Source: Pseudomonadota bacterium
GTDB lineage: Bacteria > Pseudomonadota > Gammaproteobacteria > Xanthomonadales > Xanthomonadaceae
Assembly (NCBI GenBank): GCA_020161335.1
Contig: JAIUOJ010000001.1
Coordinates: 38,809 to 102,808, forward strand
DNA: 64,000 bases
Direction of reading: 5' to 3'
Part shown: piece by piece, positions 1-64,000 of the stretch
Numbering within the stretch: the stretch's first letter is position 1
Layout: every line of letters begins with the position of its first letter
Translations under genes and position numbers: made by a program
Notes under the pieces: generated by a model
What the model was told of the DNA's origin: nothing
The model's database searches: none
Seen by the model: only the letters and a program-made list of their open reading frames with translations

Positions 1-2633
1 GTGTCGATGCCATAGCGCGCGATCGCCTCGACGAGGCACGAACGCGGCAGCAGCGATTGCCGCGCCAGTGCATCGAGCGCGGCCAGCACGACATGGTGGC
101 GATCGACCTCGAAGAAGCGGCGCAGTGCCGGGCGCGTGTCGCTGCGACCGAAGCCATCGGTGCCGAGCACATGGAACGGCGCGCGCAGGTGGCCGGCGAT
201 GAGTTGCGGGTATGCGCGCACGTAGTCGCTTGCGGCCACCACCGGCGCGTCGCCGGTCAGGCAGTCCTGCAGGTGGCTGCTGCGCTGCGGCTGCGCGGGA
301 TGCAGCCGGTTCCAGCGCTCGACCTCGGCCGCGTCGCGCGCGAGTTCGGTGAAGCTGGTGGCGCTCCATACCTCGGCGGCGACCTGCCAGTCCTGCAGCA
401 GCAGTTCGGCGGCGGCGATGACTTCGCGCAGGATCGCGCCGGATCCGAGCAGCCGGATCGCGGCCGGACCGTCCGTGGCGCGGAACAGGTACAAGCCCTT
501 GACGATCCCCGCGTCGCTGCCGGGGACCAGGGACGGCTGCGGGTAGCTCTCGTTCATCACGGTGAGGTAGTAGAACTCGTCGTGCTGGCCTTCGAGCATG
601 CGCCGCATGCCGTGGTCGATGATCACCGCCAGCTCGCACGCGAACGCCGGGTCGTAGGCACGGCAGTTGGGCACGGTGGCCGCGACCAGGTGGCTGCTGC
701 CGTCCTGGTGCTGCAGGCCCTCGCCGCCGAGCGTGGTGCGGCCGGACGTGGCGCCGACCAGGAAGCCGCGCGCGCGCTGGTCCGCCGCTGCCCAGATCAG
801 GTCTCCGACGCGCTGGAAGCCGAACATCGAGTAGTAGATGTAGAACGGCAGCATGGCGCGACCATGCGTGCTGTAGGCGGTCGCGGCCGCCGTCCACGAC
901 GACAGCGCGCCGGCCTCGGTGATGCCTTCCTCGAGCAGCTGGCCGTTGGTCGATTCCTGGTAGACGAGCAGCGAGCCGGCGTCCTCGGGTTCGTAGCGCT
1001 GGCCTGCCGGCGAGTAGATGCCGATCTGGCGGAACAGGGAGGCCATCCCGAAGGTGCGCGCCTCGTCGGCGACGATCGGCACGATGCGCGGGCCCAGCTG
1101 CGGATCCTTCAGCAACTGCGTCAGCATGCGCACGAATGCCATCGTGGTCGACATCGGCTTGCCGTCGGCGGCGATGGCGAAGGCGGCATAGGCGGGCAGC
1201 GCGGGCACCGGCACCGCTTCGCCGCGGCCCTCGCGCCGCGGCAGCGCCCCGCCGAGTGCGTCGCGTCGCGCCATGAGGTAGGCGTGCTCGGCCGACCCCG
1301 GTGGCGGGCGGTGGAAGCGCAGCTGCGCCACGTCGTCATCGCTGAGCGGCAGCGCGAAGCGGTCGCGGAACGCGAGCAGCGCCTCGACGTCGAGCTTCTT
1401 CTCCTGGTGCGCGGTCATCCGCGACTCGCCGGCCTGGCCCATGCCGTAGCCCTTCTTGGTCTTGGCCAGGATCACCGTGGGTTGCCCGCGGTGCGCGCGC
1501 GCGGCGGCGAAGGCGGCGTACAGCTTGCGCAGGTCGTGGCCGCCGCGCCTGAGGCCGTTGACCTGCTCCGGCGACAGGTGCGCGGCAAGCGACGCGAGTT
1601 CGGGGCTGGAACGGAAGAAGCGGTCGAGGTTGTAGTGCCCGTCCTTCGCGCCGAGGGTCTGGTACTCGCCGTCGACGGTGTCCGCGAAGCGACGCAGCAG
1701 CGCGTGGCCGTGGTCGCGCGCGAACAGCGCGTCCCAATCCGAGCCCCACAGGACCTTGACCACGTTCCAGCCGGCGCCGGCGAACAGCGATTCCAGTTCC
1801 TGGATGATCTGGCCGTTGCCACGCACCGGGCCGTCCAGCCGTTGGAGGTTGCAGTTGACGATGAAGGTCAGGTTGTCCAGGCGCTCGCGCGCGGCCAGGC
1901 CGAGGGCCGCGATCGACTCGGGTTCGTCCATCTCGCCATCGCCGAACACGCCCCAGACGTGGCGGCCGCTGGTTTCGAGCTGACCGCGGTCCTCCAGGTA
2001 GCGCATGAAACGCGCCTGGTAGATCGCGTTGATCGGGCCCAGCCCCATCGACCCGGTGGGAAACTGCCAGAAATCCGGCATCAGCCACGGATGCGGGTAC
2101 GAGCTCAGGCCGCCACCGGCGATTTCCTGGCGATAGCGGGCCAGCTGCGCCTCCTCCAGTCGCCCTTCCATGAACGCGCGCGCGTATACGCCGGGCGCGG
2201 AGTGTGGCTGCAAGAACACCAGGTCGCCGGCCCGGCCCTCGGTGGCGCCACGAAAGAAATGGTTGAACCCGGTTTCGAAGATTTCCGCGGCGGAGGCATA
2301 GCTGGCGATGTGCCCGCCGAGCTCGCCATAGGCCTGGTTCGCACGCACGACCATCGCCAGCGCATTCCAGCGGATCAGCGCGATGATCCGTTCCTCCATG
2401 TCGACATCGCCCGGATGCGCGGCCTGTGCCTCGGGCGCGATCGTGTTGCGATAGGCCGACCAGGGCAGGCGCGCGGCGCGCAGGCCAAGCGTGCGTGCGT
2501 GTTCGTCCAGCCGATGCAGCAGGTACTCCGCACGCGCGGCGTTGGCGTGCAGCGCCAGGCCCTCGAGCGCCATCAGCCACTCATGGGTCTCGACGGGATC
2601 GGCGTCGGGCAGGACGTCTCGGGCGTGGGTCAT
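1..2633 (-). CDS. mdeB: Homodimeric 2-oxoacid dehydrogenase E1 (AceE-like, MdeB subtype); C-terminus runs off the window edge
   Basis: Not in the ORF track; translated manually. ATG at 2633 gives MTHARDVLPDADPVETHEWL. Contains RWNALAMVVRANQAYGELGGHIASYASAAEIFETGFNHFF (MdeB-like variant of the AceE motif), QFPTGSMGLGP, GDGEMDEPES (ThDP-binding GDG motif) and C-terminal LGTDGFGRSDTR. Confidence 0.9.
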   Translation of the reverse strand, partial: MTHARDVLPDADPVETHEWLMALEGLALHANAARAEYLLHRLDEHARTLGLRAARLPWSAYRNTIAPEAQAAHPGDVDMEERIIALIRWNALAMVVRANQAYGELGGHIASYASAAEIFETGFNHFFRGATEGRAGDLVFLQPHSAPGVYARAFMEGRLEEAQLARYRQEIAGGGLSSYPHPWLMPDFWQFPTGSMGLGPINAIYQARFMRYLEDRGQLETSGRHVWGVFGDGEMDEPESIAALGLAARERLDNLTFIVNCNLQRLDGPVRGNGQIIQELESLFAGAGWNVVKVLWGSDWDALFARDHGHALLRRFADTVDGEYQTLGAKDGHYNLDRFFRSSPELASLAAHLSPEQVNGLRRGGHDLRKLYAAFAAARAHRGQPTVILAKTKKGYGMGQAGESRMTAHQEKKLDVEALLAFRDRFALPLSDDDVAQLRFHRPPPGSAEHAYLMARRDALGGALPRREGRGEAVPVPALPAYAAFAIAADGKPMSTTMAFVRMLTQLLKDPQLGPRIVPIVADEARTFGMASLFRQIGIYSPAGQRYEPEDAGSLLVYQESTNGQLLEEGITEAGALSSWTAAATAYSTHGRAMLPFYIYYSMFGFQRVGDLIWAAADQRARGFLVGATSGRTTLGGEGLQHQDGSSHLVAATVPNCRAYDPAFACELAVIIDHGMRRMLEGQHDEFYYLTVMNESYPQPSLVPGSDAGIVKGLYLFRATDGPAAIRLLGSGAILREVIAAAELLLQDWQVAAEVWSATSFTELARDAAEVERWNRLHPAQPQRSSHLQDCLTGDAPVVAASDYVRAYPQLIAGHLRAPFHVLGTDGFGRSDTRPALRRFFEVDRHHVVLAALDALARQSLLPRSCLVEAIARYGID

Positions 2634-2729
2634 CGGCGGGTCTTCGCGAGCGGGGCGGTGCGCGCGCAGGCATCGGAACAGACCGGGCACCTGCAGGCGT
2701 GCATCAACGTGGGCGAAGGCCATGCTAAG

Positions 2730-2758
2730 CGCGTTCGTGCCGGACGCGTTCGTGCCGG
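2730..2758. repeat. 14-bp tandem direct repeat (CGCGTTCGTGCCGG x2) upstream of mdeB; possible regulator site
   Basis: Identical copies at 2730-2743 and 2745-2758, ~100 bp upstream of the mdeB start. Confidence 0.5.
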
Positions 2759-3033
2759 GCCGTGGCCCGGCACTTTCGGCCGGAATCCTCGCCCGTCGGG
2801 ACGATTCGCGCAAAGTCGCCCATGCCCCGGCGCGCGAGCTGCGCGAAGTCGCGCGGGAGTCGGCCGCGTCCGCGTCGTCGCGTCATCGTCGGGAGGCACG
2901 GCCCATGCGCATCGCCGGCGCGGTCGCGCGGCGTGCATGCCGACGGTGCCTCCCGCCGAGGGACGGTGGGGTGCGCCGCGCGGCCTCTCCCACCGCTCGA
3001 GGAGCATCGCCACGTCCCGATTCGCCACGGAGC

Positions 3034-3606
3034 TCAGGTCGCGTGGTCTTCCGGCGCGGACCTCCCGAGCCCCATGCGCCGGGCGATGAAGCCATCCCCT
3101 CGCGCCCGCTGGCGGACCATCGCCGCGAGTCCATGCAGGCATACCAGCCCCAGCAGGGTCCAGGCGCCGTACACGTGCACGTACCAGGCGAGGGCGCGTC
3201 CGGTTTCGTCGTCGGGCGGCGCGAACAGCGCCGGCACTTCCAACTCGCCGAACAAGGTCCGGTCCGCGCCCATCCACACCCAGATGACATGGCCGCTGAC
3301 CGGCAACGCGAGCACCAGCAGGTACAGCAGGCCATGCACCCAGGAGCGCGCGCGGTGCAGACCGGGCGCTTCGGTGGGGTCGGCCGCCGGCAGGGGCAAC
3401 ACCAGGCGCAGGCAGAGGCGCAGCACCGTCAGCGCCAGGATCAGCATGCCCAGCCTGAAATGCAGCGGCAGCAGCGCCTGCGACCACTGCACGAGGCCGT
3501 ACTCCACCGCGAAACCGAGCGTGAACTGCGCGGCCAGCAGCAGGGCGAGCAGCCAGTGCAGCACGCGCAGCGGGAAGGGATAGCGTCCCACCGCGGGCCG
3601 CGTCAT
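3034..3606 (-). CDS. Cytochrome b561 (CybB/YceJ-like) membrane di-haem protein, 190 aa
   Basis: C-terminal part of track ORF 3034..4386, starting MTRPAVGRYPFPLRVLHWLLALL. Four hydrophobic segments with conserved His residues (LHW, LHFRLG, VHGLLY, VHVYG/LHG). ATGA overlap with the upstream gene. Confidence 0.85.
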   Translation of the reverse strand: MTRPAVGRYPFPLRVLHWLLALLLAAQFTLGFAVEYGLVQWSQALLPLHFRLGMLILALTVLRLCLRLVLPLPAADPTEAPGLHRARSWVHGLLYLLVLALPVSGHVIWVWMGADRTLFGELEVPALFAPPDDETGRALAWYVHVYGAWTLLGLVCLHGLAAMVRQRARGDGFIARRMGLGRSAPEDHAT

Positions 3607-4265
3607 GGCGCGCATCCGGGATACCCCGGGATGTTCCGGCCCAGCACGATGTCGCGGCGCGCCAGCCATCCGTCCGCGGTCCGCACCGGCGTCACGATCC
3701 CGCCACCGCCGCGTCCCCTGTCCGCCTTGCGCGCAGCCGAGGTGGTCAGGTGCGGGTCGTCGCGGAACAGCACGTCGTCGATGTAGTACAGCGCGCAGCC
3801 GCGTTCGATCACGTACAGGTGGATGTGCTGCGGCATCGTGCTGCCCGGGTAGCTGCCGGGACGAATGGTCAGGAAGGTGTAGCGCCCGTCCGCATCGCTC
3901 GCGGCCCAGGCGCGCAGGCGCCCGTGCTGGCGGATGCCGGCATCGCGGTCGGCAGCTGCGCGCGGATAGACGCCGTGTCGGTCCGTCTGGTGCGCATACA
4001 CCACCACGCCGCTTCGCGGCTTGCCGTCCGCATCGATCACTCGCCCGGTCAGGCGCAGGCGCTCGCCGGGTTCGTCGTCGGGTGCCAGTTGGACGATGGC
4101 GGGCGGGTGGGCGGGCAGGCCGATCAAGGCCACGTCGCAGTCCTCGCAAGGCAGCCCGACGACGGGCGTGGCGGCGGCGCCCGCCGGTGCGCATGCAGCG
4201 AGCAGCGACAGGACGCATGCGCGTGCGACGCGGGACAGGGCCGAACGCGCGGGGTGGAGGGGCAT
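3603..4265 (-). CDS. Exported intradiol ring-cleavage dioxygenase-like protein (protocatechuate 3,4-dioxygenase beta-subunit fold), 220 aa
   Basis: Signal-peptide-like N-terminus; DEPGERLRLTGRV; YAHQTDRHGVY; SDADGRYTFLTIRPGSYP; PQHIHLYV (His ligands). Confidence 0.8.
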   Translation of the reverse strand: MPLHPARSALSRVARACVLSLLAACAPAGAAATPVVGLPCEDCDVALIGLPAHPPAIVQLAPDDEPGERLRLTGRVIDADGKPRSGVVVYAHQTDRHGVYPRAAADRDAGIRQHGRLRAWAASDADGRYTFLTIRPGSYPGSTMPQHIHLYVIERGCALYYIDDVLFRDDPHLTTSAARKADRGRGGGGIVTPVRTADGWLARRDIVLGRNIPGYPGCAP

Positions 4266-4391
4266 GGGCGGTCTCCGGAGGGTGTAAGAGAGGAGAGCCG
4301 GCGTTACCTCGCTGCGTTAACCGCGGCCGGCGTGTTAACACTTCCGTCCGCAGGGCCCTCTGCTTCCAGGCCACCCCGGACTCCAAGGGCG

Positions 4392-4952
4392 ATGAAGGCC
4401 ACGATCGATCCCACCGACATCGCCAGGCAGGTACGGGACGCGCGGCGAGGTTCGCAGGCGGCGTTCGCGTGGCTCCATCGCGCCTTCGCGCCGCTGGTGC
4501 ATGCCATCCACCTGGGCGTGACCTCGCGCGCCCGTGCGGAAGAACTGACGCAGGAGACCTTCGTCATCGCGTTTGGCCGATTGGCGCAGCTGCGCGAGCC
4601 CGCGTCGTTCGGGCCGTGGATCGCGATGATCGCGCGCAGGAACCGTGCGGTCTCCGGGGTCGAGGAACGGGATCTTGCGGAAGCCGACGATCCCGCCTGG
4701 CACGGTGCGGGTCCCGAATCGGCCGCCCAGGCCAACGAAGCGCTGCGCGCGATCAGGCGCTTGCCCGAGGCCTATCGCGAAACGCTGATGCTGCGCCTGG
4801 TGGAAGGCCTGAGCGGTCCGGAGATCGCGAACCTGACCGGGCTGACGCCGGAGTCGGTCCGCGTGAACCTCCATCGCGGCATGGCCAGGCTGCGCGATGC
4901 GCTGGGCGTCATCACGCGGCAAGAGGAGAGGGCTGATGATCGAACAAGCTGA
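4392..4952 (+). CDS. ECF RNA polymerase sigma-70 factor, 186 aa
   Basis: Begins MKATIDPTD; sigma2 region AEELTQETF...FGPWIAMIARR; sigma4 region LPEAYRETLMLRLVEGLSGPEIANLTG...SVRVNLHRG. Confidence 0.9.
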   Translation: MKATIDPTDIARQVRDARRGSQAAFAWLHRAFAPLVHAIHLGVTSRARAEELTQETFVIAFGRLAQLREPASFGPWIAMIARRNRAVSGVEERDLAEADDPAWHGAGPESAAQANEALRAIRRLPEAYRETLMLRLVEGLSGPEIANLTGLTPESVRVNLHRGMARLRDALGVITRQEERADDRTS

Positions 4953-5934
4953 TCCGCTGTGGGACCCGGAGCAACCGGGCGACGAGACGCTGGAGCGTCT
5001 GTCGTCGCTGCTGGGTCGATATCGGCATGTCCCGGCAGCCGGTCACGCATGGGCGGCAGTGCCGTCGGTCGTTCCGTACAGGCGTCGGCGCCGCGCCTTG
5101 CTCGCGGCGGCCGTCGCGCTTGCGGCGTGCGTGGCGACCGTCGCCGCCTGGGTGCCCTGGCGCCTGCACTGGGATGAACGACGGCAGTGGACGGTCGATG
5201 CGGGCGCCGGTGCGGCGCCGGTTGCGCTGGGCGTCGGCAGGACGCTGACGACCAGCGCCGACGAATCGGCCACGGTCCGGGTGGCGCGCATCGGCCGCAT
5301 GGACGTGCTGCCGGGAACGCGGATCCGGTTGCTGGACACGCGCGGTGGCCGTCATCGTCTGGAACTGCTGGAAGGTCGCGTACGTGCGCGCATCTGGGCG
5401 CCTCCCGGGTACTTCGGCATCGCGGCGGGCGCCAGCGAAACCGTCGACCTCGGCTGCGAGTTCGAGATGAGCCGCAACCCGCAGGGCGAAGGGTCGATCC
5501 ACGTCACCAGCGGCTGGGTCATGCACCGCGTGAACGGGCAGGAGACGCTGGTGCCCGCTGGCTCGCGCCTGGATTTCGATGCGGCACGCAGCGGCATTCC
5601 GTTCGCCACCACGTCGAGTGCCGCCTTCCGGGCCGCTGTCCGGCGCCTCGACCTGGCGATGGCGGAAGGAAAGCGTCTGCCCGATGTCGAGCGGGCTGTC
5701 GTCCGCGAGGCGAGCCAAGCCGATCGCTTCGCGCTGCTCAGCCTGCTGACACGCTATCCCGCCCTTGCCAGCGGCCCGGTCTATCCGAAGCTGGCCACGC
5801 TCCTCGACATGCCGGTCGACGCCCCGCATCGGGACGCATGGTCACGTGGCAGCATGCATGCGATGGACGTCTGGTGGGAGCGCATCCCGCGCCCCCCCAA
5901 GGCCTGGTGGCTGAACTGGCGAGACGCGTTCTAG
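4936..5934 (+). CDS. FecR-domain membrane anti-sigma factor, 332 aa
   Basis: Overlaps the sigma gene; single TM (ALLAAAVALAACVATVAAW) then a FecR-like domain (VARIGRMDVLPGTRIRLL...LELLEGRV...VDLGCEF...VTSGWV). Confidence 0.75.
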   Translation: MIEQADPLWDPEQPGDETLERLSSLLGRYRHVPAAGHAWAAVPSVVPYRRRRRALLAAAVALAACVATVAAWVPWRLHWDERRQWTVDAGAGAAPVALGVGRTLTTSADESATVRVARIGRMDVLPGTRIRLLDTRGGRHRLELLEGRVRARIWAPPGYFGIAAGASETVDLGCEFEMSRNPQGEGSIHVTSGWVMHRVNGQETLVPAGSRLDFDAARSGIPFATTSSAAFRAAVRRLDLAMAEGKRLPDVERAVVREASQADRFALLSLLTRYPALASGPVYPKLATLLDMPVDAPHRDAWSRGSMHAMDVWWERIPRPPKAWWLNWRDAF

Positions 5935-6054
5935 TCCAGCCATCCGGCGAGCGGAGGCCCGTCGGGCGGGATCGCCGAACGGCGGCAAGCAGCCTCTGGA
6001 GCATCCATCCTGGAAGACCTCATCTCCCTCGGGTTCAAGATCGTCTGGGCGTCG

Positions 6055-6588
6055 GTGGCCCTCTTCTGGCTGTGGAGCGCGCGCAGCGTGAAGCGCACCA
6101 GCCGTACCGAACCGATCTTGCTTCAGCTCGTCGTCTACTGGCTGCCATTGCTCGTGGCGTTCCTGCTGCTCGGCCCCAGCGCTTGGTTTCAGGGAAGTGT
6201 CCTCAACGAACGCTTCATTCCCAAGGCCGCATGGGCGAAGGGACTTGGCCTTGCGCTTGCCGTCTCGGGCGCACTCCTGGCCTGCTGGTCGCGGCATCTG
6301 CTGGGGCGCAACTGGAGCAGCGTCGTCCAGCTCAAGCACGATCACGCGCTCATCGAATCCGGCCCCTATCGCTACATCCGCCACCCGATCTATGCAGGCC
6401 TGCTGCTTGCCTTCCTGGGCACGGCGTTGAAGGTAGGCGACTGGCGAGGCCTCATCGCCGTCTCGGTGGTACTGGCATCCTTCTGGCGCAAACTCGGCAT
6501 CGAGGAGCGTTGGCTCGGCGAGGAATTCGGCCACGCCTATGCGGCGTACAAGCGACGCACCAAGGCACTGGTTCCGGGCATCCTCTAG
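6055..6588 (+). CDS. Isoprenylcysteine carboxyl methyltransferase (ICMT/PEMT) family membrane protein; true start may be a little further upstream
   Basis: LGRNWS...HALIESGPYRYIRHPIYAG and EERWL...FG..Y..YKRRT family motifs. Confidence 0.85.
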   Translation: MALFWLWSARSVKRTSRTEPILLQLVVYWLPLLVAFLLLGPSAWFQGSVLNERFIPKAAWAKGLGLALAVSGALLACWSRHLLGRNWSSVVQLKHDHALIESGPYRYIRHPIYAGLLLAFLGTALKVGDWRGLIAVSVVLASFWRKLGIEERWLGEEFGHAYAAYKRRTKALVPGIL

Positions 6589-6607
6589 GGCCTGTGGACG
6601 CTGACAG

Positions 6608-6640
6608 CCGAAGGCCGCCTTGGCAGCGCCTGGCCTTCGG
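6608..6640. terminator. Hairpin between convergent genes; possible terminator
   Basis: Perfect 9-bp inverted repeat CCGAAGGCC...GGCCTTCGG; no clear U-tract. Confidence 0.3.
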
Positions 6641-6718
6641 ATCGCAGCCGGCGAAAGGTCTGGCCGCCAGGGCAGCCCGGGAGATCAATCGTGCAGGAGC
6701 ATGGGCAGCATCAGGCAA

Positions 6719-6781
6719 TCCCGTTCAACGCTCCGGATCAATTACTGCGCTTATCAACGAAATGGCTGGGCAATTGGTGCC
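6719..6781 (-). pseudogene. Relic of the 3' end of a hipA-like gene (GTNCPAISLISAVIDPER*)
   Basis: 52/63 nt identical to 9306-9368, the 3' end of the 411-aa HipA (GANSQARSLMSAVIDPER*), with the stop codon in the same position and several synonymous changes. Confidence 0.75.
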
Positions 6782-6807
6782 GACTGTCTTATCCGGGATT
6801 CGATCAG

Positions 6808-7437
6808 TCAGCGCTGTGACGCCAGATGTGCCAGCAGGCGCTTCAGTCGAGGTGCCGGGTTGGCGAACTTGACTTGCTGTTCGTCGAACGCCTCGGGATC
6901 GAACTTGCTGCGCCGGCCCTTCTGGCTGGTTGCCCAGACATGGGAGGCGGCGTAATCCGGGTCTTCGGGGTCGGACAAGGTTTCGAGCAGGCTTTCGTAC
7001 CCGGGCGGCCCACCGCAGTCATCCGGAGGGGCGCAGCGTTCGCCGGCGGTGCAGCGCGGATACTTCTTGCCGGGCGCCGCGGTCAGAACCTCTTCAAGCG
7101 TGATCAGGTGCAGCCATCCGTCGCCGAAGTCGTACTCGTATTCCAGCCGGGAATTGGCCGGGGTCAGGACGTCGGCCACGCGATGCTCCCAGCCGGGGAG
7201 CGGCGGATTGTCGTCGAACTCGTCCAGCGGCATCCCGAAGCGCGGCTGGGCATCCTGATCATCCCAGGGGCGGAACTCATGCAGGTGGGTGTCGGTCCAG
7301 GCGAAGGCACTCTGGATGGCGACATGCAGATCCCAGAAAGTGCAGTTGCCGGGAACCTGCAGGCGGCGCCAGATCAGCGGCTCGATTTGCAGCAGCTCGA
7401 CGCGGAGTTGGAGGATGGGTGTGGACATTTTGCTCAC
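6808..7437 (-). CDS. Plasmid pRiA4b ORF-3 family (IS1096 passenger TnpR-like) protein; start is GTG 7437 or ATG 7428
   Basis: LQLRVELLQIEPLIWRRLQVP..CTFWDLHVAIQSAFAWTDTHLHEF; YEYDFGDGWLH; PRCTAGERCAPPDDCGGPPGY. GTGA overlap with the hipA stop. Confidence 0.9.
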   Translation of the reverse strand: MSKMSTPILQLRVELLQIEPLIWRRLQVPGNCTFWDLHVAIQSAFAWTDTHLHEFRPWDDQDAQPRFGMPLDEFDDNPPLPGWEHRVADVLTPANSRLEYEYDFGDGWLHLITLEEVLTAAPGKKYPRCTAGERCAPPDDCGGPPGYESLLETLSDPEDPDYAASHVWATSQKGRRSKFDPEAFDEQQVKFANPAPRLKRLLAHLASQR

Positions 7438-8774
7438 GGAGACATTGCGGCAAGCGCTGCTGCGGACTTCTCCAATCCTCCCAGGATGGTGTTGGCCAGA
7501 TGATCGGAGAATCCGGCCGGAAGTTCGGCAGCCACTTGGGCGATCGCGGTCGGCGTGCGGTCGAGGATCTCCTCGATCAGCGGCTCGGCATCGGCCCCGT
7601 AGTTGACGATCCGCGCCGTGCTGTTGAAAAGCCGGCGTTGAATGTTGTGCATCCTGTAGTGCCTGTTCTTGCCCAGCAGCGCCATGGCCAGCTTGACGGT
7701 GAACGGCGACCAATGGGCAGGCCCATTTCCAAGCACGGGATAGCTCGACATGACGTCATACATCGGCGTCAGCCGGTAGCGGCCACGCGCCAGCAGTTCG
7801 ATGCTGAAATTCTTGGCGTGGCCGTCCGGGGCGCGCAATAGCCAGAACAGGATCTGCGAGGCCATCAGCGTGCGCATGTCGTCCTTGGCGCGCTCGGATC
7901 CCGTCAGGGTGGCGAACAGGTCCTTCAGGCCCGGCCCACCATCGCTCTCGTACTTGAGCAGCGGTGAGAGCCCCGCCACCTGGCAGAAGTCCTCCTGCAT
8001 CAGGCGCAACAGCCAGGATCCGTCCGATGACGGCCGCCGGTCGAAGCGTTCAACCACAAGCACGCGCTGCTGGCCGAAGGTGACGATCTCCGCGTGGGCG
8101 GTGGGCAAGCCGTAGGCCTTCAGCAGGCGCAGGCACAGCCACTCGTTGTCCACCGAAGTGGTCATGTCGGCCCTCTTGTTGCCGACCAATCCCATCGGCA
8201 GTTTGAAGATGTGCGTCGTGGGCGTGGCACCGCGGGGCGCGTGCCAGGCATCGTTCCAGCGCAGGAAGGCGGTCTTCTCCTGCGCGCCGGCCAGCGATAT
8301 CCGGAAGTCGTCGTCCGGATCCTTGCGCCCGGCAAATCCATGCGAGGTGACCGTCTCGAGCAGATGGCGCTCGATATCCTCTTCCGACAGCGGCACACCT
8401 TCGACCCTGTTGAAGCCTTGGGGCTCGCCGCCTTCGGGAAGGATCTGGAGGGCGCCCACGCAATCCCGTCCGATAGCCTGGAGCAGGTCGAACGGATCCA
8501 CCGAGCCGGTGACGAAGCGCTCGGCAACGCGCCGCCGGATCGCATCGCTGTCCGGCAACAGGTTGTCGAAGTAGTTGGCCACCGCTTGGCCCTTGATGGC
8601 CCGGCCATGCAGGTTGAAGGGCAGGGAGAGCGAGAGCGGACGTCCGCGCGCATCGTTCACCCATGCCTCGTCGTACTGCAACTCCATGTCTCCGCGGGCG
8701 GGAATGGTCCACCGGCCGACATGGACGCCATTGGCCCAGAGGGTCAGGCTGCGGCTGTGCGAGGGACGCCCCAT
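7434..8774 (-). CDS. hipA: Type II toxin HipA (Ser/Thr kinase) with N-terminal couple_hipA domain, 446 aa
   Basis: RPLSLSLP, VANYFDNLLPD, GRDCVGAL, RISLAGAQEKTA, PTTHIFKLP, LVVERFDR, QEDFCQ, DGHAKNFS, LTPMYDV. Confidence 0.95.
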   Translation of the reverse strand: MGRPSHSRSLTLWANGVHVGRWTIPARGDMELQYDEAWVNDARGRPLSLSLPFNLHGRAIKGQAVANYFDNLLPDSDAIRRRVAERFVTGSVDPFDLLQAIGRDCVGALQILPEGGEPQGFNRVEGVPLSEEDIERHLLETVTSHGFAGRKDPDDDFRISLAGAQEKTAFLRWNDAWHAPRGATPTTHIFKLPMGLVGNKRADMTTSVDNEWLCLRLLKAYGLPTAHAEIVTFGQQRVLVVERFDRRPSSDGSWLLRLMQEDFCQVAGLSPLLKYESDGGPGLKDLFATLTGSERAKDDMRTLMASQILFWLLRAPDGHAKNFSIELLARGRYRLTPMYDVMSSYPVLGNGPAHWSPFTVKLAMALLGKNRHYRMHNIQRRLFNSTARIVNYGADAEPLIEEILDRTPTAIAQVAAELPAGFSDHLANTILGGLEKSAAALAAMSP

Positions 8775-8775
8775 C

Positions 8776-9039
8776 TCACCAGTCCTCGTCCGGAGTCGTG
8801 GCGGCCGGGCCCTGCTCGCGCGTTCCGATCGTCAATTCCAGGCCAAGCGCCGTGAATATCCGCATCAACTGTCCGACGTTGATCTCGGCGGCATGTTTCT
8901 CCAGGTAGGAGATGCGGGATTGGCTCATGCCGACACGCTCGGCCAGCGTCGCCTGGGTGAGGCGCTGCGCCTTGCGCGCGGATTGGAGGATCGTTCCCAA
9001 CTGCCGTGGGTTGATCAGCGGGTGGGTGGGGCCGGCCAT
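8776..9039 (-). CDS. hipB: HipB-type XRE HTH antitoxin, 87 aa
   Basis: INPRQLGTILQSARKAQRLTQATLAERVGMSQSRISYLE; ends 1 bp before the hipA start. Confidence 0.9.
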   Translation of the reverse strand: MAGPTHPLINPRQLGTILQSARKAQRLTQATLAERVGMSQSRISYLEKHAAEINVGQLMRIFTALGLELTIGTREQGPAATTPDEDW

Positions 9040-9053
9040 GTCGTTACCCGATA

Positions 9054-9078
9054 TGCAGATAAATGCAAAATATCTGCA
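9054..9078. promoter_or_regulatory. Palindromic operator upstream of hipB (probable autoregulatory site)
   Basis: TGCAGATA-N9-TATCTGCA perfect inverted repeat, 15 bp upstream of the hipB ATG, in an AT-rich stretch. Confidence 0.65.
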
Positions 9079-9311
9079 ATTAGAGTATACGCCAATTACC
9101 CTTATTACAACTAACCAACGAAAGGTCTGCAAGCTGGGACAATGACTCGTTCTCGGATGCAACGTGGCGGGCATCACTGGTGATCTGGGGCCGTTGCTTG
9201 GGTCCGTGCGTAGTTGACCTACTCCGGCCCCATGACTCCGGGGCGACTCCCGTCCAGTCGGGAGATTCAAGTCAATCGCGCAGAAGGATGTGCAGCAACC
9301 AGCGTTCCCGT

Positions 9312-10547
9312 TCAACGCTCCGGGTCGATCACGGCGCTCATCAACGAACGGGCTTGGCTATTGGCCCCCGCCGCTTTTGCTTCGCTGGCCCAAGGCCTGA
9401 CAGCATGGCGAACCTCCTCGAGGATGCTGGCGGCGCGCCCGGCGTCCAGACGGAAGAACGCATGCTGCGCAACCAGCACCTGTGTGTCCGGCGTGGGGTC
9501 GGCAGCATCCAGAGCAAGCACATGCACGTCCTTGTCCGGATTGGGGTTCACGTCGAAGGCCGGCGACAGCACCCATCCCGTCGATTCACGAAGGAAGCCG
9601 TGGTTGCGCAGGTGGTCATCCCGGTTGCCGACCAACACATTGAACACGGCCCGGCGGAACAACTGTTCGAGTCCGTCGGCAATCGTGCCGCTGGCGCCTT
9701 GGCTTTCGATCGCTGAGACCAGGTCCAGATAGCTGGCGCCGTCGCTGTCCATGTCCAGCAGGGTCTTGGCCGAGGCATACATCCGGCGGCGCCCGCCGAT
9801 CCGGTCGAAGCGCTTCACGGCGAAGGTGTGTCCACGCGAGGAGAGCGGCAGCAGCCGGGCCTCGGGCATCCGGATCCCGGCCGCGATCGCGAGCGTCCAG
9901 GTGACGAACTCCCACAGCTCCACGTCGTGGCGATCCTCGGTGGACGGGAACTTGGCCAGCCACAGTTCGCCGTGTTCGTCGACGAAACTGGCCTTGGGCC
10001 GGGCGCCGCCCAGCGAGCCGCCGGGGACGATCAATTGCCGAACCTGCTTGTCCACCTCATCGCCGGCACCCTGCTCGATCAGGCGTGCGGCTGCCTCCAG
10101 CTCACCCAGTGAGGTCATCGGCGGCGCGCTTGGCTGCAGGGAGGCGACGAACCTGTCGGTGTCAGGATCGCGCAATCGCAGCGCGCCCATCCGGGTGCCG
10201 TCGTCCACACCGGCCAGGTAGTCCCACGCCCGCAGCGAACGCCGGGGGCGATCTTCCTCGCGGGCCTCGATGGCCTCGCGTCGATCCATCAACAGTCGGC
10301 CCCAGCGATCCGGGGAGCAGTCCTGCAGCACGTTCGGCGGTTGCGCGGGATCGGACGCATGGAAGGGGCCCTCGCGCAGCGGCAGCAAGGGTTCGATCTC
10401 GAATGCCTCAGGTCTGGCGAGCCATTCCGTGTCGTATTCGAACCTGAGGATATCGCCGCGGCGGGAGGCATCGCGGAACAGCCGCCCGACCAGAACCGAT
10501 TCCGGTACGAGGCTGGTGTCGTCGAGGAGGACTTCGGCCGTATTCAT
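9312..10547 (-). CDS. Second, distinct HipA-family kinase toxin, 411 aa
   Basis: DCSPDRWGR, GGSLGGARPKA, WLAKFPS, FAVKRFDR, GNRDDHLRNHGFL, LSPAFDVNP. Confidence 0.92.
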   Translation of the reverse strand: MNTAEVLLDDTSLVPESVLVGRLFRDASRRGDILRFEYDTEWLARPEAFEIEPLLPLREGPFHASDPAQPPNVLQDCSPDRWGRLLMDRREAIEAREEDRPRRSLRAWDYLAGVDDGTRMGALRLRDPDTDRFVASLQPSAPPMTSLGELEAAARLIEQGAGDEVDKQVRQLIVPGGSLGGARPKASFVDEHGELWLAKFPSTEDRHDVELWEFVTWTLAIAAGIRMPEARLLPLSSRGHTFAVKRFDRIGGRRRMYASAKTLLDMDSDGASYLDLVSAIESQGASGTIADGLEQLFRRAVFNVLVGNRDDHLRNHGFLRESTGWVLSPAFDVNPNPDKDVHVLALDAADPTPDTQVLVAQHAFFRLDAGRAASILEEVRHAVRPWASEAKAAGANSQARSLMSAVIDPER

Positions 10548-10888
10548 CGCGGTTCGTCGCTGGAATCGGGCGTGCGTACCGTCGCCGCACGGCGGCGGGG
10601 TTGCTTGAGTTCACTGTCCTGCAACTGCCGGCCCAGCGTGTCTTCGGCGGCGAGCTTGTCGATGTCCTGCGCCAGCCCCAGCACCTGCAGCACACGGATC
10701 ACTGTGGCCAGGCTGCTGGTGGGGTCGCCGGATTCGAGCTTGCGGATCGTGGGCAGGGTGACGCCGACGCGCTCGGCCACCATGGCCTGCGTGAGCTTGC
10801 GCCGGAGCCGGGCTGCACGCAGCCGCTCCCCCAGTGCGGAGAGCTGGCGGAGATGACGGGGATGGGTCGGCGGGGTCACGCGAGGCAT
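10544..10888 (-). CDS. XRE-family HTH antitoxin for the second HipA, 114 aa
   Basis: LGERLRAARLRRKLTQAMVAERVGVTLPTIRKLESGDP; ATGA overlap with the toxin gene. Confidence 0.9.
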   Translation of the reverse strand: MPRVTPPTHPRHLRQLSALGERLRAARLRRKLTQAMVAERVGVTLPTIRKLESGDPTSSLATVIRVLQVLGLAQDIDKLAAEDTLGRQLQDSELKQPRRRAATVRTPDSSDEPR

Positions 10889-10935
10889 GGCAAATATAAT
10901 TGCCTAATAAGTCGATAAAGGCAAATATATTTGTC
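10889..10935. promoter_or_regulatory. Two near-palindromic operator boxes upstream of the second antitoxin
   Basis: GGCAAATATAATTGCC (10889-10904) and GGCAAATATATTTGTC (10920-10935); the first directly abuts the ATG, and no Shine-Dalgarno is visible. Confidence 0.65.
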
Positions 10936-11185
10936 CAAATCTACTTCGTGCCTTTAGCCTTTAGCCGATGACTTGCTATTGGCTCGGGTCGGCGGCCAGC
11001 CCAGGCTGGAGAGCGAATTCAAGTTCTGGGGCCGAGAGACATCCGAACAGACTGGAAAGCTGCCAGAGCCGTGATTGTCTTCAAAGGATGAAATGGTCTC
11101 AGCCAAAATGTCGTCAGAACCACCGATACTGACTTGACCGATGAGCGCGATGCATCGCGGGTTGATAAGACTTCATGCCCTGCGC

Positions 11186-20967
<9,782 letters not shown>

Positions 20968-21143
20968 TATCTAAGGATAAGTGCATGAATGCATTTATCC
21001 AAAGAAGTGCTTTTCGCGAAGGTAGGGGCATGCTCCCCCGTCCTGCGGGCACATGCGTTGCTCTAGGCGGGAAATTACTTGATTTTCAAAGAGCTATGCG
21101 ATCGCGAACCTGCCGGTGATGTCCAGGGCACTAGAGGTTCGCG
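20968..21143 (-). promoter_or_regulatory. CRISPR leader
   Basis: AT-richer non-coding stretch between cas2 and the first repeat; contains a GCGAACC...GGTTCGC inverted repeat. Confidence 0.85.
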
Positions 21144-21434
21144 TCAGAAGACCAATGGCCCCTTGAGATCGAGGGCCGGTTTGGCGCCGATGTGCTCGAC
21201 GCGATGTTCCCATTTGGCGCCGAGCTGATAGAAGCGCAGGCTATCCAGCTCCGGATCGATCAGGTCACACAGGCGTTGGCGAAGTTGCACCCATTGGGCA
21301 GGTTCAACCTCGATCTCGAAGACAGAATACTGCACCCGTTGCCCACGATCCCGACAAGCTTTTGCGACACGTCGCAGGCGCTTCTCGCCGCCGGGAGTGC
21401 TCGTGCTGACGTCGTAGGTCACGAGAATCATCAT
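21144..21434 (-). CDS. cas2: CRISPR-associated endonuclease Cas2, 96 aa
   Basis: MMILVTYDVST...RLRRVAKAC...GQRVQYSVFE...DSLRFY. Confidence 0.97.
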   Translation of the reverse strand: MMILVTYDVSTSTPGGEKRLRRVAKACRDRGQRVQYSVFEIEVEPAQWVQLRQRLCDLIDPELDSLRFYQLGAKWEHRVEHIGAKPALDLKGPLVF

Positions 21435-21450
21435 CGCGTGTGCCTCCAGC

Positions 21451-22485
21451 TCATTTCCAAAGGAACGGCGGGTAGCCGTCGAGGTCGCCACGCAGGTGGC
21501 GTGCCAGCAGTTGTGATTGAAGGAAGGGAAGAAGGCCGATGTCGACTTTTTCGCCGATGAAGGCGTGCTGCAGCTGTTCGCGTTTGCGCTCCTGGTACGC
21601 CACCAGCACAGCCTTTCGCGCATCGTCCTTCAATTGCACGGCACCATTGTCGAATACGACGAAGTCGCGTTCATTCAGTTGGCGGCGATTGATCAGCGAT
21701 AGTGCGAGGCGCTCGCCAAGAAGAGGGCGAAACTCTTCGGCGAGATCAAGTGCCAGGCTCGGACGCCCGGGACGGTCGCGATGCAGAAAACCGACAGCGG
21801 GATCGAGACCAACGGTTTCGAGTGCGGAGCGACAGTCATGCGTCAGCAGTGTGTAGAGAAAGGACAGCAAGGCATTGAATGCGTCGCGCGGCGGTCGACG
21901 ATTGCGCCCGCCGAAACGAAGCAGTGGCGATTCGGCACGGATGATTTGGTCGAATACGCCGAAGTAGGATTGTGCGGCTTCGCCCTCCAGCCCTCGCAGC
22001 AGATCGACATCGCTTTCGAGGAGAATGCGTTGCGGGATGCGCTTGAGCCGCTTGAGAGCATGCTGGAACTTGGCTGCGTCCGTAAGGCGCTCGCCATGGT
22101 CTCGCCAGCCACGGGCAAGCACCGCGCGCTGATTGTGGATCTTGCCAACCAACAGATTACGCACGATGGCGGCACAGCCAAGGGGATCATCGCTGCACCG
22201 ATACTGTGCGCGCCGCAGCAGCACGTTGCCGGACACTGGGCCTTCCACCCGCGCGAGGAAGCGCCCCTGCGGGGTCAGGTAGCAGATGCCGATGCCGTTG
22301 GCGGAACAATGCCCAAGCAACTGCGGTGACACGGCAACGCGGCCGATGCAAACCAGGCTCTCCAGCATGTGCATCGGCAGGCGCACACGTTCCTGGCGCT
22401 CTACTTCCAGCACGATGTTGTCGCCGTCCTTGCGCAGCCATGCGCCTTCGGTCGTGACGTAGAGCGTGTTGAGTTGGCGCCGCAT
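21451..22485 (-). CDS. cas1: Type I-C Cas1, 344 aa
   Basis: MRRQLNTLYVTTEGAWL, GNVLLRRAQY, LRGLEGEAA..YF, RNRRPPRD..NALLSF.Y, GLDPAVGFLH.DRPGRPSLALDLAEEFR. Confidence 0.98.
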   Translation of the reverse strand: MRRQLNTLYVTTEGAWLRKDGDNIVLEVERQERVRLPMHMLESLVCIGRVAVSPQLLGHCSANGIGICYLTPQGRFLARVEGPVSGNVLLRRAQYRCSDDPLGCAAIVRNLLVGKIHNQRAVLARGWRDHGERLTDAAKFQHALKRLKRIPQRILLESDVDLLRGLEGEAAQSYFGVFDQIIRAESPLLRFGGRNRRPPRDAFNALLSFLYTLLTHDCRSALETVGLDPAVGFLHRDRPGRPSLALDLAEEFRPLLGERLALSLINRRQLNERDFVVFDNGAVQLKDDARKAVLVAYQERKREQLQHAFIGEKVDIGLLPFLQSQLLARHLRGDLDGYPPFLWK

Positions 22486-22486
22486 G

Positions 22487-23119
22487 TCACTCCTCCTCGC
22501 CGTCGAGCTGGCGATGTAACCAGCGGTCCACGCTGTGGCGACCGAGCAGGCGAGGCTGGCACAGATCAATCAATGAGCAGCGATCACAGCGGCGAGCGTC
22601 GTAACGAGCGGTCGGTGTCTGGCAAGACGCCAGCATTGTTCGCGTGTCGGCAATTGTCTGTTTTGTCAGCGCGCGAAGAGTTTCGTCGAACACTACATCC
22701 TGACGGCGCCGGGTCTGTCCATAGAACAAGGCGCCCGATTCGACGTTTTCGCCCAGCATTGCCTCCAGGCACAAGGCTTGCGCACACAATTGCACTTCGT
22801 CGGCGCGATGGGCCTTGGGCCGGCCACGCTTGTACTCCACCGGAAATGCATGTTCAACGCCATCGATGGCATGGAACTCGACCACATCCGCCTTGCCGGT
22901 GATGCCAAGCTCCAGCGCCAGTAACGGCATGGCCGTCACCGTGCGCACGCCGCGCCGCCGCTCGGTCTTCGGTGTATCCGCGCGCTTGTGGAGCAGATGT
23001 CCTTCCGCCGTGTGCCGGTTGTCGGCCCATTGCTGCTCCAGATGGATCAGTGCGCACTGGCGCGCGCAGTACAGGTAGTGCTGTAGGGCGGAGAGCGGGA
23101 TCAGGTCGTCGTCGTCCAT
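22487..23119 (-). CDS. cas4: Cas4 exonuclease, 210 aa
   Basis: LSALQHYLYCARQCALIH, GKADVVEF, PVEYKRG, QLCAQALCLE, C-terminal CDRCSLIDLC Fe-S cysteines. Confidence 0.97.
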   Translation of the reverse strand: MDDDDLIPLSALQHYLYCARQCALIHLEQQWADNRHTAEGHLLHKRADTPKTERRRGVRTVTAMPLLALELGITGKADVVEFHAIDGVEHAFPVEYKRGRPKAHRADEVQLCAQALCLEAMLGENVESGALFYGQTRRRQDVVFDETLRALTKQTIADTRTMLASCQTPTARYDARRCDRCSLIDLCQPRLLGRHSVDRWLHRQLDGEEE

Positions 23120-23138
23120 GCCCGCTCTCCGCGTGTAG

Positions 23139-24013
23139 TCAGAATCGTTCTGTGACCGTCACGCCGGCTGGCAGATCAGGATCGATCGTGACTGTGTAAT
23201 CGGAGAAACTGCGTGCCGGGCCAGCGCTAGGGTCGTTGCCGGGGTCGTCCGTGCGCTCGACTTTGACTTTGTCGAACAGCACGTGCGCTGGTGCATTGCC
23301 CATCGGGTGTTCGTGCTTGAACACGATCAACTTGCGTGCCGACATTTCGCCACGTGCGGCAGAACGGTCATGCTCGAACAGGTTGGTCAGCGCACGCCAG
23401 AACAACTCAAGGTCTTCTTCGGAGAAGCCGGTACGTTCGGCCAGCTTGGCCGAGATGAAGCCGTGGGCACGGTAGAGGCCATATGGCAGGATGTGCTTGC
23501 GGCCCATGGTGCGTTCCTTTTCGAGATCCTTCTCGTTGGTGACGGCAACACGGGTGATCGACACTTCCATCGGAAGCACGGGTTCGACCGAACTGGCGAA
23601 GGCCATCTGCACCGGCCCGCGAACCTGACCGGTGTTGACCTCAGTGGTCATCACCGCGCCGAACGTGCGCACGTCGAAGAAGTTCTTGCACATCCAGGCC
23701 GTGAGTTCCTGCGCTTTGGCCTGATCCTTCGGCAGCTTCTTGGCTTCATGCTCGATGCCGAGCGCTTCATATGCCTGCTTGTGCTGGTTGTTCAGCACCG
23801 ATTTTTCCTGCATGTAGATCGCAAAACCGGGCTGGGCTTCCTTCTCCAGCGCCACGTAGTTGCGAATTTTGCGCTTGAGTGCGACATCGGTGACCAGGCC
23901 GCGATTGGTTTCCGGATCCAGTCGGGGCAGGTTGCCGGCATCCGGGTCGCCATTGGGGTTGCCGTTGGCGACATCGAACAGATAGACGAACTCGTAGCGG
24001 TGGGCGATCGCAC

Positions 24014-24017
<4 letters not shown>
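23139..24017 (-). CDS. cas7c: Cas7c (Csd2), 292 aa
   Basis: [55 protein letters not shown]. Confidence 0.97.
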
Positions 24018-26643
<2,626 letters not shown>

Positions 26644-26662
<19 letters not shown>

Positions 26663-26751
26663 TGTCTGCTGATTCCACCGGCAGCCACGGAAAGGATTGC
26701 CAAGACGACGACCGCCCATTTGCAGAATTGCTTGTGACCGCTGATTTCCAT
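26644..26751 (-). CDS. Putative small single-TM peptide (35 aa; in-frame ATGs at 26808 and 26880 would give 54 or 78 aa); candidate toxin
   Basis: MEISGHKQFCKWAVVVLAILSVAAGGISRHFDAIA*. Hydrophobic core; stop lies inside the degenerate repeat; no strong RBS. Confidence 0.3.
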
Positions 26752-26884
26752 CTTGAGCAGGAATCGGAAGCAGGTGTGCTGACTTCGGAAGTGTTGGGAG
26801 CTGGCCATCGGAGAGCACTCTGTGTAATGGGCACAGGTATCATTCAATCCTTTCAATGCAGATAGATGACCATAAACCATCCGT

Positions 26885-29173
26885 TTAGGTGACAAGACGT
26901 TCAGCTGCCAAAAACTGCGGGTTGTCATCCCAATGCAACCCGAATCGATCGTCATACAGCCGACGATTGACCAGCCGCACGAACTGCTCGCCGTACTTGT
27001 GCGGCGCCACTGGGGCAATGGCGTGGGCCTGCCACAACGCCTTGTAGGTCTGCTCCTGTACCTGCACCAGCCAGGGCTGGAGGCGGCGGGCGGCGCCGGC
27101 CACGCCAATCTGCTCGGCATGTTCGAGCTGGCGAAGGGTGTCGATGACCTCCGGGACTTCGTCCTGGCTGCCGGGCAGATAGGGAACGATCAGCGGACGC
27201 ATCGACGTGCGGATCACCTTGAACTTCCGCGCCAGTGTGTCCATTGGCAGGCTGTCGATACCGGCGTTGCGCAGCAGGCCGAGCAGGTCGTCACGATCCA
27301 GACGGCCGTCGCCCAGGCGGAAGTAGAGCTCGCGGAAGTAGGCCGACACGGCCTCCATCGCCAGCAGGTCATCGCGATGGGCGCGCTCGACGGTGCGGAA
27401 CACTTCGGCAAACAGCTTCAATTCCCTGGGGGGCGCCCAATCCTTGTTGGCCGGCTCGAACACCAACACCTCGCTGGTCTCGGCCGAGCGCCGTCCTTCA
27501 CGGTTGCAGCGGCCCGCGGCCTGGGCAATGGAATCCAGCCCGGCTTCGGCCCGCAGCACCAGAGGGAAATCCACATCCACGCCTGCTTCGATCAAGCTGG
27601 TGGCGACCAGGCGGCACGGCCGGCCGGCCCTCAAGTCCGCGCGCACATCGGCGAGCACAGCGCTGCGATGACGTGCGTGCATTAGGGTCGTCAGGTGGCG
27701 CGCGCCAGGCTGATCGGCAATGGCATCGAACAGATGCCGCGCATGGCGACGATTGTTGACGATGCACAGCGCCTGTTCGCCTTGCTGCAATTTTGCGGCG
27801 ATCGCTTCGTCATCAAGGGTGCCGGCGTGTCGTACGCGCACGCGACGCAACTGTTCGTAGAGGGCTGGAGGGTTGGGTGCCAGCTCGCAGACATCATCCA
27901 GGCCATCCTTGAAGCCCTGGTCGAGACGCAGCGCCGGCTGGGTGGCCGTGCACAGCACGGGACTGACCCGGTAGTTGCGTGCCAGCTCGTCCAGCAGCGC
28001 CACGCAGGGGCGCAACAGATCCTGCGGCAGGGTCTGGGCTTCATCCAGCACCACCACGCTGCCGGCAATGTTGTGCAGCTTGCGGCAACGCGAGGGACGA
28101 TCTGCAAAGAGACTTTCGAAAAACTGTACGGCCGTGGTGACAACGATGGGCGCGTCCCAGTTCTCCATCGCCAGCCTGCGCTTGGCGATGGATTGCGGTG
28201 CGGACTGCGGATCGTCGAAGAAGGCGCTGTGGTGTTCGAGCACGATGTCGTCCCGATCATCCGGGACACCCAGTGCATTGCGGAACACCTGCACGGTTTG
28301 TTCGACGATGCTGGTGAACGGGATCACGTAGATCACGCGACGCAGGCCATGGGCGAGTGCGTGATCGAGCGCGAAGGCCAGCGAGGCCAGAGTTTTGCCG
28401 CCACCGGTGGGCACGGTGAGCGAGAACAGGCCTGGACGCTCCGTTGCCTTGGATCGGACTTCTCGCAGGATGTGGGCGCGAAGCGGGTTGATGCCGCCTT
28501 CGGTGGGGAATTTGGCCAGATGCGCATCCAGGCGTTCGCCCAGTTGCGACAGCGATGGTCTGTCGCCCGTCTCCTCGCTACGTGAAGGTCGACCTTCGAT
28601 GTGCCGATAGAAATCGTCGGTGTCGGTGAAATCGGCGTCGACCAGACACGAAAAAATCATCCGTGCGAGCAGGGAGAGCTGAAACATCCGTTCCTGCGGC
28701 CTGGGGTGGCGGAGGAAGCCATCCGGCAGCGGCAGTGTCTTCGGCAGCATGATTTCCTGCGCCCACTCCGGCAGGAGGGGCGGCAGTTCGCGCGCGCAGT
28801 AGTCTTCGGACAAGCGATCGAACAGCGAGGTGCGGGACTGGTCTTCAAGGCCGGAGCGTCCGTTCGCCAATCCGGCGTGGTGCCCCGCGATGCCGTAGGC
28901 AATCAACATTCCGATGCCCGGAAAGCGGTCACGGGCGATGCGGGCGCCCCAGGTGGCGTGATCCACGCGAGTCAGATCGCCGGTGAGGCGGAGTTGGAAG
29001 CGCTCGGTGTATTTGCCCAGGTCGTGCAGTTGGCCTGCAGCCAAGGCGAGTGCTGCCCCCTTGAAGGCCGCTGCCTTTTCGGCGGCAAATGTACCGACAT
29101 CGTTCAAGTGCCTGGACAGCGGTTGCCAGTCGGATTTGTCTTTCTGCTCGGTCGAATGTGCGTAGAACCCCAT
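26885..29173 (-). CDS. cas3: Cas3 HD nuclease-helicase, 762 aa
   Basis: FYAHS, HDLGKY (HD), IAGHHAGL, SCLVDAD..DT, LTVPTGGGKTLAS, VVVLDEAQTL, ATSLIEAGVDVDF, QAAGRCNREG; RBS AAGGGAG. Confidence 0.98.
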   Translation of the reverse strand: MGFYAHSTEQKDKSDWQPLSRHLNDVGTFAAEKAAAFKGAALALAAGQLHDLGKYTERFQLRLTGDLTRVDHATWGARIARDRFPGIGMLIAYGIAGHHAGLANGRSGLEDQSRTSLFDRLSEDYCARELPPLLPEWAQEIMLPKTLPLPDGFLRHPRPQERMFQLSLLARMIFSCLVDADFTDTDDFYRHIEGRPSRSEETGDRPSLSQLGERLDAHLAKFPTEGGINPLRAHILREVRSKATERPGLFSLTVPTGGGKTLASLAFALDHALAHGLRRVIYVIPFTSIVEQTVQVFRNALGVPDDRDDIVLEHHSAFFDDPQSAPQSIAKRRLAMENWDAPIVVTTAVQFFESLFADRPSRCRKLHNIAGSVVVLDEAQTLPQDLLRPCVALLDELARNYRVSPVLCTATQPALRLDQGFKDGLDDVCELAPNPPALYEQLRRVRVRHAGTLDDEAIAAKLQQGEQALCIVNNRRHARHLFDAIADQPGARHLTTLMHARHRSAVLADVRADLRAGRPCRLVATSLIEAGVDVDFPLVLRAEAGLDSIAQAAGRCNREGRRSAETSEVLVFEPANKDWAPPRELKLFAEVFRTVERAHRDDLLAMEAVSAYFRELYFRLGDGRLDRDDLLGLLRNAGIDSLPMDTLARKFKVIRTSMRPLIVPYLPGSQDEVPEVIDTLRQLEHAEQIGVAGAARRLQPWLVQVQEQTYKALWQAHAIAPVAPHKYGEQFVRLVNRRLYDDRFGLHWDDNPQFLAAERLVT

Positions 29174-29277
29174 TTCCGACTCCCTTATATCCCGTAAGGT
29201 AGGATATCTCCGCTGGGGTTCACCCCCGCTAGTACGGACACTTCAGTTAAGCCCCATGATGGGGCAGGAGGAGTGTC

Positions 29278-29565
29278 ATGCCACAGCGGAAGAAGTACAA
29301 CGAAGAGTTCAAGCGAGAGGCCGTCGGCCTGACCCGATTGCCGGGTGCGAAGATGTCCCAGATCGCACGTGACTTGGGGGGCCGGGCCAACCAGATCCAT
29401 CGATGGCGCCGGGGGCTGGAGGCAGGCGGCAAGAAAGCCCCTCCTGGCAATGGCGCCGCACGCGACCAGGAACCGCTGGCCCTGAAGATGGAGCTGGCAC
29501 GGGTCAAGACGGAGCGGGATTTTTTGCGCGATGCGGCGGTGTTCTTCGCCAAGGAGTCGTCTTGA
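29278..29565 (+). CDS. IS3-family transposase OrfA (HTH), 95 aa
   Basis: [15 protein letters not shown]...IARDLG...IHRWRR...[16 protein letters not shown]. Confidence 0.9.
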
Positions 29566-30410
29566 GGTACGAGGTGATCCGACGCCACCGCGGCCAGTAC
29601 CCGGTCCGACTGATGTTCCGGTGCCTGAAGGTCTCGCTCAGTGGCTTCCACGACTGGTGCAGCCGCGCCCCCAGTGCCCGCTCACTGGACAACCAGAGAC
29701 TGCTGGGGAAGATCCGGTAACACCACGCCGCGAGCGATGGCGTCATGGGCGCCGGCCGCATGCACGAGACGTTTGGCTATGAAGGCGAGACGGCTAGCCT
29801 GAACAGCATCGCCCGGCTGATGGCGGTCGATGGCCTGGCGGGCTTGCCGCAGCGCCGCCGTTGGTGGCACAAGTCTACCGGGACTCGTCCTGCGCACGTT
29901 CGCAACCAACTGGCCCGGGACTTCACGGCCAACGAGCCCAACACCAAGTGGGTGGCCGACATCACCTACCTCCGCACCGGCGAAGGCTGGCTGTATCTGT
30001 GTGCAGTTGTCGATCTATACGCGGGCAAGGTAGTGGGCTGGTCGACGTCGCCGGTGCAGGATCGGCACCTGGTGCTCAGGACGGTGATGATGGCCTGCTG
30101 GCAGCGTCCCGATCGCAGCGAGGTCATCCTGCACTCCGCGCGTGGTACGCAGTTCACCAGCGTCGAGTACCAGCAGTTCCTCAAGGACCACCGCATCATC
30201 AGCAGCATGAGCGACGTCGGGCATTGCGGGGACAACGCAGCTGCCAAGGGCTTCTTCGGCAAGCTCAAGCGGGAGCGCGTACATCGTCGGCGCTACCTGA
30301 CCCTGGCTGAGGCCAGGAGCGATGTCTTCGACTACATCGAACGGCTCCAGAACCCGATCATCCAGCGAAGGCTCGATGCCCGGGATCAGGCCTTCAGGCT
30401 CTTAACCTAA
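29562..30410 (+). pseudogene. IS3-family transposase OrfB (DDE), disrupted
   Basis: In-frame TAA at 29718-29720, with the same frame resuming. WVADITY is intact, but HSDRG reads HSARG and the catalytic Glu position (usually AES/AEGFF) reads AAKGFF. Confidence 0.85.
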
Positions 30411-30669
30411 CAGTCCGTGTAAACGGGGGTGAACCCGACTCTTCGGTTTGCCAATGCCCTGGGGGAAATCCTAACTGCCGCGCCTACGCAGGCGGAGTCT
30501 CGCGCACTCTCGTTCTGCTACTACATTTGGCCACCGCTGTAAGAGACATCCGAGGGAGCAATTTGGAGCGATTGCGCACTGCCCTGGAGAGGAGGCTCCG
30601 GGTCTACAGTAAGCCTGATTCGATGTCCGCTCATGGCCGAAAGCAACCTTTGAGTGCGAGAAGCTCTGA

Positions 30670-31326
30670 TCAGACGTTGAGGGCCGGAAAGATCTCCTGG
30701 CCCAGATCAGCGTCCTTCATTTCCACCATCAGCGCCAGTATGACCGGCACCAGTGTGCCCAAGATGGCGACGCCATCCCGGAGCTGGGCTCGATTCATGC
30801 TGCTGTCCCAGGTCGTTCCGCCGTGCATTAGCTGGTTGCGCAGCACGTAGAGCCGGTCGAGGATCACGTGCAGCAGAACCTCGTCACGCTGCTCGACGAC
30901 GGCACGCATCGCGATCTCCCGGCTGTCGCTGAACTGCTGCTCCCACCTGCCGCTGCCGTCATGCTCGCGCAGAGCGCGCCAGAACGGCTCATACACGAAC
31001 CTGTTGTCGATCAGCGTCCGGATCGGGCCGGGGAACTGGCGGAACAGGACCGCGTGCAGACGCTGGTCACGATCATGCTCCACCAGGACGGCGATGAAGC
31101 GCCTGATCTGGACGAGCTCCCGTTCCTCGAAGCCGAACTCGTGCGCGTAGGCGGCGTTGAGCGCGATCCAGAGGAAGATGAAGGCTGCGTCCGGGTCGCT
31201 GGGCTCCCGCTCCGCCCGGGCCAGCCAGCTGATGGCGCGGTGGATGCGCACACGAAGGCCCTCGGGCTGATCGTCGCGCACCTGCCGATGCCGGGTCTTG
31301 AGCTCTTCGGACGTGATGGCAGGCAT
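30670..31326 (-). CDS. HEPN domain protein (putative RNase), 218 aa
   Basis: R-x4-H motif RNQLMH in LYVLRNQLMHGG; N-terminal RIHRAISWL...FIFLWIALNAAY helical pattern; GGAG RBS. Confidence 0.75.
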   Translation of the reverse strand: MPAITSEELKTRHRQVRDDQPEGLRVRIHRAISWLARAEREPSDPDAAFIFLWIALNAAYAHEFGFEERELVQIRRFIAVLVEHDRDQRLHAVLFRQFPGPIRTLIDNRFVYEPFWRALREHDGSGRWEQQFSDSREIAMRAVVEQRDEVLLHVILDRLYVLRNQLMHGGTTWDSSMNRAQLRDGVAILGTLVPVILALMVEMKDADLGQEIFPALNV

Positions 31327-31341
31327 GGCTCCCCCCGGGTC

Positions 31342-32121
31342 CTATGCGTTCCAGGCGGCAACAATAGCCGTTGCACGTTCCCGCCCCGCGTCCAGAGGCT
31401 CCGGAACCGTCCTGGAGGAGAGCAATCCGCGTGCCTTGCGCCCGAGGAAATAGGCGATGCGCTCCGCATTCGCGCCCGAGGGATGCGGCAGGCCGCTGAG
31501 GATCTGCTGGCCGCTTAGCTTGCCCAGACCGACCAGGTGCTGGCATGCACCCTCTGCGGCCGAACCCAGCGGCACAAAGAGCGCCTCCGGCAGGACGTCG
31601 CACTCTGAAGCGAACCAGGTTTCCAGTTGCTCCCGCAGTAGCGCGCTGCGCAGCAGACCCGAGCCGCTGAAGTTCTTCGTGCCCTCGAAGACCGGGTAGC
31701 GCAGCGCTGACGTGAAGTGCACCAGATCGGTGCGTGTCGTCCAGAGTCCCGCGGTCGACTGCAGGCCTAGGCGCATGGCGAGTCCGACATGGTCGAGCAG
31801 GTTCACCAGGTTGCTCCGCATCGGCCCTGCGAAGCTTGCAGCGTTCTTGGCCCGGATGCGCGCCTCGGCCGCGCCAAGACCGTCCTGCAGACAGCGTGCC
31901 GCCGTCCTGATGGCCTCGATCGCCTGGACGCGGCCAGGCGTGATGCCGACGAGAACCACCTTGGCGGCGGTGTTGACGTGGTCGAAGGGCGCGTAATAAA
32001 CCTCGTGGCGCGAATCACCCGTGATCCGGAGCGAAGCGGGAAGAGGCTGCTCGATGTCGAAGTTGTACGGCAGGTTCGAAATGGTTGCGGCGTAGCGGTG
32101 GAACAGGTCGGCGGTGCTCAT
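31342..32121 (-). CDS. Uracil-DNA glycosylase superfamily protein, 259 aa
   Basis: Motif-1-like VVLVGITPG and motif-2-like LPHPSGAN, with a LFVPLG strand before motif 2. Confidence 0.65.
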   Translation of the reverse strand: MSTADLFHRYAATISNLPYNFDIEQPLPASLRITGDSRHEVYYAPFDHVNTAAKVVLVGITPGRVQAIEAIRTAARCLQDGLGAAEARIRAKNAASFAGPMRSNLVNLLDHVGLAMRLGLQSTAGLWTTRTDLVHFTSALRYPVFEGTKNFSGSGLLRSALLREQLETWFASECDVLPEALFVPLGSAAEGACQHLVGLGKLSGQQILSGLPHPSGANAERIAYFLGRKARGLLSSRTVPEPLDAGRERATAIVAAWNA

Positions 32122-32154
32122 GATCAGATCGGTCTCGAATTCCCGGGAGAAAGG

Positions 32155-33078
32155 TCAGGCGGCTTCAACGCGGCTGCGGGCGAGGCGCTCGAAGCGGACG
32201 CCGGCAACGATGCCGGTGCCGCCCTTCGGGCCAGGCCGGCGCCAGCGGGGCGTGGGCATGCGCTGCAGTGCCTCCAGCGCCTCCAGGTAGTCGTCGAACC
32301 TGGTCTCGCTGCCTTTCTCTCCGACGGTGAACCGGCCACCCGATGCGCAGGACGGTGCGAAGATCGAGCCGTCCCGTGCCACCGGGACAAACAGGTACTC
32401 CTCCTCGCGCTGGGCGATCGGTGCGGCAGCGCCTGGTTCGTCCTTGCCCTGCGTCGGGAGGTAGCCGTTCTGGATCAGCCAGGGCAGCACATCGGCGGTC
32501 GCCGCGTAGCGCTTCCCGTCGTGCTCGTATGTCGGGAACACCTTCCTGTACGCGGTGGTCGTCACCGTGGCGTCGCGCTTGCCGGTGAGCAGGGCGATCT
32601 CGCCCATGGTCAGGGGCTCGTCCTGGTCGACCTTGAGACGGGCGGTGGCGAGGTCGACCAGCTGCCTCATCAGGCCGTTGTGGAAATAGCCCAGCGGGAC
32701 GTCCCCTGCGCCGTCTTCGAAGGGAGCAGGCACGTGTTCCCATTCGCCGTCGGCCTTCTCGGCCTCGTACTCGGCCACGACGGACGGAGGGAACACGCCT
32801 TCGATCACAAAGCGGAGTTGCTGGATGTCGGCGGCGACGGTGTTGGTCCAGCGCTGTGTGTGCACGTAGGACTCAAGCGTGGATACCCGGCGTCCGATCT
32901 CGTAGTCCGTGACCGGCGGCAGCTCGTCGGGGTGGCGTGTTTCGAGGAAGTGGCTGTCCTCCGGCAGATCGAGCATGCGCAGCCCGGCGTCTTCGCCGAT
33001 GGCCCATTCAGTGAGCAGGGCGAGATGGGTGATGGCCAAACGAACCTCACGGTCCAGACGGTCAGGGGAGTAAGTCAT
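32155..33078 (-). CDS. Hypothetical protein with central HTH and an uncharacterised C-terminal domain, 307 aa
   Basis: ATG 33078 just downstream of a good sigma70 promoter; HTH-like LTMGEIALLTGKRDATV; C-terminal FVPVARDGSIF...FTVGEKG...PRWRRP. Confidence 0.7.
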   Translation of the reverse strand: MTYSPDRLDREVRLAITHLALLTEWAIGEDAGLRMLDLPEDSHFLETRHPDELPPVTDYEIGRRVSTLESYVHTQRWTNTVAADIQQLRFVIEGVFPPSVVAEYEAEKADGEWEHVPAPFEDGAGDVPLGYFHNGLMRQLVDLATARLKVDQDEPLTMGEIALLTGKRDATVTTTAYRKVFPTYEHDGKRYAATADVLPWLIQNGYLPTQGKDEPGAAAPIAQREEEYLFVPVARDGSIFAPSCASGGRFTVGEKGSETRFDDYLEALEALQRMPTPRWRRPGPKGGTGIVAGVRFERLARSRVEAA

Positions 33079-33107
33079 GCGACCAGCTCGTGTAGAAGTG
33101 TGACGAC

Positions 33108-33136
33108 ACAATATCACCACATGATCATATGTGCAA
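33108..33136 (-). promoter_or_regulatory. Sigma70 promoter with extended -10 and an overlapping palindrome
   Basis: TTGCAC-N17-TATTGT with a TG motif; CACAT-N6-ATGTG inverted repeat spans the spacer and the -35 box. Confidence 0.6.
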
Positions 33137-33314
33137 CCGTCGGATCACGAAATCACAAACGACAGGTGCAATCCGGCTATGGCCGAGGCATCGCCTTGGC
33201 GCCGGGCAATCAGAGGAGAAGGGTGGAGGACCGTCCTGGAGGCTTGTACTCAAGCCACGCGCAGCGCTATGCGAACGCTGTCCCGTCAGCGTCCCAGTTT
33301 CGTCACAGGGGGAG

Positions 33315-33391
33315 TGGCGCGCCTGGAGGGATTCGAACCCCCGACCAATGGCTTCGGAAGCCACTACTCTATCCGGCTGAGCTACAGGCGC
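33315..33391 (-). tRNA. argX: tRNA-Arg (CCG)
   Basis: GCGCCTGTAGCTCAGCCGGATAGAGTAGTGGCTTCCGAAGCCATTGGTCGGGGGTTCGAATCCCTCCAGGCGCGCCA: 77-nt cloverleaf, CCG anticodon, TTCGAAT T-loop, CCA end. Confidence 0.98.
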
Positions 33392-33515
33392 GCGGAGCGG
33401 CATAGCTTAACCGACGGTCGCCGTTCGCCCAATGGCGCGCGGCGTGGACCGTGCGATCGAAGGCGTTCCGACGCGGCGCCTTTTCCCGAGGCGCACGGGA
33501 TCGCCCGCGGGCGGC

Positions 33516-34625
33516 TCAACCCAACGCGATGGCCTCGCCCTCGACGAACACCTGCCGGACCTGCAGGCCGGCGTCCAGCACGACCAGGTCGGCCCAGGCG
33601 CCGGGCTGCAGGCGGCCGCGGTCGTCGAGGCCGAGGTAATCGGCCGGATTGCGCGACAGGCGGTGCGAGGCGTCGTCCAGGGCCAGGCCCAGCGAGACCA
33701 GGTTGCGCAGGGCCTGGTCCATGGTCAGCGCGCTGCCGGCCAGCGAAGTGCCGTCGGCCAGGCGCACGCAGCCGAGGCACTTGTGGACGCGCTGCGCGCC
33801 CAGCGCGTACTCGCCGTCGGGCATGCCGGTGGCGGCGGTGGCGTCGGTGATGCAGTACAGGCGCGGGATCGCGCGCAGCGCGGCGCGGATCGCGCCGGGA
33901 TGCACATGCTGCAGGTCGGGGATCAGTTCGGCGTACTCGGCGTGCGCCAGCGCGGCGGCGGCGATGCCGGGGTCGCGATGGTGCAGGCCGGTCATGCCGT
34001 TGAACAGGTGGGTGAAGCCGGCGGCCCCCGCGCGCAGGGCGGCCACGCCGTCGTCGTAGCTGCCGGCGCTGTGGCCCAGCTGCACGCGGATGCCCATCGC
34101 GGCCAGGGCCGGGATCAGCGCGAGGTGCCGGCCGATTTCCGGTGCCAGCGTCAGCACCCGGATCGGGGCGATCGCATGCAGCTGCCGGACCTGGTCCAGC
34201 GTTGCCTCCACCACCAGCGGCGGCTGTGCGCCGAGCCGGTCGAGGCTCAGGTACGGGCCTTCGAGGTGCACGCCCAGCACGCGTGCCGAGCCCGGCGCGC
34301 GAGTGGCGATGGCCTCGGCCAGGCCGTGCAGCGCGTGCTCGATCTCGTGCGCATGCGCGGTCATGGTGGTGCCGAGCAGCGAGGTGGTGCCGTGGCGTGC
34401 GTGCAGGCGCGCCACGGTCCGCGCCGCGTCCCCGCCCTGCATGATGTCGACGCCGCCGCCGCCGTGGATGTGCAGGTCGATGAAGCCCGGCAGCACCCGC
34501 GGCGCGTCGTCGGCGATCCCGGGCAGGGGGCGGATGGCCTGGATGCGGTCGTCGAACGCCAGCTCGCCGTGGACCCAGCCGTCGCGGGTCAGGATCCGTC
34601 CGCGCAGGGAATGCGGGGTGCTCAT
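33516..34625 (-). CDS. agaA: N-acetylgalactosamine/N-acetylglucosamine-6-phosphate deacetylase, 369 aa
   Basis: PGFIDLHIHGGGG, GVHLEGPY, LGHS, FTHLFNGM, LAGSALTM; aga-cluster context. Confidence 0.9.
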   Translation of the reverse strand: MSTPHSLRGRILTRDGWVHGELAFDDRIQAIRPLPGIADDAPRVLPGFIDLHIHGGGGVDIMQGGDAARTVARLHARHGTTSLLGTTMTAHAHEIEHALHGLAEAIATRAPGSARVLGVHLEGPYLSLDRLGAQPPLVVEATLDQVRQLHAIAPIRVLTLAPEIGRHLALIPALAAMGIRVQLGHSAGSYDDGVAALRAGAAGFTHLFNGMTGLHHRDPGIAAAALAHAEYAELIPDLQHVHPGAIRAALRAIPRLYCITDATAATGMPDGEYALGAQRVHKCLGCVRLADGTSLAGSALTMDQALRNLVSLGLALDDASHRLSRNPADYLGLDDRGRLQPGAWADLVVLDAGLQVRQVFVEGEAIALG

Positions 34626-35398
34626 GGCGGCGGCTCGGCCACGATCACCTCGATGCCCAGCCGCTGCAGGCCCTCGCGGTACTCGGGACTGATGCCGTCG
34701 TCGGTGATGACGGCGTGCACCTGGTCGAGCAGCCCGATGCGATGCAGGCTCACGCGTTCGAACTTGGAGGCGTCGGTCAGCACCACGATGCGGCGCGCGC
34801 GTTCGACCATGCGGTGGTTGAGGCGGGCCTCGGCCTCGTCGTGGGTGGTCAGGCCGAACTGCAGGTCCAGCCCGTCCACGCCCAGGAACAGGGTGTCGAA
34901 GCTGTAGGTGTTGAGGCTCGTCTCGGCCTGGCTGCCCTGCAGCGACAGCGACTGCTTGCGCAGCAGGCCGCCGGTCATCAACACCTTCACCCCCGGGGCG
35001 TTGGCCAGCTCCCAGGCGATGTTGAGGCCGTTGGTCATCACCGTCACGTCGGGATGTCCGCGCAGGTGGCGGGCCAGCGTCATCGTGGTCGAGCCGGAGT
35101 CGATGATGATGTTGTCGCCCGGCTGCACCAGCTGCGCCGCGCGTGCGCCGATGCGCTCCTTCAGCGGCAGGTTGAGCGCGTCCTTCTCATGGATGCCCTG
35201 TTCCTGCGGCGGCATGCGCACCAGCGTGGCGCCGCCATGGTTGCGGGTCGCCAGTCCCTGCGACTCGATGTGGCTGAGGTCGGCGCGGATGGTCACCGAG
35301 GACACCGCGAAGCGTTCCGCCAGATCCGCGACCTGCACGTTGCCGTGTTCGACGAGCAGTTGCAGGATCTGCTGGCGGCGTTGCCGGGTCTTGCGCAT
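34622..35398 (-). CDS. agaR: DeoR-family repressor AgaR, 258 aa
   Basis: RRQQILQLL...VSSVTIRADL HTH; DSGSTT; FLGVDG; DASKF; aga-cluster context. Confidence 0.92.
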   Translation of the reverse strand: MRKTRQRRQQILQLLVEHGNVQVADLAERFAVSSVTIRADLSHIESQGLATRNHGGATLVRMPPQEQGIHEKDALNLPLKERIGARAAQLVQPGDNIIIDSGSTTMTLARHLRGHPDVTVMTNGLNIAWELANAPGVKVLMTGGLLRKQSLSLQGSQAETSLNTYSFDTLFLGVDGLDLQFGLTTHDEAEARLNHRMVERARRIVVLTDASKFERVSLHRIGLLDQVHAVITDDGISPEYREGLQRLGIEVIVAEPPP

Positions 35399-35432
35399 GG
35401 TGGGCAGATCCTTTCGTCGCGGACGCCGTAGC

Positions 35433-36767
35433 TTACCGTTGCGAAAGGCCGGCGGCGCCGGAGCTTTCGTTTCCGGTCGCCACGCCTCCCCGGTTGCGGA
35501 CGCAGGCGCGGGCGTATTCGGCCAGTCGGGCCGCGATCCGGTCCCGCGCCAGCGCCAGGGGCTCGGCTTCGAGCCGCCCGGCCTGCACCGCGCGCTGCTG
35601 CTCGGGCATGAACTGGCTGAGCAGGATCATCGGCGGCGGGTGGCGGCGCAGGTTGGCCACCAGGGTGTCCACCGCCGCGCGCACGTCCGGTTCGCCCCAG
35701 TAGTAGCGGCAGCGGTCGCTGAGGGCGTAGCGGCGCAGCAGGCGCAACGCCTGCGCGTCACCGGCGTAGTGCGCCTGCCAGTGCCGCGGCTTGGCCACCA
35801 TGCAGCGCTCCAGCACCTCCGGCAGGCGCGAGCGCTCGCCCTCGGGCAGCAGTTCGTCCTCGATCGCGGCCAGCGCGAACATCGCCTCGCGATAGGCGAA
35901 GGTCGCGGCCGGGCCGACCTTGAGGATGGCGAAGTGGTCGCGCACCAGCGCGTGCAGCGCGTCCTCGGTCTGGTAGTCCGTGGAGTGGGCCTCGAACACG
36001 AGGCCCGGCCGGGTGTCGACGAAGGCCGACAGCGCCGCCGCGGCGTCGGGATCGTAGGCATGCACGTGGCTGTGGTCGAAGTCCACGCCCGGCTGCACCA
36101 CCAGCGCGATCACCCGCGTCCACGCGGGCGCGAGGTCGGGCGCGGCGAAGGCCTGGCGGTGGATCTCCAGCGTGCGCGCGGCCGCGGCGGGCGTGGTGAC
36201 CGACAGGCCGGCCTCGAGCGACGCCTCCCCGCCGGGCACCGGCACTTCGGTGCCGATCACGTATACCGGCGGCGGCAGGCCGGCCTCGGCGGCGGTACGC
36301 TCGGCCGCCCGCGCGAGGTCCGCCGAACGCGCCGCGACCGTTTCGTCCGGCAGCGGATGCGGATCGCCGGCGCACGACATGCTGCAGTCGAGGTGGATCT
36401 TGTGGAAGCCGGCGGCGACATAGGCGGCGATCAGCTCGCGCGCGTGGGCCATCGCCTCGTCCGCGGGCCGCGACTGCCACGCATTCGGGCCGAGGTGGTC
36501 GCCGCCGAGGATCAGGCGGTCGGCGGGGAAGCCGTTCGCCTGCGCAAGCGACCGCACCCAGTCGCGGAACCCGGCCGGGGTCATGCCGGTGTAGCCGCCG
36601 AACTGGTCGACCTGGTTGGAGGTCGCCTCGATCAGCAGGTCGGTGTCGTACTGCCGGGCCACCTGCATCGCCGCCAGCAGCACCTGTTCGTGGCTGCTGC
36701 ACACGCTGTAGAGGCCGACGGGGGCGCCGTTGCGATGCGCGGCGATCAGGGACTGGACGGCAGGCAC
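35433..36767 (-). CDS. agaZ: AgaZ/KbaZ family (tagatose-6-phosphate 4-epimerase / tagatose-bisphosphate aldolase non-catalytic subunit), ~444 aa
   Basis: GTG start after GGAG; GLYSVCSSH, LIEATSNQVDQFGGYTGMTP, GGDHLGPN, KIHLDCSM, YVIGTEVPVPGGE, FEAHSTDYQ, ILKVGPA.TF. Confidence 0.92.
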   Translation of the reverse strand: MPAVQSLIAAHRNGAPVGLYSVCSSHEQVLLAAMQVARQYDTDLLIEATSNQVDQFGGYTGMTPAGFRDWVRSLAQANGFPADRLILGGDHLGPNAWQSRPADEAMAHARELIAAYVAAGFHKIHLDCSMSCAGDPHPLPDETVAARSADLARAAERTAAEAGLPPPVYVIGTEVPVPGGEASLEAGLSVTTPAAAARTLEIHRQAFAAPDLAPAWTRVIALVVQPGVDFDHSHVHAYDPDAAAALSAFVDTRPGLVFEAHSTDYQTEDALHALVRDHFAILKVGPAATFAYREAMFALAAIEDELLPEGERSRLPEVLERCMVAKPRHWQAHYAGDAQALRLLRRYALSDRCRYYWGEPDVRAAVDTLVANLRRHPPPMILLSQFMPEQQRAVQAGRLEAEPLALARDRIAARLAEYARACVRNRGGVATGNESSGAAGLSQR

Positions 36768-36795
36768 GGGGATGGACTCCGGAAAACGGGGCAGG

Positions 36796-37719
36796 TCAGG
36801 GCCGGATGGCCTGGTGGGCGAGCAGCGCCGCGCCGCGCGCGCCGCCGGCATCACCGAACACGGGCAGCAGGATCGGGGGCACCGCCACGCCGGTGAACAG
36901 GTGGCGGGCCACGGCGGCGGGCAGGTCGCGGTAGAGGTGCCCGGCCTTGGACAGGCCGCCGCCGAGCACGATCACGTGCGGGTCCACCGCCATCACCAGG
37001 CAGGCGAGGCCGTGGCCGAGCAGGTCGCCGTGCATGTCCAGCGCGCGCCGCGCGACGCGGTCGCCCTGCTGCGCGCGCGCGATGATGGCGGCGGCGTCGA
37101 TGTCGTCGCCGCCGGCGTGGCGGTGCAGCATCGACACGCCGCCACCGGAGACATAGCGCTCCATGCAGCCGCGCAGGCCGCAGGGGCAGTCGAGCAGCGG
37201 CAGCGCGTGCCGTGCGAGCAGGTGCGCGGGGATGCTCCAGTGGCCCCACTCGCCGGCGATGCCGTTGCGGCCGGCGACCAGGCGGCCGTCGATGCAGTAG
37301 CCGCCGCCGGTGCCGGTGCCGAGGATGACGCCCAGCATGCTGGCCTGCCCCGCCGCCGCGCCACCGTTCGCTTCCGACAGCGCGAAGCACTGCAGGTCGT
37401 TGCCGAACTGCAGCGGGCGCTGCAATCGCTGCCGCAGGTCGTCGTGGACGCGACGGCCGGTGAGCGCCGGGACGTTCGCGCTGAGCAGGCGGCCACCGTC
37501 GCGTTCGACCACGCCGGGCAGGGCGATGCCCACGGCCGTGGCCGGCGCGCCCAGCGCCGTGTCGGCGTCGCGGACCAGCGCATCGACCGCCTCCAGGAAC
37601 GCGGCGTAGTCCTGCGCGGGCGTGGCGACGCGCTGGCGATGGCGGGCCTGCCACGCGGCATCGAAGGCCACCAGCTCGATCTTGGTGCCACCGATGTCGA
37701 TGCCGTACCAGGACTGCAT
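36796..37719 (-). CDS. agaK: ROK-family sugar kinase (GalNAc kinase AgaK / NagK-like), 307 aa
   Basis: GIDIGGTKIE, NDLQCFALSE, GTGTGGG, AGEWGH, CPCG.RGC.E zinc motif. Confidence 0.85.
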   Translation of the reverse strand: MQSWYGIDIGGTKIELVAFDAAWQARHRQRVATPAQDYAAFLEAVDALVRDADTALGAPATAVGIALPGVVERDGGRLLSANVPALTGRRVHDDLRQRLQRPLQFGNDLQCFALSEANGGAAAGQASMLGVILGTGTGGGYCIDGRLVAGRNGIAGEWGHWSIPAHLLARHALPLLDCPCGLRGCMERYVSGGGVSMLHRHAGGDDIDAAAIIARAQQGDRVARRALDMHGDLLGHGLACLVMAVDPHVIVLGGGLSKAGHLYRDLPAAVARHLFTGVAVPPILLPVFGDAGGARGAALLAHQAIRP

Positions 37720-37732
37720 GGCGAACCCGCGG

Positions 37733-38890
37733 TCAGCGATGGAGGGTCACGCCGCGCACGACGCGGTTGACGGTCCCGTCCGGAAAAGGATTGTCGGGGG
37801 TCAGGCCCAGCGCCGCGGAGCGCCGCAGCGCGTAGCGCTGGGCGAGGGTCAGCCACAGCGGCGCCAGCCACGGATCGGGCAGGGCAGGCACGGCCAGGGT
37901 GAAGTCACCCGGCGCCTCGCCGCTGTCGCCCGCGTCCGGGCCGACCGACAGGACCCGGCCGGCGACGCCGTCGCGGCGCAGTTCGTCCAGCAGGTCCTGC
38001 TCGTAGCGGCGTGCCAGCGGTTGCGCACTGCGCAGCACCACCACCAGCGTGTCGGCGTCGAGCGTCGACTTGGGGCCGTGGCGGAACCCCAGTGGCGTGT
38101 TCGCCAGCGCCAGCACGCGACCGGCGCTCAGCTCCAGCACCTTCAGTGCGGCCTCGCGCGCCAGCGCCTCCAGCGGTCCGCTGCCGAGGTAGATCACGCG
38201 CGTGCAGGCCGGGCGCGCGAGCGCAGCGATCCGGTCGTCCCAGTCGGCCAATGCGCGCTCGCCAAGCGTGGCCAACTGCTGCAGCCGCGCCAGCCGCTGC
38301 GGCCATGGCGCGGCGTCGAACACCGCCAACGCGGCCAGCAGCATGCAGGTGAGGCTGCTGGTCATGGCGAAGGCGCGGTCGCAGCTGGCCGGCGGCATCA
38401 GCAGGGTCAGGGTGTCGTCGCGGCCGCGGCCGCGGCGCGCGAGTTCGCCGTCGCCGTTGCAGGTGATGTCGAGGAAGCGCGATCCGGCGACCCGTTCGCG
38501 CACCAGGTCGACCGCGGCGACGCTTTCGGGACTGGAGCCACTGCGTCCGAACGACACCAGCAGCGTCGGCCGCGCGGGGTCGAGGTACAGCGCCGGGTGC
38601 GTCAGCAGGCTGGTGGTGTGCACCGCGCGCGCTTCCGCCGGCCATTGCGCGTTGACGGTGTCCGCCACCAGTTCGGCGATGAACCCCGAACTGCCGGCAC
38701 CGGTGAACACCACCCGGTGGTCCGGGCGCTGCAGCCAGTCGCCGAGGAAGGCATCGATGCGCGCGTGCGCGGCGTCGAGGGACCCGGCCAGGGCCGCCCA
38801 CAGCGCCGGCTGCTGGGCGATCTCGCGGGCCGTGTGGTCCCCGCCCGCGGGCAGGCCGGTCAACGGTTCGGAAAGAAGGCTGGCGTCCAT
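37733..38890 (-). CDS. agaS: SIS-domain galactosamine-6-phosphate deaminase/isomerase AgaS, 385 aa
   Basis: TAREIAQQP, FTGAGSS, VSFGRSGSSPES, FAMTSS, LGFRHGPKS, NPFPDGTVNRVVRGV. Confidence 0.92.
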   Translation of the reverse strand: MDASLLSEPLTGLPAGGDHTAREIAQQPALWAALAGSLDAAHARIDAFLGDWLQRPDHRVVFTGAGSSGFIAELVADTVNAQWPAEARAVHTTSLLTHPALYLDPARPTLLVSFGRSGSSPESVAAVDLVRERVAGSRFLDITCNGDGELARRGRGRDDTLTLLMPPASCDRAFAMTSSLTCMLLAALAVFDAAPWPQRLARLQQLATLGERALADWDDRIAALARPACTRVIYLGSGPLEALAREAALKVLELSAGRVLALANTPLGFRHGPKSTLDADTLVVVLRSAQPLARRYEQDLLDELRRDGVAGRVLSVGPDAGDSGEAPGDFTLAVPALPDPWLAPLWLTLAQRYALRRSAALGLTPDNPFPDGTVNRVVRGVTLHR

Positions 38891-38928
38891 TCACCGTTCC
38901 TGAGAGGTCGAGCCACGATGAGCGTTTT

Positions 38929-38953
38929 CTTTCGATATGTCAATTATCGAAAG
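38929..38953. promoter_or_regulatory. Probable AgaR operator (CTTTC-N15-GAAAG palindrome)
   Basis: CTTTCGATA-TGTCAAT-TATCGAAAG perfect 9-bp inverted repeat in the divergent agaS/GH31 intergenic region; further GAAAG/CTTTC boxes at 39082-39107. Confidence 0.7.
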
Positions 38954-39224
38954 ATATTGAAAAGATGTGGCGCCGGACGCCGGGTCCCGACCTGCCCGGC
39001 AACGATCGTGCCGCGACGCACAGAACCCCCCTGAAAACAGGCCTCCTGCGACCAGCGGCCATGGCTGGCGCAACAGTGTGCGAAAGTATTGCACCGCAAT
39101 ATCTTTCGATAAGCCGCATTATTCTTCTTTTTTCTTTTTATTTTCTTGACATTTTTTCTTCCGCTGCCCTACAGTCGGTCGCGTTGGTTTCGGATTGCGC
39201 TCGATCGCAAGCACGGAGGGGTCC

Positions 39225-42200
39225 TTGGAGAAGCCGGTTCAGCGTCCGCGCGGCGCGTTCACCGCAGTGGCGCTCGTCCTGCTCCTGCTGGGCGCGGTGC
39301 CCGCGTCCCGGGCCGCCAGCGTGGGCAACCTGCGCGACATCGTCGCGGCGCCGGCGTCCTCGGGCATGCCTGGCTGGGACCTGCGCACCGACGCCGGCGT
39401 CCGCCTGCGCGTGGACCTGCTGCGTGCCGACACGTTGCGCGTGCAGGCCGGGCGCGACGGCAAGCTGGCGCCATCGGGCGACGGCGCCGCGCCGATCGTG
39501 CTGCCGCAGCCGGCCGACGCGGTGGAGTTCAGCGTCGAGGAGGACGCGCAGGAAGTACGCATCCGCACCGACGCCCTGCTCCTGCGCATCGAACGCCAGC
39601 CGCTGCGCCTGTCGCTGGCCCGCCTCGACGTGGGTGCGGTGATCCCGCTGTGGCGCGAGCTGCAGCCGCTCGACCTCGACCCGGCGCACGGCGTGCAGGT
39701 GCTGTCCAGCGAAGCGGGCGAGCACTTCTACGGCGGCGGCCAGCAGAACGGCCGCTTCGCGTTCAAGGGCCGCGAACTGGAGATTTCCTACTCCGGCGGC
39801 TGGGAGGATGGCGACCGCCCCAGCCCGGCCCCGATGCTGCTCAGCTCGCGCGGCTGGGGCATGCTGCGCAACACCTGGAGCGACGGCACCTACGACCTGC
39901 GCCAGCCCGACCAGGCCGTCCTGCTGCATCGCGAGGACCGCTTCGACGCCTATTACTTCGTCGGCGCGGACCTGCACGCGCTGCTCGACCGCTACACCGC
40001 GCTGACCGGGCGCCCCGTCCTGCTGCCGCGCTGGGCGCTGTCGTTCGGCGATGCCGACTGCTACAACGACGGCGACAACGCCAGGAAGCCGGGCACCGTG
40101 CCCGACGGCTGGCGCGACGGCCCCACCGGCACCACGCCGGACGTCATCGACAGCGTCGCGCGCGCATACCGCGAACACGCCATGCCCGGCGGCTGGATCC
40201 TGCCCAACGACGGCTACGGCTGCGGCTACACCGACCTGCCGAACGTGGTGAAGGGGCTGGCGAAGTACGGCTTCCGCACCGGGCTGTGGACCGAGGACGG
40301 CGTGGACAAGATCGCCTGGGAGGTCGGCACCGCCGGCACCCGCGTGCAGAAGCTCGACGTGGCCTGGACCGGCAAGGGCTACCAGTTCGCGATGGACGCG
40401 AACAAGGCCGCGTTCGACGGCATCTTCGACAACGCCGACGCGCGCCCGTTCCTGTGGACCGTGATGGGCTGGGCCGGCATCCAGCGCTATGCGGTGGCGT
40501 GGACCGGCGACCAGAGCGCCAGCTGGGACTACATCCGCTGGCACATCCCGACGCTGATCGGCTCGGGCCTGTCGGGCATGGCCTACGCCACCGGCGACGT
40601 CGACGCGATCTTCGGCGGCAGCGCCGAGACCTACACCCGCGACCTGCAGTGGAAGTCCTTCACCCCGGTGATGATCGGCATGTCCGGCTGGTCGGCCAAC
40701 GAGCGCAAGCATCCCTGGGCGTTCGACGAGCCCTACCGCAGCATCAACCGCGACTACCTGGCGCTGAAGATGCGGCTGACGCCGTACATGTACGGCCTGG
40801 TGCGCGAGGCCGCGCGCAGCGGCACGCCGATCGTGCGCGGCCTGATGTGGGACCACCCGCAGGATCCGCAGGCCTGGACGGAGGCGGCCAAGGACCAGTT
40901 CCTGCTCGGCCGCGACCTGCTGGTGGCGCCCGTGTTCCAGAGCCAGGCCGCGAGCCGCGGCTGGCGGCGCGGCATCCACCTGCCCGCGGGCCGCTGGATC
41001 GACTACTGGGACGGCCGGCAGCTGCAGGCCGGTGCGGAAGGACGGCGCATCGACCGCGCGGTGGACCTGTCGACGCTGCCGCTGTTCGTGCGCGCCGGCG
41101 CGATCCTGCCGATGTACCCGGCCATGCTCTACGACGGCGAGAAGCCGGTCGACGAAGTGACCCTCGACCTGTATCCGCAGGGCGAATCGCAGTACACGCT
41201 GTACGAGGACGATGGCGACACCCGGCGCTACGCCAGGGGCGAGTACAGCGAGCAACTGGTCCGCGTCCTGGCGCCGGAGAGCGGCAGCGGCGAGGTGCGC
41301 GTCGACATCGGCCCCGTCCGTGGCGAGTACGCCGGCCAGCGCGCGCAACGCCGCTACGCCCTGCGCGTGCTCGGCCGCGCGCCGCCGGTGGCGGTGACAC
41401 GCGACGGCCGCGCCTTGCCGGCGCTGGCCGACCGCGCCGCATTCGAGGCGGCCGCGGAAGGCTGGTACTTCGATCCGGCCGAGCGTCACGGCACGCTGCA
41501 CGTGCGCGGCGCAGCCGTCGACATCCGCCAGGCAACCGCGTTCCGCCTCGAGTTCCCGGTGGCCGCGCCGCCGGCCGACGACGTGTTCCCGTCCGCGCCC
41601 GAGCAGGGCCGCGCGCTGCCCGCCGACAGCCTGCTCGTGGTCAACCGTCCCGCCGAAGAGCCCGGCCACCCGCTGGAGAACGCATTCGACGACGACCCCG
41701 CCACCTGGTTCCGCACGGCGCGCAACCAGGCCGTGCGCACCGGCGCGCACGAGTGGACGATCGGCTTCGGCGAACGCCGCCTGATCGACGGCATCGAGCT
41801 GGCGCCGCGCAACGACCCGCACTGGCAGCACGGCCAGGTCCGCGACTACGAGATCTACATGGCCGACAGCAACGGCGAATGGGGCGAGCCGCTCGTGCGC
41901 GGCCAGCTGACGCTGGCGCAGGGCCCGCAGACGATCGCCTTCGCGCCGCATGCCGGTCGCCTGCTGCGCTTCCGCGTGCTCAGCGTGCAGAACCCGGATG
42001 GCGATGGCGGCAGCAGCCTCGACCCGATGGTCGTTGCCGCGCAGGACAACGCGCCGCGCGTGGTCGACACGCAGCAGCCGCGCGACGTGGGCCCGATCGC
42101 GCTGGCGACCTTCCGCGTGCTGGAGCACGTCACGCCGGACCGCCCGCAACGGCAGCGCTACCTGTCCGAACTCGAACTGCCGGCCGCGCTGCAGGCAAAC

Positions 42201-42596
42201 GTCGCGCGCGACGCGGCCCACGGCGGTGGCGACGGCATGCGCATGAACGGCCTGCACTTCCGCCGCGGGCTGGGCGTCGGCGCGGACAGCCGCATCGACC
42301 TGGCGCTGGCCGGCGACTGGCGCCTGCTGCGCGCGGACCTCGGCATCGACGACCGCTGCCGCGACGCCGGCGGCCTGCAGTTCCAGGTCTGGGGCGATGG
42401 CCGCCTGCTGTACGACAGCGGGCTGGTGCGTGCCCTGGCCGTGGTCAAGCCCGAGCTCGACATCCGCGGCCTGCGCCAGCTCAGCCTGCGCACCCTCGGC
42501 GCGCAGGGGCCGCGACCGGCGCAGGTCTGCGGCAACTGGGCCAACGCCGTGCTGGTGGGACACGACGGCGACAGCGCCGCGATCACCGCGCCATGA
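39225..42596 (+). CDS. Secreted GH31 glycoside hydrolase (probable alpha-N-acetylgalactosaminidase) with C-terminal F5/8 type C (CBM32-like) and NPCBM/NEW2 (CBM51-like) domains, ~1123 aa
   Basis: Probable TTG start after GGAGG; signal-like segment; FYGGGQQNGRF, GWILPNDGYGCGY, QKLDVAW (nucleophile region), IQRYAVAWTGDQ, DVDAIFGG, QFLLGRDLLVAPV; ENAFDDDPATWF (F5/8); FRRGLGVGADS...LGIDD (NPCBM). Confidence 0.85.
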   Translation: MEKPVQRPRGAFTAVALVLLLLGAVPASRAASVGNLRDIVAAPASSGMPGWDLRTDAGVRLRVDLLRADTLRVQAGRDGKLAPSGDGAAPIVLPQPADAVEFSVEEDAQEVRIRTDALLLRIERQPLRLSLARLDVGAVIPLWRELQPLDLDPAHGVQVLSSEAGEHFYGGGQQNGRFAFKGRELEISYSGGWEDGDRPSPAPMLLSSRGWGMLRNTWSDGTYDLRQPDQAVLLHREDRFDAYYFVGADLHALLDRYTALTGRPVLLPRWALSFGDADCYNDGDNARKPGTVPDGWRDGPTGTTPDVIDSVARAYREHAMPGGWILPNDGYGCGYTDLPNVVKGLAKYGFRTGLWTEDGVDKIAWEVGTAGTRVQKLDVAWTGKGYQFAMDANKAAFDGIFDNADARPFLWTVMGWAGIQRYAVAWTGDQSASWDYIRWHIPTLIGSGLSGMAYATGDVDAIFGGSAETYTRDLQWKSFTPVMIGMSGWSANERKHPWAFDEPYRSINRDYLALKMRLTPYMYGLVREAARSGTPIVRGLMWDHPQDPQAWTEAAKDQFLLGRDLLVAPVFQSQAASRGWRRGIHLPAGRWIDYWDGRQLQAGAEGRRIDRAVDLSTLPLFVRAGAILPMYPAMLYDGEKPVDEVTLDLYPQGESQYTLYEDDGDTRRYARGEYSEQLVRVLAPESGSGEVRVDIGPVRGEYAGQRAQRRYALRVLGRAPPVAVTRDGRALPALADRAAFEAAAEGWYFDPAERHGTLHVRGAAVDIRQATAFRLEFPVAAPPADDVFPSAPEQGRALPADSLLVVNRPAEEPGHPLENAFDDDPATWFRTARNQAVRTGAHEWTIGFGERRLIDGIELAPRNDPHWQHGQVRDYEIYMADSNGEWGEPLVRGQLTLAQGPQTIAFAPHAGRLLRFRVLSVQNPDGDGGSSLDPMVVAAQDNAPRVVDTQQPRDVGPIALATFRVLEHVTPDRPQRQRYLSELELPAALQANVARDAAHGGGDGMRMNGLHFRRGLGVGADSRIDLALAGDWRLLRADLGIDDRCRDAGGLQFQVWGDGRLLYDSGLVRALAVVKPELDIRGLRQLSLRTLGAQGPRPAQVCGNWANAVLVGHDGDSAAITAP

Positions 42597-42735
42597 AGCA
42601 ACGCGCCATGAAGCACCGCCACCCCATCCATCCGACGACCGTGCCCGTGGCCTGCCCGCCACGGATCCCGGCCCGCGCCCGCTGACCCCTTTACCCCCGC
42701 GCCGCAGTCGCGCCGCGAATCCCGAGGAGCTTCCG

Positions 42736-45700
42736 ATGTTGCCCGCCCGCCACCGCCATCGCCGCACCATCTCCGCCACGCCGCTGGCGATCGCCCTTGT
42801 CGTCGCCCTGTCCGCCGCGGCCTCGGCCCACGCGCAGACCGCCGGAACCGCGACCGACGCCGATGCCCCCGCGGCCACGACCGACAAGGACGGCAAGGAC
42901 GGCAAGACCACCGAGCTGGCGCGCGTCCAGGTCACCGGTTCCAACATCCGGCGCACCTACGTGGAGACCGCCTCGCCGCTGCAGATCATCACCAAGCAGG
43001 ACATCGAGAACATGGGCGCCCGGACCCTGCTCCAGGTGCTGGACAACCTGCCGGCCGCGCGTCCGGCGCAGGTCGATTCCAAGTCGCTGTTCACCGGCTC
43101 CGACGGCGCATCGCAGGCCAACCTGCGCGGCCTCGGCGCGCAGGGCACGCTGGTGCTGCTCAACGGCCGCCGCCTGTCGTACTACGGCGCGCCCGCCGGC
43201 TTCCAGACCCAGTTCGTCAACATCGACGCGATTCCCGCCGCCGCGATCGAACGCATGGAAGTGCTGACCGATGGCGCGTCGGCCGTGTACGGCACCGATG
43301 CGGTCGCCGGCGTGATCAACGTCATCACCCGGCGCGAATACCAGGGCGCCGAGGTCAGCGTCACCAGCGACTGGTCGCCGCGCATCCACAGCTACGGCGA
43401 GCACCAGGCCAGCTTCACCGGCGGCTTCGGCGACCTGGACGCGGACCGCTACAACGTGTACGCCTCGGTCAACCTGTACCGCCGCGACGCCATCCCGCTG
43501 GCCGACGTGTACGACAAGATGCCGGCCCAGTTCTACGCCAACAACCCGAACTACATCACCAACTTCCGCTTCGGCACCGGCAGCGCGCCGGGCGTGTTCA
43601 ACCCCGGCAGCTACTTCGCCTTCAACCCCGACACCGGCGGCCTGGTGCGCGAAGCGGCGCCGGGCTGCAACAACGTGCTCGCCGAGGCCGCGGGGACGCG
43701 CTGCATCTGGCAGACGTGGATGAACAACGAGATCGACGGCGGCGCCCAGTCCGAGCGGCTCACGGCCTACGTCAACGGCCACTTCCTGATCGGCGAGACC
43801 ACCGAGGCCTTCGCCGAGGCGACCTACACCGACATCGACCTGCGCGCCGACGGCGGCACGCCGCGCGCCTTCAACACCACCACCGGCAACCCGCAGAGCT
43901 GGTTCTCGCGCAACACCGGCACCACCGTCAACCAGTTCCTCACGCCCTTCCTGGGCCCGAACAACGTCTACAACCACGCCAGCCCCGAACTGCGGGCGCT
44001 GATGGGCGGCGTGGTCGGCCTGAACTACCTGCTGCAGGACGTCGGCCCCGGCTACTTCGGCCAGCGCAACACCGACAAGAGCTATCGCGCGCTGGCCGGC
44101 CTGCGCGGCGCGTTCGGGGACTGGAACTGGGAAGCCGCGTTCGCCACGGCCGGCTCGCACTCGACCACCTACCAGACGGTGAACATCAACCTGCGCGGCT
44201 TCGAGCGGGCGTTCGGCCCCTACACCATCGAGCCGGGCACCGGCCGCGTGATCATCTCCGACAACCCGGCCTACCAGTTCGGCGTGATCAACGAGGCGAA
44301 CGCGGCGCTGCTGCGCGAGGCCTACCCGACGTTCGACATCCAGTCGTGGACGCGCCTGCACACGCTGGACGCCAAGATCGAAGGGCCGCTGTTCAACCTG
44401 CCGGCCGGCGAGGTGCGTTCGGCCTTCGGCTTCAACGCCAGCCGCGAGACCTTCTTCACCCCGGGCAACGAGGATGCCGCCAACGGCCTGATCACCCAGC
44501 AGGGCGGGTCGTGGTTCGACGGCGCGCGCAACACCTACGCGGTGTTCGCCGAGGCGGTGGCGCCGCTTACCGCGAAACTCGAGCTCGATGCCGCGTTGCG
44601 CGTCGACAAGTACCCCAACTTCAGCGCCAATATCGCGCCGAAGATCGGCCTCAAGTACCAGGCGCTGCCGGAGCTGCTGCTGCGCGGCACCTATTCGGAA
44701 GGCTTCCGCGCCCCGAGCCTCGCCGAGTCCGGCACCGGCGGCGTGTTCGCCCAGATCGGCGGCTACCGCGACGAGACGCGCTGCAACGAGACCAACGCGA
44801 TCGCCAACCTGCTGCGCCAGTCCAACCGCCCGGGCGACGTCGACCTCGGCAACTCGCTGCTCAACGCCGACTGCAGCCGCAACGTGGCGCGCATGACCCA
44901 GCCCAACCCGGACCTGCAGCCGGAGAAGGCGAAGATCGCCACGCTCGGCATCGTCTACGAGCCCGCGCAGTGGCTGTCGGTGTCGGCCGACTGGTGGTTC
45001 GTCTACCGCCGCAACGAGATCGTCGCGCCGGACTACAGCCGGGAAGAGGAAATCCTGGCCCTGACCCGGTTCCCGATCACCGAGACCGACCTGGCCAACG
45101 TGGCGGCGGTGGCGGCGATGTGCGCCGACCCGGCCAGCGGCGTGACCTGCCCGGGCACCCTGCCGGGCTACAGCATCGGCAACGTGTCCAGCGTCATCGG
45201 CCAGTACAGGAACCGCGGCCGCACCCTGGTGGACGGCTTCGACCTCGACGTCCGCAGCCGCTTCGACCTGCACGATTGGGGGCGCCTGAACTTCGGCGTG
45301 GCCGCCACCATCGCGCGCCGCAGCATGTACAACTCCGACGATGGCGAAGGCTGGACCTACGGCAACTTCATCGGCTACTACGGCAACCCGCGCCTGCGCG
45401 CCACGTTCAACGCCGACTGGAGCTACGGCGACTGGAACACCAGCTTCTACGTCAACTACGTCGGCAAGACCAAGTGGGCGTGGGACCGCTTCGACGCCGA
45501 GGACAACAACGCCGAGACCTGCACCGGCGGCTACGTGGCGGTTGCGCCCGGCCAGTGCGACGGCGCGCCGTCGTGGTGGACCGCCAACCTCGGCGTGGGC
45601 TGGCGGCCGAACAAGCAGCTGGACGTCGGCTTGACGGTCAAGAACCTGTTCGACCGCCTGCCGTTCTACGATCCCAACGACTGGATGAACTACTCCGGCT

Positions 45701-45753
45701 ACGCCAACAACCTCGGCCGCAGCTACAGCGTCACCGTCGGCTACAAGTTCTGA
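42736..45753 (+). CDS. TonB-dependent receptor, 1005 aa
   Basis: Signal peptide (AAASAHAQ), VQVTGSNIR, NLRGLGAQGTLVLLNGRR, IERMEVLTDGASAVYGTDAVAGVINVI, C-terminal GRSYSVTVGYKF. Confidence 0.95.
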   Translation: MLPARHRHRRTISATPLAIALVVALSAAASAHAQTAGTATDADAPAATTDKDGKDGKTTELARVQVTGSNIRRTYVETASPLQIITKQDIENMGARTLLQVLDNLPAARPAQVDSKSLFTGSDGASQANLRGLGAQGTLVLLNGRRLSYYGAPAGFQTQFVNIDAIPAAAIERMEVLTDGASAVYGTDAVAGVINVITRREYQGAEVSVTSDWSPRIHSYGEHQASFTGGFGDLDADRYNVYASVNLYRRDAIPLADVYDKMPAQFYANNPNYITNFRFGTGSAPGVFNPGSYFAFNPDTGGLVREAAPGCNNVLAEAAGTRCIWQTWMNNEIDGGAQSERLTAYVNGHFLIGETTEAFAEATYTDIDLRADGGTPRAFNTTTGNPQSWFSRNTGTTVNQFLTPFLGPNNVYNHASPELRALMGGVVGLNYLLQDVGPGYFGQRNTDKSYRALAGLRGAFGDWNWEAAFATAGSHSTTYQTVNINLRGFERAFGPYTIEPGTGRVIISDNPAYQFGVINEANAALLREAYPTFDIQSWTRLHTLDAKIEGPLFNLPAGEVRSAFGFNASRETFFTPGNEDAANGLITQQGGSWFDGARNTYAVFAEAVAPLTAKLELDAALRVDKYPNFSANIAPKIGLKYQALPELLLRGTYSEGFRAPSLAESGTGGVFAQIGGYRDETRCNETNAIANLLRQSNRPGDVDLGNSLLNADCSRNVARMTQPNPDLQPEKAKIATLGIVYEPAQWLSVSADWWFVYRRNEIVAPDYSREEEILALTRFPITETDLANVAAVAAMCADPASGVTCPGTLPGYSIGNVSSVIGQYRNRGRTLVDGFDLDVRSRFDLHDWGRLNFGVAATIARRSMYNSDDGEGWTYGNFIGYYGNPRLRATFNADWSYGDWNTSFYVNYVGKTKWAWDRFDAEDNNAETCTGGYVAVAPGQCDGAPSWWTANLGVGWRPNKQLDVGLTVKNLFDRLPFYDPNDWMNYSGYANNLGRSYSVTVGYKF

Positions 45754-45893
45754 CACGACCGTCGCGCCGGGCATCCACCGGCGCGACGCCGCCAGGCACG
45801 GGCTGCGAGTATCGTGCGGGGCCGCGCCCGCACCCGGCGCCGGAACACCCCGCCGCCGCGGCAGCACCCGGACCGCACGAGGACGCGCATCGC

Positions 45894-47186
45894 ATGACAT
45901 CGGCATCGCCTGCCCCCGCACCGGCCCGCTCGCTGGCCGGTTCCATCGCCATCGTCGGCGCGCTGTTCTTCGTCATGGGCTTCTTCACCTGGATCAACGG
46001 CCCGCTGATCGCGTTCGTCCAGCTGGCCTTCGAGCAGGACGAGGTGGGCGCGTTCCTGGTCGTGTTCGTGTTCTACATCTCCTACTTCGTGTTCGCCCTG
46101 CCGGCGTCCTGGGTGCTGGGTCGCGTCGGCCTGAAGCGCGGCCTGGCCCTGAGCCTGCTGGTGATCGCCGCCGGCGCCGCCGTGTTCGGGCAGATGTCGA
46201 CCCAGCGCTGGTACGCCGGCGCGCTGTCGGGGCTGTTCGTGATCGGCGGCGGACTGGCCCTGCTGCAGACCGCGGCCAACCCCTACATCAGCATCCTCGG
46301 GCCGATCGACGCCGCGGCGCGGCGCATCGCGCTGATGGGCATCTGCAACAAGGCCGCGGGCATCCTCGCGCCCGTGCTGCTGGGCACCCTGGTGCTGCAC
46401 GGCATGGGCGACCTGAAGGTGCAGGTCGACGCCGCCGACCCGGCGACGCGTGCGCAGCTGCTCGACGCCTTCGCCGCGCAGATCCACGGCCCGTACCTGG
46501 CGATGGCCGCGGTCCTCGCCGTGGCCGCGGTCGCGATCCTGTTCTCGCCGCTGCCCGACGTGCGCGCGGAGGTGGCCAATGCCGATGCGTCGGCGCGCGC
46601 GGACGGCGCGACCCGGCGCAGCGTGCTGGGCCATCCGCACCTGCTGCTGGGCGTGCTGGCGCTGTTCTTCTACGTGGGCATCGAGGTGCTGGCCGGCGAC
46701 GCCATCGGCACCTACGGCAGCGGCTTCGGGCTGCCGCTGGACCGGACCAAGTTCTTCACCTCGCTCACCCTGGGCGCGATGCTGGTCGGCTACGTGCTCG
46801 GCTGGATGCTGATTCCGCGCGTGCTGTCGCAGCAACGCTGCCTCGCCGTCTCCGCCGTGCTGGGCCTGCTGTTCTCGCTGGCGGCCTGGCTGACCCACGG
46901 CTACGTGTCGGTCGGCTTCATCGCTGCGCTGGGACTCGCCAACGCGATGATGTGGCCGACGATCTTCCCGCTCGCGATCAAGGGCCTGGGCCGCCACACC
47001 GAAGCCGGTTCCGCGCTGCTGATCATGGGCATCGCCGGCGGCGCGATCGTCCCGCAGCTGTTCGCGGTGCTCAAGCAGCACTTCGATTTCCAGGCGGTGT
47101 TCCTCGCACTCGCGCTGCCGTGCTACCTCGTCATCCTGCACTACGCGCTGGCCGGGCACCGCGCGGGACGCCCGCCCGCGCGCTGA
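45894..47186 (+). CDS. Sugar MFS permease (GluP/FucP/AgaP-like), 430 aa
   Basis: [69 protein letters not shown]. Confidence 0.9.
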
Positions 47187-47238
47187 ACCCCGGACGCGCG
47201 CGCCGGCCGTGGTGCGCGGCACGTATCATGTCCGGCGC

Positions 47239-48156
47239 ATGAGCGAATCACGACACCCGGCGACGACGCGCGCGCTGCCACCCCGGCGATGGCGCGAGCG
47301 GCTGGCCCTGTACTGGACGCTGGTCCGCGGCGACCGGCCGATCGGCTGGCTGCTGCTGCTGTGGCCGACGTGGTGGGGCCTGTGGCTCGCGGCCGGCGGC
47401 GTGCCGCCGCCGTGGACGCTGTTCGTGTTCACGGCCGGGGTCTGGCTGACGCGCTCGGCCGGCTGCGTGGTCAACGACTACGCCGACCGCTGGCTCGACG
47501 GCGGCGTGGAGCGTACCAGGGACCGACCGCTGGCGACCGGCGCGGTGTCCGGACGCGAGGCGCTGGTGGTGTTCGCGGTGCTGATGCTGGTCGCGTTCGC
47601 GCTGGTGCTCACGCTCAACCGGCTGGCGATCGCGATGAGCGTGGTCGGCGTGTTCCTCGCCGCCAGCTATCCCTACCTCAAGCGTCATACCTACCTGCCG
47701 CAGGTGTACCTGGGCATGGCCTTCGGCTGGGGCATCCCGATGGCCTTCGCCGCGGTGCAGGGCGAAGTGCCGCCGGTGGCGTGGGTGCTGTACGTGGCCA
47801 ACATCTTCTGGGCGACGGCCTACGACACCTGGTACGCGATGGTCGACCGCGACGACGACATCCGCATGGGCGCGAAATCGACGGCGATCCTGTTCGGCGA
47901 CCTCGACCTGGTCGCGCAGGGCGTGCTGTACGCGATGACCTTCGCCGCGCTGGCGCTGGTCGGCCGGCAGGCGGGACTGGGCCCGGCCTACTGGTGCGGG
48001 CTGGGCGTCGCGCTGCTGCTGGTGGCGTGGCAGTTCGTGATCGCGCGCCATCGCGATCGCGACGCCTGCTTCCGCGCGTTCCTGTACAACCACTGGGTGG
48101 GCATGGCGATCTTCGCCGGGATCGCGATCGACCTGGCGATGCGCGCGGCGCGCTGA
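47239..48156 (+). CDS. ubiA: 4-hydroxybenzoate octaprenyltransferase
   Basis: [57 protein letters not shown]. Confidence 0.97.
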
Positions 48157-48172
48157 GCGCGCGCCCGCGCGG

Positions 48173-48727
48173 CTACACCGCCAGCGGCCGCTGCAGCTTG
48201 CGCAGGCGCAGCGACACCGCGACCTGCAGCAGGCCGTAGAGGATCGCGCCGATCGCGATCCACACCGCCACCGCCAGCAGGCCCAGGCCCGGGCGCGCGA
48301 GGAACAGCACGCCCAGCGCGATCGCGAGCAGGCCGCTCAGGGCCAGCAGCCATTCGCCGTTGACCACCTTGCGCACCAGGATCGCGAACACCACGCGCGC
48401 GAAGCCGGCCACGATCAGCCACAGCGCCACCAGCCACAGCAGCGCCTCGCCCATCTCCGCGGGGCGCAGGATCGCCAGCGCGCCGAACGCGATCGAGACT
48501 GCGGCATAGAGCAGCAGCAGCCAGTTGGGCAGGGCGATGTCCTTGCGGAACACGCTGAGCAAGCTGACCACGCCGTCGGCCAGCGCCATCACTCCGAACG
48601 CAAGCACCAGCGCCAGCAACGACGTGCTCGGCCAGAGCAGGGTGGCGATGCCGAAGGCGATCGCGACCAGCCCGTACAGCAGGAAGACCCACCAGCTGCG
48701 ACCGACGTCGACGAAGGGACGGTTCAT
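48173..48727 (-). CDS. HdeD/DUF308 family membrane protein, 184 aa
   Basis: WWVFLLYGLVAIAFGIATLLWP; two repeated hairpin TM units. Confidence 0.85.
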   Translation of the reverse strand: MNRPFVDVGRSWWVFLLYGLVAIAFGIATLLWPSTSLLALVLAFGVMALADGVVSLLSVFRKDIALPNWLLLLYAAVSIAFGALAILRPAEMGEALLWLVALWLIVAGFARVVFAILVRKVVNGEWLLALSGLLAIALGVLFLARPGLGLLAVAVWIAIGAILYGLLQVAVSLRLRKLQRPLAV

Positions 48728-48873
48728 GGCGCTTTCTCCTTGAAGGGGCATGACAACGCAGGACGTACTGTACTCCCGTCACGTACCGCGCCACGGCGCC
48801 GCGCCGCGCGAAGGATTCGCCAAGCGGATCACGGCCGCGGCCCGCCACCGGCGCGCCGGGGCTGCAGTCGCTG

Positions 48874-49866
48874 GTGGTCACGCCGCCCTATCCGCGCACG
48901 GTGTCGGTGCCGTGCGGGACGCACTGCGCCGGCGCGCTGGCCACCGACCTGCTGCAGAACCTGGACATCGACGTGGTCCCCGGCGCCGTGGTGGCGCTGC
49001 TGCCCGGCGACATCCCGGTGACGCTGCCGACCGCGGTCCTCGACGGCATCGTCTCGACCCTGGACGGCACGCTGCGCAGCGTCGTGGTGCCGGTGCTGCA
49101 GCCGGTGCTGTCCACCCTGCTCGGCGGCCTGGTGAATCCGCTGCTGGAGCTGCTGGGCATGCGCATCGGCGAGATGGTGGTGTCGGTGGAGCGCGTGCTC
49201 CGGCATTGCCCGGTGCAGCTGCGCGTGTTGCTGCAGGTGCTGCCGGCCGGCAACCCGGGCCGGTTCGGGCTGTCGATCGCGCAGGGCGCCAGCGTGCTCG
49301 CCTCGGCGGACGCGCTTGCCGATGGCGGCGCGATCGGCCCGGTGGACGTGCAGCCGGGGGCCGCGTACGACATCGCCAGCCCGGCCGCCGCGGGCACCGA
49401 AGCGGCCGACTACATCGGCAGCTGGCAATGCCTCGACCAGGGGGGCGGCAGCCACGGCAGCGGCAGCGGCACGCCGTTCGCGCTGCAGGTGCCGGCCGAC
49501 GTCGATGCGGCGCTGGACATCACCTGCACGATCACCCAGCGCCAGCGCCAGGCCGACGTGTCGGTGCGCAAGGACAACGGTGTCGATGCGGTGCTCCCCG
49601 GCAGCACCGGCGCCTACACCATCGTGGTGTCCAACGCCGGCCCCGACGCGGTGCAGGGCGCGCGGCTCAGCGACCAGTTGCCACCGGGGGTCACGCTGTC
49701 CGCGCCGTGGACATGCACCGCCACCGCGGGCAGCGCCTGCGGCGAAGCGTCCGGCGGCACGTTCGGCACGCAGGCGCTGATCAGCCTGCTGCTGGACCTG
49801 GGCGTCGACGGCGAGGCGACCATCGTGGTGCCGGTGGCCTACAGCGCCAACCCCGGCGATTTCTAG
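48874..49866 (+). CDS. DUF11 (B_ant repeat) domain protein with a Leu/Val-rich, TadG-C-terminus-like N-terminal part; start uncertain, possibly 5'-truncated
   Basis: C-terminal ADVSVRKDN....PG....YTIVVSNAGPDAV.GARLSDQLP.GVT...WTC motif; no signal peptide seen. Confidence 0.6.
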   Translation: MVTPPYPRTVSVPCGTHCAGALATDLLQNLDIDVVPGAVVALLPGDIPVTLPTAVLDGIVSTLDGTLRSVVVPVLQPVLSTLLGGLVNPLLELLGMRIGEMVVSVERVLRHCPVQLRVLLQVLPAGNPGRFGLSIAQGASVLASADALADGGAIGPVDVQPGAAYDIASPAAAGTEAADYIGSWQCLDQGGGSHGSGSGTPFALQVPADVDAALDITCTITQRQRQADVSVRKDNGVDAVLPGSTGAYTIVVSNAGPDAVQGARLSDQLPPGVTLSAPWTCTATAGSACGEASGGTFGTQALISLLLDLGVDGEATIVVPVAYSANPGDF

Positions 49867-49882
49867 CGCGGGAACGCGTGCG

Positions 49883-50638
49883 GTGCGGCCGTCGAGGGCC
49901 ACACCGCCCGCGCTACGGCACCCGCGCGCAGACCCAGGCGTCCACGCGCGCGACGCCCGCGCGGCGCAGCGCAACGGCCGCGGCATGCAGGGTGGCGCCG
50001 GTGGTCATCACGTCGTCGACGAGGGCCACATGCGCGGGCAGCGCGCCGCCCCCGGCCACGAACGCGCCGCGCAGGTTGCGTCGCCGCGCGCGGGCGTCGA
50101 GTTCGGACTGCGCGCGGGTGTCGCGGACGCGGCGCAGGCCATCGAGCTGCAGCGGCACGGCAAGCGCGCGCGCCAGCGGCCGGGCCAGTTCCAGCGCCTG
50201 GTCGTAGCCACGCTGGCGTAGGCGGGCCGGGTGCAGCGGGACCGGCAGCAGCGCCTGCGGCCGCGGCAGCGTGGCGAAGCGGGTGGCCATGGCCTCGCCC
50301 AGCGCACGGCCGGCGGCGAGGTCGCGGTGGAACTTGAAGCGCGGCAGCAGCCGGTCGAGCGGGAAGCCGTAGACGAAGGCCGCGTGCGTGACCTGCAGCG
50401 GCGGCGGCCGGCGCAGGCAGGCACCGCACAGGACGTCGCTGCCCGCCATCGGCCGGGCGCAACGCGTGCAGGCGCGATCATTCCAGGGCAGCGCCTGGCG
50501 GCAGGCGCGGCACAGGTCGGCGCCGGCAGGGGCGGCCTCGCGGCAGACCAGGCAGCGCGGCGGGCACAGCCGCGCGCCCAGGCGCCGCCACCAGCCGTCA
50601 ACCGGGAAGGGTCGGCCGCGGTTGACAGGATCAGGCAT
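49883..50638 (-). CDS. comF: ComF/GntX family protein (double zinc ribbon + PRTase-like), 241 aa
   Basis: PPRCLVC...LC..C...CTRCA...CGAC; [17 protein letters not shown]; [14 protein letters not shown]; divergent from bioB. Confidence 0.93.
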
Positions 50639-50687
50639 GGTTTCCAGACTGCCCGGCCTCGCCCTCCGCGTCTGTCAGGGAATGCCG

Positions 50688-51785
50688 ATGCCTGCCGTCA
50701 GCCCGCGCCGCCCGCACGGCCAGCCCGCCGACTCCGCCCCGCCGCTGCGCCACGACTGGACGCCGGCCGAGGTCGAGGCGCTGTTCGACCTGCCGTTCCC
50801 GGAGCTGCTGTTCCGCGCCGCCGCGGCGCATCGCCACCATTTCGATCCGGCCGAGGTGCAGGTCAGCACCCTGCTGTCGGTGAAGACCGGCGGCTGCCCG
50901 GAGGATTGCGCGTACTGCCCGCAGGCGCAGCGCTACCACACCGGCGTCGACGCCACCAAGCTGATGAGCACCGAGGACGTCGTCGAAAAGGCGAAGCAGG
51001 CCAAGGCCGCCGGCGCCTCGCGCTTCTGCATGGGCGCGGCCTGGCGCTCGCCGAAGGACCGCGACATCCCGAAGGTTGCGGCGATGATCCGCGAGGTGAA
51101 GGCGCTGGGCCTGGAAACCTGCGCCACGCTGGGCATGCTCAGCGGCACGCAGGCGACTGCGCTGCGCGAGGCCGGCCTCGACTACTACAACCACAACATC
51201 GACACCGATCCGGAGTTCTACGACGCGATCATCCGCACGCGCGAGATCCAGGACCGCCTGGACACGCTCGAACACGTGCGCGACGCCGGCATGAAGACCT
51301 GCTGCGGCGGCATCGTCGGCATGGGCGAGACGCGCCGCCAGCGCGCCGGCTTCCTGCGCACGCTGGCCAACCTGCCGGCGCACCCGGATTCGGTGCCGAT
51401 CAACCGCCTGGTGCAGGTGGAAGGCACGCCGCTGCACGGCACCGAAGCGCTCGATCCGTTCGAATTCGTGCGCACCATCGCGGTCGCGCGGCTGCTGATG
51501 CCGCAGTCTATGGTCCGTCTCTCGGCGGGGCGCGAGGACATGGGCGACGAGTTGCAGGCGCTGTGCTTCCTGGCGGGTGCCAACTCGATCTTCTACGGCG
51601 AGAAGCTGCTGACCACGGGCAATCCGGACACGGAGCGGGACCAGGCGCTGTTCGCGCGCCTCGGATTGCGGCCGATGCACGTGTCCGTCGATGCCGATGG
51701 CCACGACCACGGCGGCACCGTGCACGCGGACATCGTCGCGGAGGCCCCTGCCGCCCGTTCCGCCGGGCGGCCTTGCGCGGCCTGA
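50688..51785 (+). CDS. bioB: Biotin synthase (radical SAM)
   Basis: [68 protein letters not shown]. Confidence 0.98.
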
Positions 51786-51812
51786 GGCCGCGACCGACAG
51801 GGGATCCTCGCC

Positions 51813-53036
51813 ATGGCCATCGAACGCCCGGACCTGCGCGCGCGCATCGCCGCGCAGCGCAGCCAGCGCGACGCGCAATCGTCGCGCCGCTTCCGCAAGC
51901 AGGTGCTGCGCCGCGACGGCATGCAGTGCGAAGTCGCCGAGGCCGGCGGCGGCACGCGCACGCTGCTCAACTTCTGCAGCAACGACTACCTCGGCCTGTC
52001 GCAGCATTTCGCCGTGGTCGGCGCGCTGCAGGACGGTGCCGCGCGCCACGGCGTGGGCAGCACCGCCTCGCACCTGGTCTGCGGCCACCATGCCGCGCAC
52101 GAGGCGCTTGAACGCGAGCTGGCCGACTGGCTGGACGTGCCGCGCGCGCTGCTGTTCGGCAGCGGCTACGTGGCCAACCTCGCGGTGCTGCAGGCCTTCC
52201 TCGGCGACGACGACCTGTGCGTGCAGGACCGGCTCAACCACGCCAGCCTGATCGATGGCGCGCGCCTGGCCGGCTGCCGCCTGCGCCGCTATCCGCATGC
52301 CGACGTCGAAGGCGCGCTGCGGCAACTGCGCAGCGTCGTCGACGGTGCCGCGATGCTGGTCACCGACGGCGTGTTCAGCATGGACGGCGACCTCGCGCCG
52401 CTGCATGACCTCGCGGTCGCCGCACGCGTGCAGCGGGCGCTGCTGTACGTCGACGAAGCCCACGCCATCGGCGTGCTCGGCCCGGACGGGCGTGGCGCGG
52501 TCGCGCAGGCGGGGCTCGACCTCGCCTCGGCACCGCTGCGCCTGGCCACGCTGGGCAAGGCGCTGGGCAGCTACGGCGCGATCGTGGCCGGCGAGGCGGA
52601 CCTGGTCGAGCATCTCGCCGAAACCGCGCGCCCCTACGTGTACACCACGGCGTTGCCGCCGGCGCAGGCGCTGGCGTCGCTGGCGGCGGTGAAGCTGGCG
52701 CGCCAGGAGCACTGGCGCCGCGAACGCCTGCAGGACCTGGTGCAGCGCTTCCGCACGCGCGCGGCGCTGCACGACCTGCAGCTGCTGCCGTCGGAGACGC
52801 CGATCCAGCCGGTGCTGTGCGGCGACAACGCCGCGGCGCTGGCGATGGCCGCGGCGATGGAGCAGGCCGGCTTCTGGATCGCCGCGATCCGCCCGCCGAC
52901 GGTGTCGGAAGGACAGGCGCGCCTGCGCGTCACCGTCACCGCCGCCCACGAGCCGGTCCAGGTGGATGCGCTGGTCGATGCGCTGGCGCGCGCGCGCGAC
53001 CAGGTCGCCGGTGCCGCGGCCAGCCACGTGGCATGA
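51813..53036 (+). CDS. bioF: 8-amino-7-oxononanoate synthase, 407 aa
   Basis: [50 protein letters not shown]. Confidence 0.96.
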
Positions 53037-54037
53037 CGGCGACATCGACACACAACCGCGTCGCGCTCGCGGCGGTCGGCCTGGCGCTGCTGTCCGCGCT
53101 GTTCTTCACCTTGACCTACGTGCTCAACCGCGCCAGCGCCACCGGCGGCGCGCACTGGGCGTGGATGGCCGCGCTGCGCTATTTCATCACCCTGCCGCTG
53201 CTGTTGCCGCTGATGGTCGTCCAGGGCGGCGTCGCGCCCGTCCTGCGCGCGATCGCCGCGCATCCGTGGGCCTGGCTGCGCTGCGCCGCAATCGGCTTCG
53301 TGCTGTTCTACGCACTGCTCAGCTTCGCCGCCGCCAGCGGCCCGTCGTGGCTGGTGGCCGGCTCGTTCCAGTTCACGGTGATCGCGGGGATGCTGTGCGC
53401 GCCGCTGCTGTACCGCGACGCGCGCCGCCGCATCCCGCCCGCCGGCCTGGCGGTCGCGGCGCTGATCTTCGCCGGCGTGCTGATGATGCAGTTCGGCCAC
53501 GCCAGCGGCGCGCTCGACCGCGCGGCATGGATCGCACTGGCGTGCGTGCTGGTATCGGCGGTCGCCTATCCGCTCGGCAACCGCCTGCTGCTGCTGCACC
53601 TCGAACGCAGCGGTGAAGCGCTCAACGCCACCCAGCGCGTGTTCGGGCTGACCCTCGCCAGCCAGCCGCTGTGGTGCCTGCTCGCGGCGTATGCCGCGTT
53701 CGAGGTGGGCCCGCCGGCATGGGAGCACGTCTGGCTTGCGGCGGGTGTGGCGCTGTTCGCCGGCGTGATCGCGACGGTGCTGTTCTTCCAGGCCACCGGC
53801 CTGGTGCGCGACCAGCCGCTGGCGCTGGGCGCGGCGGAAGCGATGCAGGGCGCGGAAGTCGTGTTCGCGGTGCTGCTGGGCGTGCTGCTGCTGGGCGAAG
53901 GCTGGCCGACCGGGGTCGCGCTCGCCGGCGCGGCCGTGGTGGTCGCCGGCATCGCGGCGTTCGCCTGGGGGGTGGCACGGCCCGCAGCCGGCAGCATTGA
54001 CGCCACGAAGATCCTGCGGAGCGACAGGGGCGCATGA
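53033..54037 (+). CDS. DMT/EmrE-like 'multidrug resistance efflux transporter family' membrane protein, 334 aa
   Basis: ~10 TM segments; [45 protein letters not shown]; ATGA overlap with bioF. Confidence 0.8.
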
Positions 54038-54062
54038 GCGCCCCGGCTTGGTTCGCCGTGCC

Positions 54063-55805
54063 TTAGCGGCAGTACGCGCCGAATCTCGCCGCTTCGATCG
54101 CAGGCGCCGTGAAGTCGATGGAAGCCAGCAAGCCGTCGTCGGCAACGTTGTACCAGGCCACGCCGTTGGGAAACATCGCCACCGTGATGCCGCCAAAGCC
54201 GGACATGAAGGGCACCCAGGTTGCCTGCGCGCAGCCCAGCTCCCGCTTCACGTCACGCGCCCAGAATCCATGCTGGTAGCGGTACCGGTCCAGGCTCGCG
54301 ACCGGCAGGCCCGGTAGGTCCGGGTCTCGCTGCAGGGCGGCGTCAAGCAGCGTCGGATCCAGCACGTCTCGACCATCGATGCGGCCGCGTTGCTCGCCGA
54401 GGAAGTGCGCGAGCTTGGCGATGTCATCCGGCAGCAGGGTCAGCCCCCAGCCGAAGAACGGCTGCCGCGCCTCGTCGAGACTGCGGCGCGTGGCGTGCGC
54501 GGTCGGACTGAGGCCGATCCGGCCGAGCACGTCGGCCCACAGCACGTCATCGAACACGTCCTGGTGATCGCGTCCCGGCAAGCGACGCAGGGCCGCCTGC
54601 AGCACCGTGCCAAGGAGATAAGTGTCGGAGGTGTGGTAGACCCAGCGCATGCCCGGCGCCTCGCGCCGCGGGTACGCCTCGCAGGCGAATGCCAGCCGCC
54701 GCGCATGGGTATCGGGGACGAAGAACTCGCTCACGCGCGCGTCGTCCTCGTCGGCCATGTACGCCGGCACATCGTATTGGCCGGTCGCCATGTCCAGCAG
54801 GTGCAGGAAGTGCACGCCCCGCCACTTTTCCGTGCGGCAGCCGGTGGCGGCCGCGAAGTCGGCGACCGGCAGGTCCTTCACCCCGGGATGCAGCCGCTCC
54901 ATGCGCATCAGCGCGAGCCCCGCGACAGCCGACTTCGCTACCGAGTACGAGGGTAGGTCCATGACCTCGCAGAATGGATGCTCGCCATGCCGCGTCGCGC
55001 AGCCGGAGCGGTAGTGCACGCCGCCCGCGACCACGCCGTAAGCGGTGCGACCGCGCGCCGCGCCGATCGCGAACCTTTCCGGATCGATGCCCGGATGGTC
55101 GGTGGCCAGCGCGGACATCGGCCGCACCGGTAGTCGCGCGGCGACTTCTGCACGGTGCGCGGCGATCAACGCATCGCGGTCGGCGACCGGAGCCGGCACG
55201 TAGCTCGCCTGCAGCGTGCCCCACACGTCCAGCTGCAGGTAGTGGCAGGTCTCGCTGCTGACCTGCAGCGCGGCCCGCGACACCGTGCCGGCATCGTCGA
55301 ACAGAAGCATGAGCACGCCGTTGTGGGTGCAGTTGGCGTTGCGCTGCACCAGCGCGAACGGGATTGCTGCCCGCGTCGCGCCGCCGTCCCCCGGTTCACT
55401 CCAGGCGCGACCGGCTTCGAACGCGAACTCCCACCATGGATGGCTGCTCGGGATCGGGCCGCGCCGCGCCGGGATCAGCGCATCGCCGTCCTGCACGAAG
55501 GCAAGATCGAGATCCTGTGGCAGCGCACGTGCCAGCGCGACCTCCTTCGGTCGAATGAAGTCCTCCAGCGCGACCAGCACGCGGGTGGAGGGCCGTCCCG
55601 ACATGCGCAGACGACCCTCGAAACGATGCGCCGGCGGTTGCGCGTTGGGCGGCGGCGCATAAGTGGCGAGATCGACAGGGCGGGGGTAAGGGCCCGACAT
55701 CAGAGCGTCGCGGCCGAGGTGCTCGCGCGCGCAGGTGGCGCCGGAGACGAGCAACGCCAGCGTGGCGAGGCCTACCCCGATCTTCGGCGGTTGAAGGCGG
55801 CTCAT
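54063..55805 (-). CDS. Exported serine hydrolase (beta-lactamase class C / penicillin-binding protein fold) with long N-terminal extension, ~580 aa
   Basis: Signal-like N-terminus; SxxK motif (SYSVAKS); LLDMATG; PG.RWVYHTSDTYLLG; MSGFGG. Confidence 0.8.
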   Translation of the reverse strand: MSRLQPPKIGVGLATLALLVSGATCAREHLGRDALMSGPYPRPVDLATYAPPPNAQPPAHRFEGRLRMSGRPSTRVLVALEDFIRPKEVALARALPQDLDLAFVQDGDALIPARRGPIPSSHPWWEFAFEAGRAWSEPGDGGATRAAIPFALVQRNANCTHNGVLMLLFDDAGTVSRAALQVSSETCHYLQLDVWGTLQASYVPAPVADRDALIAAHRAEVAARLPVRPMSALATDHPGIDPERFAIGAARGRTAYGVVAGGVHYRSGCATRHGEHPFCEVMDLPSYSVAKSAVAGLALMRMERLHPGVKDLPVADFAAATGCRTEKWRGVHFLHLLDMATGQYDVPAYMADEDDARVSEFFVPDTHARRLAFACEAYPRREAPGMRWVYHTSDTYLLGTVLQAALRRLPGRDHQDVFDDVLWADVLGRIGLSPTAHATRRSLDEARQPFFGWGLTLLPDDIAKLAHFLGEQRGRIDGRDVLDPTLLDAALQRDPDLPGLPVASLDRYRYQHGFWARDVKRELGCAQATWVPFMSGFGGITVAMFPNGVAWYNVADDGLLASIDFTAPAIEAARFGAYCR

Positions 55806-56058
55806 GCGGTGAATCGGCGCTTGCGGCTCGACGACGGAAATGCAGGATACGGGCTGGACCGGCTTGCAGTTATCGAAGAATGCCTTCTGGGAGCGCATGC
55901 GAGAAGCGGCCATGGCGCGGTGGCGGCAAGCCGCTGGCAGATAGCGTCCATCCGGACCCATTCACCCTTCCGTTCGGGCCTGACGGGCAACTGCAACTTC
56001 GAATTGCGATGCATCCGGTCGTCCTGTTCAGCCCGTGCGGAGTTTCACGCCCGCGCGC

Positions 56059-57531
56059 TCAGGCGATGCCACCCAGGCAGACGTACTTGAGCTCGGTGTA
56101 GTCGTTGAGGCCGTACCTGGAGCCCTCGCGGCCGCCCCCCGACTGCTTCACGCCGCCGAAAGGCGCGACCTCGGTGGAGATCAGCCCGGTGTTGACGCCG
56201 ACGATGCCGCATTCCAGCGCCTCAGCCACGCGGAAGGCGCGGGCGAGGTCGCGGGTGTAGAAGTAGCCGGCTAGTCCCGCGTCGGTGTCGTTGGCAAGCG
56301 CGATGGCCTCATCTTCGGTCCCGAAGCGGAACAGCGGAGCCACGGGGCCGAAGGTCTCCTCGCGCGCGATGAGCATCTTGCTGGTCACGTCCAGCATCAC
56401 GGTCGGTTCGTAGAAAGTGCCGCCGAGTGCGTGGCGCTTGCCTCCAGCGGCGACCTTCGCGCCCCTGGCTTGTGCGTCGGCCACGTGCTCCTCCACCTTC
56501 TCCAGCGCCTTTCCGTCGATCAGCGGTCCCTGGTCCGTGATGCCGGCGAGGCCGTCACCCACGCGCAACTTCGCCACCGCGTCGAGGAGTTTCCCGGCGA
56601 ACTCGTCATACACCCCGTCCTGGACGAACAGACGGTTGGCGCACACGCAAGTCTGTCCGGTATTGCGGAACTTGCTGGCGATCGCGCCCTCGACCGCGGC
56701 GTCGAGGTCGGCGTCGTCGAACACGATGAACGGTGCATTGCCGCCCAGCTCCAGCGAAACGCGTTTCATCCCTTCGGCGCACTGCGCCATCAGCCGCTTG
56801 CCCACGCTGGTGGAGCCGGTGAAGCTGAGCTTGCGCACCTTCGGGTTGGCGGTCATCTCGCCGCCGATCGCGGCGGCGTCGCGGCCTGTGACGATGTTCA
56901 GTACGCCCGGCGGCAGGCCAGCGCGCTCGGCCAGCACCGCGATCGCCAGCGCCGAATAGGGTGTCTGAAGCGCCGGCTTGCAGACGACCGTGCAGCCCGC
57001 AGCCAGCGCCGGGCCGATCTTGCGGCCGAGCATTGCCGAGGGGAAGTTCCACGGCGTGATCGCCGCGACGACGCCGACGGGCTGGCGCAGCACCAGGATG
57101 CGCTTGTCCAAGGCGTGGCCGGGAATGGTGTCGCCGTACATGCGCTTGGCTTCCTCGCCGAACCACTCGAGAAAGCTGGCCGAGTAGGCGATCTCGCCTT
57201 TGGCTTCGGCCAGTGGTTTGCCCTGCTCGGCCGTCATCAGCACGGCGAGGTCGTCCTGGTGCTGCAGCATCAGCTCGTAAAGCCGGCGCAGCAGCAGTGC
57301 GCGCTCCTTCGCGGTTCTCCTTGACCAGGCGGGGAAGGCGGCATGCGCCGCGTCGATGGCGCGTCGCGTCTCGGTCGCACCCATGTCCGGTACGGTGCCG
57401 AGCACGGCGCCGGTGGCGGGGTTGCGCACTTCGCAGGTACCACCGTCATCGGCATCGCGCCACTCGCCGCCGGCGGGACAGCGCTGTCGCATCAGGTCGG
57501 GATCGGAGAGTTTCAGTGCGGAAGCGGACAT
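56059..57531 (-). CDS. gabD: NAD(P)+-dependent succinate-semialdehyde dehydrogenase family, 490 aa
   Basis: ITPWNFPSAM, FTGST.VGK, LELGGNAPF, KFRNTGQTCVCANR, EETFGPVAP, PFGGVKQSG.GREGS. Confidence 0.93.
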   Translation of the reverse strand: MSASALKLSDPDLMRQRCPAGGEWRDADDGGTCEVRNPATGAVLGTVPDMGATETRRAIDAAHAAFPAWSRRTAKERALLLRRLYELMLQHQDDLAVLMTAEQGKPLAEAKGEIAYSASFLEWFGEEAKRMYGDTIPGHALDKRILVLRQPVGVVAAITPWNFPSAMLGRKIGPALAAGCTVVCKPALQTPYSALAIAVLAERAGLPPGVLNIVTGRDAAAIGGEMTANPKVRKLSFTGSTSVGKRLMAQCAEGMKRVSLELGGNAPFIVFDDADLDAAVEGAIASKFRNTGQTCVCANRLFVQDGVYDEFAGKLLDAVAKLRVGDGLAGITDQGPLIDGKALEKVEEHVADAQARGAKVAAGGKRHALGGTFYEPTVMLDVTSKMLIAREETFGPVAPLFRFGTEDEAIALANDTDAGLAGYFYTRDLARAFRVAEALECGIVGVNTGLISTEVAPFGGVKQSGGGREGSRYGLNDYTELKYVCLGGIA

Positions 57532-57542
57532 GGACGATGTAC

Positions 57543-58742
57543 TCAGGTCTCTGGATGCAGTTGGTCTATTCGATACGCGGCGGCCAGCATCGCGACCGTG
57601 GAGGCCGCGAGCGCCGCGATGGCGACCGCGATGAGGAAGGGGAAGTCGTCGTTCGACAGCAGCTGTCCAGCCAGCATCGGGCCGGAGGCTAGGCCGAGCT
57701 TTGAGACGAAGCCGCCGAGCGTCGCCAGCCGCCCCGATCCGTCCAGGCGCGAGAGCATGCCGAACAGATAGGGCACCACGAACGACCAGGTGATTGCGGT
57801 GCCGACGTTGGCGACGAAGAACACCGGCTGGCTCCCGCTCCAGAAGAACCCGGCGGTGCCGGCGAGCGTGAGCAGCATCGCCGCCAGCAACGGGCGTAGG
57901 CGGCCCAGGCGTGTGCCCATGAAGATCACCAGCCCGGCGCCAGCCGCGCCGATCCAGGTCGCCCAGCCCAGCGCCTGGCCGATGAAGTCGCGGCCAAGCG
58001 CGTAGTGCTCGCCGAGTCGGATGATGAACGCCGACAGCGCCATGTTGCCGGCCTGGAACAGGAACAGTGCCAGCAGCGCGAGCAGCGCCGTGGCGCGCGC
58101 GGCGGTCGGCAGCCGCGTTGCCGCGACGGCTGCATCGGCCTGGCGCTCACCGGCCAAGCGCGGGATCGCCGCCAGTGCAACCAGCGCACACGCGGTCAGC
58201 GCTGCCAGCGACAGGAACAGGATGCGCGCGCCGTAGTCCGGCACCAGTGTCGGCAGGAACATCACGCCCAGCCCGCCGAGGCCGAACTGCACGAGCAGCA
58301 GCATGCCGAAGGCGCGGTCGGGCGAGCGCGTGCGCGCGATCACCGAGTAGGTCACGCCCACGGCCATGCCGCCGACGAAGCCATGCAGCGCGCGCAGCGC
58401 GGTGAGCAGGCCTGGCCCGCGAATCGTAGTCGAGCCCAGGTCGAGCAACAGCAGAAGCGACAGCAGCACGAACAGTGCGGGCCGCCATGCGACATGCCGC
58501 ACCAGCAGCACCGCGACGAAGCTGCCGACGCTGGCGCCGTAGATGTTGGCCGCGCCGACCGTGCCGGCCTGCGCGTTGGTGAAGGCCAGCCCGGTCACCA
58601 GGCCGTCGACGATCGCCGCCATGATGTTGACGTAGAAGAAGCCGGCGGTGGCCACCAAGGCCAGCAGCGCATACAGCCACAGCTTGTCGGCGGACGGCAC
58701 CGCGGGCGCTTCGGGAAGGGCGGCATTCGGGCTGGCGCTCAT
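57543..58742 (-). CDS. MFS transporter, 399 aa
   Basis: 12 TM pattern; ATGA overlap with the upstream sulfotransferase gene. Confidence 0.85.
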   Translation of the reverse strand: MSASPNAALPEAPAVPSADKLWLYALLALVATAGFFYVNIMAAIVDGLVTGLAFTNAQAGTVGAANIYGASVGSFVAVLLVRHVAWRPALFVLLSLLLLLDLGSTTIRGPGLLTALRALHGFVGGMAVGVTYSVIARTRSPDRAFGMLLLVQFGLGGLGVMFLPTLVPDYGARILFLSLAALTACALVALAAIPRLAGERQADAAVAATRLPTAARATALLALLALFLFQAGNMALSAFIIRLGEHYALGRDFIGQALGWATWIGAAGAGLVIFMGTRLGRLRPLLAAMLLTLAGTAGFFWSGSQPVFFVANVGTAITWSFVVPYLFGMLSRLDGSGRLATLGGFVSKLGLASGPMLAGQLLSNDDFPFLIAVAIAALAASTVAMLAAAYRIDQLHPET

Positions 58743-60145
58743 GCGGGACATTCCATGGATTCTTCGACGCGCACGCCCGCGGCTTCGAGGAGCTGGCGCA
58801 GCGGCGCCAACTCGCGTTCGTAGCACCGCCACAGCGCAACCGACGAGCGGTAGATCGGCTGGCGCACCTGCGCGGCGCTGGCGGTCAAGGTCGGCTGCGG
58901 ATTGTGCTCGAAACGCAGGCAGGCCTCGTCCCATGCCAGCCCTGCGTGCGCGACCAGCCGGCGGCTCACCGCCTCCTGGTTGTCCACCAGCGCCTCGTAG
59001 TCGATCTCGAGGAAGCGGTCGGCGGGCAGCACCCGGCGCCAGTGCGCCATCAGCGCGTCGTAGCCGAGCCAATAGCGACCGAGGTCATCGAGGTCGTAGG
59101 AGAACGGATAGGCCATGCGGAACAGCGTCTTGTACATTGCCAGGCAGGCATCCATGGGCTGGCGCCGCAAGTGGATGATGCGGGCCTGCGGCAGCGCCGC
59201 GGCGACCAGCCCGAGGTAGAGGAAGTTGCCCGGCGTCTTGTCGATTACGCGCGCGCACGCGCGCGCCGGAAGCGTGCCGGCGTATGCGCCGCCCAGCGCG
59301 GCGAAGTCCAGCTGCGCGCAGCGTCGCACCAGGTCGGCCTTGCCGGTTGCGTGGCCTGCGGCGCGCACCACCGCCTGCGCGAGGTCGGTGCTTTCGCCGC
59401 GGCTGGTCACGGCCGCATGCGAACCGAGGATGCGGTCGACCAGCGTCGTGCCGCTGCGCGGCAGCCCGACGACGAACAGCGGGCGGGTGTCGCCGTCACC
59501 GGCGTGCGTGCGTGCAAAAAACTGCGCATCGAAGGTGGCGGCGATCAGTCGCATCGTCTCCAGGTCATCCTCAACCCGATACTGCAGCCGTCGCCTGCGC
59601 GCGTCGGCGCCGCGACGGAGCGCGGTGAATGCGCCGGCGTGCTCGCCGAGGTCTTCACGCTCCTTCGCGAGCGCGTAGCACAGCGCAATCTCGTTGACGT
59701 CGCCCGGCGCCAGCCGCGCCAGCTGCCGTTCCAGTTGCGGCACGTGGTTGTGCCGTGGCGTCTGCCGGCGCAGCGTGGCGCGGTTGTACCAGGCATCGCC
59801 GTCGCCGGGCGCGCGTTCGACGACGTGGTCGAGCAGGGCCTCCGCTTCGTCCAGCCGACCCAGCGCGGTCAGCGCCGTGGCATGGTTGTACAGCCCACTC
59901 AAATCGTCCGGCCGTGCCGCCACGGCGCGCGCATAGCAGCGCTCGGCCTCCGCGTGCAGGCCGAGCAGGGTGTAGCGCAGGCCAAGTTCCTGCAGCAGCC
60001 GCGATGGCCGGTCGGCGCCGCCCGCGAGGGCGTGCAGCGCCGCGATGCACGCTGCCCGCTCACCCGACTGGTGGTGCAGATCGATCCGCCGCAACGCGTC
60101 CGCCGCCGCGGCATCCATCCCTTCGACCGGCTCGCCCGCGTGCAT
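58739..60145 (-). CDS. TPR-repeat-containing sulfotransferase family protein, 468 aa
   Basis: N-terminal TPR repeats (LYNHATALTALGRLDEAEALL, AWYNRATL); FVVGLPRSGTTL (5'-PSB loop), IDKTPGNF, IIHLRRQPMDACL, TASAAQVRQPIY. Confidence 0.9.
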   Translation of the reverse strand: MHAGEPVEGMDAAAADALRRIDLHHQSGERAACIAALHALAGGADRPSRLLQELGLRYTLLGLHAEAERCYARAVAARPDDLSGLYNHATALTALGRLDEAEALLDHVVERAPGDGDAWYNRATLRRQTPRHNHVPQLERQLARLAPGDVNEIALCYALAKEREDLGEHAGAFTALRRGADARRRRLQYRVEDDLETMRLIAATFDAQFFARTHAGDGDTRPLFVVGLPRSGTTLVDRILGSHAAVTSRGESTDLAQAVVRAAGHATGKADLVRRCAQLDFAALGGAYAGTLPARACARVIDKTPGNFLYLGLVAAALPQARIIHLRRQPMDACLAMYKTLFRMAYPFSYDLDDLGRYWLGYDALMAHWRRVLPADRFLEIDYEALVDNQEAVSRRLVAHAGLAWDEACLRFEHNPQPTLTASAAQVRQPIYRSSVALWRCYERELAPLRQLLEAAGVRVEESMECPA

Positions 60146-60146
60146 G

Positions 60147-62606
60147 TCAGAACCGGTAGCTCACGGTCGCGCCGATGGTACGCGGCAACGCGACCAGCGC
60201 CTTGGATCCGTTGCCGAAGTAGCCTTCGCTCGGTGCCGTGCCCATGTACTGCTCGGTGTAGACGCCGCTGACGCCTTCCTCGTTGGCCAGGTTCTTCAGC
60301 CACAGCGTAAAGTCCCAATTGCCCACGCCGTAGGTCGCAGAAGCATTGAAGATGGCGTAGCCGTCCAAAGTGCGCGCGAAGCGCGGACTGAGGCTGAGCG
60401 CGTTCTGCATCTCCGACTGGTAGTAGGCGTCGCCGCGCAGCGTCAGCAGACCATTGCCGATCGGGATACCGTAGCTGGCGGCGACGTTGAAGCGGTGCTC
60501 GGGAACGCCGGGCAGCGCATCGCCCTTGTGGCCGTAGAGATAGGCGCCGTCGACCGCCACCGCGTCGCGTTCGAGCTGCGCCCTGGTGTAGGTGTAACCC
60601 AGGCTGTAGCCGAACCCGGTGATCGCGTGCCCGGCCAGCTCCAGCTCGACGCCGCGCGTACTCGCCTTCTCTGCGTTCTGCACCGCGAAGAAGCCCCACA
60701 GCGTGGTCGAGCTGTTGACCTGCGGATCCTTCCAGTCGACATAGAACACGTTGGCATTGTAGGTCGTGCTGCGGCCGACGCGGCCCTTCACGCCCAGCTC
60801 GTGGTTGCGCACGGTGTCGGACTTGTAGGTCCGCCACGCCGGATCCTCGGCGAAGTTTCCGGTGGTCGGCGTGCCGTTCGTGCCGCCACGGCGATAGCCT
60901 TCTGAGACGGTGGCATAGAGTTGGCTGTCCGGCGTGAAGAACCACGACATGTTGCCCTTGAACAGGGTGCGGGTATCGGTTTCCTCGCCGTTCGACCGGG
61001 AGCTGTCCACGAGCGAGGCCCAGTTGCTGGTGGTTTGCGCGACCGTCGTGTCGGCGTCGTGGCGGAAGTGACGGAAGCCGCCGGTGAAGCTCAGGCGTTC
61101 GCTGGCGTGCCAGGTCAGCTCGCCGTACAGGGCGGTCTCCTTGAATCGCTCGTCCTGGCGATAGTCGAAGTCGACGTCGCCGATCACCGCGTCCTCGAAG
61201 CCGGGGAACGCGGCGTCCCACCAGCGCTTGAAGCCGCGCAGGTAGCTCAGCTGCGTGGCATAGCGCTTCTGGTCCTGGTAGTACGCGCCGAGCACGTAGT
61301 CGAATCTTCCGCCGGACTTCGAGGTCAGGCGAAACTCCTGGGTCAGCGCCTTCTCGCCGTAGCTGCGCACCGCCGAGGCCAATGGCCGTGGATAGTTGTA
61401 GTAGAACGCCAGCCAGCCATTCTGCGCGTAGAAGCCGGTGTTCTCGCTGGTGATGTCACCTTCGTGGTTGTACTGTGAGGTGCTGGAGGTAAGGGTGGCG
61501 AAGCCAAGATCGATGTTGGCCTCGAGGCTGGCGAGGTTGACGTGACGCGCGGCGGGCTCTCGCTGCACCGAGCCGATCTCAAGATCCCCGTAAGGCACGC
61601 CCCAACCGTCGTTCCCCAGGCTGGTGCCACGGCGGCCGCCGAAGCGGTCGGCCTGGGCGGTGTAGCTCAGGGTGAGGTCGAAGGCGTCGCTGGGCTTCCA
61701 CAGCAGCGAGGCGCGGCCGTACTTCTGGCGCACGAAGTCGGCGTCGCGCACGGTCTCGTACTCGGCGGCGGGGTCAAGCACGCCGTTGGGCGCGGTCGGC
61801 AGGCCGTCCGCGTCGAGCTTGTAGACGTTTCGGTAGTCGGTGGCGCCGGGATAGTCGTTGATCGTGCCGTTGACCCGCAGAGCCACCGTCTCGCCCATCG
61901 GCAGGTTGACCATGAACGACTCGGACATGCCAACGCTGTCGGAACCATCGACGCTCGAGGCGCTCAGGCTGACGCGCGCGTCCCAGTCGGACAGCTGGGG
62001 CTGGCGTAACAGGAAGCGCACCGCGCCGCCGAGCGCGCCCGAGCCGTACAGCGTGCCCTGCGGGCCGCGCAGCACTTCCACCCGGTCGATGTCCGAAAGC
62101 AGGAAGTTGGCGAACAGAGGGGTGTTGTCGACGTACGTGGCCACCGTTGAGGTCGCCGACACTGCGTAGTCGCCCAGTGCGGAGCTGTCGACGTTGAGGC
62201 CGCGGATGCGGATGCCGCTGACCACGCTGGAGTTGCGGGCGCCGCGGTCGACCACGGCTACGCCAGCGACGCCACGCATCAGCTCGGCGGTGTCGAGGAT
62301 GTTCTGCTGCTCGATCGCCTCGCCGGAGACCGCGCTGATGTTGTAGGGCACCGCGACGATGTCCTGCTCGCGGCCCTGTGCCGTGACCACCACCGCCTTG
62401 AGCTCGGTGGGCTGATCGACGGAGTCGGCGGGCGCTTGGGTCTGCTGGGCAAAGGCTGGCGCTTGTGTAAGCAGGCCGGCGAAGATGCCGGCAGCAAGCA
62501 GGGTTTTGCGCGGACGGACGGGGGGGGAGGGGCGGTTGGGCCGGGTGTTCATCGGGTCTGGCTCTCCGAGCGGGAGTCTGTGGTGGTGCGGGGGTTGCGG
62601 GTTCAT
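60147..62606 (-). CDS. TonB-dependent receptor, up to 819 aa (alternative start 62552)
   Basis: Signal peptide (AFAQQ), VVVTAQGRE, DIDRVEVLRGPQGTLYGSGALGGAV, C-terminal PRTIGATVSYRF. Confidence 0.95.
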   Translation of the reverse strand: MNPQPPHHHRLPLGEPDPMNTRPNRPSPPVRPRKTLLAAGIFAGLLTQAPAFAQQTQAPADSVDQPTELKAVVVTAQGREQDIVAVPYNISAVSGEAIEQQNILDTAELMRGVAGVAVVDRGARNSSVVSGIRIRGLNVDSSALGDYAVSATSTVATYVDNTPLFANFLLSDIDRVEVLRGPQGTLYGSGALGGAVRFLLRQPQLSDWDARVSLSASSVDGSDSVGMSESFMVNLPMGETVALRVNGTINDYPGATDYRNVYKLDADGLPTAPNGVLDPAAEYETVRDADFVRQKYGRASLLWKPSDAFDLTLSYTAQADRFGGRRGTSLGNDGWGVPYGDLEIGSVQREPAARHVNLASLEANIDLGFATLTSSTSQYNHEGDITSENTGFYAQNGWLAFYYNYPRPLASAVRSYGEKALTQEFRLTSKSGGRFDYVLGAYYQDQKRYATQLSYLRGFKRWWDAAFPGFEDAVIGDVDFDYRQDERFKETALYGELTWHASERLSFTGGFRHFRHDADTTVAQTTSNWASLVDSSRSNGEETDTRTLFKGNMSWFFTPDSQLYATVSEGYRRGGTNGTPTTGNFAEDPAWRTYKSDTVRNHELGVKGRVGRSTTYNANVFYVDWKDPQVNSSTTLWGFFAVQNAEKASTRGVELELAGHAITGFGYSLGYTYTRAQLERDAVAVDGAYLYGHKGDALPGVPEHRFNVAASYGIPIGNGLLTLRGDAYYQSEMQNALSLSPRFARTLDGYAIFNASATYGVGNWDFTLWLKNLANEEGVSGVYTEQYMGTAPSEGYFGNGSKALVALPRTIGATVSYRF

Positions 62607-63472
62607 TCGCGTGCGGGCAGCCGCAGCGGGCCGAGCGCATCGAGTGCCACCGACGGCGCGCGCGCGGCGCCGTAGGCGGGAAAGACCACCGGGTAGTCGC
62701 GGAGGCTCTTCAGCGGCTGCCCCAGTCCCTGCCAGCCGAGTTCGCGGCAGCGACGCAGGTAGGTGAAGTCAACTTCGAAGGCGATCACCTCACGGCCGTC
62801 ACCGGCCTGGTGGATCACCTCGCCACCCGGCCCGCAGACCACCGAGCGGCCGACGCCGAGATCACCGGCCACGTTGATGTCGACGAAGTAGCATTGGTTG
62901 GTGGCTGCGCTGGCGCGGGCGATCGCGATCTCGACGTCGCGGTCGATGGTGTTGGTCATCGTTGGGTGCAGGATCACCTCGGCGCCGAGGCTGATCAGCG
63001 AGCGTGTGGTTTCCGGGAACCACATGTCGTAGCAGATGGACACGCCGAAGCAGCCGGCGCCAGGCACGCTGAAGGTCACGAACTCATTGCCCGGCGATAC
63101 GTCGCGCTCGTACGGCGCGAACGGGAACAGCTTGCGGTAGCGTGCGACCACGGTACCGTCCGGGGCAATCACCGGCGTAGTGTTGTACAGCTTGTCGTCG
63201 TCGCGCTCGTACAGCGAGCCGGGTACCAGCCACAGGCCGTGGCGGCGGGCGAGTCCACACAGGAAGGTTTCGGCGTCGCCAGGCATGACCTGGGCAAAAT
63301 CAGTGTTCGCGCCATAGCTGCACAGTTCCCCGAGCAGGACCATGCGCACCCAGGGGAAGCGACGCGCGAGGGAGGCGATCTCCGCAGAGATGCGCTCCAG
63401 GTTGTCACCGGGCGCATAGGCGAGTTGCAATCCCGCGATGCCGAAGCCCGTGCTGGGCGGCTGCGTGTCCAA
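62603..63472 (-). CDS. Carbon-nitrogen hydrolase (nitrilase/amidase superfamily), 289 aa
   Basis: E-K-C triad: LLGELC, YRKLFP, ICYDMWFPE; LVPGSLYE, LYNTTPVI. Confidence 0.92.
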   Translation of the reverse strand: MDTQPPSTGFGIAGLQLAYAPGDNLERISAEIASLARRFPWVRMVLLGELCSYGANTDFAQVMPGDAETFLCGLARRHGLWLVPGSLYERDDDKLYNTTPVIAPDGTVVARYRKLFPFAPYERDVSPGNEFVTFSVPGAGCFGVSICYDMWFPETTRSLISLGAEVILHPTMTNTIDRDVEIAIARASAATNQCYFVDINVAGDLGVGRSVVCGPGGEVIHQAGDGREVIAFEVDFTYLRRCRELGWQGLGQPLKSLRDYPVVFPAYGAARAPSVALDALGPLRLPARE

Positions 63473-63786
63473 ATCGGGTTCCCATTGTCTGGTGTCGGTT
63501 GGACGTTAGCCGGGTCAGGAAAATCGGATAGGGCCAGATGCGCACGGTCGATGGGGCCAGGTGCCGGAGGCGAGCCCCGTGGCGTGTCGTCAGGGTGTCG
63601 AGAGCGAGCCTCTCCCTTTCGTGTCGATGCGCGTGAGTCCGCGAAACCCTCCATTGCCGGACCGGCATGCCACGCGCAGCCGGGTTCGAAGGCCTGTTCC
63701 TGCCCATGCGTCCTGATTGGACCCATCCGCGGCTGTCGATGAGGGCCTGCCAGAGACGGCGACGGGAACCACGGCTGTCTTCCCGC

Positions 63787-64000
63787 CTAGCGCCGCACGC
63801 TGTCCACGTCCCTTCGTGACCTCCGGATGATCACCGCGGTGTCCACCAGCATCCCGGTCTCGCTGTACCAGCGCAGTTGGTCCGAATCGATCACGATCGA
63901 GAATGCAGCCGCCTCGCCGTAAGCCCACTGCTGCCACTGCCGGCACCACAGGTCGCCCTCGATCCACCAGCGACCCTGGTCGCAGTCCTCGCCGCCGGCG
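63787..64000 (-). CDS. C-terminal fragment of a protein starting beyond the window; possibly a transcriptional regulator
   Basis: Manual translation: AGGEDCDQGRWWIEGDLWCRQWQQWAYGEAAAFSIVIDSDQLRWYSETGMLVDTAVIIRRSRRDVDSVRR*; TAG at 63787-63789. The regulator guess is from context only. Confidence 0.55.
   Translation of the reverse strand, partial: AGGEDCDQGRWWIEGDLWCRQWQQWAYGEAAAFSIVIDSDQLRWYSETGMLVDTAVIIRRSRRDVDSVRR

What the first reader, a model, noticed from the sequence alone, without database searches (positions are those of the whole stretch)
26644..26880. Small hydrophobic ORF between the putative guide target and the degenerate repeat: candidate CRISPR-repressed toxin
Seen: an open frame on the cas strand ends with TGA at 26646-26644, inside the degenerate repeat. 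Possible ATGs are 26880 (4 nt after the cas3 stop; 78 aa), 26808 (54 aa) and 26751 (35 aa: MEISGHKQFCKWAVVVLAILSVAAGGISRHFDAIA), with one ~16-residue hydrophobic helix preceded by Lys residues. Established: type I TA toxins are often 25-55-aa single-TM peptides, and CreTA modules place the toxin between the repressed promoter and the antitoxin crRNA. Inference: target-toxin-antitoxin RNA order would make this an addiction module for Cascade that fires if Cascade is lost or blocked by an anti-CRISPR. Shine-Dalgarno signals are weak, so the ORF may be spurious or the toxin could be an RNA.
Basis: partly seen in the sequence, partly recalled or inferred. Interest (0 to 1): 0.72.

Follow-up and report, generated by a model that had tools for sequence, protein, structure and literature searches.

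The report
Cascade-repressed small membrane protein gene
Between cas3 and cas5 of this type I-C CRISPR locus lies a real, conserved gene for a 54-residue membrane peptide, placed between a promoter site matched by a guide and the lone degenerate repeat that makes that guide; this is the layout of a toxin kept silent by the CRISPR complex, here with an undescribed peptide family.

Summary
The frame, the three ATGs, the TGA at 26646-26644 and the hydrophobic helix are as described.

Comparison with related type I-C loci settles the start at ATG 26808 (54 aa). The ORF is a divergent member of an unnamed family of 46-58-aa single-helix proteins. Every member whose surroundings were examined (about 20 loci) sits in one fixed module:
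- cas3 stop
- PAM-flanked partial protospacer on the opposite strand
- about 40 nt
- ATG and small ORF
- degenerate repeat handle
- guide
- GC hairpin
- cas5

Coding selection is clear. Mismatches by codon position are 207:128:270, and all gaps are multiples of three. Guide-target pairs are 95% matched at positions 1-5 and 7-11 but free at 6 and 12, the Cascade signature.

The window's PAM+seed site is unique in the 3.56-Mb genome.

The architecture matches the type I-C solitary-repeat crRNA-like RNAs of a 2024 preprint and CreTA/CrePA logic, but this cargo family was not found in the literature searched.

Toxicity, transcription start and RNA processing are inferred. No expression data could be obtained. 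Because cas5-cas8-cas7 have no promoter of their own, the same guide probably also autoregulates Cascade.

The parts
26885..29173 (-). cas3 (762 aa, HD + DEAD helicase + Cas3 C-terminal domain); stop TAA 26887-26885
   Evidence: Pfam hits; ORF list
26851..26870 (+). Target of the crRNA-like guide: PAM TTT 26851-26853, protospacer 26854-26870. It matches the guide at positions 1-11, 13 and 15-17; positions 12 and 14 mismatch. The crlRNA would pair with the minus (cas-coding) strand.
   Evidence: 0 of 2000 shuffled guides do as well with a TTC/TTT PAM; the only PAM+seed site in the 3.56-Mb genome
26839..26844 (-). Candidate -10 box AATGAT, 6 nt after the PAM. No good -35 is present. Position inferred by analogy with homologous loci (for example L006 TTGTAA-N17-TAGTAT with the target between the boxes).
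   Evidence: PAM-anchored comparison; the consensus scan found no sigma-70 site, so this part is inferred
26644..26808 (-). Small ORF, 54 aa: MASSQHFRSQHTCFRFLLKMEISGHKQFCKWAVVVLAILSVAAGGISRHFDAIA. It has a polar N-terminus, an amphipathic F-x-L-K-M-x-I stretch, a basic patch, one transmembrane helix and a short tail. Stop TGA 26646-26644.
   Evidence: called as a 54-aa gene in public collections (P0006); AF2 model is helix 12-44, pLDDT 61
26631..26662 (-). Degenerate solitary repeat (PsiR). Only the 3' 13 nt CGTGGTTTGAAAC resemble the array repeat (12 of 13). The 11-nt 5' handle is 26641-26631. The 5' two thirds are coding sequence of the small ORF.
   Evidence: 15 of 32 identical to the array repeat overall; no convincing hairpin 5' of the handle (-3.5 kcal/mol)
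26589..26630 (-). Spacer-like guide (PsiS); the seed CAATGCAGATA is 26630-26620. There are 42 nt between the handle and the hairpin.
26556..26588 (-). 3' hairpin CCCCTGTCGCAGTC-CTTGC-GACTGCGGCAGGGG (14 bp) with no U tract. It corresponds to the 3' hairpin of type I-C solitary repeat units.
   Evidence: -29.4 kcal/mol against -10.6 +/- 2.7 in shuffles; no terminator-like site; a hairpin in the same place in all homologous loci
23139..26526 (-). cas5c (25852-26526), cas8c/csd1 (24014-25855), cas7 (23139-24017): the Cascade genes that would bind the guide. Only 29 nt lie between the hairpin and the cas5 ATG, so they have no promoter of their own.
   Evidence: Pfam hits

Best explanation
The 358-nt cas3-cas5 gap is a CRISPR-repressed toxin-antitoxin-like module (CreTA/CrePA logic) built on the type I-C 'solitary repeat unit' architecture.

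Proposed circuit:
- A weak promoter just after the cas3 stop drives one transcript. It carries the 54-aa membrane-peptide gene (26808-26644), then a crRNA-like RNA (handle 26641-26631, guide from 26630, 3' hairpin 26588-26556), and runs on into cas5-cas8-cas7.
- Cas5c/Cascade matures and binds the crRNA-like RNA.
- Its 17-nt partial match to the PAM-flanked site 26851-26870 parks Cascade on the promoter region. The pairing is too short to license Cas3.
- This represses the peptide, the guide and, as a feedback loop, the Cascade genes.
- If Cascade is lost or blocked (for example by an anti-CRISPR), repression fails. The peptide then accumulates and, as a single-pass membrane peptide, most likely damages the membrane and stops growth.

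Shown:
- the parts and their conservation
- coding selection on the ORF family
- Cascade-type selection on the guide-target pairs

Inferred:
- the promoter and transcription start
- Cas5c processing
- repression
- toxicity

My odds: real protein gene 0.9 at family level and about 0.75 for an intact, functional copy in this window; Cascade-guided repression 0.8; peptide harmful when derepressed 0.55-0.6.
For: 1. Type I-C locus with a 146-repeat array; a single off-array handle lies in the cas3-cas5 gap.

2. The guide matches a TTT-flanked site at positions 1-11, 13 and 15-17. This site is unique in the genome.

3. Twelve of 80 Cas5c-related loci carry the same module: target on the opposite strand 13-55 nt after the cas3 stop, ORF start 71-117 nt after the stop, ORF end 3-16 nt before the handle end, and a strong GC hairpin 23-42 nt after the handle. 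Six further loci, fetched through database homologues, agree.

4. Coding signature: mismatches by codon position are 207:128:270 on DNA-only alignments, all gaps are multiples of 3, and pN is 0.31-0.44 against pS 0.62-0.82.

5. In 15 guide-target pairs, positions 1-5 and 7-11 mismatch in 8 of 150 cells. Position 6 mismatches in 9 of 15 and position 12 in 14 of 15. The PAM is TTC in 12, TTT in 2 and CTC in 1.

6. The family is small: 32 representatives among 1.84 billion proteins. All eleven database members whose contigs were looked up lie next to type I-C cas genes: nine between cas3 and cas5, one beside cas3 at a contig end, one upstream of cas3. No Pfam, PADLOC or PHROG family matches.

7. 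The same slot in sister loci holds CreT-like modules (strong SD plus a 9-10-codon mini-ORF with AGA AGA, AGG AGA, TTA TTA or AGA ATA). It also holds a HicA/HicB pair followed by a solitary repeat unit.

8. Decay patterns fit a toxin/antitoxin pair. L002 has lost the ORF, the handle and the seed together. L007 keeps the guide but has a frameshift at codon ~4 of the peptide gene (compared with P0042).

9. The architecture equals that shown experimentally for type I-C solitary repeat units in bioRxiv 10.1101/2024.12.27.630466.
Against:
- No sigma-70-like promoter was found by consensus scan. The window's -35 is poor and the SD before ATG 26808 is weak.
- The PAM is TTT, not TTC. Its function for this Cascade was not tested.
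- The window's peptide is the most divergent member: about 20% identity, 12.8 bits to a profile built without it. It lacks the C-terminal R-L-I-E-K-L-L motif, so it could be a decaying copy.
- No hairpin is evident directly 5' of the handle, although Cas5c is reported to cut 3' of such a hairpin.
- The handle-to-hairpin distance (42 nt) is the longest in the family.
- All window-like contigs are identical, so there is no within-lineage test of selection.
- Toxicity is inferred only from analogy and from the peptide's shape.
Confidence: 0.6

Rival explanations
1. The guide is mainly a CreR-like autoregulator of the Cascade operon. Under this reading the conserved peptide is a harmless leader or accessory membrane protein that happens to be co-transcribed; it is not a toxin.
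For: cas5-cas8-cas7 have no promoter of their own: 29 nt lie between the hairpin and the cas5 ATG, and no promoter or terminator was found. Any repression or roadblock at 26851-26870 must therefore also lower Cascade expression. In L091 the module sits upstream of cas3-cas5-cas8, as an operon leader would. Type I-C and other CreR-type self-regulation is described (10.1101/2023.03.10.532045). Earlier scan notes read other type I-C gaps this way.
Against: Most related type I-C loci have a 12-124-nt cas3-cas5 gap with no guide at all, so autoregulation does not need 160 nt of conserved coding sequence. The peptide is under purifying selection. The slot is elsewhere filled by CreT-like and HicAB cargo. 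Joint loss of ORF and guide in L002 looks like the decay of a paired module. The two readings are not exclusive.
Confidence: 0.2
2. The peptide is a small abortive-infection or defence effector supervised by CRISPR (a 'CRISIS'-type cargo). Its primary role would be phage defence rather than addiction to Cascade.
For: The slot and the solitary-repeat architecture are the same as for Nezha, Gabija and eight CRISIS systems, some of which are membrane proteins (Longwang 2TM, Guanyin 3TM).
Against: There is no match to any PADLOC model. A 54-aa single-helix peptide has no evident sensor. The preprint's cargos are much larger. This rival overlaps mechanistically with the best explanation: both predict harm on derepression.
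Confidence: 0.12
3. In this particular window the ORF is a decayed or non-translated relic, and only the guide RNA (or nothing) is still functional.
For: The sequence is the most divergent in the family, with a weak SD, a non-consensus TTT PAM, a poor promoter match and the longest guide-to-hairpin distance. A clearly decayed relative exists (L002).
Against: The frame is intact at exactly the family length (54 aa). The ATG lies at the family's distance from the PAM (42 nt against 33-63). The invariant Trp and Val of the helix are kept. The seed is perfectly matched at 11 of 11. L015 also uses TTT.
Confidence: 0.08

Closest known systems
Type I-C solitary repeat units (SRU) giving crRNA-like RNAs that repress cargo between cas3 and cas5c ('CRISIS', Nezha, Gabija; bioRxiv 10.1101/2024.12.27.630466)
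   Same: Same subtype and same slot. The cargo is directly followed by a single repeat-like sequence with an 11-nt handle, a guide and a 3' hairpin just before cas5c. There is a partial match (about 16 nt) to a PAM-flanked site right before the cargo, with mismatches tolerated at positions 6 and 12.
   Different: - The cargo here is a single 54-aa one-helix peptide of an unnamed family, not a multi-domain defence system.
- The ORF runs into the repeat remnant: the stop is 2 nt before the handle here and inside the handle in about half of the family.
- The protospacer is on the opposite strand, with the PAM on the gene-proximal side.
- The PAM is TTT.
- No hairpin is evident 5' of the handle.
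CrePA (CreP protein toxin + CreA RNA) of Acinetobacter baylyi type I-F (bioRxiv 10.1101/2024.01.05.574328)
   Same: A protein toxin gene inside the cas operon (the cas3-csy1 gap), whose promoter is repressed by the effector complex guided by a degenerate-repeat RNA with partial complementarity.
   Different: The subtype differs (I-F against I-C). CreP is a phage-derived KilA-N-type protein that blocks cell division, not a membrane peptide. creA has two repeat-like sequences.
CreTA of Haloarcula hispanica type I-B and other I-B/I-F modules (Li et al. 2021; PMC8501985; PMC9458426)
   Same: Addiction logic: a Cascade-bound crRNA-like antitoxin represses a toxin promoter through a partial, PAM-flanked match without cleavage.
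   Different: Those toxins are small RNAs with mini-ORFs that sequester rare tRNAs. Here selection acts on the protein sequence. CreT-like elements do occur in the same type I-C slot of sister loci (group 3), but not in this window.
Type I toxin-antitoxin toxins (Hok, TisB, Ldr, Fst and similar small hydrophobic peptides)
   Same: Size (about 50 aa) and a single transmembrane helix flanked by basic residues. By analogy, the expected mode of harm is membrane damage or depolarisation.
   Different: There is no sequence similarity. The antitoxin is not an antisense RNA acting on the mRNA; it is a guide RNA acting on the promoter DNA through Cascade.

Membership tests
Type I-C SRU/crlRNA-regulated cargo (10.1101/2024.12.27.630466) | Lies between cas3 and cas5c of a type I-C locus, with the cargo directly followed by the repeat unit | tested here: met
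   cas3 26885-29173, ORF 26808-26644, handle 26641-26631, cas5 from 26526
Type I-C SRU/crlRNA-regulated cargo (10.1101/2024.12.27.630466) | Conserved 11-nt 5' handle derived from the CRISPR repeat | tested here: met
   TGGTTTGAAAC against the array's TGGATTGAAAC, 10 of 11
Type I-C SRU/crlRNA-regulated cargo (10.1101/2024.12.27.630466) | Hairpin directly 5' of the handle, where Cas5c cuts | tested here: inconclusive
   Only weak folds upstream of the handle (-3.5 kcal/mol here, -4.8 to -8.3 in homologues, against -14.7 for the true repeat)
Type I-C SRU/crlRNA-regulated cargo (10.1101/2024.12.27.630466) | Stable 3' hairpin after the guide | tested here: met
   14-bp stem 26588-26556, -29.4 kcal/mol, 0 of 200 shuffles as stable; present in all homologous loci
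Type I-C SRU/crlRNA-regulated cargo (10.1101/2024.12.27.630466) | Partial guide match to a PAM-flanked (TTC/TTA) site just before the cargo, with mismatches at positions 6 and 12 or PAM-distal | tested here: inconclusive
   The match at 1-11, 13 and 15-17, with mismatches at positions 12 and 14, is met. The PAM is TTT, not TTC/TTA; L015 shares TTT, but its function is untested.
CreTA / CrePA (CRISPR-repressed toxin-antitoxin) | The target overlaps the toxin promoter, so that effector binding represses transcription | tested here: inconclusive
   In homologues the target lies between or next to clear -35/-10 boxes (L006, L017, L015). In the window only a 4-of-6 -10 (AATGAT) is seen, and the consensus scan finds nothing.
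CreTA / CrePA (CRISPR-repressed toxin-antitoxin) | The product is toxic when derepressed, and Cascade genes cannot be lost while the toxin is intact | not testable with these tools
   Indirect evidence only: joint decay in L002 and a frameshifted ORF with an intact guide in L007
CreR (Cas-regulating RNA) | The guide targets the promoter that drives the effector cas genes | tested here: inconclusive
   There is no separate promoter or terminator between the target and cas5, so Cascade genes are probably co-regulated. No transcript data are available.
Type I toxin-antitoxin systems | Antisense RNA antitoxin that pairs with the toxin mRNA | tested here: not met
   The guide's only match is to DNA upstream of the ORF, on the opposite strand and with a PAM. 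No antisense arrangement exists.
Small one-helix peptide family defined here (alignment A2) | 46-58 aa; polar N-terminus, (D/S)(F/Y)-x-L-K-L-x-L motif, basic patch, W-x-V-V helix; gene ends at the repeat handle in a type I-C locus | tested here: met
   Invariant M1, W31 and V33. A profile built without the window's protein gives 12.8 bits over the right segment, the best single stretch among 1001 frames. Position and length are identical to the family. The C-terminal R-L-I-E-K-L-L motif is missing.

The most novel reading that the evidence does not exclude
Maturation of the guide RNA may itself be a second, post-transcriptional antitoxin step.

In every locus the peptide's stop codon lies within about 12 nt of the predicted Cas5c cut at the 5' edge of the 11-nt handle, and within 8 nt in all but one locus (L091, 12 nt upstream). 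In about half of the family the stop is the TGA inside the handle (proteins ending G-V-G*/G-V-D*). There, cutting would leave a toxin mRNA without a stop codon, a substrate for tmRNA tagging and decay. In this window the cut would leave UGA plus 2 nt at the very 3' end.

The guide can only be made from a toxin-encoding transcript. Such a cut would therefore let cells with active Cas5c/Cascade make guide without making toxin, and cells with blocked or missing Cascade would translate the intact mRNA.
Probability: 0.2. Interest if true: 0.8.

Novelty: new variant of a known kind. Interest (0 to 1): 0.62.

Why it matters
CRISPR-repressed toxins explain how CRISPR-Cas loci resist loss and how cells punish anti-CRISPR-carrying invaders. 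According to the papers read here, they have been shown only for type I-B and I-F, with RNA toxins and one KilA-N protein; for type I-C, only large defence systems have been shown as supervised cargo.

This module would add four things:
- a type I-toxin-like membrane peptide as a Cascade-guarded toxin in type I-C
- a compact (about 330 nt), portable kill-switch part
- a family that standard annotation leaves unnamed
- evidence that the cas3-cas5 gap of type I-C loci is a swap slot for at least three kinds of guarded cargo: the peptide, CreT-like RNA, and HicAB

The overlap of the ORF end with the guide's processing site also makes a testable link between crRNA maturation and toxin translation.

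Tried and rejected
Searches that found nothing or could not run:
- DNA search of the gap in 60 related genomes: only the genome itself matched.
- Profile search in 400 genomes of the class: only the genome itself matched.
- Window-like metagenome contigs are 100% identical, so they give no variation to analyse.
- Pfam, PADLOC, PHROGs and PDB sequence searches of the family found nothing meaningful.
- The AF2 model is only moderately confident (pLDDT 61, one long helix) and was not used for fold search.

Readings considered and rejected:
- The 78-aa start (26880) lies upstream of the target and promoter and has no counterpart in the family. The invariant Met aligns with 26808.
- The 35-aa start (26751) aligns with a conserved Leu column and is not a start.
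- The 3' hairpin is not an intrinsic terminator: no U tract here or in homologues.
- A spurious ORF is rejected at family level by the codon-position and gap-length evidence.
- An RNA-only toxin is unlikely because selection acts on the amino-acid sequence.

Caveat on one statistic: the Fisher test on mismatch positions is partly circular. Targets were ranked on positions 1-5 and 7-11, so I use only the descriptive rates.

Full report
**Locus.** The window carries a complete type I-C system on the minus strand:
- cas3: 26885-29173
- cas5c: 25852-26526
- cas8c/csd1: 24014-25855
- cas7: 23139-24017
- cas4, cas1 and cas2
- an array of about 146 repeats (GTCGCGCCCATCACGGGCGCGTGGATTGAAAC) from 11186 to 20948.

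The finding concerns the 358-nt gap between cas3 and cas5 (26527-26884).

**Observation.**
- The frame ends with TGA at 26646-26644.
- ATGs at 26880, 26808 and 26751 give 78, 54 and 35 aa.
- The hydrophobic stretch KWAVVVLAILSVAAGG is there.
- The stop lies 2 nt before TGGTTTGAAAC (26641-26631). This is the only repeat-handle remnant outside the array (chance expectation 0.11 matches).
- The 32 nt ending at 26631 share only 15 positions with the repeat, nearly all in the 3' 13 nt.

**The guide and its target.**
- The sequence after the handle (CAATGCAGATACACGAC...) matches the plus strand at 26854-26870 at positions 1-11, 13 and 15-17. A TTT lies at 26851-26853.
- None of 2000 shuffled guides did as well with a TTC/TTT PAM.
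- The PAM+seed word, allowing one mismatch, occurs once in the 3.56-Mb genome, at this site.
- A 14-bp GC hairpin without a U tract follows the guide at 26588-26556 (-29.4 kcal/mol against -10.6 +/- 2.7 in shuffles).
- No terminator-like or sigma-70-like site was found in 26400-27000.

**Related loci.** Eighty loci encoding Cas5c relatives (70-84% identity) were fetched.
- In most, cas3 and cas5 are 12-124 nt apart.
- In 27 loci the gap is 250-520 nt.
- Twelve loci, counting the window, share one module (L006, L007, L010, L015, L017, L018, L046, L050, L052, L065, L066). Its features are:
  - a partial protospacer on the opposite strand, 13-55 nt after the cas3 stop
  - an ATG 71-117 nt after the stop
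  - an ORF of 46-62 codons with one hydrophobic helix
  - a stop 3-16 nt before the end of a handle (G)CGTGG(A/G)TTGAAAC
  - a guide
  - a strong GC hairpin 23-42 nt after the handle
  - then the cas5 ribosome-binding site
- The window fits this module. PAM to ATG is 42 nt (33-63 nt in the family), the ORF is 54 codons, and the stop is 13 nt before the handle end.

**Is the ORF a gene?**
- On DNA-only pairwise alignments of eight pairs, mismatches fall 207:128:270 on codon positions 1:2:3, and every gap is a multiple of three.
- With protein-guided alignments, pN is 0.31-0.44 against a saturated pS of 0.62-0.82.
- The peptides align with an invariant Met, Trp and Val and a shared pattern. That pattern is a polar acidic N-terminus, (D/S)(F/Y)-x-L-K-L-x-L, a basic patch, (L/W)PW-x-V-V helix, G-S-(S/P), and an amphipathic R-L-I-E-K-L-L tail.
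- A profile search of 5.8 billion proteins found 19 members, all unnamed and without Pfam domains. These include the window's own 54-aa product, as called by public gene finders (P0006).
- A full HMM search of 1.84 billion representatives found 32.
- All eleven members whose contigs were looked up lie next to type I-C cas genes. Nine lie between cas3 and cas5d. One lies beside cas3 at a contig end. One (CP015249) lies upstream of cas3, behind a relic cas3 HD fragment.

The family is therefore real, small and tied to type I-C.

**The window's own peptide.** It is the most divergent member.
- Against a profile built without it, it scores 12.8 bits over the expected segment. That is the best single stretch among 1001 frames of the window (E 0.002, so about 2e-6 for this one pre-specified frame).
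- It keeps the invariant residues but lacks the C-terminal motif.
- The invariant Met aligns with ATG 26808. The 26751 Met aligns with a conserved Leu column, and 26880 lies upstream of the target. So the 54-aa version is the gene.

**Selection on the guide-target pairs.**
- In 15 loci, positions 1-5 and 7-11 mismatch in 8 of 150 cells. Position 6 mismatches in 9 of 15 and position 12 in 14 of 15.
- Random expectation at an unconstrained position is 75%. This is the 5+1 periodicity of type I Cascade pairing, also noted for type I-C solitary repeat units in the preprint read.
- Targets were ranked on the core positions, so I treat this as descriptive.
- PAMs are TTC (12), TTT (2, including the window) and CTC (1).
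- In homologues the target lies between or beside recognisable promoter boxes: L006 TTGTAA-N17-TAGTAT, L017 TTGTCA-N18-TATGGT, L015 and L065 with a -35 just after the PAM.
- In the window the best candidate is a 4-of-6 -10 (AATGAT, 26844-26839) with a poor -35, so the promoter is inferred.

**What is known.** bioRxiv 10.1101/2024.12.27.630466 reports exactly this architecture in type I-C.
- Cargo genes between cas3 and cas5c are directly followed by a solitary repeat unit.
- The unit gives a 48-50-nt crRNA-like RNA with an 11-nt 5' handle and a 3' end in a hairpin.
- That RNA represses the cargo promoter 5- to 60-fold through a partial, TTC/TTA-flanked match.
- The cargos there are Nezha, Gabija and eight 'CRISIS' systems, including 2TM and 3TM proteins. 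No roughly 54-aa one-helix peptide is mentioned.

According to the papers read, CreTA is shown for type I-B and I-F with RNA toxins, and CrePA is a KilA-N protein toxin in type I-F. Shmakov et al. do not treat type I-C. I found no description of this peptide family, and the library is not exhaustive.

**Context that supports a toxin reading.**
- The same slot in sister loci holds CreT-like modules (L004, L023, L036, L041, L042, L044, L045). These have a same-strand TTC/TTT-flanked target, a strong SD and a 9-10-codon mini-ORF rich in rare codons. A repeat unit follows. L047 shares the target and the repeat unit, but no mini-ORF was found there.
- In Kushneria the slot holds a HicA/HicB pair followed by a repeat unit.
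- L002 is a decayed relative of the window's module. The ORF region is largely deleted, the handle is deleted and the seed is mutated, but the hairpin is kept.
- L007 keeps guide and target but has a frameshift at about codon 4, compared with the intact homologue P0042.

**Mechanism.** One transcript probably carries the peptide gene, the guide and the Cascade genes. Cascade loaded with the guide sits on the site 15-34 nt after the cas3 stop. There it represses the local promoter and blocks read-through from cas3.
- This is at once a toxin-antitoxin circuit and a negative feedback on Cascade.
- Loss or inhibition of Cascade would derepress the peptide.
- Its shape (one helix flanked by basic residues; AF2 helix 12-44, pLDDT 61) suggests membrane damage, by analogy with type I toxins.
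- Toxicity, the transcription start and processing are inferred.

**A feature not described for the known systems.** The ORF runs into the repeat remnant. In about half of the family the stop is the TGA inside the handle (proteins ending GVG/GVD). In the rest, including the window, it lies 2-12 nt upstream of the predicted Cas5c cut. Guide maturation could thus truncate the toxin mRNA at or before its stop. I give this 0.2.

**Weak points.**
- No expression data.
- A non-consensus PAM.
- A weak promoter and a weak SD.
- No hairpin 5' of the handle.
- A divergent peptide.
- No sequence variation among the window-like contigs.

**Verdict.** This is a new variant of a known kind.

Noticed in passing
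L004:3400-4000; cas3-cas5 gaps of L023, L036, L041, L042, L044, L045, L047: A second kind of module fills the same type I-C slot. It has a same-strand TTC/TTT-flanked partial target right after the cas3 stop. A TTGACA-type promoter, a GC hairpin, a strong SD and a 9-10-codon mini-ORF rich in rare codons follow (AGA AGA, AGG AGA, TTA TTA, AGA ATA, ACA ACA). A degenerate repeat, guide and hairpin come last. L047 has the target and repeat unit, but no mini-ORF was found there. This looks like tRNA-sequestering CreT RNA toxins, which the papers I read report only for type I-B and I-F.
   Followed up: partly
L049 (Kushneria aurantia), 842-nt cas3-cas5 gap: A HicA toxin / HicB antitoxin pair (Pfam E 4e-23 and 6e-14) and a further 79-aa ORF with a hydrophobic end lie before a solitary repeat handle GGATTGAAAC. 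This is a protein toxin-antitoxin pair as cargo in the same slot.
   Followed up: partly
L002 (Pseudomonas sp. MAG), 197-nt cas3-cas5 gap: A decayed relative of the window's own module. The 3' hairpin and part of the guide are recognisably homologous, but the handle is deleted, the seed is mutated and the ORF region is largely gone.
   Followed up: yes
L007 (Solimonas soli DSM 21787), cas3-cas5 gap: The peptide gene has a one-base frameshift at about codon 4 compared with an intact database homologue (P0042), while the guide, target and hairpin are kept. This is either toxin inactivation or an assembly error.
   Followed up: partly
L091:5001-5604 (CP015249.1): Here the whole module (TTC-flanked target, peptide gene, repeat handle, guide, hairpin) lies upstream of an intact cas3-cas5-cas8 operon. 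It is preceded by a relic cas3 HD fragment, which suggests that the module moved or that the downstream cas genes were replaced.
   Followed up: partly
L011, L024 (3660-4004), L029, L031, L035, L077: A 114-aa ORF with a Y-P-N-G-K-I-Y-V-G motif fills the cas3-cas5 gap in six loci. It has no Pfam match, and no repeat unit was seen.
   Followed up: partly
L003 (Luteimonas sp. TWI596), 823-nt cas3-cas5 gap: The closest Cas3 relative of the window carries a DUF4160 ORF and a weaker DUF2442-like ORF (E 1.8e-4, just below Pfam's cut-off) in the slot, with no repeat handle detected.
   Followed up: partly
L097:1662-1752: In this family member the 3' hairpin is a nearly intact second repeat (GTCGCGCCCTTCGCGGGCGCGTGGATT) followed by a third repeat-like hairpin. 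This shows that the 3' hairpins of the solitary units derive from repeat stems.
   Followed up: no
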